Shown here: in pieces, positions 1 to 64,000 of the stretch
How the letters are laid out: each line of letters begins with the position of its first letter
Position numbering within the stretch: position 1 is the stretch's first letter
Assembly (NCBI GenBank): GCA_951406725.2
Contig: OX597827.1
Span: forward strand, 29,574,001 to 29,638,000
Length of the DNA stretch: 64,000 nucleotides
Direction of reading: 5' to 3'
DNA from: Octopus vulgaris
Lineage: Eukaryota
Program-made: the position numbers and the translations under genes
Notes under the pieces: model-generated
The model's database searches: none
The model's input: the letters and a program-made list of their open reading frames with translations, nothing else
Told to the model about the DNA's origin: nothing

Positions 1-1534
1 TGAACCAAATTCTGATTGAAAAATCAGCTTCTGGATCAAATATTCCCAACACAGGAGCTGGAAGTACCCCACAACCGGAATATTCCAACAGATGGCCATC
101 TATGTTCGTTTCCAAATAATCAAAAGAAAAAGAAGGAAAAATGGTCTAGGGAAGCTAATAAAGAAGTTCTTGCGGCCTTCTACCATGCCATATATTTCCC
201 CACAGATAAATCTAACACTGTAAAAACATACTTAAACTGGAGACAGAAACACCCTGAAGTAAGACCCTACATAGACAGCAACAAACTTGCCAACGTCAGA
301 AGAAACATTAAAAAAAAAAAATTACTGACTGAAGTAGAGATTGATCAAGTTAGACAAGCAATATCGGATAAAATGAACGAAGCTGCAGCTAGAGAAGATA
401 ATACAGAGGAAATAATTATAGACCAGCCCAGGGCTGATAAAAACGAAGTAAGGATTGAAAGAGTTAGTATAAGTGATAGGCAAAGTGAAATACTCCCTGA
501 ACCAATCATAAACACTAAGACAGATGAACATCAAATAGATAAAGAAAGTCACAGAAATATTGACCCAACAGAACTACATGAGCTAAAACATCAAATCATG
601 ATTGAATGGCTGAAAATTAAAGAAACCAGCATGGATGAACGTGATACACTCCCTAAAATCCGCAACTCTAACCAAAACATAAAATAATTGGTAAAATCCG
701 GCTTGCACTTAAGGATATAATTTCAGCTAATGATGTTGATATCACAAATCTCAACCACCTATACTATGCATCCGCGAAAATCTCAACGATCCTATGTGGT
801 GTAAAGATCAGAAAACGGCAACATTCCCACAAAAAGCCTTCTTGGCAAGAGCGTTTGCAACAACAAATTAAACTATTTAGATCTGATATTGAATATTTGA
901 AAAACCTTAAGGTTCACAAGACTACCAAACCTACAAAAACCCAAAAATTACTGAAAAAATACAATATGAAAACTATACTTGATATTGATGCCACCATAGA
1001 AACCATCAAACAAAAGGTATCTGCCAAAGCTGCCCGCATAGCGAGGTATGAAAAGCGTGTTAGATTTTTCAAGGACAACAACATGTTCAAAAATAACCCC
1101 AAGAATTTTTACAGGAAGATAGGAAAAACAGCGTTTACTGCAAGGTCTGTACCATCAAAAGAAGTGCAGGGATTTTGGAATAAAATTTGGGCAGAAGAAA
1201 AAACACACAACGAAAAGGCCCCCTGGATTGACAGAATATCTACAGAACTGGACCCCTTAGAAGAGCAAAAGTGGAAGGGTGTCAAGGTAGAAGATATAAG
1301 ATCTGCTCTCAGGAGGTCAAGCAAATGGAAGTCTCCAAGAAAGGATAAAATTCCTAACTTCTGGCTGAATGCCTTCCCAGAGAACCATGAACTGCGAACA
1401 GAACTGTACAATGATGTTTTGCAACACCCTAGTAGGATGCCTCTTGGCTAGTTAATGGGTTAACATTCCTGGTCCCTAAAAGTGAAGAAACAAATGAACC
1501 AAAAAACTATAGACCCATAACCTGCTTAACAACT

Positions 1535-2257
1535 ATGTATAAAACGCTAACATCTGTCCTGACGGAATATACTTATAGCTTTTTAACAGACAGCAGCATA
1601 TTCCCTAATGAACAGAAAAGATGTAAACGTGGATCCTGCGTCTGTAAAGATCAACTACTCATCAATAAGATGATCTTAGAAGATTGTCACAAACGACACA
1701 AAAACTTATCAATAGTCTGGATGGACTATGAAAAGGCCTTTGATAGCCTACCACATAGCTGGATTAGGAAATGCCTGGAAATGTATAAGATAGCACCTAC
1801 TCTGCGAAACATTTTGACTGTAAGTATGAGATCATGGAGAACCACACTAACTCTGAACAGTGACAATGAATCCCTAAATGCTGGTGATGTAAAAATTTCG
1901 TGTGGAATTTTCCAGGGTGACTCACTGTCACCACTCCTCTTTTGTTTAGCCTTAATACCTCTCTCAAAACTGCTCAATGACGCGCAGTACGGGTATAAAT
2001 TGTTTGATAAAAATATAAATCATCTCATTTACATGGATGATTTAAAGCTTTTTGCAAAAAATGACCAACAACTCAAGGGCTTACTAGCGATAGTCAAACA
2101 ATTCAGTGACGACATCAGAATGCAATTCGGCCTCGATAAATGTGCAAAAGCTACCTTTATCAAAGGAAAAATGACAGAAACATCTAACGTTAACCTTGAC
2201 CAGCAAAATGTCATAAAAGAACTAGACCCAGCGGAGAGCTACAAGTACCTAGGGTAA
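1535..2257 (+). pseudogene. Reverse transcriptase domain fragment of R4/Dong copy A
   Basis: QGDSLSP and YMDDLKLF motifs; cut by stops and frameshifts. Confidence 0.9.
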
Positions 2258-2774
2258 TTAAAGGGAACGGAATAAGGCATTCAGAGATGAAGGAAATGAT
2301 CAGGAGAGAATGTTATCGAAGAGTGAGAGCAATACTCAAGACAGAGCTGAATGCAAGAAATAGGATCGAAGCGATCAATGCATTAGCCATACCAGTCGTG
2401 ACTTACAGTTTCAATATCGTTAACTGGTCAATTACTGAAATATGTCAGCTCGACAGAAAAATAAGAAAACTGTTGACAATGCATAGAATGCACCACCCTA
2501 AGGCAGATACAGAACGACTTTATCTGCCAAGAAAAGAGGGAGACCGTGGTCTTTTGCAACTGGCAATAACAATGAAGATTGCTACAATTGGCCTAGACAC
2601 CAACCTGAAAATGTCTGAGGACTGAATGTTAAAGCTTGTTTCAAAACATGAAAACAAGAAAGCATCATACTCAGTAACAAAACAGGCAAAGGAATATCTA
2701 AGTGAATTCCGAATACAACAAATTTCGGAATTAAGATAGACATACAAGAAACAAGCACAGAAAAAGCTAGGCGC

Positions 2775-3581
2775 ATGAAAACCCGTGCCAAAACTGCGGC
2801 CTTAGATATTCTGAATAAATGGCAAGAAAAACCTCTCTATGGCAAATACCCAAAGAGAGCGAATAATGCAGATATTGACAAAGCCTTGACCCATCAATGG
2901 CTAATGGCCTCTGGCTTAAAATCTAAAACAGTAGGGTTTATCATAGCAGCTCAAGATCAATGCCTACCAACAAGAAACTACCAGGCCAACATATTAAAGA
3001 ACGGCAGTAGCCCAACATGTGTATGCCGACAACAAAATGAAACCATTGATCATGTTGTCTCCAAATGCAGTCTTCTAGCGTCTACAGAGTACCTCAACAG
3101 GCATGATAGAGCTGCACAATATATTCACTGGGTAATTTGCAAAAACCTGGATTTGCCCCATGAAAAAAACTGGTGGGAACACAATCCACCTCCAGTACTT
3201 GAAAATGACCACATCTCACTCCTCTGGAACTTCACCATTCAAACTGACAGAAAGATAGATGCAAATAGGCCAGACATCATATTGAAAGACTTCAGACAAA
3301 GAACATGCCTCCTCATTGATATGACTGTCCCAATCGATATAAACGTATCTGTCAAGACCTACCAAAAACTGAGCAAATATAAAGATCTTGAAATAGAAAT
3401 CAGCAAAATGTGGAACCTGAAGACTAAAACAATACCTGTTTTCATAGGTGCCCTGGGAATGATAGCGAAAGGGGCTGATTGCTACCTAACTCATATACCA
3501 GGAAACCCCAAAATGGCAGAAATTCAAAAGATAGTGCTCATGGGAACTGCTCATATCCTACGCAAAATACTCTCTATGTAA
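2775..3581 (+). pseudogene. C-terminal Zn-knuckle + REL endonuclease of R4/Dong copy A
   Basis: AAQDQ, C-x-C..H..C, RHD, NRPDII..LLID..P..K..KY. Confidence 0.9.
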
Positions 3582-3772
3582 TCCCAAGGTTTAAAACAAA
3601 CTTTTTATTTTAAATTTATATATTAGACATTCACTAGTACAACACCAAAAAACCCCAAATATATGGCACACTAGGCATAACAACAACGTGAACTTCCAAC
3701 CTGTTGTCTCTTGAGGTCTCTGGGTGAGACTTGGAGCCAACTTATACAAACATAAAGCAAAAGTCAAACATA

Positions 3773-5936
<2,164 letters not shown>

Positions 5937-6547
5937 CAAGAGCACTCAGAGAGCTCAAACCTCTGCCAAGGCAACACCAACGTCCTCTCAATGATTAGAG
6001 GTGATGTTTAAAATGAGAATATCTGAAATAAACTCGACTGCTCTCACAAACGAGAATACTAAAAATGAACCCGACCGCTCTCATAAATTAATTTTAAAAC
6101 ATCGGAAAAATAATCCAGAATCCTTGTCCAGTACCTGGTCGATCCCAATGGTAGTCATGGAATGTGAAAATGGCTGTAGAAAATTTAGTAACAGTAATAA
6201 ATAGTTTATCCTAATCTAATATATGAGCCAAAGTTAACAAATTCACCATTCAAAATAGTTTCAAAGGCGGAGTAGTAAGTTCTACTCAGAATTTTTAAAT
6301 GAATAGCATCAGACCCTTTGGTTTTCTCTTCTCTTAAATTCTGGCTTTCCTTTTAGTATTCCTGTTGTTTTAGATTGATGTATAGATGCATGTATATAGG
6401 TAAGTATACTGTATGTATAATATATAATATATATATTATAAATATATGTTAGTGTTATTTAATTTCTGGGCGGTTTTGCTGCCGTTTGTTGATGTAGTTT
6501 TGGTTTCTTTATCCATCAGTTTCTACTAGGATAAGATGCAGGCAGGA

Positions 6548-6578
<31 letters not shown>

Positions 6579-6643
6579 AAGAAGAAGAAGAAGAAGAAGA
6601 AGAAGAAGAAGAAGAAGAAGAAGAAGAAGAAGAAGAAGAAGAA
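6548..6643 (+). repeat. (GAA)n microsatellite
   Basis: Read directly. Confidence 0.98.
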
Positions 6644-6739
6644 TGTGCCCTGGTAGCAGCTGGACGTGTCTTTCGCTGCTCTGATAAGTCAGCAGCTGAA
6701 GACACAGGAATTCTACTACAACTGAAAAACAACTTTTAA

Positions 6740-7590
6740 AAACTGGAATATCTAAAAAATTTTCGTTGAGTACCTAAAATCTCATTCTAATTAGCTTTAA
6801 AATCTTGATTATCTACAATTTTCTCTGGACGAACACACAAACAATCATCTTTAAAAACTTTAATATCTACAATTTCCTATGAATACCCAAAGCTTTTCTT
6901 TTCTCTCTGACTAGCCAAATATGTAAACATCCCTTTTTTATCTGCAAGAACACTCTTAGACGCCTCCGGTTATCCAACTTAAGCAATTTATGTATATAGA
7001 AATTATTCTATTACAACCAGAAAACATTTTTTTGAAAACTGAAGTATCTATAATCCTCTGTGAGTATTTAAAATCTCATTCTAAATGAGTATTTAAAATC
7101 TCATTCTAAATAACTTTAAAAACTTGACTATCTACTGTATTCTCTGGACGGACACACAAACGATCATCTTTAAAAACATTAATATCTACAATATTATGTG
7201 AAAAGTAAAACTTTCCGTGAACACACAAATGATCATCTTTAAGAACTTTAATATCTACACTGTACTGTGAATAGCCAAATATGTAAAAAATTTCTCTGCA
7301 AGAACACTCTTAAACGCCTCTGGCTATCTTTACTTAAACAATTTACAGGCTTAAAAACTTGATTATATTCAGTTTTCTCTGGACGAACACACAAATGATC
7401 ATCTTTAAAAACTTTAATATCTACAATCCTATGGAAAAAAAATTTAATTGCTAAACACACACAAACGATCATTTTTAATATATACATTGTACTGTGAATA
7501 GCCAAATATGAAAAAAAAACAGATATTTCTACAAGAACACTCTTAAACGCCGCCGGATAACTAATTTAAGCAATTTTTTATATATAGAAA
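6740..7590. repeat. Degenerate complex tandem repeat
   Basis: gaacacacaaa..atcatctttaaaaactttaatatctaca recurs about 5x; tagccaaatatg..caagaacactctta recurs 3x. Confidence 0.75.
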
Positions 7591-7900
7591 TTATATATAC
7601 GTGAGTGTAAGTGTGTGTACTTTATTTCTGTCTTTCTATCGGTAATTAAAACGCACAAGGTGAGTTGGTAGTAAACACATATTTGACCTCTGCTGACCGC
7701 TCCTTTGCTGGACCACATGGGTACAATCACTCTTTCACCCACCGCCGACTCCTATTGAGTCTATTTATAGACTAACGATATCTAACTGTATGACTGCCAT
7801 CCTGCCTATCTACTGCCAACCTGCCCTCTCCTTCCTCTAAATAATAATAATAATACACTGTTGCCTTCTCCTTCCTCTAAATAATAATAATAATAATAAT

Positions 7901-10900
7901 ACACTCTTGCCATGACTACAAGGAGTGACCACAGGCCAGCTACGGCTGCTATAATGGTACGATTATAATTGTAACGGCAATGATGGCCGTTTCCCCGCGA
8001 GCCACTCAGAGCTCAAAAATGATAACATTATCGTAGCACGAAAATGTTTTTGGAAACTAAAAGGAAAACTAAATCAGTATACCAAATCGCTTGTCCTATG
8101 GTTAATCTGGAAGCGCGTCCCCCAGGGAAGAGCCAGCCTGGGATCGAAAAGTCATCAACTGGCACAAACTCTTCTCCGAATACGGACATGGATGGTCACT
8201 TGAACGGGAAATTCCCCAACTCGAGCCCTCCAAGTTCACCACTACAACCACCACAGAAAGAAAATGTAAGCGGAACAAATGGACCAGAGAAGAGTATAAA
8301 GAAGTAATATACGCTTATTACAGTAATTCTTACAGTATATGGAGAACACGGAATCAAGACAGTAGACCCTATTTGGACGAGAACAAATTGGCAAACGTGA
8401 GGAGGGATATCCTTAGAAATAACATACTCACAGACAGTGAAATAAGTGCGATCAAGCACGCAACGGAAAAGGACATAAATATAAGACACAAAGGAAATGA
8501 AGAATCAGATGAACAAAATAGCCCGCCACGAGGCTTAATTGAAAGACTGCCATCTGACCAAAGCACGCAAAGGCCTGAAGATACAAGAAATTCTATTGAA
8601 CCTGTTAAGGATAGTCAGGAAAATGATAAAACAACAGTAACTGAAGATCTCGCATTTGCTGAAGAACACAGAGAGTCTATGGCAGAAATGAATACGCTTG
8701 AAGTTGTAAGACATACAAGTATGAATGATAGAGAACCGCTTCATAAACTCTCAAATACAAACCAAAATAAAAAACAAATCCAAATTGGCAACTATGTAAC
8801 AAATGAAATAATACGAGAATTAAAACCTGATTTTACTGAGTTAAATGAAATTATTTACGCTTCTGCTAGGGCAATTGAAACCAGCTGTATTCCCCCGAAA
8901 AAACAAAGAAAACAAAACCTGGGAAGAAATCAAACCTGGAGAAGTAAAATTGAAAAAGAGATTGAATTTATGAGAGGGGAAATATCAATATTAAATGAAC
9001 TAATATGTGGAAATGATGTAAGATCCAGAACAGGAAGAAAGATGAAGAGAAAATTTGGATCCTCACCAAGAGAAGAACTGATATCAATAAAAGAAACGCT
9101 GAAACAAAAAGTTCAAGTAAAAGCTCAAAGAATACGAAGATTTGAGAAGAGAAACATGTTTTACAAGCAAAATAAGCTGTTCACATCCAATGCCAAAAAA
9201 TTCTACGGAGAAATAGGGAAGGAGAAAGTAGCCGTTAAAGACCCCCTCCCATGGAAGAAGTTCAAAACTTTTGGAAAAGGATTTGGAGTGACAAGAAGAC
9301 GTACAACATAAATGCAGACTGAATTATACAAACAGAAGGATCCTACCAAAATTTACAACAACAAGCATGGGAAGACATCACAATAGCATACCTAAGAAAG
9401 GCACTCACGAAGGCCCATAATTGGAAATCCCCCGGTAAAAATAGGGTGTCGAATTTCTGGCTCTCATCGCTCCCATGCGCACACGGTAAGCTAGTTCAGC
9501 TGCTCAATGGAATTATGAGAGACCCAAAGGAAACACCTGAATGGTTAGCAAGTGGTATTACTTACCTACTCCCAAAGAATAACGAAACCAAACTTCCAAA
9601 AACTATCGGCCTATAACCTGTTTATCTACCACGTATAAAATCCTAACATCTATCCTGGCGGAGAAAACATATGCATTCATGGAGAAGAACGATATTTTCC
9701 CCATTGAACAAAAAGGGTGCCGCCGAGGCTCATACGGATGCAAAGATCAACTGCTAATTAATCGTATGATCCTTGAGAACTGTCACAACAAGCGCAGAAA
9801 TCTCAGCTCCGCATGGATTGACTACAAAAAGGCCTTCGACAGTATACCGCATTCATGGATCTTGAAATCGCTGGACATCTTCAAAATTTCCCCTGTGATT
9901 TCAAGCTTCCTGAAGCATAATATGTCGTTGTGGAATACGAATCCCCAATTATACCACTCTAACGGAGTACTTGCCTCAGAGAATATAAACATCAACTGTG
10001 ACATTTTTCAAGATGACTCACTTTCACCTCTAATATTCTGCATAGCCCTAATACCCCTTACAAGTGAATTAAACAGAACAGGGTATGGGTATACAATTGT
10101 CAATAAAAAATAAGCCATCTATTTTATATGGATGATTAAAACTCTATGGTAAAGACGATACTGAACTTGAAGGCATATTGCGCACTGTGGAATCATTCAG
10201 TGATGACATCGGGATGGAGTCTGGGCTTGAGAAGTGTGCCAATGCCACTTTCCAGAAAGGGAAAGTGAAGACCACAAATTCAGTCGTGTTAGATGTTGAC
10301 ACAGTCATAAGAGAGCTTAAGCAAGAACAAACCTACAAATATTTAGGGATAAATGAAGGCTCTAGTATTCAGCATGCAAGCATGAAAGAGAAGATCAGGA
10401 AGGAATGCTATAGGAGAGTTAAAGCAGTCCTGAAATCTGAACTAAATGCACGTAACAAGGTGTTAGCTATAAATTCCTTAGCAGTTCCAGTTGTTACTTA
10501 TAGCTACAATGTGTTGAACTGGAATATGAGTGAAGTAAAGAAAATAGATAGGAAAATACGCAAGCTGCTGAGTTGTAATAGGATGCACCACCCAAAGGCA
10601 GACGTAGATCGCCTTTACCTCCCCAGAGCCCAATGAGGTCGTGGCCTGATCCAATTTGAACTAGCTTACAAAACAACCACAATTGGACTGGCCAAATATC
10701 TTGAAATAACGAATGACTGGATGCTAAAGCTCGTGGAAAATCACGAGAGACGAAAGAAGCTTCATTCTATCATAAAGGAAAGCAAAAAAGTTGCTATTGA
10801 TCTCGCGCAGGACACCCAAACTGAACAACCCGAGGGAAGTACGGAAACTATTGTTGCAAAGAAGGTGAAAATAATAGCAACGAAAACAGCGCACGAGCAA

Positions 10901-11821
10901 TTGGCTGATAGGTGGGAGGAGAAACCTCTGCACGGCAAATATGTGGCCCGTAGCAAACAAGCTGATGTTGACCAGAAGCAAACCCATCAGTGGTTACGGA
11001 GCTCAGGGCTAAAAGCAGAGAGCGAAGGTTTCATCCTGGCTGCTCAAGATCAAAGCCTATTAACCCGGAACTACCAGGCCAATGTGATGAAAAATGGAGC
11101 AGACCCAAAATGCCGATTCTGCCACGACATGATTGAAATAGTGGACCACCTAATCTCTGGATGTAAAGTCTTAGCACCAGTGGAGTATAAATTAAGACAT
11201 GACAGAGTTGGCCAATATCTACACTGGCTAATAAGTCGGCATTACAATATGAAAACTGCCGACAAGTGGTATAATCACCACCCTGAGGCTGTAACTGAAG
11301 GAGAAAACGTAACGATTCTGTGGGATTTTCCAGTACATACAGACCGAACCATCAAAGCCAATAAACCGGATATTGTTGTGAAAGACCAAAACAATAAAGT
11401 TAGCTTATTGATCGACATGAGCATCCCCTGTGATCACAATATCTCGGCGAAAGAATTTGACAAGCTCAGAAAATATAAAGACCTGCTCATTGAAATTGAG
11501 AAAATGTGGCATCTCAAGGCGGTTACAATACCAGTGATCGTAGGAGCACTAGGAATGATCAAGAAGGGAACCGAAAATTATATGATAATGACCCCTAGCT
11601 TACCATCCCTGCAAGAAGTGCAAAAGATTGTCTTAACTGGTACATCACACGTATTGAGAAGAGCAGTGTCGATGTGAGAACTATTACTACCCATGTATTT
11701 TAATTTAAGTTTATTTCTATCAATAAAAAAAAATTAACGAACTAATGAGTTTAGTTTAATGGCCTACCAATGTATACTATGAGTTTCTTTGCCCTAGGAG
11801 TCGGGAAGACACTCGGCAAGA
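7901..11821 (+). mobile_element. Near full-length R4/Dong-clade element, copy C
   Basis: ORF pieces 8373-9311, 9679-10113 (DYKKAFDS), 10178-10636, 10721-11677 (CRFC..H..C, RHD, KPD..D..K); (AAT)n at both ends. Confidence 0.93.

Positions 11822-11869
<48 letters not shown>
11822..11869 (+). repeat. (AAT)n microsatellite
   Basis: Read directly. Confidence 0.98.
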
Positions 11870-11875
11870 TTCTAC

Positions 11876-11950
11876 TCAGAACGTGAAAACAGATGAAATA
11901 CCGCAAAGCATTTTGCCAGGAGTGCTAACGATTCTGCCAGCTCGTCGCTT
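11876..11950 (-). mobile_element. tRNA-derived SINE head fragment
   Basis: Reverse complement gcgacgagctggcagaatcgttagc, same family as 24311 and 47800. Confidence 0.7.
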
Positions 11951-12116
11951 TAGTCATTAATGATAATTATTATCATACACCTATTACGTGAACACAGTAA
12001 CTGCTAGAAATAATGGTTAAATTCCCCTAATATCACACGATCAAGGATATATCTTAGTAAATAAAACGGTATGTACCTGAGAAACTCGTCCTGCCTTGGT
12101 TTTTGTAATCCTTTTC

Positions 12117-12207
<91 letters not shown>

Positions 12208-12209
12208 GG

Positions 12210-12473
12210 GGAGGCACATGTCCTAGTGGTTTGAGCAGGGGTCCCAGGTTCGAATCCCAGACCAGGCGATGTGTGTGTTTATGAGCGAAACACTTAATCT
12301 ATACGCGGCTCCGGCAGAAAGTAATGCCGAACTTCTGCTGATTCTTTCGCCAAAACTTTCTCTCACAACTTTCTCTCACTCTTGCATCTTGCAGACGTCC
12401 CGTCCAGGTGGGGAACCTATACCCCCAAGGAAACCAGCGTATGAACCAGGCGTGGCTCCAGAAGGAACAAACA

Positions 12474-12475
<2 letters not shown>
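12210..12475 (+). mobile_element. tRNA-derived SINE
   Basis: A box ..ctagtgg, B box ggttcgaatccc; body similar to 49694-49995. Confidence 0.8.
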
Positions 12476-12508
<33 letters not shown>

Positions 12509-12512
<4 letters not shown>

Positions 12513-13305
12513 GGTGGGGAGCGTTAACCGAAAAGTTAACTTCGTAAATCGTCAATCCGTTAACCAACAATTTAACTTTAATCGTTAATCCGTTAATTCT
12601 TGGAAAATGTAACGGAAGTTAATGTTAATCCGTTAACATTAACTTTTATAGTAAAAAAAAGCATACCTACAGTTTAATACCCCACTAAATTTGTCACTTC
12701 ATAACTTCCAGAAGAATTGATACTTTTTAACAAAACTTTCACCAAATAATCGCTTATACCCTGTAGATTGAAAGTATGTAAAGATTTGTTGGGAAAATGT
12801 TTTCCGAGGGGTTTGAAAGAGGAGTTTCAGAAAATTCATAAGACCTGACATTTTCCCTCTCATAACTTTCTGGAAAATAGGTGTTTTTTTAGGAAATTTT
12901 ATACAAATATCTTTTGAACGGTGTAGATTACGATTACAAAGAAATTTGTAGGCAAAAGTTTTGGTAGGGGACGGGGGAGGGATGGGTTTCTGTAAAACGG
13001 AGTTTCGGATCAAACGGCCTGCGTAAGTTGGAATTTCTCTGTTTTGACGGGGATTTTTTTCTAATGTTTTTCACCAAAGTTTTCAGAATGATGGAAGGCA
13101 TGTTTTCACGTAAAAAAGAAGAAAAAATTGTCTACCGCTTTTTATGACATTTGGGCGTTAACGGGCTTGAGTTAACGGAAGCTAAATGTAACGGAAGTTG
13201 ATTAGTCCGATAAGGATTTTCAAAGTTATATTACAAGTTAATTTTTTTACGAAAATGTTAACTTCGTTAATTAAAGATTAACGGATTAACGGACTTACGT
13301 CCATC

Positions 13306-13309
<4 letters not shown>
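12509..13309. mobile_element. hAT-like MITE inserted in (TA)n
   Basis: Terminal cagaggtggg / tccatctctg; many subterminal ccgttaa (left) and ttaacgg (right) motifs. Confidence 0.75.
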
Positions 13310-13358
<49 letters not shown>

Positions 13359-13439
13359 AATAAATAATATATAAATATATGATTATATATACATACATAT
13401 ATGTACATACCTACAAATATATGTATATATACATGCATA

Positions 13440-13610
13440 TATGGGTACAGGACATCAAAAAAACCTTGAACACAATGAGAAACGAAGACATAAAAACAAG
13501 AACATAGAAACGAACTTTTTTTCAAACAACGGGAAAAAAAGAGAACAAGACATACAACACAAGGAATATTCCCCTTCTTCAGTTGTCCCTGTTTCATCTA
13601 CTCCGCGTTT
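13440..13610 (-). mobile_element. PLE pseudo-LTR fragment with a partial swapped-order hammerhead
   Basis: Reverse complement AAA-CGCG-gagtagatgaaacag-GGACAA-CTGAAGA-AGGGG, then a T-rich tail. Confidence 0.55.
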
Positions 13611-14197
13611 ATACGTATATATCACTCAAAGAAATTCCAACTTTGATTTTCACGTTTTATTTACAATCTTTTTAATAATATAATATAAGATAACACAATA
13701 GAAGGAAATGATAGAATATTAAATGTCCATTCTGATTGAACTAGTACTTTCGTGCATTAAACCATGCAATCTTCAGATTCATGTAGTAGTGGTGACAGTT
13801 ATGTTTTACAATATACATAAATTACGTACTGATGCACGTACATCTGTACATGTGTTTCTTTGTATGTATACGTTTCTATATCTGAATATATACTTTATTT
13901 ACGTACGTATGTATGATAGTATTTTCATAGGTATGTAGATTTCAAGCTGAAGGCCACCGTCGCACCTGACATTTTATGGAGGGTCACATTCTTCTCAGGA
14001 GAAGGTCAAAGGTTATGCGACAATATTCTTACTTTTTCTCATACTTTGTATAAACTAGGACAAAGCGAGTACCACATTGCCAGTTTGTAAATGAAACACG
14101 TGATTGTTACAACCGGATATGCTGGACATCGTGGAACGATGATTATTATTTTAAACCTTGGATCGGATTTGTCTTAGCCAAATGGAATATTTATACT

Positions 14198-14337
14198 TGG
14201 AATGGCTGTGTGTTAGGAAGCTTGCTTCCCAACCACATGGCACCTGGTTCAGTCTTACTGCGTGGAACCTTGGGCAAGTGTCTATGACTATAGCCGTGTG
14301 AGTGGCTTGATAGACAGAAACTGAAAGAAGCCCGTCG

Positions 14338-14340
<3 letters not shown>
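14198..14340 (+). mobile_element. tRNA-derived SINE (CORE-like), partial
   Basis: tggctgtgtg..ggttcagtc..accttgggcaagtg; family of 26231 and 40405. Confidence 0.8.
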
Positions 14341-14370
<30 letters not shown>

Positions 14371-14936
14371 GTTTCAAAGGAATATCAAATATTAAGGGAC
14401 CTTAATATATGATTTTCAACATTTCATCTATTCAATAAGATAATCAATACTTCATTTCATTTTACTATATATACTATTTATACTATATATTCTATATTCT
14501 AAATTAATATTATAAAAATCCTTAAATCCTTAAAAATGTTTTAGCCCGAAGGCCGCGGCCATGCTGGGGCACCACCGCTGAATGAGCTACACTAATATGT
14601 GAATCCACCTCTCATACGTGGCACTTGATCAACAAGGGAGTTCGATGCTGCTGCCCGCATCTGCGTCTCCAGTCGTGAGGTAGGTTCATCTGGGACTCCC
14701 GACAAGAAGAGATCCAGTTTAGTTTTAAAGAAACCCACATCCACACCATGTAAGTCTCTCAGGCATTTAGGGAGGATGTTAAAGAGCTGTGGTCCTCTGA
14801 AACCCAAGCTGTTGCAGTATCTGGACCTGTATTTTGATGGTGATGTTGGAATCCTTGGCACCACGCAGCGGCGCCCCGTTCTGCGGTTGGGGTAACTTCG
14901 AATGCCAAAGTTTGGAACAAGACCCTCCAGGATTTT

Positions 14937-15941
14937 CTAGATGTATATCACCGCATATCTCTCCCGCCTTCGCTCTAGGGAGAAGAGGTTTAATATTTTC
15001 AGTCTTACCCAGTAGCTGATATTTTGCATTGAGACAATTTTCTTTGTGTAGCTTCTTTGAATTGCTTCGAGTTCTGCTGTTAGTTTTATATTGTGTGGTG
15101 ACCATAGTTGGGAGCAGTAGTCCAAGCGGCTGAGGACGAATGTTTTCCAGAGGACCATCAGTGTCTCCTCTCTTGTTCTGAAAGTTCGGAGAATCCATCC
15201 AGCTAGCCGTCTGCATTTTATCACCAGATTAGTAATATGCACTTGGAAAGATGCATCATTGCTCAAGTCAATGCCCAGGTCACGCACTGATTTTGACTCA
15301 AGGGTTGCAATTCTTCCTGGGCCAGTGTATCCAGTCTGCATGTCGTTTACCTTTGTGTGCCGGTAGCGCAGGGCCTGGAACTTACCTGCATGAAACTGCA
15401 TGTTGTTGTCCTCAGCCCACCTGTATATTGTATCCAACTCCTGTTGCAGATGCGCAATATTTTCAGGGTTTTGTATTGTGTGGGAGACTTTTGTGTCATC
15501 TGCATAGCTAGCAAAGGTGGCCATCGTAGCAACTGAGGGCATGTCTGAAAGGGCCACTATGAACATCAGTGGCCCCAAGACAGTGCTCTGTGGAACACCG
15601 CTTGTTATTTGTGTTTCCTTGGAGGTGGCTCCATTGGTCACAACTGCCTGTCTTCTATCTTTTAGGAAGTTGTGCAGCCACTCTCCAAGTTTTCCGCCTA
15701 TGCCGAACCCACGCAGTTTGTGACAAATCATACCGTGGTCGACTTTATCAAAGGCTTTTGCAAAGTCGAGATATATTATATCCACATTTGAGCCATTTAG
15801 TAGCTGTTTTAACACCCAGTCATAGTGTTGCAGGAGCTGTGTTAGGCAGCTTCTACCTGGTCGAAATCCATGCCGGGTGTCAGTCAGCAAGTCCTTTTCT
15901 TCAAGGAACATGATTAGTTTCTTGCGGACTATTCGTTCCAT
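14937..15941 (-). pseudogene. LINE ORF2 reverse transcriptase fragment
   Basis: YLDFAKAFDKVDH, SGVPQSTVLGP, YADDTK, RDLG. Confidence 0.92.
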
Positions 15942-16855
15942 GACTTTGCTGATGTGTGAGGTCAGAGAGATAGGCTTATAATTTTTAGCATGTGCTCTGC
16001 TACCTCACTTATGGAAAGGGCATATTACGCCCTCTTTCAATTTGACTGGGAGCTGACCACTTTCAAGAAAGCTCTGAAAAAGAAGCTGTAGCGATTTTGC
16101 AAGGGCACGTTTGCACGATTTGAGAAGGATCGCTGGGAATCCATCAGGTCAAGCAGCTGAGTTTGTGTCAATCTCATCTATGGCTAGTGTGATATCATCA
16201 TCTTCAATGTTGATGTACTCAATTTTTGCCTCTTTGGCCGCAGGTAAAGTGGCAAAGAATTCTTCTGGGTTGTTTACTTGCCTGTGTCCTAGAGGTGTAG
16301 TGAACACACTTTGGAACTGTTCGTTCAGTATTTCACTTATCCTCGTGGGATTTCCTGTGAGAGAGCCATCTTTTTGGAAGAGTGGTCCTATTCTCTGGTG
16401 CACTGTGGCTGTCTCTTTGGCAAACTTAAAGAAAGCTTTAGGGTTTGACTTTATATTTTCTATTACCCAAGCTTCTTTATCTGCTCTCTCCTTTTCATGG
16501 GGCTGATGCAAACTTTTCTCAATTTCCATTAGCATTCTCTCGAGCCGAGACTTCTCACCACTTTTGGTGTGCTTGCTCAGGCGGTTCGCAATCCTTGTCC
16601 GTCGTCTCATAAGATACTTCCTTTCTCTAGGGATCCTGTTTTTGTTTTTGTGTGTGCTGGCCCTGCACACTGGGACATATTTGTCACATATGGCTTGTAT
16701 TATGAACATGAAATGTTTGTGTTTCATGTTAATGTCCGGTGTGGAGAGACATTTAGGCCAATCCTGTTTGAGGATCTCTTTCTCAATCAACTTCCAGTTT
16801 GCTTTATGAAAGTTTAAGTTGGAGAGATGGTGGATGCTTCGTATAGGCTGTGTGT

Positions 16856-17582
16856 CTACGGGGACTCTATTATGTTGTGATCCGAGATCATTGTCGGCAT
16901 CACTTTAACATTATGGATAATATCCATATTGTTTGTGAAGCAGAGATCCAGTATATTATCTGCCCTTGTTGGTTGCAGAACTATTTGCTCCATGAAAGAG
17001 GCATTTGTGAGATGGAGCGGGGACTCTGCCTGTGCCTGCTGATGGTGTGTCATCCCTGAGAGCATCTGCACCCCCAGGCCATTCCACATTGGGGAAGTTA
17101 AAGTCACCCATGAAGAATACACTGTTGTGTTGTTCAAGGTTGATGAGAACTTCTCCTATTTTTGTTAGGCAGTCTTCAAACATGCCTGAGTGATTTGGGG
17201 CATCCGGTAGGCGATATATAGTACATATGACGATATCCAGTTGTCTTATGTGTACAATTTGAGTGTCACACACTGAGTTTGAATATGACAACAGGACCTG
17301 GGACGTGAGGTCATCTCGGATGTACATTGCAACTCCACCATGGCTCCTCCCTTTTCTATCTGAGTGTATGACTGCATATTGCGGTATGTGTATTTCTGCA
17401 TCCCCTATATCAGGTCCAAGATGCGTTTCTGTGAGTGCCATGCATATAGCTTGATTGCATGTCACAAGGTCTCTCAGGAATGAGATTTTCCTTTTACAGT
17501 TGCCACGCAGCAGCCCTCCTACGTTCAGTAGAAATATTTTTGTGGTGTGTGTGTGTTGGTGTCTGTGGTGGCCATCCTGCAT
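16856..17582 (-). pseudogene. LINE ORF2 apurinic-like endonuclease (frameshifted)
   Basis: LNVGGL, LTETHL, GGVAMY, IYR, GDFN, LDL, SDH. Confidence 0.9.
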
Positions 17583-17917
17583 CTGTTGGTGGTGGCCTTA
17601 TGTGGTGGTAGTTCAAGCTTTGTGCTTGTAGCCAGGTCAGCTGCTGAATAATTTTTGTGCCATGCACAAAAAACAGCTGCTGCACAGATAGTCAGGATTG
17701 AGGGAAGGAAAAACACTGTCACGGACGAATTTATATACAAACAGACGCGTTAAAAATAAAAATAGCGTATATTTTTATATCTTTTATATCTATAAACGCG
17801 ATTATATCTATGAATTATTAGGCGATCTTAGAACCGTAAGATCGTCGATTATTAATAATAATAAATAATGTTTTTTTGTTTTTTTTTTATCTTCTGGTTG
17901 AGAGAACACTAATAATA

Positions 17918-18647
17918 CATCTGGGTGAAGCTGGCCACTTGTTGGGTTACCGCGCCCTACATCCGCATATCGTCTTTCAGGAGTGGTCAGTGCGCTATTT
18001 TTCCTTCTTTTATATTTTTCTTTATCTTTTTGTTCTCCCCGAGGGAGGGATCTTTGTCTTGTGTCCATGCGGTTTTGGTAGGGCTTCTGATGAGCAAAGC
18101 GACAGTTTGCACCCTCGACGCCATGCCAGCAGTCTCCCTTCAGGTAGAATTTGCAGATGTTTCTGCCTTTGCCCTTATAGTTCTTGCTGGGGTTCTTCTG
18201 TTTTTTCTGAACAGTGTTTGTTTTAGTTTTAGTTTTCTTGTCTTTTACCTCTTGTTTCCCATCAATTTTAGGGTGCTTTTCTTTTTTTGCGGCCATCGCA
18301 CCTCTTTGTTCTTCAGTTTTGTTGGGAGCTGGACATGTGCCATTGTTTCCCTTTGTTCTAGGTTTCTCGGTTGTGTCTTTTGTTGGGTCCTGGATGTTTT
18401 CTCCATCCTTTTGGTCTTCCCTGGTGCAGTCACATCCTAGTATGATGTCCAGAGTGTCCATGTGTTGCTTGATTAGAGCGTATGAATGGAGAAATTCTCA
18501 TTTCTTTCGCTCTATCTGGGCGGTGGTCCTTGAAAAATCATTGCTCTTTAGCGCCGCTGCAATGATATTGTTTGGCGAGTCGCCCTCGGCAATCTTCCAG
18601 GCGCGGACGAACAATTGCAGCTCCCTCGCAGACCAGTTCCTTGACAT
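17918..18647 (-). pseudogene. LINE ORF1: Myb/SANT-like N-terminus + CCCH zinc finger
   Basis: MSRNWSARELQLFVRAW..IIAAAL..RTTAQIERK, frameshift, then CKFYLKGDCWHGVEGANCRFAH. Confidence 0.65.
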
Positions 18648-19447
18648 TTTTGCCCGAGAAACAGTGAGAGTGAAATATAGGAACAGAGAGAGAAGGAAAG
18701 ATAAGATGGTTGACCTGAGAGGGAGAGGAGAAAGGAAAAAAGCTGGTGGCAGATCAACCAGGGCGGAGGATAGAGAGAGAGACGAGGGGATGGTCCTGAG
18801 AGAAGAGAGAAAGAATGGCAGGTCAGCAGGGGAGAGTGAGCAGGATAGAGGTGTGGTAGAGAGAAAGAAAGGGACAGGGAAGAAAAGAGAGACAAGGAGA
18901 TGGAACTTAGGGGGAGCTGGGAGAAGAAAGGCGGAGAGAAAAAATGGAGAGGGAGAGAGAGGGCGGGATAGAGGTACCAGAGAGTGAAGTAAAGGGACAG
19001 AGAGGGTGGTGTGGAGAAAGGAGACCGAGAGAGGAAAAAAGAGACAAGGGGTGAACCTTAGAGGGAGCAGGGAGAGGAAAGGTAGGAAGAAAAAGGGGAG
19101 AGGGAAAGAGGGGGCGCGATAGAAGTGCAAGAGAGTGTAGTAAAGGGACAGGGAGGGTGGTGTAGAGAAAGAAATAAGGGGACAGAAGGAGAAGAGAGAA
19201 AGGGGTTTGACCTGTGAAGGAGCGGAGAGAAGAGAGGGAGAGAGAGAGTAACACAGAGAGAAGGAGAGAGAGAAAAAGAGAGAGGGCGGGATAGAGATAC
19301 AAGAGAGAATGAGTGAAGTAGAGGAACAGAGAGGTGGGTGAGATTTGAGAAAGTTGATCTGAGAGAGAGCAGGAGGGAGAGATGCAGAAAGAGAAACGAT
19401 GGCAGAGAGCGGGAGAGAGAGCGGAAATAGAGGGTCTGATGGATGGA

Positions 19448-19735
19448 GAGACAGATAAGGGGGAGAGTTGTAAGAAAGAGATAAATAGAGTAAGGCAGGT
19501 TACACAGATAGTCAGGATTGAGAGAAGGAGACACACTGTCACGGAGAGAGATAAGGGGGAGAATTGTAGGAAAGAGATAGAGAGAGTAAGGCAGGTTACA
19601 AAGATAATCAGGATTGAGAGAAGGAAACACACTGTCACGGAGACAGATAAGGGGGAGAATTGTAAGAAAGAGATAGAGAGAGTAAGGCAGGTTACACAGA
19701 TAGTCAGGATTGAGGGAAGGAAAAACACTGTCACG
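19448..19735. repeat. 3 x 96-bp tandem repeat in the LINE 5' region
   Basis: Units start at 19448, 19544 and 19640 (gagacagataagggggag). Confidence 0.92.
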
Positions 19736-20578
19736 GACGAATTTATATACAAACAGACGCGTTAAAAATAAAAATAGCGTATATTTTTATCTTTTATATC
19801 TATAATCGCGATTATATCTATGAATTATTAGGCGATCTTAGAACCGTAAGATCGTCGATTATTAATAATAATAAATCATGTTTTTTTTTTATTTTTTTAT
19901 CTTCTGGTTGAGAGAACACTAATAATAAATAATATTTTTTTCTTACCTTCACTCTGTTTTAGAAGAAAGAAAGATATAAAAAGACAGACCTTCAATATTC
20001 CCGTATTCTTTACTTGTATTTTGTAAACAAAAGAAAAGAATAGAGTTCCGATGTTCGTAGATGCGATATTTTCTTTTTATGTTTCGATCCATTTGCGAGA
20101 TCAATATTTAAGCAATTTGATATCAGGCAGCAGATTTTCAGAGGTTTTCAAAACACGCGGATACACCACACCAAAAGCGAAAATATTCTTCTCAAAAATA
20201 CAGCATCTTGTCGTTGCTTCACAGACAAAATTCACTTCGACTTCAGGAAGCAACACACGTGGTTTCAACACATGTGCTCGGCTGTTTGCGAGGTATGTTC
20301 TAGTCGCATATACTATATCAAAAGCGAAAATATTCTTCTCAAATACAGTGTCTTGTCGTACTTTCACTTATATTTGCTTTACAGACAAAATTCACTTCTG
20401 ATAACATCGATCTCTTGAAGGTCTTTTTTAAACTTTAGGAGAGACACATTAACACTCGACTTGTTAGTTCGGCGCCATCTTTGTATATAAATAAAACATA
20501 AATAAAACATAAATATAAATAAAACATAAAAAGCAGACAGAGTTAGAAATCCTTGGAAAAATATATATCCCTCTATAC

Positions 20579-21870
20579 CAGTGGTTTTCCACCAGGATTC
20601 CGCGGAACCGTAGGGTTCCGCCAGTACAGTCCAGGGGTTCTGCAACAAGTTACATAAATGCTAAAATCGACAGTAATTTTTAGTTCTCCTGTGCAGATAT
20701 GTGTGTACATGTTAGTCCTACGTGTACATCTACGAGTTGCTCGCCAGCGTAGATGACCCTGATCCTTGGTGTGTACATGTACGTGCACATCTACGAGTTG
20801 CATGCCAGCTTAGATGATGGTTTAGTTTTCTTTTGTAAAATACGAGTGACTATATTTGGAAGAAACATTTTAACTGCGTAAGCCATTTAGGTGTTGTTGT
20901 TAATCCGCCTTTTAAAAGATCTTTAGCTTTTTAAAAAGGCTTTTTTGTAAAATGTTTTTCTTGTATGACGTCTATTAAAATTTGGTCAAACGTTAAGATT
21001 AAAAAATTCGAAACAGAGTTGAATTACATATGTTGAAAAAAATAAGAAATAGGGAAACTGATACTAAATTATAAGATATGTAAATATGCGTAAATATTAA
21101 TTCCTTACAAATTTCTAAATTAGAACAATGAACAAATAAACGACATTTTAAATTCAAATCCGAAAATCTATTTTAATTATTATATGCATATTGTTTAAAT
21201 ATAATCAAATACCTAGTACTAAAAAAAAAACATTAATAAAAAAGCTAAATTTTACATCATTAAACTCGCTACACTTTAAAGATCATTTTGTCCTGCCACT
21301 ATTAGGTTTGCTTTTATATATATACAATTCTGCTTACAGCCTTACAAGTATGGATAGATTTCTGAAAAATACGTAAGTTAGATACAGATACTGTTTGTGG
21401 GGAGAAGCTGGCACCAGCCAAACTGAAACGACACTTAACGACTAAACATCCAGAGTTGTCAGGCAAAAATTAACAATATTTTAAAAGAGAATTGGCATTT
21501 GATAGAAACATAGAAAGGCAAGTTTCTATGTTTGCCAAAAAGTTCAAATTGAGTGACAAAGGACAAGAAGCAAGTTATACTGTGGCGGAGACAGTTGCAA
21601 GAAAAATGAAATCTCATACCATCGCTGAAACTGTAATTTTACCTGCATGTCAGAAAATAGTTAGGATAATGTTTGGAGAGGATGCTATATCAGATCTAAA
21701 TAAAATTCCACTTTCTGACAACACAATAAGTAGGCGCATTCAAGACATGTCAGAAGACATTGAGTGCAATATTAAGTCAAAAATACTGAAACATAAGTTC
21801 TTTCCACTTCAATTTGATGAGAGTTCCGACATCACTGCTAAAGCACAGCTCCTTGTAATTGTTCGTTTTA
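20579..21870 (+). mobile_element. hAT-Charlie DNA transposon, 5' part with transposase remnant
   Basis: TIR cagtggttttc after ctctatac; KLKRHL..KH, EASY, HTIAETVILPAC, IPLSDNTISRRI, LQFDESSD. Confidence 0.88.
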
Positions 21871-22040
21871 TTTCCCTGGGCAAGGATACATTGAAACTCC
21901 GACGTCTGGCAGCTGACTTGGCAGACACCCATAAAATTATTAACCATCTTACAAACAATAACTCTGAGCACCTTTTCAAACTCCACCTGTCTAACACCCG
22001 TGGACATGTTTACAAAGTCAGAAAACAGCACAGCTCAGCT
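21871..22040 (+). mobile_element. CR1-group LINE C-terminal fragment interrupting the hAT
   Basis: TLKLRRLAADL..KII...NTRGH. Confidence 0.65.
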
Positions 22041-22134
22041 CCCATGAATCTCGGTGTGTTCTACTATTTGAGCATGTCCGAATCACACCTCTTCACTCTC
22101 CCACTCTCTCTTTCTCGCTATATGTATATCACTA

Positions 22135-22340
22135 CACGTGGACAGTTGGCAATTATTTTTCTTCCTTTTTTACTTTTTCTTTGGACTTTTCTATGTTTCC
22201 TGTTTCCGAAGAGCTATGCTCGAAACGTAACACAACCATTTTTTTTCCTTCTCTGAGAATTTTATTAATACTTTGCATGTGCTAACGTCACGTTGAAGTT
22301 TTCCTCTTGGTTATTTTTCTCCGTTTTTGAAGTAACTAGA
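22135..22340 (+). mobile_element. Decayed PLE pseudo-LTR (34438 family)
   Basis: gtttccgaagagctatgctcgaaacgta; similar to 34438-34650. Confidence 0.6.
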
Positions 22341-22547
22341 GAAATGTTTCTATCAGTGACTAGCATGCATAAAATAGTCAATAGATAACATATTTTTCAT
22401 ATGAAATTAGTGTACATTTAAACACAAAAGAGGTGACCCAAAACAGGACAACTTACATGCTAAAAGGAACAGTCAAAGCTCAAACCACGGTTAAGAGTAA
22501 TTTCGAGCGAGATGAAAAATAAAAACATTTTCAAATTATCACTACAC

Positions 22548-22740
22548 ACGAGGGGGTGATGATAAGTTGCTGACTTTAAGGGTGTCGTGAAAGGCCTGGA
22601 TGGAGGCCCTACCTTCCGAGTTCTTTTACAGTCCTTAGAAAAACTGTAAGACCGCTGCTATAAATGTGTGAATCTGAATAAAATAATTTGCTGGGCCTCC
22701 TGTATTCAATTGTACCCAAAGCCTCACCTTTCAGCCTCAC

Positions 22741-22741
<1 letters not shown>
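22548..22741 (+). mobile_element. Mariner-derived MITE
   Basis: acgagggggtgatgataagtt TIR; internal transposase C-terminal remnant; paralogue at 23111. Confidence 0.65.
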
Positions 22742-22813
<72 letters not shown>

Positions 22814-22815
22814 TA

Positions 22816-22959
<144 letters not shown>

Positions 22960-22993
22960 TATATATAATGTATATATATATATATGAATATGA

Positions 22994-23044
<51 letters not shown>

Positions 23045-23051
23045 GAAAGAA

Positions 23052-23108
<57 letters not shown>

Positions 23109-23110
23109 TA

Positions 23111-23316
23111 TACGAGAGAGTGCTGAAAAGTTCTTGGTTGTAAGGATATTGCAAAAGGCTTGGTTGGAGGCCAAACCTTCCGAGTTCTCTTACAGGGCTT
23201 AGAAAAACTGCAGTAAATGTGTGAATCTGAGATGGGAATATGTTGAATAAAATCTTAATTATCTGATCTTCCTGTATTTTCTTTTATCCAGAGCCAGGAA
23301 ATTTTCAGCACCCTGC
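23111..23316 (+). mobile_element. Mariner-derived MITE
   Basis: tacgagagagtgctgaaaagttc..gaattttcagcaccc TIRs; [11 protein letters not shown] remnant. Confidence 0.72.
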
Positions 23317-23439
23317 TTGTGTATCAATGGAGTGTTTCTCTTGTAAGTTCACCAAACATTTGAAGACTCTACCTAATCTGCGAGTGACAGCGTTTCGAGC
23401 AGGGGTTTCTTTATTTATTATAAGACGATTGGCAGAATC

Positions 23440-25100
23440 ACTGGAGGATCGGTGAAAATACATTTTAATGTGTTCCGGTGGTTTATACTGCGAGTTCAAA
23501 TCTAGCCCAAGACAGATGAAAATCCATTCAGGGGGGGGGGGCGCAATAAAATAAAGTACCAGTAAACTACTGCAGTCGGTGTAATTGACTTCCACTCGTC
23601 CCCCGCTAAAACTGCTGGCTTCGTACTAAAAATTCAAACAATTATAAGGTGGAATATTGGTAGATTCGCTAAAACATCAGAGAAAACAATGTCGTTCTAA
23701 CTTCTTACGATCAGAGTTTAAACACCAGCGGGTCGATAAAATAAAGCACTGATGAAATATTGGAGACAATAGTATCGGCTAACTTGGTTTCTCGAGTATC
23801 AGGCCTTGTGTCTATATTGATTTAAAGTTTTGGTACAAGGCCCGCAATTTCGGGGAATGAAATACATTGACCCAGTATTCAGTTGGAACTTACGTGAAAG
23901 GCAGTGTCGATCTTGGCGGAATTTCAACCAAGAATATAAAGACAGATGAAATCCCGCTAAGCATTTTGTCGGACGTGCCGAAAATCCTACTAGTTAACGA
24001 TAATAATGGTTTCAAATTTTTGCGGAAGGCCAGAGCTTCAGTAGAAGAGTAAGTCAATTACATCGACCCCAGTGCGTAACTGGTATTTATTTTATCGACT
24101 CCGAAAAGATGAAAGTCAAAGTCGACGTCAGCTGAACGGAACGTAAAGACAGACGAAATGCCGCCAAGCGTTTTTCCTCCTAAGCATTCTGTCAGCTCGT
24201 CACCATAAGGCTTTATGTCTATATTAGAAGCAGATCTAATATTGCACTGCGAGGCGTGTTCATATTTATATGATAATTTCACTTTTCTAGACCGAAATCG
24301 AAGTAAAATTAAGGCGGCGAGCACGCCGGACGAAATGCTTAGCGGTATTTCGCCTGCGTTACGTCGTGAGTTCAAATTCCGCCGAGGTCGACTTTGCCTT
24401 TCATCCTTTCGGGGTCGATAAATTAAGTACCAGTTACGCACTGGGGTCGATGTAATCGACTTAATACCTATGTCTGTCCTTGTTTGTCCCCTCTGTGTTT
24501 AGCCCCTTGTGGGTAATAAAGAAATAGGTATTTCGCCTGCCGTTACGTTCTGAATTCAAATTCCACCGAGGTCGACTTTGCCTTTCATCCTTTTGGGATC
24601 GATTAAATAAGTACCAGTTACGCACTGGGGTCGATATACTCGACTTATTCTGTTTGGCTGTCCTTGCTTGTCCTCTCTGTGTTTAGCCCCTTGTGGGTAG
24701 TAAAGAAATAGAAATAGGTATTTCGTCTGCCGCTACGTTCTGAGTTCAAATTCCACCGAGGTAGACTTTGCCTTTCATCCTTTTGGGGTCGATTAAATAA
24801 GTACCAGTTACGCACTGGGGTCGATATAATCGACTTAATCCGTTTTTCTGTCCTTGCTCGTCCCCTCTGTGTGTAGCCCCTTGTGGGCAATAATGAAACA
24901 AGACACGTTAGAACGCCGGCCGAAATGCTTAGCGGTATTTCGTCTGTCTTTACGTTCCGACTTCAAATTCCGCTGAGGTCGACTCTGCCTTTCATTCTTT
25001 CGGGGTCGATAAATTAAAGTACTAGTTGCGTACTGGGGTTAATTTAATCGACTGGCCTCCTCTCCAAAACATTTGGGCCTTGTGTCTAGAGTAGTAAAGG
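23440..25100. mobile_element. Cluster of about 8 tRNA-derived SINEs with a Meta/MESC-like central domain, both strands, including a tandem trimer at 24311-24902
   Basis: Repeated gagttcaaattcc..gcctttcatcctttcggggtcgataaattaagtaccag. Confidence 0.85.
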
Positions 25101-26230
25101 ATATCGAAGTAACATTTTATGTAGGGCGTGTCTGCTCTTTCAATTTTCCATTTCGTTGTTATCTGTGTTGTTATTAGTACTTCGCATTGTTTACATCCGC
25201 GTTTATTATTTATTGTTTTGTTAATTTATCATTCATTGTCCTGTTCGGTAATAATCTCCTAATTTGGAAAAATGATACATTTATTTCATAAATTGTTTTT
25301 CTCTATCTGATGTCGCTGTTGAAGAGATTTAATTTTTTTCTTCTTTTTCCGTTTTCCCATTCTATTTTTTTTTTTATAACGGAATCAAAATTAATTTTTT
25401 TTAAAATTCCAGTATTACAATTTCGTCAATGACAAAATGTCGCTTATTAAATGAATGTTTACAAAAATAAAAACAGAACAATGAAAGGTGATGGCAAAAT
25501 ACAAAAGGATTCAGCCTGCTTCAGTGTATGTTAAAAACAGAAATATTCAAATTAGATTATCCACCACGGTTCTAATCTAATTTATAACTGCTTTATAAGT
25601 AACTGATATAAGTTTTGATTGCAGAAGGAAGCAGAGTTAGTAGCCCGCGCTCTTAACCACCATGCCATATACAACTATGCCATATGCAACTTATATACAA
25701 CTACTTGCTGTATAATAAAGAGTACCCATCACTTATTATACAGCGAGTAGTTGTATATAACCGCATTATACAGCAAGTAGTTGTATATAAGCAGTTATAT
25801 ATAAAGTAGGCGACGATAATAAGCAACGAATAGAAAAACATGAAACATAACAAAAATACGACTGTGATAGTGACGTAAACAATTGCAGATGAAGACGGAG
25901 CCACATGATCCTAATTGTTATTGTCGCCAAACAATTGTATGAAAAAGCATTTAAAACGTGGCAGCATGCCAAAGTCCAGTAAAAAAGACCAGCTATTACT
26001 TTACCTGAACTGTTGAATGGATCGTGTGGAGAAAGTGTGTGTAAAAGCGCTTTTGTTGAAGACTTTGATTTGGAGACTTTGGCAAAATGTTCGATCCATT
26101 GCCAGAAATTACAAATAACTATCCATAGAAATAGTACAATACTTTCTATCGCAGTTTTTACAAAAAGAAAATGCTTCTTTTACCTTTGTAAAAATTTGCT
26201 ATTGTGTTGTGTTTAGAAAATTTACAATAT

Positions 26231-26635
26231 GTGCAGGAGTGGCTGTGTGGTAAGTAGCTTGCTTACCAATCACATGGTTACGGGTTTAGTCCCACTGCGT
26301 GGCACCTTGGGCAAGTGTCTTCTACTATAGCCTCGGGCCGACCAAAGCCTTGTAAGTGGATCTGGTAGACGGAAAATGAAAGAATCACGTCATATAAATA
26401 TATATATGTGTGTATGAATGTGTGTGTGTGTATACGTTTGTGTGTCTGTATTTGTCCCCCCAACATCGCTTGACAACTGACGCTAGTGTGTTTATGTCCC
26501 CGTAACTTTGTGGTTCGGCAAAAGAGACCGATAGAAATAAGTACTAAGCTTACAAAGAATAAGTCCTGGGGTCGATTTACTCGACTAAAGGGGGTGCTCC
26601 AGCATGGCTGCTGTCAAATGACTGAAACAAATAAG
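26231..26635 (+). mobile_element. Full-length tRNA-derived SINE with LINE-like 3' tail
   Basis: A/B boxes, accttgggcaagtg, internal microsatellite, tail ggtgctccagcatggc..tgactgaaac. Confidence 0.88.
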
Positions 26636-26649
26636 AGAAAAAATGCGAG

Positions 26650-27230
26650 GATAAAGTCTATATGCGTGTACTCCATCCCATGCAGCTGTGGTAGGTTATA
26701 CAAAGGCGAAACATACGGCCCCGCAAAATAAGGGTAGACGAACATTGCAAAGCTGTTACACTAGGAGATATTGATAAATCGGGTATAGCTGATCATGTAT
26801 GGACAAATGAAGACCACCTCTCTGTGTGGGATGAAGTTAAAATAATAGACAGAGAACACCATTGGAAAATATGAAAACTAAAAGAAGCAGCACATATGCT
26901 AGGACACAATAACCTCCTAAGCAGACTGAGTGCAGATATGAATAGCATTTGGGAACCGGTATTAAGGAAGGATAGGTAAATAGTCGATTTATAAGCCCTA
27001 AAATTCACTCCATAAGATTCTGAGTTCGATTCCAAACTGTGACCTGAATAATAATAATAGTAATAACATCGAAAAATACATTAGGAATGAGAACCAGCTT
27101 CGAAATTTCCCCCAAGACACCTGATGAAGGCTTGGAGGGTATATCAGCCGAAGCGTTGGGTTCACAACAAACAACGTTAAATGTAAATAATGTACATAAT
27201 TCCACATCTCTTAAATATAGTGAACTGTAC
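26650..27230 (+). mobile_element. Penelope/Poseidon-like PLE 3' fragment (GIY-YIG + pLTR)
   Basis: VYSIPCSCGRLYKGET..EH..IADH..KEA; HHR at 27117. Confidence 0.8.
27117..27161 (+). ncRNA. Minimal type I hammerhead (decayed, GAAG)
   Basis: acac-CTGATGA-aggct..cagcc-GAAG-cg-TT-gggt. Confidence 0.6.
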
Positions 27231-27531
27231 AGTTCACTAGAGTTACTACAGGCACAGCATTACACCCACACGATGCAAATTTATGGCATTTCATGGCATT
27301 TGAGTCAGGTTGATTAACGGATCGTGCACAACGTACAATACAAGCCTCTTTGATTATGCCAGTATCCGTGCATGAAGTTCTCGTATAATTCCTGTATTCA
27401 GTAAATGGTACTTATCTCTCGCTGAATTGGCATTTTCTTCTGACCCTGCCAATGCCAACAAAGAAGCGAACAGTACACAACATTACATATCATGTTATAT
27501 CATACACACACACACACATATATATATACAT

Positions 27532-27601
<70 letters not shown>

Positions 27602-27633
27602 AGGTTTGAAAATGCAATTTAAAAGATGTTTAT

Positions 27634-27678
27634 TTACTTTACCGGTTTCACTCTTTGGAAAAAGATTGTCAAAAGTAA
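27634..27678 (-). ncRNA. Type I hammerhead, U3-A8 variant
   Basis: Inverted copy of 31686-31730. Confidence 0.7.
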
Positions 27679-28126
27679 CATGTGGAAGTTTGGTTGCGTT
27701 AATTATTGGTTGTTGCAAATTGCTACATTACATATATATATATACAGTCTTTGGTAACAGGGACATGTTAAGGACATAAAAAAATTCATCCCACTGATCT
27801 CAAACTGAGACCAATAGTGGCAGGCCCAAGTTGTGAAACACACAGACTTAGCAACTTTATAGATATCATCCTAAAACCAATACTGAAACACATTCCAAGT
27901 ATTATAAGAGATGACCTGGACCTATTAAATCATCCCCCCCAAACATACCGATAAAGACACTTTAATCGTTTCCTTTGATGTAATTAATCTTTACACCACA
28001 ATCCCACATGAATATGGACTGGAAGCCATTAAATTCTGGCTGGATAAATATCCCAATGAGATCCCGGAAAGAATAAAAAAAGAATTCATCATTGAGGGCC
28101 TCAAATTTATTCTGCAAAACAACTTC

Positions 28127-29356
28127 ATGAATTTCAATAACAACACTTACAGACAGGTTTCAGGAACAGCAATGGGTACGAAAGTTGCACCTACCTATGC
28201 AAACCAGGTGATGGCCTACCTGGAATCACATATCTATGAAAAATCCAAATATAAGTACGGCCAGTCTTTCCACAAATACCTGTTGGAGAACTGGAAACGC
28301 TACTTAGATGATTGCCTCATCCTATGGTCCCACACACTCGACCAACTTATTGACTTCAAAAACCTTATCAACAGTGTAAATAACAACATTCAATTCACAA
28401 TGGAATACAGTCAGGACCAACTCCCTTTTCTTGACATTCTAATCATTAAAAAAGGCGTCAACATTGAAACTGATATCCATTACAAACCCACTGACTCTAA
28501 ACAATACTTTCTATTCACCTCCAATCACCCAAAACACACAAAGACAAATATCCCCTTCAACCTAGCGAGAAGAATCTGCACAATTGTCTCAAATGACACA
28601 ACACGAAATAGAAGACTCCGGGAACTAAGGGCAATTCTTCTCGAAAGACATTACTCGGCATCACTAGTAGACAACGGAATAGAACGGGCCAAATCAATTA
28701 ACACTCAAGACCTACGAAAACCTAAACACATCCACAGTACAGTAAATAGCCTCCCCTATCTCTCAACACACAACCCAAGGAATGCAGAAGCTTACACTAT
28801 TATATACAACAACATTCCACAACTAAATCAAGACCCACGCCTGAAAAAATTACTGGCAGCTCATAAAATAATAAAAAATAAGAGACAACCTAAATCCCTA
28901 AAAAACCTCCTCACCAACGCAAAATTACACAACACAAACCCACCGCCCACCATCAAAAAATGTAGTCGCCCCAACTGCAGGACTTGCATCCACCTCATTG
29001 AGGGATCGACGTACAAGTTCCGGTCGGGACACACATTCATCATAAAAAATAATTTCACGTGCGCATCAAAAAATTTACTCTACGTCATAAGGTGTGAAGG
29101 ATGCCACGAAGACTACATAGGGCAAACGAGCCTTACCCTCAGAGAAAGAATGACAGTTCACCGACAACAACTGAGGGACCCCTCCACAAGACAGATACCA
29201 CTAAGTGGACACTTAGACCTTTGTGCACACAATAAGTCCCTCAAATTCTTAGTCTTCCCACTATACCAATGCTCGGACAACACCACAGACCAAACACGAA
29301 TAAATAGGGAAAGTAATCTTATTCAAAAATACAGACCACAACTAAACATACTCTAA
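28127..29356 (+). CDS. PLE reverse transcriptase + GIY-YIG endonuclease (partial; frameshift upstream)
   Basis: GTAMGT, RYLDD, LPFLDI, CSRPNCRTC linker, LLYVIRC..C..DYIGQT. Confidence 0.9.
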   Translation: MNFNNNTYRQVSGTAMGTKVAPTYANQVMAYLESHIYEKSKYKYGQSFHKYLLENWKRYLDDCLILWSHTLDQLIDFKNLINSVNNNIQFTMEYSQDQLPFLDILIIKKGVNIETDIHYKPTDSKQYFLFTSNHPKHTKTNIPFNLARRICTIVSNDTTRNRRLRELRAILLERHYSASLVDNGIERAKSINTQDLRKPKHIHSTVNSLPYLSTHNPRNAEAYTIIYNNIPQLNQDPRLKKLLAAHKIIKNKRQPKSLKNLLTNAKLHNTNPPPTIKKCSRPNCRTCIHLIEGSTYKFRSGHTFIIKNNFTCASKNLLYVIRCEGCHEDYIGQTSLTLRERMTVHRQQLRDPSTRQIPLSGHLDLCAHNKSLKFLVFPLYQCSDNTTDQTRINRESNLIQKYRPQLNIL

Positions 29357-31685
29357 CATACCCCCTAGGCACACATCCAGAACAAACACACAAAGACACA
29401 CGCACACTCGCACCGTATCATGCAAGCAGACACATGCACGCATCGGTACACATAGGGCGCACTAGCAGGCATTGACCATACACATACGCGGCACACACAC
29501 GCATGCATTATATATATGTATGTTATGTATGTATGTGTGTTGTGTGGGTTGTGTGGGTGTGTGGGTGTGTGTGCATTGTGTGTGTGTATGTGTGTGCGTG
29601 TGTGTGTGTGCATTGTGTGTGTGTATGTATTTATATGTGTATATGTGTTATATATATGTATATATGTGTGTGTTGTGTGTGTGTATGCATTGTATATGTG
29701 TATATGTGAATGCATTGTTTGTGTGTGTATGTGGTATGTATATATATAGGTGTGTGTACGTTATATGTATGTATTTTGTGTGTGTGTGTGCATTATATAT
29801 ATATGTGTGTGTATATGTGAATATATATATATATATATATGCATTATATGTATGTGCATTGTGTATATGTATATTATATGTATGTGTGTTGTATATGTAT
29901 GTGTACATTATGTGTATATGTATGTGTATGTATGCATTGTATATATGTATATTGTATGTGTGTTGTATATGCATGAATACATGTATATACATTATATGTA
30001 TATATATGTATGCATTGTGTATGTGTATGTTATGTGTATATATGTTATACGTATGTGTATATGTATATGTATATGTATACATTATATGTATGTATATTGT
30101 GTATATGTATATGTATACATTATATGTATGTATATTGTGTGTATATGTGGTATATTTATGAATGTGTATGTAAACATTATATATATGTATATATGTATAT
30201 ATGTATATGCATTGTCTATATATATATATATTATATGTATGTATTGTGTATGTATGTTATATGTATATATTGTGTATGTGTATTATATATATGCTGTGTA
30301 TGTGTATCGTATGTATATATGTGTTAGGTGTATATGTGTTGTATTTATGTCATGTATGTATGTGTGCGTGTGTTGTGTGTCTGTGTGTTATGTGTGTGTG
30401 TGTTGTGTGTGTGTGTTATATGTGTGTATATTATATATAAATATATGTTATATTTGTGTGTTGTGTGTGTGTATTGTATGTGTGTGCGTTGTGTGTGTGT
30501 TCTGTATGTATGTATGTTGTGTGTGTATATTATGTGTGTATGTGTTTTGTGTGTGTGTATGTGTGGTGTATGTGTGTGTGTGTGTGTGGTGTGTGTGTAT
30601 GTGTGATGTGTGTGTGTGTGTGGTATATATATGTATGATGTGTGTGTGTATATATATATGTATATGTAGTGTGTGTGTATGGCCCGCATACACGCGTAGA
30701 CGCGCACGCGCACACGGGCAGGCCCGCATATACACACACCATCCTACCCCAAAAAATTCTTTAAACAACACACATCTATTTACACCACCCTGGAACCAAT
30801 CAAAAACAGCCCCCACACACAGACACATGTATACGTGTATGTGCACGCACACAGGGACACACACACTCACACCAATCTCACCTCCATACAGGCACATATA
30901 TACACACGCAGCACCATGTCAAATGCCATCTACACACATACATGCGTACACACGCACGCACACACACACACACACACAACACCATGACAACCACACACGC
31001 GGTTGACAAACAGACACCATCTGACCAAATACTACAGACACACAGACACATCTATTCACACCACATGTATATGTATGCACACACACATACACGCAGAGAC
31101 ACACATATTCACCTCATCCTAACCCCAAAATCATTGATGCTTGAAGGAGAGCCAAAAAAAGAAAAAAACGGGTACATCCTTTTCAATTCCACATTTCTGC
31201 TAAAACGGACAGGTTAGTAACAACCTCACCACTACATTAATGTAAATCTTTTTGAACTCATAATATTCTGTACTGAACTTTTTTTAATAATTCCTCCTGA
31301 AAATTACCCTGAGATGTATAATATATTTGTTTTAATCTTTTCTGCCCATTTTTCAATGAGCTTGTGAAACTTTTTTATATTCTCAACATACTGTTGTCAC
31401 CAAAGACTGTATATTTATATGGATTATAGTACTCTGTGTCAACCAATATTCTGTGCATGTTTGAATATACAGATACAGTACCAATACCAATTCCTTCTGG
31501 AAACTATCTTAAGTATGTCCTTGAGAACGATTATTTATGTAATCTTTTTTGCCCAATATTTTAAGGAACTTGTTGAACTTTTTTATGTCCTTAACATGTC
31601 CCTGTTACCAAAGACTGTATATATATATATATGTAATGTAGCAATTTGCCACAACCAATAATTAACGCAACCAAACTTCCACATG

Positions 31686-31730
31686 TTACTTTTGACAATC
31701 TTTTTCCAAAGAGTGAAACCGGTAAAGTAA
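31686..31730 (+). ncRNA. Type I hammerhead, U3-A8 variant
   Basis: ttactt-TTGACAA-tcttt ttcc aaaga gt-GAAA-ccgg-TA-aagtaa. Confidence 0.72.
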
Positions 31731-32006
31731 ATAAAATCTTTGAAATTGCATTTTCAAACCTTCTTTCGTATATAATTCCACTCGTGCGGTACCCCACAAC
31801 TCAACTTTGTTATATATATATATTTATATATATATATTAATTGTTATCGCTATATTAATATGGCAGTCTTATAGATATAAGACTAAAAGCTGTCGCTGAT
31901 TAGCTCCATGAGGCCATCGCCTTAAGATAGCTATTTGACACACAAACTGTGTCCATTATAACCTTCGAACAAGGGAGGTCAGCCGCTTCACACTGCTAGT
32001 CAGACA

Positions 32007-32049
32007 GCTACAGACGCGTTTCAGGGTATTTGCCCTTTGTCAATGTAGC
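32007..32049 (-). ncRNA. Type I hammerhead, U3-A8 variant
   Basis: gctaca-TTGACAA-aggg caaata ccct-GAAA-cgcg-TC-tgtagc. Confidence 0.78.
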
Positions 32050-32385
32050 GTAGTCGACCCAGCAGGTGTCGCCACTGATCGTCTCTGTTCGAAGGTTTTA
32101 TTTACCTAGTTTCGGTGGAATACATCCACTTGTTTTCAATAATAGAAATATTAAAATTACTAAGTCTCTCTAAAAAAGATTACGGCAGCGTTTCTGGAAA
32201 TTAATTGTTATCGCCATATTAATATGGCAGTCTTATAGATATAAGACTAAAAGCTGTTGCTGATTAGCTCCATGAGGCCATCGCCTTAAGATAGCTATTT
32301 TACACACAAACTGTGTCCATTATAACTAGGTAAATAAAACCTTCGAACAGAGACGATCAGTGGCGACACCTGCTGGGTCGACTAC

Positions 32386-32428
32386 GCTACATTAACAAAG
32401 GGCAAATACCCTGAAACGCGTCTGTAGC
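32386..32428 (+). ncRNA. Hammerhead copy with G5A change
   Basis: Same as 32007 but core TTAACAA. Confidence 0.65.
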
Positions 32429-32656
32429 TGTCTGACTAGCAGTGTGAAGCGGCTGGCCTCCCTTGTTCGAAGGTTATAATGGACACAGTTTGTGTGTCAA
32501 ATAGCTATCTTAAGGCGATGGCCTCATGGAGCTAATCAGCGACAGCTTTTAGTCTTATATCTATAAGACTGCCATATTAATATGGCGATAACAATTAATT
32601 TCCAGTAACGCTGCCGTAATCTCTTTTAGAGAGACTTAATAATTTTAATATTTCTA

Positions 32657-32717
<61 letters not shown>

Positions 32718-32967
32718 TAAAAAAATGGTCCGTTCCATGCTGTTTTTACATTTTCGTTTCTCGTTGAGTTCTACGTCTATTTGTGGTCTCCTGTACACAC
32801 GTATATATATTTATATATGCATGTATATATACATTAGATGTAGGTACGTACATATATGTTTGTATGTATGCATATATTTTATTTATTACACTATTGTATG
32901 ACTGAGCGCCTTCGCGTCGATTCGATTCGATTCGTTTCGTTTCGTTTCGTTTCTTCTTCTCTAAGCT

Positions 32968-33027
<60 letters not shown>

Positions 33028-33042
33028 ATATATATATTTATA

Positions 33043-33081
<39 letters not shown>

Positions 33082-33165
33082 ATATATACATGTATGTATG
33101 TATGTATATATATATATACATTATATATGTATATATATATACATTATATATATATATATACATTA

Positions 33166-33204
<39 letters not shown>

Positions 33205-33795
33205 GTATATGTATATATTGTGGGGAAGGTGAACATGAGAGTGCTTTTACTCAGCGTGTGTGTATGTGTGTGCGTGCGTTTGTGTACCTACTTGTGAAGA
33301 TCTCGCCATCATCCTGATTCCGACATCCGGTGTAAATATTTATGCAGAGAGGCGACTATGAATACGCTGTTGTCAAGCTTCTTGTGTCGGTCGCTAACCA
33401 GGCCGACAAGAAACCCTATCTCAAACTTATTCATTTCCTCTACTTCCTTCTTGTCTTAACCTTCCTCTCCTTCTTATTCATTTTCTCTCTTTCTACTCCT
33501 TCTCTTTTTCCCCCTACTCTCTCTCTCTCTCTCTCTGCTTCCAACATCTTCTTCCCACATATTCACTCCTACTCCTTTCTCCCCCTCTTCTCCCCATTTC
33601 ACACATACCCTTTCCTTTTCTTTCCTTCGAACACTTCAATCCCACACATATTGAACTACAAATATTCAGTAATTTCCTAAAAATATCCGCCATGTCCAGG
33701 TACGGAAGGAGAAGAAGACGATTCTTCGCTAAAATAAAAAAATAACTTCGAAGGAAATGCCGGAAACTCGTCTTCCATATTCGCAAAGTTCACAC

Positions 33796-33885
<90 letters not shown>

Positions 33886-33962
33886 TAAGGGTAGAAATTG
33901 ATATTAGTCAATTAAAACCAGTGGTCTAGCATATTAAAAAGAATCCGAAGATTGAAATATTT

Positions 33963-34408
33963 ATATATACCAATTAAGGACTGAACACGAAAAGTGGACA
34001 GTCAACATGCTAGATATAGACGTCAAATTGCCATTCTCCACAAAGATTATGTTCTCAAATAAAATAAAATTCAGCACAAAAGTAAAGGCATTTGAAAGAT
34101 ACATTCGAACTTAATCGGTTGTACTTTATGCATGCGAAACTCCGGTATCGTTTTTTGCATCTAGTCTAGCAAATTATGTTCATAACAGACTGTGCTGACG
34201 AAGTTACAGATATTGTGATATTAATAACTGAAACTGATCGGTACACAGGTGATTATTTCATTTCGTATATTTTCATTTGTCTTATTTATTGCTTTGGTTT
34301 GTGCTGAATTTTATTTTATTTGAGAACATAATCTTTGTGGAGAATGGCGATTTGACGTCTATATCTAGCATGTTGACTGTCCACTTTTCGTGTTCAGTCC
34401 TTAATTGG

Positions 34409-34415
<7 letters not shown>
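33963..34415 (+). mobile_element. PLE pLTR with inverted arms
   Basis: Arms 33963-34080 / 34298-34415; HHR between them. Confidence 0.75.
34190..34248 (+). ncRNA. Type I hammerhead
   Basis: ctgtg-CTGACGA-agtta..taact-GAAA-ctgatcgg-TA-cacag. Confidence 0.85.
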
Positions 34416-34790
<375 letters not shown>

Positions 34791-35004
34791 GTACACACAC
34801 ACACACACTGGCCGAAACCTATCAAGGTTATCAAAAATATATATATATATAGGGTGAGAGAGTTGGTATGGGAAAGCACGTTGTTGGATGTATAAAAAAA
34901 ACAATATAGAATGAAAGAACTACAGAAGATTTGTATTATATGGTTAAGATATATATTACACATATTAAGTTGTTTGTGTATATTCTTTTATTTGTTTTAG
35001 AAAT

Positions 35005-35190
35005 TTGTCTGCGGCCATGCTGGAACACCGCCTTTAGTCGAACAAATCGAATCTTATATTTTGTAACCTATGTTTTTTTTATTTTATCAGCTCTTTTCCC
35101 GAACCGCTATGTTACAGGGACGTAAACACACCAACATCGATTGTCAAGCGATGGTGCGGGGAAGAAACACAGATACACAAATACATATAT
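35005..35190 (-). mobile_element. SINE 3' half
   Basis: Matches the 3' half of 26231-26635. Confidence 0.75.
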
Positions 35191-35353
35191 ACATATACAT
35201 AAATATATACATATACATATATATATATATATATAGATAGATAGATATAGATATAGTAGATATATATATATATATATATAGATAGATAGATAGATATATA
35301 GATATAGATATATATATACATACATATATACATATACATTTACATATATATTA

Positions 35354-35530
35354 AACTTCTAAATGTCTCAAAGAGACATGAGCGGTGGTGGAGCGATAGG
35401 GTGGTTGTATACTGTCAACTTAACGTGACAGTCCCGTATGGGAATTACACCACCGCTTTTTAGCCCTAGGAAGCGTTCGATGCTTCCTAGGGCTAAACAG
35501 CGGTGGTGTAATTCCCATACGGGACTATCA

Positions 35531-35531
<1 letters not shown>
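35354..35531. repeat. Fold-back fragment of the 42855 family
   Basis: Near-perfect palindrome 35425-35531. Confidence 0.8.
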
Positions 35532-35576
<45 letters not shown>

Positions 35577-35580
<4 letters not shown>

Positions 35581-35775
35581 ACCATGATTGACCGCTAGCT
35601 ACAATTTTTTAAAACTTCTCTCTCTGTTTATTTCCTCGTGTTCCTTTCTGTTGAAGAGCGTAGGCTCGAAACGTAAAAGACTTTCTCACCTTCCCCAGCG
35701 TTAAACTAATACACCTGTTTGTTGTTTATACACCTGTCTTTGTCTTTCGTTTTTCTGTAAATTTTAACTATATTT
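35577..35775 (+). mobile_element. Solo pLTR family 2 with minimal HHR-like motif
   Basis: ttt-CTGTTGA-a-gagc gtag gctc-GAAA-cg-TA-aaa at 35643-35680; copy at 60775-60980. Confidence 0.65.
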
Positions 35776-36007
35776 ATATATACATATTTCGTTTTGGGAT
35801 TTGGCTTGCAAGATTCTTTATATGAATTCATGTGTTGAAGCATATTCTGTTGTGTCTGGGGAGAGTCATTCTCTTTTAGTGCTTTATTATTTAACACCCT
35901 CACCGGTAAACTTTCCACTTATTTTTATTTTCTAAAATTTTCGTTGCGTCTTGCAACCTTTTCAATAGTATTGGCTTAGATTTTCTTTTGGGGCTGACCA
36001 GATCGGA

Positions 36008-36068
36008 GCAATCTCAAGATTAATCAGCTGAAATTGCGAGGATGATCCGGTTCTTGACTGAAGATCGA
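36008..36068 (+). ncRNA. Candidate non-circularly permuted hammerhead
   Basis: GCAA-TC-TCAAGA / ttaatcagct-GAAA-TTGC / 14 nt / TCTTGA-CTGAAGA-tcga. Confidence 0.65.
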
Positions 36069-36157
36069 AGGCTTCAAATGTCTCATCCGTGTTTTTTGTA
36101 TCGTCTTCTAAATGTTTTGCGTTCTTGTCCCAGTTTGTATTTATATATGTAAGTACA

Positions 36158-36231
<74 letters not shown>

Positions 36232-36284
36232 TATATACATATATGTGCGTGAGTGTGTTTGTGTGTGTGTATGTGTAATGCGGT

Positions 36285-37079
36285 AGTCTGCTCCTATTCA
36301 AAGCTGGACTACTCCTTGTTACAAGAGCACGTAAGCAGCTTTTGAGTGTCGGGAGCTGTCTGAAATTTGCATTACAGTTAATACAGATACGTATCACCTC
36401 AATTGGCAGTGGTTTTATTCTTGTCTTACTGCTGGATATATTTCAACGCCATTTTAAACCAGCGCGTGACTTACATAGCTTATTACAAATGACCTTTGTG
36501 CCATTTGGACCAGCTGCATAAAGATGAGACGGGAGATGTGAACTTAAGGCAGCTGCCTTGGAGAAGCAAGTCTTAATACATGTTGAGCAACTGAACGATG
36601 ACGCTCTCGAGGTATTTTTTGGAGGGGCGGGGTTGTATATATTTTATTGCTTTCTTCAAAATCTTTTGCCCCTGATCAGATCTTTTTGCACCATTTATTT
36701 CTCCCAGAAGCAATAGATGTATATGGTATATTCAAGTCCACAATTTTGACTTTTAGCAACCGTTTTCTTTTCATTTGCTTCCTTTCTTGTTCCGTTATTT
36801 TTAGGATGTGTTGCACTGCTTTTGCTTACCGACAGTTACCTCACCATAAAAAAAAAACGGTTAGCGATTCGCTCATTCCCCTATCCGTATTAAATGGCCT
36901 GTCTACTTCAGCTGACTGGAAACCAGGAAAGCGTGGGGCGATGAGATTCTTGCTCTCTCGAAAACCTATAAACGGTTTTCAACTAATCCTGAGAAGTTGA
37001 GTAAGATACACCTTATTCGCTGTGAGAACAGAATGCTTACAACCACCATATACAGTTCTTTAAACGCTTTCACCAAAAC

Positions 37080-37080
<1 letters not shown>
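36285..37080 (-). mobile_element. RTE-clade LINE 3' fragment, decayed
   Basis: Reverse-strand QLK*TGHLIR..FYGEV..GK, then zinc-finger-like FSCSTCIKTCFSK..LSSHL.SH and ICNKLCKSRAGL. Confidence 0.68.
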
Positions 37081-37126
<46 letters not shown>

Positions 37127-37363
37127 GTATGTATGTATGCATGTATGTATGTATGTATGTATGTATGTATGTATGTATGTATGTATGTATGTATGTATGT
37201 ATGTATGTATGTATGTATAAGAAATTAAAGAAGGAAAATGACACACTTTACATAGTTTTAATATTATATTTTAATATATCTTGTATTACGGTTTGTCAAC
37301 AGGTTTCGCTTTCGCTATTCATGACACTAACATTTATTTAAATACGTATTTTCTTAAGTGAGC

Positions 37364-37465
37364 AGGCGTGGCTGTGTGTTAACAAGTTTGCATTCCAACA
37401 ACAGGGTTCTGGCTTCGGTCCCACTGCGTGGAAACTTGGGTGAGTGTATTCTACTATAGTCTGTA
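37364..37465 (+). mobile_element. SINE head fragment
   Basis: ggcgtggctgtgtg..cccactgcgtggaaacttggg. Confidence 0.7.
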
Positions 37466-38047
37466 ATGATGTTAACTGAAAGTCAGACGAGGAAAAAATA
37501 CGAGGATGTACCGTAAATAAATTTTAAAGAAACGATAAAAGTAAATGAAAAAAGCTTTTCAACGAATTCCCTAGGAAGATAAAAGAAATACGAAAGAAAT
37601 CCAAAGTAATGAAAATAAGAACAACTTCAAGAGAAAAGACATGAAGCAATGATGAAGAAAGGGAGCGGGGTTGTATTCTTATACATACATACATACATAC
37701 ATACATACATACATACATACATACATACATGCATGCATGCATGCATGCATACATACATACATACATACATATATATATACATACATACATACATGCATGC
37801 ATGCATGCATGCATACATACATACATACATATATATATATACATACATATATACACACACATATATACATCTAGCTTTTATCTCTTTCGGTCTACCAAAG
37901 CCATTCACAATGCTTTGGCCAGCTCAGAGATAGAAAGAAAGGAGAGAGAGAGGGGGAGATAGACATGTACCAAACATACACACGTCTCTTAGTCTCTCTG
38001 TCTCTCTCTCTTTCTTCATTCATTTTATTCATTTCTCTCTCTCTCTC

Positions 38048-38142
<95 letters not shown>

Positions 38143-38261
38143 TATATATATATATATTGATAAAAATGGCAAGACAACAAAAGAATGAAAGAGACCTCGA
38201 TATTATGTAAATAGAGTAATTTATCTGTAAATATAATATGTGACAATTATTCGGTAGCCAT

Positions 38262-38322
38262 GATAAAACTCCGAGTTTCAGATGTCGGGGCGGAAACCCA
38301 CGCCGGCATCTCTTCAGTTATC
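38262..38322 (-). ncRNA. Type I hammerhead
   Basis: gataa-CTGAAGA-gatgccgg..ccgacatc t-GAAA-ctcggag-TT-ttatc. Confidence 0.8.
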
Positions 38323-38818
38323 GGGCCATCGGAAAAAATGCTATGAAAATTACCTTTGTTTAACGGTCATTTTCATAGCTGGTCACTTTATACCCAGAAC
38401 AGTGGCCTTTGACCACTTAAGGCAATAAAAACTGGAGAGAAAATTCTTTCTGTACCAAAAACAAGCCGTACGCGTGTGAACGCGCGAGCGTAATACACAC
38501 AGAGAACTTTGTGTGTGTGTGTATCTGTCTATATACAGCGAGTTAAAAAAAGATATACCGTTCGTCTTTTTATGTGTTAAATTTTACAATCATTACAGAA
38601 GACTCTGTGAGGGACTATGTTTGATATTTGCAGATAATAAAAGTGCGTTGATTATGAATTTTGATTGAAAAGATGGGGCCTCAAAACAAAAGGTTGCAGG
38701 GAACCTCTAAAAGTCATGCGATGGCCCTACCGATTGCAAGCCCCCAAAAAGCATTCAACATACATTCAAGGATATCTTCGAAAATATTTTCTCCTGAATT
38801 ATTTGCTCCGTATTGAAA

Positions 38819-38902
<84 letters not shown>

Positions 38903-38917
38903 GCATATATCTATCTA

Positions 38918-38953
<36 letters not shown>

Positions 38954-39361
38954 AAAATTGAGATAGGGGTTGTAAATGCAACCCTCCATGGGATAACATA
39001 TATCCAATATACTGCTAGTGAAGTACCCAATAAGGTTAATACATAAACGTCAAGGATTGCGATGCAATCAATTCATTTACTGTATCATATGGGCAAAGGT
39101 AAAATGATTTACCACAAATTACTAATACAAGATAAGAAAATGGAGAAATACATCTAAATCAAATATCAGTTACCAGATAATACTCAATCACATACTTTAT
39201 TAAACCACCACATAAGAGACTGTAGGGTTAAACATAAAAAAGCAGAACAAATCAGTGTACATAAAGGAATGTACATAAAAGAGTAATGTTGTATAATAAG
39301 TAGAATATATATAAAAAAGAGAATATAAATATAAGTAAATATAAATATAAGTATAGATTAC

Positions 39362-39488
39362 ATCTTACAGCTGTTTCGGCCATGTAGATAAGTATGTCTC
39401 ATTTTACCAATATTAGCCTTTTATGGTAGGTCAATATATAAATATAAATGAGACATTTACAAAAATATCATAAGGCCTCCTCGGAGAT
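39362..39488 (-). ncRNA. Type I hammerhead with long helix II and C at position 4
   Basis: atct-CCGAGGA-ggcc..ggcc-GAAA-cagctg-TA-agat; inner atgtctcattt/aaatgagacat stem. Confidence 0.7.
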
Positions 39489-39910
39489 ATACATATACAT
39501 ATGAGTGCATATACTCACACTCCTATACATATAAAAAAATTTACATATACATAATAATGTAAATAAATAATATGAATTAGTAAACATATATATGTTCCAC
39601 ATTCAATGTTTCAGTTCTTCAACTTAATATTATGATAATAAACATACACATATTAGTACCTAGATGCAAATATACATAGTCAATAGTACATTATATTACT
39701 TCCTACTAATTTCCAAAGTGTCATTAAAGTTAGTATCATAATCGTTGTCAATACCATTAATGCTACCATTATTATCATTCATAATATTATTAATAACGCT
39801 TACATTAGGATCCGAAGTGGCACATATGTATGTCCGGGTTCCAGTTAGTAATTTTCCTTATGACATAAATACACTATTGGATTTGAATTTAAATTATCAT
39901 TGTCTTCAGC

Positions 39911-40300
39911 ATGGTTGGTCCGTTGAGAGCCGCCCGACCTCCACCACACCGCACAAGAAAAACATACACATCAAACCCTAAACCCACACGTCCACATAAA
40001 AACCCACACACACATGAATACACCCCGACACATCCCTACACATTCACTAGATTGCAGAGTGCATGTCTGTCATCGCATGGCTTATAGACAAATCAGTACA
40101 GGCAGCAGTGTCTGTACACTAACACACACACTCACACGCAATCTAGTAAATGTGTAGGGATGTGTCGGGGTGTATTCATGTGTGTGTGCATGTGTGTGTG
40201 GGTTTTTATGTGAACGTGTGGGTTTAGGGTTGGATGTGGATGTGTATGTTTTTCTTGTGCGGTGTGGTGGAGGTTGGGCGGCTCTCAACGGACCAACCAT
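39911..40300. repeat. Inverted repeat (about 150-bp arms)
   Basis: 39911-40055 vs 40138-40300. Confidence 0.9.
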
Positions 40301-40404
40301 ATATATATAAATATATATATATATACATACATATATATACATACACATATATATACATATATATATACATACATATACATACATATATATATATATATAT
40401 ATCT

Positions 40405-40809
40405 TTTACTCTTTTACTTGTTTCAGCCATTTGACTGCGGCCATGCTGGAGCACCGCCTTTAGTCGAGCAAGTCGACCCCAGAACTTATTCTTTGTAAGC
40501 CCAGTACTTATTCTATCGGTCCCTTTTGCCGAACCGCTAAGTGACGGGGACGTAAACACACCAGCATCGGTTGTCAAGAAATGCTAGGGGGACAAACACA
40601 GACACTCAAACATATACACACACATACATATATATATATACATATATACGACAGACTTTTTTCAGTTTCCGTCTAACAAATCCACTCACAAGGCATTGGT
40701 CGGCCCGGGGCGATAGCAGAAGACACTTGCCCAAGATGCCAGGCAGTGGGACTGAACCCGGAACCATGTGGTTGGTAAGCAAGCTACTTACCACACAGCC
40801 ACTCCTGCG

Positions 40810-40812
<3 letters not shown>
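40405..40812 (-). mobile_element. Full-length tRNA-derived SINE
   Basis: Reverse complement of the 26231 family. Confidence 0.9.
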
Positions 40813-40839
<27 letters not shown>

Positions 40840-40843
<4 letters not shown>

Positions 40844-42572
40844 GGAGTAAACACATAAATGTGAAACAAGGTGGAAAAAAGAGTACTCAAATACCAGTGG
40901 TAGAGTAATATGCTTTATTTTAAGCAGCAGAAAATTCAACAAAATCTGTTACTCTGAGTTTCTCGTTGCCGTTCATCAGACAGTTTTTGCTAGAATGGAA
41001 CATATATATTAATTCAATCTATACTCTTACAAACGCTACACCTTTAAAAAGAAATGGACTTGTTTGATTGGCCCTTTAGAAAAAACGGTCAATCTTCGAG
41101 CGATAAACAAAAAGGTCAAAAATATATGTATATAAATATAAAAAACTTATAAAAATTATAAAATCCGAGGAAAAAAACCGAGGAAAAAAACCTATTGCCG
41201 TTAATGAAGACAGTACAAATTAATGCAGAGAAATTAAACCTGTTATAAATACTGCAATACATATTTATATTAAAATCCACATATATATATCAACATACAC
41301 AAAAGGATGCGCGTAAACGCCATACATACATATACAGACGTATGAATATGAATCTAAATTATACACATAAAAGCATGTGTACATATATTCACGCAAACCG
41401 TCTCGCACGCAAGCTAAAATTCATCTATGTAGCAATTCTCATATACTGAGCAAGGAGGGGGAACGAAAGAAAGGGAAAGAGAGAAAAAAGAAACGAAGGA
41501 GGGGTGGGGAAAAAACTTGTAGCGATATTATTGGCATCTATAGAGGCCAGTATACATACACAAGTTTGAATTGATACATATACATACCGTCGTGTGTATG
41601 CGTGCTTAAGCACAAGCATACTTTCACTTACACATACACAGATACGCATGCTTACAAATACATATGCTTTGCTATACACAAACTTATATAAACATTCTAA
41701 ATTTGACAACATTGCTTTTTTTAAAAAAAACATTGCTTTTAAAAAATGGGTGCATTAATAAAAATATATACGAAAGACATATAAAATAAAATAAAATAAA
41801 ATATAACATCCTATTTTGGGTCATTTATAAATAATCAAGGTAATATAAATAATCAAGGTAATCTTATGCAATACAATAACATGAAAACAAAGTTTGTAGG
41901 TTTTTCCTAATATATATGTAGAAACAATAAGACTTTGCTATAGGTCCGTCGTAGCGCTCAAGAGTCAAAATCAAAATCAAAAAATCAAAATACAAAATAT
42001 ATACTCTATCCATATGGTATATTTATATTCGACATTTTAAATTTAGCCGTGTGCCTACATAAGTTCATTAATTCACTTCTTTGATTCAAAGAATTGTTGT
42101 CTTTGAATAATATGTGCATTTTTTCTAATAAGCAAAGCCTGCACTTGAAATTATATTTGTAAGCTCCATGCCTGTATGGTGCCGCCCTGTCCAGAATGCT
42201 CCATGTCACGTTGAAAGGTGGGGCTTCCTTTTCTTTTAGTTCCCAGACATATTTTGCTAGGCTGGTTTTCTTTCTATTCTCTGGGTATTTAAAAGAATTC
42301 TTATGAGAATAAAATCTTGTTTTAAATGAATTTTCTGAAGCCCCTGTGTATGTCTTGTATTCCGATGAGCCTTCCACTTGCACCTTGGCTCTATAAACTA
42401 CTCCTTTCACTAGACATTTCCCTTCTAACGGACAGGAGCTTTCGTTTTTGAAATTACATTTCTTAATGGGCTCGGCACCATGTCTAATCTCAATTAGCTT
42501 CCTATTATGTTGGCTAATGTAAGAGGCGAAATTTCTGCAACAAGAATAGCTAACCTTGAATTTTCTGCTGCT
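40840..42572 (-). mobile_element. Naiad-like PLE 3' fragment (GIY-YIG at 42006-42570, 3' UTR, HHR)
   Basis: GVVYRAKV..YTGASENSFKTRFYSH..TSLAKYVWELK..CRLCLLEK. Confidence 0.82.
40941..40988 (-). ncRNA. Type I hammerhead
   Basis: aaaaactgt-CTGATGA-acg gcaa cga-GAAA-ctcagag-TA-acagatttt. Confidence 0.82.
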
Positions 42573-42582
42573 TAAAATAAAG

Positions 42583-42609
<27 letters not shown>

Positions 42610-42614
<5 letters not shown>

Positions 42615-42790
42615 ATCCAAACAAGAAAACACAAAAAAAACACAGTAACGCTAGGACGTGGAACAAATATAGTATTATTGGACGCTCGGGAAAGAAGGAA
42701 AGAAGGAGCGTTTAACGTTTCGAGTGGAGCTCTTCGTCGGAAACATAGGAGAAGGGAAGACAGAGGAAAAAAATCGCCAACGGTACACAT
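42610..42790 (-). mobile_element. Solo pLTR (34438 family), HHR at 42710-42744
   Basis: gttt-CCGACGA-a-gagc tcc actc-GAAA-cg-TT-aaac. Confidence 0.72.
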
Positions 42791-42854
42791 ATATTTGTAT
42801 ATACACATACAAACATATATATATATATATATATGTGTGTATATATATATATAT

Positions 42855-43345
42855 AATGGTTGTATACTGTCAATCTAACAAGAACGTGACAGTAGGGGGT
42901 ACACCACCGTTATATAGCCCTAGGAGGCATCGAACGCCTCCTGACAGCTTCGACACATTTTATCCTGTGTCCTTATATACACATACGAAGGGGAGACAAA
43001 CACCCCCAACCGCCGGAACTGCATCTAGGGACACCGTGTTTCAGGATCATTGTCTTTCATCGGCCTAGAGTAGCAGACACCGGTCAGCTGGCGATATCTG
43101 TCTCGACTTCGTACACGGTGTCCCTAGATGCAGCTCCGGTGGTTGGGGGTGTTCGTCTCCCCTTCGTATGTGTATATAAGGACACAGGATAAAATGTGCC
43201 GAAGCTGTCAGGAGGCGTTCGATGCCTCCTAGGGCTATATAACGGTGGTGTACCCCTTACTGTCATGTTCTTGTTAGATTGACAGTATACAACCATTATA
43301 TCGCTCCACCACCGTACACCTCTCTACGAGAGATTTAGAAACTCA
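42855..43345. mobile_element. Fold-back pLTR pair
   Basis: Arms 42855-43038 / 43113-43300. Confidence 0.8.
43025..43068 (-). ncRNA. Type I hammerhead with C at position 4
   Basis: ctagg-CCGATGA-aaga caatga tcct-GAAA-cacggtg-TC-cctag. Confidence 0.72.
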
Positions 43346-43350
43346 ATATT

Positions 43351-43382
<32 letters not shown>

Positions 43383-43521
43383 GTATGTACAAACATGTAT
43401 ATACAAAGGATATGCGTATGTGTCACTGCTTTGAAATATATATAAATATATATATATATATATGCATGCATACACACACATGTATATGCATACATACATA
43501 TATGTGTGGGTGTGCACGCAT

Positions 43522-43586
<65 letters not shown>

Positions 43587-44479
43587 CATGTATGTATGTA
43601 TGTACGTATATATATATATATATATGGATATATATATATCAAAGCAATGAGTCTGAGCTCATACAACGGATATAACCGATATATTTTGTATATGTCCCGA
43701 CACATTTATGGGTGTGAAACTTCCTGTTAATAAAAATTTACTCTTCCAAGCTGCAATTCACATCATTTGATGTCCACAATAACTATTGCAGTGTCCACTG
43801 TGGCAATTTCCCATTAAGCATTTAGTTAAATAAGCTCTATGTTTTTAATTAACATTCATAAGCAAATTTTTTATTTGAAGTCCCATTTGATTATTTTAAA
43901 CGCAATGGTAGAAAGACGTTATGAAAATTCTTCAAGGGCTGACATGGATGGATAGGCAGCTATTTCGGAGCGTCGGAAGAAATTGCCTTCTAGAATTTAA
44001 GATACTTCACGTTCTGTGTTGAAAACTCTAAAGACGTCAACTTTAGCATTCATTTTAGCATTCATTTTCCGGGGTAAACCCCTCGAGTTTCAGACCTTGT
44101 CAGAAGTAGTTATTCTTGAAGGCCTTCTTGAAAGTATGGCGCCAGAAGACCATATAAGATATTGATAGGGTGATCTCTTAAAACTACCCATCTATTTTGC
44201 CTCTGTAAAATAACATTTATCTTTATACAACCAAATCCGTCTTGTTGTAAGCAAGTACAGCTATGAGAGGGGGTGGTTCAAAAATGTGCAGAAAGATGAA
44301 GCGAACGTTGTGTGACTTAAATTACTGTACAACACATTTGATGTTTGTGAACGGACGAAGGGCCTCTTAAAGTAACGTCAGAATCATTACACGATGGCTT
44401 TATCAGCTATAAACAACAGCCAATATCGACAGGGTTGACCATAATATCTTACTCTCAAAATTGGCAAATGTTGGAATCT

Positions 44480-45591
44480 GTGGTCTATTCCCTGGCGAAT
44501 AGAACACAACATGTTGTGGTCGATGGAGTCCACTCAAGCCCAGTAAAAGTCACCAGTGGTGTCCCTCGGGGGACTGTCTTGGGCCCGCTCCTCTTTATAA
44601 TCAACATAAACGACCTTTCCAGCGTCGTAAATCACTGCAAAGTGAAAATATTTGCTGATGGCACTAAGCTCCAGCAAATATCATCAATGAAGAAGTCCGA
44701 ACTCCACTCCGGTCTGATCTATATGCGGTGAGTCAATGGGTAGACAAAAACAAAATGCAACTAAACGAGGGAAAATTTGAGCTGATGCATTTTGGAAGAA
44801 AGACTATACTAAAACAGCCATACTCTCTTCCTTCAGGGGAACCGCTCACAGCATCTAATAATATCAGAGACCTAGGTGTAATTATTGATAACCATCTCAG
44901 TTGGAGTGCCCACATCAACAATAAGGTCGATATAGCTCGTAGGATGAGCTCCTGGATCTCAAGAACCTTCCGGTCTAGAGAATAAGGTGTCATCATATCA
45001 CTTTTTTCCTCCTTTGTATGGCCACACCTCGAATACTGCTGCCCTCTGTGGTTTCCCTTACAAAACAAAACATCTCGAAAATTTAAACACCCCAGAAGGC
45101 ACTCACTAAACGAATTCTTTAATTCTTGACTGATCTCAATTACTGGGACTGTCTTAAAGACTTGAAACTCTACTCTCTCCAGCGCCGCCGCTAGCGGTAC
45201 ATCATTTGCACGATGTGGAGAATATACCGCCAGCATTACCCAAACGACCTGAACATTAGCTTCAAGGTTCATCCAAGGCTGGGACCATGGACCATACGTC
45301 CCTTGCCCAATTCAGTGTCACAACGTACAGGTATACAGCAACACAATTTCTTTTCCTCAATAGACCCTGCCCTGTTTAACATTGTCCCAAAAACTGATCA
45401 AAGAGAAAAAGGATCCCATCACCTTTAAACGGAGTCTGGACAAATTTCTTCAAGGAATACCAGATAAGCCATCCATACCTGAATACAATTCGACTTAAAA
45501 TGGATTAAGATAATCCCATCAGGTGGTGCTCTTGAGTTAGACATGGCCTGGACCAATCTTTGGTCGAAACATATCTAAGTTTTCTAAGCTT

Positions 45592-45595
<4 letters not shown>
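44480..45595 (+). mobile_element. 5'-truncated CR1/L2-group LINE
   Basis: SGVPRGTVLGPLLF, FADGTK, RDLGV, RTF..R; 3' stem-loop gacca atctt tggtc. Confidence 0.88.
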
Positions 45596-45676
<81 letters not shown>

Positions 45677-45774
45677 TTGAATAAACACCACAGAGATGTA
45701 TGTAATATATATAAACATATATATACGTGCATTTATGTATGTATGTATGTATGTATGTATGTATGTATGTATAT

Positions 45775-45980
45775 AAAGTTAATCCAAACAAGAAAACACA
45801 CAAAAAAACACAACAACGCGAGGACGTGGAACAAATATAGTATTATTGGACGCTCAGGAAAGAAGGGAAGAAGGAGGGTTTAACGTTTGGAGCGGAGCTC
45901 TTCGTCGGAAGCATAGAAGGAAAGATCCCAAGAAGGGAAGACAGAGGAAAAAAATCGCCAACGGTACACACGAGGTCACA
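45775..45980 (-). mobile_element. Solo pLTR (34438 family)
   Basis: High similarity to 42610-42790. Confidence 0.72.
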
Positions 45981-46002
45981 TACATATACATATAATTAAA
46001 GT

Positions 46003-47746
46003 TTTCATTCGAAGTTCCAATTCCTTACCATATTTCATTTCTCTTTATTTCTTACTTTCATGTTTTTTTTTTTTTCATTAGGTTTCTTCTTCCTTGATAA
46101 TATTTGTAAAATTGGCACTAGTTTTGGATTGACACATTGACGCTTCTTGTATATGGACCTACCCAATGGAAAAGGTAAACCTAGACTTCTATCTTAAGGA
46201 CTTACCTATTCTCAGCAAAGACCTGTACATGTGCCTTCTTATATATGAATGTAAATATAAATATGTGTGCCCCTGTGTGTGAATATATATATATATATAT
46301 ATAAATCTCTCTCCTCCTCAGTATTTCGTATGTCTGCAGATGTGTGAAACTGCAGACTGTACCGAATAGCCGCTTCCTTCCATGACCCACATTCGTGAAG
46401 CAGCTTGATAAGAGACCGTGTACATTAGCTCTAAACACCGACCGAATAAATAACACATGACTTTTCGACATTTCATCAACTCGTACCACACCCAGTGATT
46501 ATATATTCAAACTCGACTTATATACATCTCATTAGTGAAATGTTTCCATCACATTGCCTTAATTAATGCTGTCACAACCTATATGTGGTCTTTCAATTTG
46601 CTAAAAGTAGTAGCCAAAAACTTGTTTTAAGTAATACACACTACCATCTTATAAAGGACGGCTACATTGGATAATACATGTATGCTCTAATGCTCTAACA
46701 CAAAGTTTAATGTATACCAAGTATAACGTGACAGAAGCAAACCGGAATGTATTCAACTGAAATAACGAAGAATCTTCTATCTGATCTTTCAGGTTGCTAG
46801 AAATGGCTGCAAAATGCAAAGTAAAATTTTTTCTATTGGTTGCTTATAATGGTTCTACAATAATGGTACTGTTGAGGAAAAAATCTCCGCATTTGCCTTC
46901 CTGTTTTTATCCAACTCCACACTGCTCACTGCAACTAAACTTCAAGCATGACTGCAATAAATAAATAACTTAATACAAATAATACAAAATAGAATAAAAT
47001 ATATAAATAAATAAATTAAAGGTTAGAATACAGACAAAATTATCTCTTTCAGTTTTCCCCTTTGACTTTTTACAGCTCCATTAGATTTATTATCTGGGCA
47101 TATTGGTCCATTAAAAAACTGCCATTAAAAACTGGGTTATCTCCCCACTAAAAAAGTGAGTTTATGTGGCGACAAGAAATTGGATTAAAAGGGTTAGATC
47201 CCTTTGGTTCAATACTTCAACGCATTATTGGCATTTGGCTTCCTCACTATGCATGGTAGGATTTGTTGTAAAAATATTATCAGATTCAGTGCGATGTTTC
47301 ATCTTTTCACTTTTCATGTTTCATGTTTATGAATTCTTTTCATTATATTTTTCTTTAGGGTTAAACAATTTTTAGTTGAAGGAGATAACCAAAATACCGA
47401 TATTTCACATAAAACGGTGGGGAGATAACCCAATTTTTTAATGGGGGTGAGATACCCAAAAAGTCCCGGTACATTTATTAATCACGCACTTCAGTGAAGA
47501 TGATGGTTTCGAAGAAATACGAAAGTTACTGATAAGAGTAATTCGTATGTCAAAGGTCATTTAATTCCTTTACAAAGTAAATACGTCGATTCCTTTACAA
47601 AGAATATATGTCAATATGTCAATCCAAAACTAGTGCCAATTTTACAAATATTATCAAGGAAGAAGAAACCTAATTAAAAAAAAAGCATGAAAGTAAGAAA
47701 TAAAGAGAAATGAAATATGGTAAGGAATTGGAACTTCGAATGAAAA
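46003..47746. repeat. Long-spaced inverted repeat
   Basis: 46003-46141 is the reverse complement of 47610-47746. Confidence 0.85.
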
Positions 47747-47799
47747 ATTGTTTTCGTGAAACCATTTCTCATAGTCTTAAAATTTATCAATTTTAACTG

Positions 47800-47950
47800 A
47801 GGCGGCGAGCTGGTGGAATAGGTTGCACGCCGGACGGGAACTTCTTCTGGATCTATACGCTCTGAGTCCAAATTCCACCTTTCGTCCTTTGGGAGTCGAT
47901 AAAATAAGTACCAGTACGACACTGGGGATCGCTGTAATTGATTAACCCTC
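47800..47950 (+). mobile_element. Meta-like SINE, decayed
   Basis: ggcggcgagctgg..gtcgataaaataagtaccag. Confidence 0.75.
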
Positions 47951-47999
47951 TGCCCGCATTTATAATGTGTATATAAACCTACAAAGACACTGGTTCTAA

Positions 48000-48760
48000 T
48001 ATTTTGTCCCAGAGAAATATCTCAAAGAGATATGCATGTTAAAGCCACATGTCATGGCTCAGAATGCCCGGGGATTACTAGTCACGGTGTTTCAACCTTC
48101 TTTGATCTCTTCAGTGATGAATGCCCCGGAATGTTCTGAGCTAAACCGAAAATGGTTCCTTTGTTAAAGAAATCAGCATCAAAAAATTTATGGATTTGTG
48201 CCAAGTTATAATTAAATTAATATACGCACTTGAAATAGACATGAATCAAAATACTGGTGCATGACATGGTGTATATTCAAAGACAGAATAATACTTCTGT
48301 AATATATTGTGTCAGAGAAACTTCTCAAAAAGATCTTTGTGTTAAAATACACGAAGCTCTCCACACCCGTTACGAATAACCCGGGTGAATACTCCTGAAC
48401 TAAGCGGAACATGCTTATTCTATAATAGAAATTGGCAAATAAAACATTCAGTTTTTCCTTTTTCTTTTCTTCTTATTTTCCTACTTTCTGTGGACGTTAT
48501 CCAAGTTAAAATCATATAACTATACGCTCTTGGAACAGAGTTAGATTAAAATACAAGATACCTATAATATGTAAACAACTAGAGAACAAAAAACACAAGG
48601 CTTAGCTCAGAACAGCGGTGAATCGCCACACAATGTTTCGACCTACTTTGTCTCCTCAATGGCAAATAGTCCAGAAGTTCTGATCCAAGACGAAAAATAT
48701 CCTGTGCTTTTAACACACAAGTTTCTTTGAGAAGTAAGTTTCTCTGAGACAAAAATATAG
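48000..48760. mobile_element. Three diverged pLTR-like units with decayed HHRs (48068-48130, 48625-48663)
   Basis: Shared cagagaaa..tctcaaa..tgttaaa block; CTGAAGA..GAAA and TTGAGGA-gac..gtc-GAAA cores on the minus strand. Confidence 0.55.
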
Positions 48761-48809
48761 TCAGCACCATTTCACGTTGGTATATATGTTATAAATGTTC
48801 AGCATTTTT

Positions 48810-49040
48810 ACTCTAGGCACAAGGCCCGAAATTTTGGGGGAGGTAGCCAGTCGATTAGATCGATCCAGTACGCAACTGGTACTTAATTTATCGATCCCGA
48901 AAGGATGAAAGGCAATGTCTACATAAAGACAGAGGCCGATAGAATGAGTATTAGGCTCACAAAGAATAAGTCCTCGGTTTCAATTTGTTCGTCTAAAGGC
49001 GGTGCTTCAGCAGAACTGCAGTCAAATAACTGAAACAAAC
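48810..49040. mobile_element. Two SINE fragments
   Basis: Meta-like domain on minus; LINE-like tail on plus. Confidence 0.7.
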
Positions 49041-49058
49041 ACACACACACATATGTGC

Positions 49059-49101
<43 letters not shown>

Positions 49102-49124
49102 TATATATAAATATAGATAGATAT

Positions 49125-49161
<37 letters not shown>

Positions 49162-49227
49162 AAGATAGATAGATATAGATACAGATATATATGTATATAT
49201 ATATATGTGTGTAGAGAGAGAGAGAAG

Positions 49228-49283
<56 letters not shown>

Positions 49284-49284
49284 A

Positions 49285-49349
<65 letters not shown>

Positions 49350-49375
49350 TAGAGAGAGAGAGAGAGAGAGAGATG

Positions 49376-49482
49376 ACGATAAGTAATGGAGCAATAATTA
49401 ACAGTGGGAAGTGGGAATTAAATAATGACTTTAAAACACCAATGATCCACTTACTGTTAATTATTGCTCCATTTCTTATCGT
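49376..49482. repeat. Short inverted repeat
   Basis: acgataagtaatggagcaataattaacagt / actgttaattattgctccatttcttatcgt. Confidence 0.85.
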
Positions 49483-49652
49483 TTCTATATATATATATCA
49501 AACCACGATATTACCTTTAAATTACCTACTACCGTATGCCTGATAACAAGGACCATACATACTGAGGTAATACCAGAAGTGCTTATGGATACATCTTGCC
49601 CTTAGCAGTTTACATTTCCTGTAATTTATACTTTACACTATATATATATATG

Positions 49653-49693
<41 letters not shown>

Positions 49694-49695
<2 letters not shown>

Positions 49696-49995
49696 AGGCG
49701 CAATGGCCCAGTGGTTAGGGCAGCGGACTCGCGGTCGTAGGATTGCGGTTTCGATTCCCAGACCGGGCGTTGTGAGTGTTTATTGAGCGAAAACACCTAA
49801 AGCTCCACGAAGCTCCGGCAGTGGGTGGTGGCGATCCCTGCTGTACTCTTTCGCCACAACTTTCTTTCACTCTTTCTTCTGTTGGCCTGCTCGCTTAGCC
49901 AGCGTGGTGGCGTCATTTGAAGGCTATAACAATGCGAAACGCATTGGGACACAGTGATGTGTAGCAGCATCTGATACCCTAGTCGGTCATGTGTA
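49694..49995 (+). mobile_element. tRNA-derived SINE
   Basis: A box tggcccagtgg, B box ggtttcgattccc. Confidence 0.85.
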
Positions 49996-50052
49996 ATATA
50001 TATATATATGCGGTACCCCAGCATGGCTGCACTTCTGAGCTGAGACTACAAC

Positions 50053-50106
<54 letters not shown>

Positions 50107-50131
50107 ACATATATATATATATATATATATG

Positions 50132-51069
50132 TAGGTCCCGGGTTGATTCGGGGTTAACCACAGTAAATAAGGTACTCAATACATAGCAGAGTAAAATTAA
50201 TTTATTATATAGAAGGAGCTTCTACAGGACTAGAACTGTTTCATTCAAGAGAAATCTTCAGGAAGCTAGTTAACAATAATTGTATAGGCATTTATACATT
50301 TAGGCAGGTTTAAAGGGGTGTTGGTGGGGGACTTTTTGGGGGTAGGCATAGCGCAAAATATCATACTTGGGGGAGTGGTCAAGGAGTCAGTGTTAAATTA
50401 GATAGAAGAATAAATAAAAAAATAAAAAAATAAAATAATAAAATAAAAAAATAAATAAAAAAATAAAAAAATCTATATATAAAAAAAGGGGAATAGAGTT
50501 TTAGGTAAATAAGGAGATTCTCACTTATACCTATGCACACATGTATACATACATACACACACATACAAACATATATACATATACATACATACATACATAC
50601 ACACACATATATATACATATATATACACTTACACATACATATACATATCTACACATACACATATATGTATACATACACACACTCACATGCATACACGTAT
50701 ACACACATGTATATATACACACACGACCACACATACATATACGCACAGAAAAATATATATACACATACACACACATACTCACATACACGCAGACACACAC
50801 ATATCCACACACACACATGCACACACAGCACACTAGTCCCTATATACACATACACACACATATACACACACACACATACATATACATACATGTATATATA
50901 TATATACATATATATACATATGTGTACCTATGCATACCTACACACACACACATATATATACACATACAAATACAGACCCATTCCCTAATTTTAATTTTAT
51001 TATCTTCGTTTATTACTTTTGTTATCTTTGGCCGCTTGGTCACAAACATCTTGGCTATGACAGCCAGTC
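50132..51069 (-). mobile_element. PLE pLTR/3' UTR, left arm of large inverted repeat
   Basis: 50202-51069 is the reverse complement of 57148-58017. Confidence 0.82.
50217..50267 (-). ncRNA. Type I hammerhead with true helix III
   Basis: Inverted copy of 57952-58002. Confidence 0.8.
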
Positions 51070-51660
51070 ATAGAAATAGCAGCCAATAAAGTTTTTTAGC
51101 CTCTTCCACTACTTAGAGAATATTTTCCCTCAGACATTGTTTACTCATAAAAATAATGGTCCTTTTACATACTGAATACTTGGTGAAATTGATTAATAAC
51201 TAATTAACTTTACCCTCAATTGTTGATATACGTATGTGTGTGTATATATATGTGTGTGTATGTGTATATGTACATGTATGTATATGTGTATGTATGTATG
51301 TATGTATGTATATGTATATATATATATGTATGTATATGTATATATATATGTATATATATATGTATGTGTGTGTGTGTGTGTGTGTATATAAATATATATA
51401 TATATATACATATATGTATGTGTGTGTATATGTGTATTATATATGTATATATTTATATATATGTATATGTATATGTATATGTATGTGTGTGTGTATATGT
51501 ATATATGTGTATATATATGAGTGTACGCGAGTATGTCGATGTATATGTAGGTATGTAGAGTTATGTGTATGTGCAGGTATGTGAGTGTAGATACAAATTG
51601 TAGATGAGTATATATATGTATGTGTATATATACATGTATATAGGTATATGTATGTGTGTG

Positions 51661-51713
<53 letters not shown>

Positions 51714-51837
51714 GCGAGTATGTAGAGATATAAGTATGCAAATCCTCTCGTTCACGTACGACATAATGCGGCAGCAGCATAGAATTGGAGCGTCCATCTC
51801 TTTCTTCTCTCAATGTAGAATGAGAATGTAGAATGTT

Positions 51838-53109
51838 TCCTACCCGTATAGGAAACCAGAAGAAACTACCAAATACATCCATACCTCTTCCAACCATCCA
51901 CCCTGTATAATTAGCACCACAGTCCAAGCCATCTCAGACAGACTGACAAAACTATCCTCTAATAGAGAAATTTTCAATAATCATGCTCAACACTACAACC
52001 AGGCTCTCTATAGTGCCGGGTATAACCAGAGAATATCATATGTAGACCAACCGGGAGCGTCCGTCGACCATAAGACTCCCAATTATAATCGAACTCAGCA
52101 CTCAACTCACACTACCGATAAGTCTAATTCAAACTCCAAACAACGTATAGGAAATAGGCGAACTAATAGAACAGCACACAATAGTAACCCTCCCGACGAG
52201 AGCAATATAGATCCTATTAGGAGAAATAGAAGGGATAATAGTAGATTACGCAAATATATATGGTTCAACATACCTTTCAACTTAGCAGTTAGGGGTAAGT
52301 TATGTAAGAGAATATTCTCTATAATTTCCAACAACTTCCCACCCACCCACAAATATAGAAGTATCTTCTCCAACAAAACTATTAGGATTTCCTACTCTAC
52401 CCTGCCCAACATGAGCTGCCTCTTAGCTAAACACAACTATATTAATATTAGAACAGCTAGATCAAGAGCAAACCATAGCGACCAACAGAACCCCCCTCAT
52501 CTAGACAGTAGGCAATATAACCAGACTGGCAGCCATACTACCCAAGCAGTTAGTAATAACACCCGCCAACACAACAGAGGAAATACTACACCCATCAACA
52601 ACCAGGAGGATACCAACGCCCCCACTCGTATTGCAACACCTCCGCCTGGGATTAGCAGCACACGACCGAATAATGCAATGCAATGCAACTGCAGATGTGC
52701 ATCAGAGTGCCCGCTGCAGGGCGCATGCAGGGCGAAAAACGTAATATACTCATGTGAGGTGAGTACTCAGTTTAACACACTCACCTATATTGGTTGCTCA
52801 ACCTCCTGGAAATTCAGATACTACAACCACCGGTCCTCGCTGAGACATAGACATAAGGCTAACAGCACCTCCCTCTCTAAAAGAATTTGGGAATTAAAAG
52901 ACAAATGCATAGGCTTCAAACTCAGATGGTCCATCATCGGATCAGCTGCACCTTATTTAAATAATAGAGCAGGATGCCAACTATGCTGTGTAGAACTCCT
53001 GGACATCTTGAAATTCAAAGACAAACACAATCTTATTAACAAAAGGTCAGAGTTCAAACCATCCTGTATACATAAACTTATTAATACTTTCAAATACTAC
53101 AATGCTTAG
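51838..53109 (+). CDS. PLE RT thumb + Cys linker + GIY-YIG (5'-truncated, uninterrupted frame)
   Basis: YPYRKP..YIH..SNHPP, WFN.PF, ISYS..PN, CNC-x5-C-x5-C, VIY..YIG, CQLC..E; I read no stop from 51838 to 53106. Confidence 0.87.
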
Positions 53110-54735
53110 GTCTTATACCAACTCCCCCATGCTATTTCCTCCCACCCGGTGCAACCTGTCGGCTCCAGCACATCCCGCTTTCCTATATGTGCGTGTGTAT
53201 GTGTGTGTGTGTGTGTGTGTGCGTGTGTATGTGCACATACGTGTACGTATGTGTACATATACATATATATATATATGTGTGCCACCTCCATCTCATGTTA
53301 AACTTTACAAAATTATATTTTTACCTTATTTTTTTATTTTATTTTATTTTATTTTTATTTTTATTTTTAGTTTTACTTTTATCCTACTTCCATTTATTTT
53401 TACTTTTAATTTTATTTTTACTTTTATTCTACTTCCATTTACTCTCATTTTCATTTTCATCCCTTACCTTAACTCTTATAACCCTTATAATTCTTATATT
53501 TCATTTCTAACTATTACATTGTATTTCTTATTTTATACTGTATTTTTTATTTCTAATCTTTACCCTTACCCTCATTCTTACCCCTAATTTATCGCTTTAC
53601 ACCTCTATATATGTTTATTTACTTACCTATGGATCCGCCTTTTGAGTATGCGAGCGTCCGCGTACGTGTGTATGCGCATACATACATATGCACGCGCGTA
53701 TATGTACATGCATACTTCGATATCTTATGGCTATACCCATGTGCGCGTGTGTCTCTGTGTGTGTATATGAGTGTATATGTGCACGCACATACGGACACAC
53801 AGCCGTGTGTGCGTGCGCGTATTAACATGAGTACGGGATTCTTTACATACGTTCTTATACACATCCTTTAATATCTTATACCTAGACCTAGAGGCGTGGG
53901 CATATACGTGTGTGTATGTAGTGAGGGGCGCGCGTATATACATGTGAGCGTGTACGCGCGTAATGTCCGTCTATATATGCGGATATTCTGTTGTATGTAT
54001 GTGTGTGTGCGAGCGTGCGTGTGGGTGCGTATGTGTTTATGTACGTGTTTACACGCGAGTGCGTGTGTATGCTTATAGGCTTGGAGACGTATATGTACGC
54101 GTGTATGTGGGTGTATGTATCCATGATGATATGTATGTACTGGAAGTCCATTTAATTCAAGGAACCAGATTAAATTCTCATCAGCTCTGATTTACGACGA
54201 AACTGTTAATTTACTGACAGTTCTACAACTAAGTTTTATCAATCTCCTGACCACCATGCTTGGTCCGCGACCTCTATACATCCCTTATCTTTACATTCTT
54301 TTACACTTTTATCATGTTTTTATCAGGTTCTTTTACTTCTTTTACTATTATTTCCATTTCCATTTTTACTTTACAACCTTATGCCTTTACATTTATTTAT
54401 ATTTCTTTATATTTCTTTATACCCCCTTTACATCTCCTTACAACTCTTTATATCTTTATCCTCTACATTTTTATATTATTCTATACGTACATTTTTTATA
54501 TATATTTTTTATCCCTCGTCCCGAACTCTCGCCCCTCCATCTTCACCTCTACATACGTATTTATTTATTTACATTACCTCAACATCCAAGTTTCCTCATT
54601 CTACATTGAGAGAAGAAAGAGATGGACGCTTCAATTCTATGCTGCTGCCGCATTATGTCGTACGTGAACGAGAGGATTTGCATCCCCAACCAAGAATTTT
54701 TGATGTAACACATGTCCTTGTGGAAGCTGTTGTGC

Positions 54736-54813
54736 GCGGCTGAAGAAGGCCACAGACATACATTATGCTTTGTTATAAATCTGTCTAATAAAGGCCCGAA
54801 ACATATGTACCGC
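54736..54813 (+). ncRNA. Type I hammerhead
   Basis: gcgg-CTGAAGA-aggcc..ggccc-GAAA-catatg-TA-ccgc. Confidence 0.85.
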
Positions 54814-54852
54814 TGAATCCTTCGCCTCATGTTTTTATTTTTATTTTGATCA

Positions 54853-54902
<50 letters not shown>

Positions 54903-55270
54903 ATGTGTGTGTGTATATATATATATATATATGTATATGTGTATGTGTATATATATGTGTGTATATATGTATGTATATATATATATTATATATATATATA
55001 TATTATATATATTAATAATTAATTAATTTTACCCTCAATTGTTGAAATTATAATTAATCTCCCTCTAATTAATGCTTCGGATTTTACCGAAATAAGCAGA
55101 GTGTTTGTTGATTTTAACCCACGCTGGTGGAAAGGGGAGAGCAGAAATTCTTCGCTTGCATGTTTGAGTTTGTTGGCACTGTTAGTTACGAGCAGATCTT
55201 CGAAAGCGATGAGAGGCCGAAGGAGTATGCTCTCACTTTCAGTGTTTTCAAATCCAAACCAAGGAGTTTC

Positions 55271-55322
55271 TGAGCTGATGATAGAAGTGTCTTGATGACT
55301 AATCTTGAAACGTACGTTCTCA
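55271..55322 (+). ncRNA. Type I hammerhead
   Basis: tgag-CTGATGA-tagaagt..actaatctt-GAAA-cgtacg-TT-ctca. Confidence 0.82.
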
Positions 55323-55831
55323 AATAACCTTTGCATTTGATTTTTTTATGTCTTTACCCCCAAACTTTCGTGAGTTGAGTTGACCAAACACTATACGAGA
55401 GAGATTTTCTTTAAGTATTAGAAATGGTTTTTAAAAAAGTTTTTTAGCTGCTATTTCTAATGAGTTCAGTATGCGGCAAAGTAATTTATTTTACTAAGCC
55501 CTTTTATATATTGTAATAATTTGAATTCGCCTTAAATGGTCCCTTTGCATACTGAACACTTGGTGAAATTAATTAATAATTAATTAATTTTACCCTCAAT
55601 TGTTGAAATTATAATTAATCTCCCTCTAATTAATGCTTCGGATTTTACCGAAATAAGCAGAGTGTTTGTTGATTTTAACCCACGCTGGTGGAAAGGGGAG
55701 AGCAGAAATTCTTCGCTTGCATGTTTGAGTTTGTTGGCACTGTTAGTTACGAGCAGATCTTCGAAAGCGATGAGAGGCCGAAGGAGTATGCTCTCACTTT
55801 CAGTGTTTTCAAATCCAAACCAAGGAGTTTC

Positions 55832-55883
55832 TGAGCTGATGATAGAAGTGTCTTGATGACTAATCTTGAAACGTACGTTCTCA
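55832..55883 (+). ncRNA. Type I hammerhead (second tandem copy)
   Basis: Identical to 55271-55322. Confidence 0.82.
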
Positions 55884-56841
55884 AATAACCTTTGCATTTG
55901 ATTTTTTTATGTCTTTACCCCCAAACTTTCGTGAGTTGAGTTGACCAAACACTATACGAGAGAGATTTTCTTTAAGTATTAGAAATGGTTTTTAAAAAAG
56001 TTTTTTAGCTGCTATTTCTAATGAGTTCAGTATGCGGCAAAGTAATTTATTTTACTAAGCCCTTTTATATATTGTAATAATTTGAATTCGCCTTAAATGG
56101 TCCCTTTGCATACTGAACACTTGGTGAAATTAATTAATAATTAATTAATTTTACCCTCAATTGTTGAAATTATATATATATATATATATATATATCTATG
56201 TGTGTAAGTTTATATGTATGTATCCGTCTATATAATAGGTAACTGCACGTACATATACTTAATATTTATTATTTATCTTTTGAGTATGCATGTATGAATA
56301 ACTGCGCGTATATATATTTTACTATTTACTTATTTTTTGAGTATGCATGTAAGTATGAATATAAGGAGGCGCGTGTGTGTGTGTGTATGTGTAAGCATAG
56401 ATATATGTATACTTTTACGCATGGGTGTACTTATGTGTATATATGGATGCGCGCGCGTGTGTGTGTGTGTGTGTATGGGTACGCATGTACATGTGTATGT
56501 GCGTGTATGAGTATATGAGTATGTATGTATGTGTGTGCGTATATTTGTATATGTATGTATGTATATGTATGTGTGTGTATGAATATATGTGTATATATGT
56601 ATATGTATATATATATATATAGATATATATATATATATGCGCGTATATATATGTATGTATGTGGGTGTGTGTATGTGTATAAATGTATGTATGTATGGAT
56701 GTATGGATGTATGTATGTATGTATACGTATGTATGTGTATGTGTGTATATGTATGTATGTGTATGTGTGTATATATATGTATATGTGTGTGTATGCGTAT
56801 GTGTGTGTATGTGTGTGTGTATATGTATGCGTATATATATG

Positions 56842-56886
<45 letters not shown>

Positions 56887-57147
56887 ATTTGTATGTAGGT
56901 GTATATGTATGTGTGTGTATTTATATTTATTGGTGTATATATATATAGACTAGCCTTCTAAGAGTGTAGACATGAATCTGTAGGTACGCGTACGTATGTG
57001 TATATACGTGAATGTATGTAGATGTATGTATGTATGAATATAACGCGTGCGTGCGTGTATGTGTATGAGTGTACGAATGAGTGAGTGTACGTGCTAAAGA
57101 GTGTGCGTGAGTGAATGAGTGCTTGTTTTCCAGTAGACAGATAAATG

Positions 57148-58012
57148 GACTGGCTGTCATAGCCAAGATGTTTGTGACCAAGCGGCCAAAGATAACAAAA
57201 GTAATAAACGAAGATAATAAAATTAAAATTAGGGAATGGGTCTGTATTTGTATGTGCATATATATGTGTGTGTGTGTAGGTATGCATAGGTACACATATG
57301 TATATATATGTATATATATATATACATGTATGTATATGTATGTGTGTGTGTGTGTATATGTGTGTGTATGTGTATATAGGGACTAGTGTGCTGTGTGTGC
57401 ATGTGTGTGTGTGGATATGTGTGTGTATGCGTGTATGTGAGTATGTGTGTGTATGTGTATATATATTTTTCTGTGCGTATATGTATGTGTGGTCGTGTGT
57501 GTATATATACATGTGTGTATACGTGTATGCATGTGAGTGTGTGTATGTATACATATATGTGTATGTGTAGATATGTATATGTATGTGTAAGTGTATATAT
57601 ATGTATATATATATATGTGTGTGTATGTATGTGTGTATGTATATGTATATATGTTTGTATGTGTGTGTATGTATGTATACATGTGTGCATAGGTATAAGT
57701 GAGAATCTCCTTATTTACCTAAAACTCTATTCCCCTTTTTTATATATAGATTTTTTATTTTTTTATTTATTTTTATTTTATTATTTTATTTTTTTATTTT
57801 TTTATTTATTCTTCTATCTAATTTAACACTGACTCCTTGACCACTCCCCCAAGTATGATATTTTGCGCTATGCCTACCCCCAAAAAGTCCCCCACCAACA
57901 CCCCTTTAAACCTGCCTAAATGTATAAATGCCTATACAATTCTTGTTAACTAGCTTCCTGAAGATTTCTCTTGAATGAAACAGTTCTAGTCCTGTAGAAG
58001 CTCCTTCTATAT

Positions 58013-58017
<5 letters not shown>
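57148..58017 (+). mobile_element. PLE pLTR/3' UTR, right arm of large inverted repeat
   Basis: Reverse complement of 50202-51069. Confidence 0.82.
57952..58002 (+). ncRNA. Type I hammerhead with true helix III
   Basis: agcttc-CTGAAGA-tttc tctt gaat-GAAA-cag ttctagtc ctg-TA-gaagct. Confidence 0.82.
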
Positions 58018-58051
<34 letters not shown>

Positions 58052-58079
58052 CATATATATATATATATACATACAGGGG

Positions 58080-59095
58080 GAGAAAGAAAGGGGAGAAGAG
58101 GAGGGGGAGGGGGAGGGGAGAATGAAGGGGAGGAGAAGAGGAGGGGAGGGGAGGAGGGAGGATAGAGGGAGAGGGGGAGAGAGAGAGAAGGGGAGTGAGG
58201 GAGCAGAGGGAAGGGGGAGAGAGAGAGAAGGGGAGTGAGGGAGCAGAGGGAAGGGGAAGAGGGAAGAAGGAGGGAGGGAGAAAGAGGGAAGAAGGGAAGA
58301 GGAGTAGGGGTGAAAGGATGAAGGACTGAAGAGAAGTAGGGGTCGGGGGAGGTTAGATGAGGAAGGGGGAGAGTTGAGACCAAATGGCATATAAGAGCGA
58401 AGAGAGAAGATTAATTCCTGTTCACGACGCAAACGGGAATCCGGATGGCCTCTGTGTAAAGACAAACCGAACACAGACAGGTGTTGCAAGGAGTGACTGG
58501 TGGAGCGGAAATGGCGTGAGACCGGTGTGTCGTTCGCAAGGTGGATGTCACAAAGGTGTTCCGCGAACCGGTCAGCCAAGCGGCGTCCCGTTTGTCCGAT
58601 GTACAGGGAATGGCAGAGAGAGCAAGAGACGCAATAGATAATATTGCTGGAGGTGCAGGTGAAGGAGTTGATGATGCGAAAGGGTCGATGATGGGTGCCA
58701 GTGAGGAGGGTGGTGTTGGAGAGGTAAGGGCAAGTGCGGCAACGTGGGCGGGAGCAGGGGAACGAGCCAGGTTGGGAGGTAGGGTTAGGGAAGGAGCTAT
58801 GGACCAAAAGGTCTCGAAGGTTATGGGCTCGTTTGAATGAGGGGAGGGGTCGGTTAGGGAAGAGGTGTGAAGTGGACGGGTCGGACTGGAGATGACGGAA
58901 AGCTCGAAGAATGGTGCGTTGGAGAGGTAGAGTCGTGGGGTGGTAAGTGAGGGGAAAAGGGAGGCGGGAGACTACAGGGCGGGTTCGGGGAGAGAGAGCA
59001 GATACACGGTCCACGGAACGTGCTCTGGCAAGGGCGGTGTGGATAGTGGTGAGGGGGTATCCACGTAGGATGAAGTGGTGAGCCATACGTTGAGA
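58080..59095 (-). mobile_element. Neptune-like PLE 3' fragment (GIY-YIG)
   Basis: RGYP, CSRPRCRTC, FTCTSSNIIYCVSCSLC..YIGQTGR..RFAEH, PFGLN. Confidence 0.88.
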
Positions 59096-59139
<44 letters not shown>

Positions 59140-59350
59140 TCGCCAGAATTTTGGAAAAATCCTTCGCATTCGTTCCTCTCTAGAACTTGTCAAATACAAT
59201 TTTGTGACTGTACAAGCAGCTTGTTCATATGTATAAAACAGATGTTTGGGGGTGTTTTGTTTAGAGGAGAACATTGTTTTTGCTTTTCCGGGTGAGGTTC
59301 CAAGACAATGGAGATGGATAGGTAGAAATATAGGTAGGTAGGTAGGTAGG

Positions 59351-59469
<119 letters not shown>

Positions 59470-59620
59470 ATCTAATATCACTTTCACCCCAATATGAGCA
59501 ATAGTAGGAGCGAATCGAAGTGTGACACATTGACAGAAAGGAATTAGTTTCCGCATTTATTATATTATATTATATTATATTATATTATATTATATCATAT
59601 TATATTATATTATATTACTT

Positions 59621-59679
<59 letters not shown>

Positions 59680-59685
<6 letters not shown>

Positions 59686-59850
59686 ATCCAAACATGAAAA
59701 CACAACAATGCAAGGACGTGGAACAAGTATAGTGTTATTGGACGCTCAGGAAAGGTAAGAAAGAAGGAGGACTTAACGTTTCGAGAAACATAGGTAAAGG
59801 AAATATCCAAGGAAGGGAAGACGGAGGAAAAAAATCGCCAGCGATACACA
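59680..59850 (-). mobile_element. Solo pLTR (34438 family, HHR partly deleted)
   Basis: Similarity to 42610-42790. Confidence 0.68.
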
Positions 59851-59954
59851 AGCGACATACATATATATATATAGTTGAAATTTATGGAAAAACAAAAGAC
59901 GAAAGCAAGTGTATAAACGACAAGCAAGTGAGTTAGGTTGACTCCCTCTTTAAT

Positions 59955-60305
59955 CCTTTACTTGTTTCAATCATTTGACAGTGGTCATGTTGAAACACCG
60001 CTTTTACTCGAGCAAATTGACCCCAGCCTAGTGCTTATCCTATCGGCTCCTTTTACGGGGACGTAAACACACCAGCATCGGTTGTCAAGCGATGCTGGTG
60101 GGACAAACACAGACACACAAACATACACACACACACACATATATATATATACATATATACGACGGGCTTCTTACAGTTTCCGTCTACGAAATCCACTCAC
60201 AAGGCTTTGGTCGACCCGAGACAATAGTAGAAGACTGAAGTGGGACTGAACCCGGAAGCATGTGGTTGGTAAGCAAACTACTTACCTCACAGCCACTTCT
60301 ACGCT
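59955..60305 (-). mobile_element. tRNA-derived SINE (26231 family)
   Basis: Sequence similarity to 40405-40812. Confidence 0.82.
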
Positions 60306-60394
60306 CCGGAAAAATTTAAGTTTCATCCCACGCTCTTCGACAGAAACGAATAAGAGAAAATAAACAGAGAGAGAATAATATATAACAGCGGTAT

Positions 60395-60445
<51 letters not shown>

Positions 60446-60564
60446 TATATACATACATACATATATATACACATATATATACATACATATATATATTCAC
60501 ATACATAGATACGTACATATATATATACACATAAATATACATACATATATATATATACACATAC

Positions 60565-60622
<58 letters not shown>

Positions 60623-60733
60623 TTATATGAAACATTTACTAGGGAAAGGTTGACAATGATTTATAAGAGAGATGTACATAAACATATGTATGTGTACTAC
60701 GCATATCTGAGTGTGTGTGCATATATGCATGTA

Positions 60734-60774
<41 letters not shown>

Positions 60775-60781
<7 letters not shown>

Positions 60782-60980
60782 GGGAAGGTTTACAAAATTA
60801 AACAAAAGACGAAGGCAGGTGGAGTACATACAAACAATTGTATTAGTATGGCGCTCAGGAATAGAAATAAAACAAGTCTTTTACGTTTCTAGCCTACGCT
60901 CTTCGACTGAAAGATACACAGAAAAGAAACAAGAAAAGAAAAAAATGCGTGTAGGAGCTAACGGTCCAGCATGGCGATAT
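60775..60980 (-). mobile_element. Solo pLTR family 2, HHR-like motif at 60877-60914
   Basis: tcttt-CAGTCGA-a-gagc gtag gcta-GAAA-cg-TA-aaaga. Confidence 0.65.
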
Positions 60981-61425
60981 ATATAAATTTATATGTAAAT
61001 TTATATAATTAGAAAACAATATAAATAAAGTGTTAAAATCTGAATGTTAAGGTAGCAAACAATTATATATATAAAAAAAAAGATAATGCAAATGAAGCTA
61101 AAATGATAATTTTATAATGTAAGGTTTATTAACATCCTATCTTACAAAAAAATGATAATCCCAATTGAAGAGCATAAAATCCACAGATTTTTCTCCCCTC
61201 ACTCACAGGAACTGGATAACTCCTACCCCATTTCCTGTTTTGACATTCATTTAACAAACATCCTAAATTAAACACCACATGGATTTAATAACACGGATCT
61301 TAATCCTCCAAGGTATCGGTGTACCTATTTTTTAATTCTTGCATATGTTTATTATTTTTTTGCAAAAAAAATGTAATTTTCTTTTTTCCCCCCTCAATTA
61401 TAAAAAAAATTTCTTTTCACCTTAC

Positions 61426-61467
61426 AATTCTTGAAAAGTCACATTGCGACGAAAACCAGTTTGAATT
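61426..61467 (+). ncRNA. Type I hammerhead, U3-A8 variant
   Basis: aattc-TTGAAAA-gtc acattgc gac-GAAA-accagt-TT-gaatt. Confidence 0.7.
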
Positions 61468-61644
61468 AATATATATATATTAAAATTTTAAAATTTTTTT
61501 TTAATTTTCCATATACCCATTTTCATTAAAATTTACCTTCATTCTGCCTTTTTATAAATTTTCCTTGCCTATCATTTCTCCACGTGCGGACAACACAACC
61601 CCACCATTTATTGATTTATATATATATATCTATATATATATATA

Positions 61645-61942
61645 CTAGAAGTATCGCCCGGCGTTGCGCGGGTTTGTAAGGGAAATAACTATATAGGCAT
61701 TTGTAGAGAGTTACTTCCCTTTTATATAATAGCAAAAAATGCATTAAAAATGGGAAAAATTATGGTAATTTTTTTAAAAATCGTAGACTCATCGTAGACG
61801 CGCGCTAATACCCAGAAGGACTTGATATGAATCACGACTATAAGATACCTGCTTTTGGTTAAACTGCACCGCAAAATGTGGGAGTAGTTAGGAATCTAAA
61901 TCGTAGGAGACAGACACACAACTTCACTTTTATATATAAAGA
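61645..61942 (-). mobile_element. Non-autonomous Helitron
   Basis: Minus strand starts TC, ends cccgcgcaacgccggg..CTAG; same 3' end as 5007-5392. Confidence 0.82.
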
Positions 61943-61994
61943 TATATATATATATATATCCATACACACACACACACATATACATATACATATA

Positions 61995-62040
<46 letters not shown>

Positions 62041-62270
62041 TAGATATAGATATATATATAAATATATATATATTCTATCTTATCTCTTGTCAAAGAAAAT
62101 ATTTCACCAGCGTTCGCTATTTTACCCTCATTCTGGTCTAACGAACCTCCATGTTTGTTTTCGTTCGGTTTCCTTGTATGTCTCCATTGTTGTCTTTTTG
62201 TTCCCAACTTTAACCATCCATAAATCCCAAATTTTATTGTAGTATCTATGAGTGTAACTCTCTTCGAAGA

Positions 62271-62333
62271 CTCATATTGTCGTTCAATGCTCGAAATGAG
62301 GAGCAGACAGAGAGCCGACAACTGATGAAGGGT
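62271..62333 (+). ncRNA. Candidate non-circularly permuted hammerhead
   Basis: CTCA-TA-TTGTCG / ttcaat-GCTC-GAAA-TGAG / 15 nt / CGACAA-CTGATGA-a-GGGT. Confidence 0.7.
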
Positions 62334-63029
62334 TTTTCTTTATGTTACTTGACATATTTTCCGTTTGTTTCTCTCGTTGTTTGCGTACTGCAATCATTTG
62401 TTGTCATATTTCATGTTGTTTACTGTTTGTAACGACCTGTTCGCATATATGCATGTGTATGTATATATATACATATGGGTGTGTGTGTGTATTATTTGTA
62501 TATGTTTATATATATATACATACATACACACATGCATACACACATATATACATATATACATATGCGTAGCGGATATATATTAATCATTCCATTCTCTCTC
62601 TCACTCTCTTTCTCTCTCTATCTCTCTCACTCTTCCGCTTTCTCTCTATCTCTCTCTCTTCCGGGACTTGAGAGACAAATAAGAAGACAAAACACAAAAT
62701 AAGAATGAAAAAAACAAACAAAAGAACCGTTACTCGAAATGAAGCGGAACTAGAAGTACTTGAACGAAAGTATTTATGCTGACTCCAAACGGCACTTCAT
62801 CTATTTGTCCTATCATTGCATTGGGTGACTTAACAATACGCGACATCTACCAGCGTTTGTAGGCCGATTGTGATACATTTTATTCTCTGTACAGGTAAGC
62901 CGTTATGTTTCCTTATTTATTGCTTATGTTATCGTATCCTGTAATGGTTTTGGACCTTAATGTTTACTATTCTTTTAATTAGATTATTTTTTCTTTCATT
63001 GCTTTTTCATCGTGTGTAAATATGTCTAT

Positions 63030-63101
<72 letters not shown>

Positions 63102-63200
63102 TGCGGTTATAAGAGGTAATGGTGTCATTGAGACCCAAAGGTGTCAGGTAAAGCTGGATAAGTGCTATAGACAAACCATAATTAACTATCCTCTCACACC

Positions 63201-63252
63201 GTCTCTGATGAAGGGTTATAATTAATAAATATCCTGGAAACAGCTGTAAGAC
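63201..63252 (+). ncRNA. Type I hammerhead
   Basis: gtct-CTGATGA-agggt..atcct g-GAAA-cagctg-TA-agac. Confidence 0.82.
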
Positions 63253-63412
63253 CTTCTAACTATAAATGTTCTAATATCTACACAGCCTTAGTTTTTTATC
63301 TCATTACGCAAACGTTCTTATATACATATATATATATATGTATGTATGTATATGCATACATACATACATACATCCATACATACATACATCCATCCATACA
63401 TACATACATACA

Positions 63413-63443
<31 letters not shown>

Positions 63444-63482
63444 TTGCATACATACATACATACATATATATATATAGATATT

Positions 63483-63670
63483 GGCTCTATATTTAAGAGA
63501 TCAGGAATTATGTACATTTTACATTTGACGGAGATTTGTCCTCATCTTTTTTGTTGTTAACACAACGTTCCGGCTGATGAAGGCTGGAGGGTATATCAGC
63601 CGAAACGTTGTGTTAACAACAAACAAGATGAGGACAAATATCCGTCAAATGTAAATAATGTAAATAATGA
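63483..63670. mobile_element. Fold-back pLTR of the 26650 PLE family, HHR core at 63574-63613
   Basis: Arms 63483-63578 / 63594-63670; matches 27117-27225. Confidence 0.8.
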
Positions 63671-63686
63671 AAATAATATAGATATA

Positions 63687-63926
63687 TTGGGTTGGTGCAT
63701 AATAATTATTGCGGTTTTTTTTCAACGAATTTTATCCAACAAAACAATAAAACATCTTTAAATGATTGTTCCGGAGCATATTCACCATTTCCTTCAATTA
63801 CTGCTTCCCATTTGCTTGGCAAACGGTCAGACTGTCATTTAAAGATGTTTTTGATAAATATTGTTATTGGCTTTGTTGAATAAAATTCGATGAAAAAAAG
63901 GTCGCAATAATTATGCACAAACCCAT
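63687..63926. mobile_element. Mariner MITE
   Basis: TIRs ttgggttggtgcataataattattgcg / cgcaataattatgcacaaaccca; minus-strand RLPSKWEAVIEGNGEY. Confidence 0.82.
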
Positions 63927-64000
63927 TACATATAGATATAGATATACAAACAAACACGTTTAATTTTCAATGCCGGGATAAAGATTATTGAGTACCATGG

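Follow-up and report, generated by a model that had tools for sequence, protein, structure and literature searches.

What does the stretch of Octopus vulgaris DNA analysed here (64,000 nt, hereafter the window) encode at position 36008, where the conserved words of a hammerhead ribozyme occur in a swapped order, and which of the surrounding bases complete the core? An earlier note had listed the block words and spacings of this motif, and all of them are present at 36008–36064, including the 10-nt spacer and the 14-nt spacer that starts with GAG (Table 1). Both strands of the window were scanned for the six possible orders of the three hammerhead blocks, which carry the cleavage site (S), GAAA (G) and CUGANGA (C), with at least five Watson-Crick pairs in helix I, at least four in helix III and a span of 100 nt or less. 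Only two motifs were found, at 36008 and 62271, both of them S-G-C. The same note had raised the doubt that such a pattern might be equally frequent in shuffled DNA; it is far rarer there. Dinucleotide shuffles in 1-kb blocks gave one match with six plus four pairs in 2,753 shuffled windows, compared with the two observed, and three matches in the same 2,753 windows at a looser five plus three pairs. A profile search of the window gave no Rfam hammerhead among the 150 listed of 213 matches, and none reached the gathering score in seven loci; non-circular block orders cannot match the Rfam hammerhead models. The six block-order permutations were laid out by Eckert 2023 (PMC10085705), and the S-G-C order itself is thus already published. 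Type SGC (HRIMA-1 and variants) was reported there from metatranscriptomes and from no known organism.

Table 1 Elements of the 36008 motif and related repeat copies, with positions in the window
Feature	Position	Strand	Basis
5′-truncated family A copy; left end joined to another repeat family, right end into (TA)n	35971..36150	+	Copy comparison
Hairpin Pc, 3′ arm (Pc 5′ arm and Pa 5′ strand missing here)	35971..35991	+	Intact in other copies
Helix II 5′ strand GGCUGA, starting with G10.1, upstream of the cleavage block	35992..35997	+	6/6 pairs with 36024–36029
Helix X 5′ strand (clamp joining the outer ends of stems II and I)	35998..36004	+	Two pairs change on both sides
Kink-turn-like loop, short strand GGA, between helix X and helix III	36005..36007	+	Sequence
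Block S: III3′ GCAA 36008–36011, U16.1-C17 36012–36013, I3′ UCAAGA 36014–36019	36008..36019	+	Sequence scan
Block G: II3′ UCAGCU, GAAA 36030–36033, III5′ UUGC 36034–36037	36024..36037	+	Sequence scan
Kink-turn-like loop, long strand (GAG GA U), and helix X 3′ strand GAUCCGG	36038..36050	+	Pairing tests
I5′ UCUUGA 36052–36057 and CUGAAGA 36058–36064, the half of block C that stays downstream	36052..36064	+	Scan
Closing helix Pa, 3′ strand, directly after A9 (partner lost here)	36065..36080	+	Comparison with intact copies
Family B copy with the same fold (about 62213–62333; predicted cut after A62276)	62073..62471	+	Scan and comparison
Family D copy	13387..13610	−	5′ end 16 nt after the predicted cut

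Searches of the source genome (2.8 Gb in 227 contigs) placed the motif in a repeat family, A, with 2,777 candidates, the best 40 copies of which are 95–96% identical. Its unit, judged from tandem copies at two loci (L034 and L158), is non-coding and about 700–750 nt long, and its copies have a fixed 3′ end that runs into (TA)n or (CA)n and variable 5′ ends. The family is present in assembled contigs from four runs labelled organisms A–D, which has no bearing on expression or cleavage. The 62271 motif belongs to family B, with 4,618 candidates. A pattern built from blocks G and C matched the genome 7,612 times, against 4 matches for a reversed control. Subfamilies C1, C2, C3 and D came to light in this way, and A2, A3 and F emerged from additional scans. 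Patterns for A3-type copies and for family E gave 1,483 matches (1 in the control) and 650 matches (14 in the control), respectively. The family E pattern also picked up an unrelated 34-nt sequence, seven copies of which, 5–29 kb apart, form a segmental repeat at G000:C2:44918160–44987330 (−). Families B, C and D share sequence, and A shares none with B. The swapped-order architecture had been said to be common to families without sequence similarity, and the lack of any BLAST match between A and B agrees with this.

The point on which the earlier note erred is helix II, which it had drawn as UCGA with UCAG. The strand before GAAA pairs instead over 6 bp, with a G-U at 10.1–11.1, with a strand that lies upstream of block S. 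This 3′ strand reads UCAGCC in the family and differs in the window copy by a C-to-U change at 11.1. Among 27 copies of A and A3, 95% of the cells of the upstream helix are paired; its G10.1 pair is broken in 2, compared with 13 for the downstream G10.1-C11.1 pair. The G10.1-C11.1 pair is G-C in 24 of these 27 copies and in 42 of 47 copies of B–D. The best upstream helix II averages 4.1–6.0 bp, mostly Watson-Crick, over 137 S-G-C copies, and at fixed offsets its mean is 3.4–5.8 bp against null maxima of 1.1–2.0 in all six families (121 of 134 copies, 13 having been dropped for a simple repeat within 90 nt upstream). In B–E the Watson-Crick run is 3.1–5.6 for the upstream helix and 1.0–1.5 for the downstream candidate. 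The 47 B–D copies are 94.5% paired in the upstream helix, where three of five pairs have changed on both sides, and 93% paired in the downstream alternative, mainly by G-U pairs that use bases of the closing helix Pa; a G-U-rich downstream helix II is possible in these families.

Because the downstream helix II is unsupported and the 5′ strand lies upstream, the 36008 motif begins well before 36008 and is not a plain type SGC hammerhead, in which II5′ lies within 1–2 nt of CUGANGA. CUGANGA is therefore parted from G10.1, that is, block C is split between A9 and G10.1, and two additional helices, Pa and Pc, occupy the gap. A plain type SGC model was dropped on account of its weak downstream pairing and of the Acropora consensuses of Naiads, a group of Penelope-like elements (PMC8557442), in which, by eye, a strand upstream of block S is fully complementary to the one that precedes GAAA and no downstream helix II complement is seen. 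A model in which an upstream purine run pairs with sequence 3′ of helix II was also rejected, in favour of Pa and Pc, as 154 of 720 permutations did as well and it was no better than shuffles. In families C and D, G8-A9 plus the three bases that follow are also perfectly complementary to the strand preceding GAAA; pairing of these two would be an inactive alternative.

The U-H site and helices I and III were examined in 92 copies, scored after the removal of 18 locus-strand entries (truncated, inverted junctions or misassigned). A U-H dinucleotide stands at a fixed offset per family in 90 of the 92, a rule that lay outside the search patterns for most copies, in contrast to CUGANGA and GAAA, which lay inside them for many. 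Helix I averages 4.7–5.0 of 5 pairs and helix III 3.2–4.0 of 4; their sequences vary between families, and pairing is found only within a family. When matched and mismatched subfamilies were compared, using the best-paired copies of each family as representatives, the observed value was reached by 2 of 720 permutations for helix I, 6 for II, 1 for III, 1 for X, 6 for Pa and 2 for Pc. All six helices thus covary across six subfamilies, and the covariation of helices I and III that had been proposed from two motifs holds, with the reservation that the double changes represent few events because the subfamilies are related.

Helix X is formed by the strand after II5′ and the strand before I5′, and an internal loop connects each of these strands to stem III. 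The loop of A, A2, A3, E and F consists of three unpaired bases and then a G-A and an A-G pair. A 3-nt bulge with such pairs next to it, between two helices, is the kink-turn pattern, and the loop of these families is kink-turn-like in sequence. The loop of B–D is longer and GA-rich (7–9 x 8), with nearly invariant letters, and the Acropora type has a 7-nt bulge in place of the hinge loop. Hairpin Pc lies directly 5′ of G10.1, and directly 5′ of Pc is a strand that pairs with the bases after A9 to form Pa, which averages 11 bp in 55 family A copies, with mostly zero unpaired bases in B–D and two U-U oppositions in A. In the predicted fold of an intact copy (L201), Pa has pair probabilities of 0.99–1.0, most pairs of Pa, Pc, X and III are at 0.8–1.0, and the strands of I and II are free. 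An alignment of the 27 A and A3 copies has 49 pairs that are 90.4% formed, with 41 double changes; none of 500 shuffles scored as high, and slid controls were 28–47% paired. Among the representatives, those of A, A3 and B alone have folds that clearly beat their shuffles (z of −3.9, −3.4 and −2.2, with −1.1 for C1, −1.4 for D and 0.0 for the window copy). Mean length did not exceed the shuffle maximum for Pa in B, C1, C2, D and E, for Pc in C2 and E, and for X in E. If the family A RNA is closed into a circle, its blocks read C-S-G; the layout has one link of the CSG type (clamp to III3′) and one of the SGC type (III5′ to clamp), and is opened inside the core.

The hallmarks of Penelope-like elements, namely a fixed 3′ end, 5′ truncation, tandem and inverted copies and (TA)n sites, are all present. 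Tandem arrays have a period of about 865 nt for C1 (L156) and about 750 nt for A (L158). At L156:5598–10000 (+), at least six non-coding C1 units of ~865 nt, each with one split-core motif, form a retrozyme-like array, and the units contain a GTAAG donor-like word and long pyrimidine tracts. The Penelope-like setting proposed in the earlier note therefore stands as far as the (TA)n flanks, the fixed 3′ end, the 5′ truncation and the tandem units are concerned, and falls short in that an autonomous element for family A was not found. No coding partner of family A was identified, among 132 upstream stretches of all families none had an ORF adjoining family A, and a reverse transcriptase (RT) and GIY-YIG ORF on the same element was not seen for this family. 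Two candidate carriers of family B were rejected. In L083, the RT fragment next to a B copy is part of a separate young family (that of L146, with a 717-aa ORF), which has a canonical-order motif in its repeat. The GIY-YIG fragment that abuts B in L068 is C-terminal and was linked to B in 1 of 30 loci of that endonuclease family, which makes L068 probably a chimera; at many of the other loci the fragment is followed by a different repeat with CUGAUGA, of canonical order where readable. Pfam gave no family for three Penelope-like protein pieces.

Other hammerhead-like and Penelope-like features were observed in the window and at the loci fetched. On its left, the family A copy is joined to a repeat that often occurs as inverted pairs and that contains a minimal hammerhead of canonical order (type I) with C3 changed to U at 35646–35680 (+). 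A long inverted repeat surrounds a canonical-order core (CUGAUGA, a 6-bp helix II and GAAA) at 63512–63662 (+), and its II3′ strand shares 11 letters with that of family A. Two more canonical-order (C-G-S) hammerhead-like motifs lie at 57950–58015 (+) and about 38230–38325 (−), and broken Penelope-like ORF remnants at 42033–42560 (−) and 51751–53073 (+) are 27–37% identical to the L146 protein. The family of L146:361–2511 (+) is a very young Penelope-like family of 10,830 candidates, with many open 717-aa frames, arranged in clusters both tandem and inverted. The canonical-order motif of its repeat reads CCGAAGA in L146, and the family is a candidate supplier of RT in trans. Beside family A copies near a contig end, L159 and L160 hold tandem units of ~555 nt, each with a canonical-order hammerhead.

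A link to RT came from Naiads, which were reported without canonical hammerheads, some of them, including Naiad_Ovul, being marked 'HHR_core' or 'HHR_half_core' (PMC8557442). We read by eye the last ~300 nt of 47 consensus records in the supplement of that paper. Five of them, Naiad_Obim, Naiad_Ovul, Naiad_Amil, Naiad_Aacu and Naiad_Anas, have the split layout. Six nematode records (Naiad-1_Nbra, Naiad-2_Nbra, Naiad-3_Nbra, Naiad_Hcon, Naiad_Hpol and Naiad_Asuum) have a complete plain type CSG motif with perfect helices I–III and clamp helices of 9–16 bp. Partial motifs occur in Bfor, Esco and two Darwinula records, and no such motif was found in the 3′ parts seen of the remaining records, bivalves included. 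In Naiad-2_Dst and Naiad-3_Dst (File S5 of PMC8557442), some 370 nt seem to separate block S from the GAAA block downstream of it, yet the strands of helix I (7 bp) and of a long helix III remain complementary; these records may hold an S-G-C form enlarged by a long insert.

Naiad_Obim and Naiad_Ovul have family E as their 3′ end. Of 14 copies of this family that were fetched, 8 satisfy the S-G-C scan, and no ORF was found in the sequence upstream of the 14, which extended to about 800 nt at most. Locus L333 holds a Naiad-like RT remnant; beyond an insertion behind it comes the sequence that lies upstream in family E, continuing as far as the motif. Scanning metagenomes for the Acropora motif returned seven loci, four with a 7-bp upstream helix II, one with a helix II mismatch and two truncated just after the cut site; the split layout is seen in metagenome loci L326, L327, L329 and L330. 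In L327 an RT fragment lies 347 nt upstream of the Acropora-type motif; its Naiad label rests on PMC8557442, because Pfam gave no match for the fragment. Thus, in family E (L333), in the Acropora type (L327) and in the published consensuses, the fold comes after a Naiad RT that lacks an endonuclease downstream. Families A–D have the fold of family E in common and no sequence similarity with it; on the basis of the fold, they may derive from a Naiad.

Our preferred explanation, which we consider quite likely, is that the window holds a truncated copy of a retroelement RNA fold in which the full hammerhead core is non-circular and II5′ stands apart from CUGANGA, and that intact copies would cut themselves. 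The observed sequence, pairings, covariation and repeat anatomy, together with the connection of family E to an RT remnant, suggest the following course of events. The RNA begins with the 5′ strand of Pa, hairpin Pc, II5′ with G10.1, the 5′ strand of X, the hinge, III3′, U-H and I3′, and, after a short linker, continues with II3′, GAAA, III5′, the hinge, the 3′ strand of X, I5′, CUGANGA and the 3′ strand of Pa. Pa, Pc and the arm made of X, hinge and III would fold first, as a nested structure. The arm would then bend at the hinge, and the stem III loop would dock on the two single strands beside helix X, forming stems I and II as pseudoknots. Pa and Pc would stack end to end with 0–2 unpaired bases, so that A9 and G10.1 would emerge next to each other from a nick in a single helix, an arrangement that would take the place of the single extra base of Penelope-type hammerheads. 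Intact copies would cut after the U-H dinucleotide (the equivalent of C36013), cleavage would release unit-length RNAs from tandem or read-through transcripts, and a Penelope-like enzyme provided in trans may then insert copies of these RNAs into (TA)n. Known alignments are stated to have at most one or two bases separating CUGANGA from its neighbouring stems (PMC10085705), so that activity with two helices between CUGANGA and stem II would be unprecedented.

The 5′ ends of genomic copies bear on the predicted cut, which falls after C36013 in the 36008 motif. Among 87 copies found by patterns without block S, a small sample conditioned on an intact GAAA, 21 have a 5′ end that falls between 0 and +12 nt relative to the predicted cut, and the interval from −4 to −1 contains no ends; the upstream background is 44 ends in 547 bin-exposures, or 8% per 17-nt bin (P = 4e-6). 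Among 39 incidental copies, likewise a small sample, 11 of the 23 at risk end at 0 to +30, compared with 7 of 30 in the next bin downstream and 2 of 12 in the next upstream. Per 31-nt bin, running upstream, the fractions ending are 0.06, 0.12, 0.23, 0.48 (0 to +30), 0.17, 0, 0.1 and 0. The family D copy of the window is of this kind, lacking block S and most of GAAA because its 5′ end lies just past the predicted cut. Such a pile-up fits templates that start there and hints at cleavage in vivo, and part of it could come from short insertions. The window copy itself is probably not active, since it lacks the 5′ strand of Pa and half of Pc, has a U at 11.1 and folds like its shuffles, and we regard it as probably weak or dead.

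An unlikely reading of the same data is that the fold is a relic or a protein-binding 3′-end structure, for example an RT docking site, that keeps hammerhead letters without cutting. The split core is without precedent, and the hinge loop sequence is conserved, as is often the case at protein sites. Moreover, Penelope-like hammerheads cleave poorly in vitro (PMC4209133), and the canonical hammerhead of the Anolis element was not needed for insertion in one in vitro system, where no reads ended at the cut (PMC11167929). This reading has difficulty with the retention of CUGANGA, GAAA, U-H and G10.1-C11.1 from corals to octopus while the surrounding helices change, with a U-H that is never G in 90 of 92 copies, and with copy 5′ ends that stop sharply at the predicted cut. 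It is similarly doubtful that stems I and II form only between two molecules or tandem units, as a swapped dimer, so that only multimers cut, a proposal that differs from the preferred self-cutting fold only in acting in trans and not in cis. Tandem arrays do exist (C1 and A), with respect to the nested fold stems I and II count as pseudoknots, and minimal Penelope-like hammerheads act as dimers (PMC4209133). Against this, stem III is a stable intramolecular helix of 5 bp (12 bp in the Acropora type) and not a dimer-forcing palindrome of 1–2 bp, and the hinge is located where a monomer must bend. Very improbable, finally, is an ordinary type SGC ribozyme that switches, with helix II just after CUGANGA (one bulged A in B–D, five extra bases in A) and the upstream pairing as an off state: it would account for the high downstream pairing of B–D, for the GGCU five bases past A9 in family A and for an unpaired base before stem II, typical of Penelope-like hammerheads (PMC4209133), and type SGC does cleave in vitro (PMC10085705), but the downstream strand is held in Pa by Watson-Crick pairs, its own Watson-Crick run is short, its pair is broken in about half of the A and A3 copies and the Acropora type has no downstream complement.

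Under the split-core explanation, the motif shares with type SGC the order of S, G and CUGANGA, the full core, the short linker between stems I and II and a helix between the outer ends of these stems (PMC10085705). This clamp helix, the circled-I helix of Eckert 2023, corresponds to helix X and was shown to be required in type SGC. The differences are that type SGC has an intact block C with helix II after CUGANGA, whereas here II5′ is upstream and two helices lie between A9 and G10.1, that both clamp strands run here into stem III through the hinge, and that the split layout occurs in animal genomes in thousands of copies, the type SGC examples having come from metatranscriptomes. With type CSG, described from two examples in metagenomes (PMC10085705), the fold has the same circular strand order, although the octopus and coral form is opened inside block C and not between blocks. 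As in Naiads (PMC8557442), there is a (TA)n preference with tandem and inverted 5′-truncated insertions; unlike Naiads, families A–D are non-coding and have no sequence similarity to family E. The minimal type I hammerheads of Penelope-like pseudo-LTRs and the non-LTR retrozymes (PMC4209133; bioRxiv 10.64898/2026.07.22.740005) also have one ribozyme per unit near the 3′ end, non-coding tandem units and an extra base after A9. Their hammerheads, however, belong to circular type I (C-G-S) and have a very small, palindromic stem III, whereas the one described here is non-circular with a stable stem III, so that the type I hammerhead per unit of a non-LTR retrozyme is absent although tandem non-coding units are present. 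We found no description of the split-core layout in the literature searched; Lunse 2017 and Weinberg 2015 could hold related variants. A 2026 paper mentions hammerheads 'containing additional helices', citing Weinberg 2015, Eckert 2023 and Forgia 2023, and the consulted part of Forgia 2023 contained no such passage.

In conclusion, the motif represents a real and widespread hammerhead variant, which is probably active in intact copies. We lean towards a wider reading in which many Naiads carry permuted hammerheads, of type CSG in nematodes and as a split five-way junction in corals and octopus, that may set repeat 5′ ends in vivo. On this reading, the split layout, whose core is interrupted between A9 and G10.1 and whose stem III bends back at a hinge, would be an addition to the six proposed and would be carried by several thousand retrozyme-like repeats in the O. 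vulgaris genome. We offer as an answer to why Naiads seemed hammerhead-free that standard descriptors are blind to these block orders. The split fold would break the assumption underlying the list of six layouts, that the CUGANGA block is uninterruptible, and would mean that the A9–G10.1 link is replaceable by an entire helical domain. It would also place non-circular permutations, previously drawn from anonymous environmental sequences, in named animal retroelements with a plausible job, and, with CSG and split forms within one clade of elements, the evolution of non-circular permutations would become testable.
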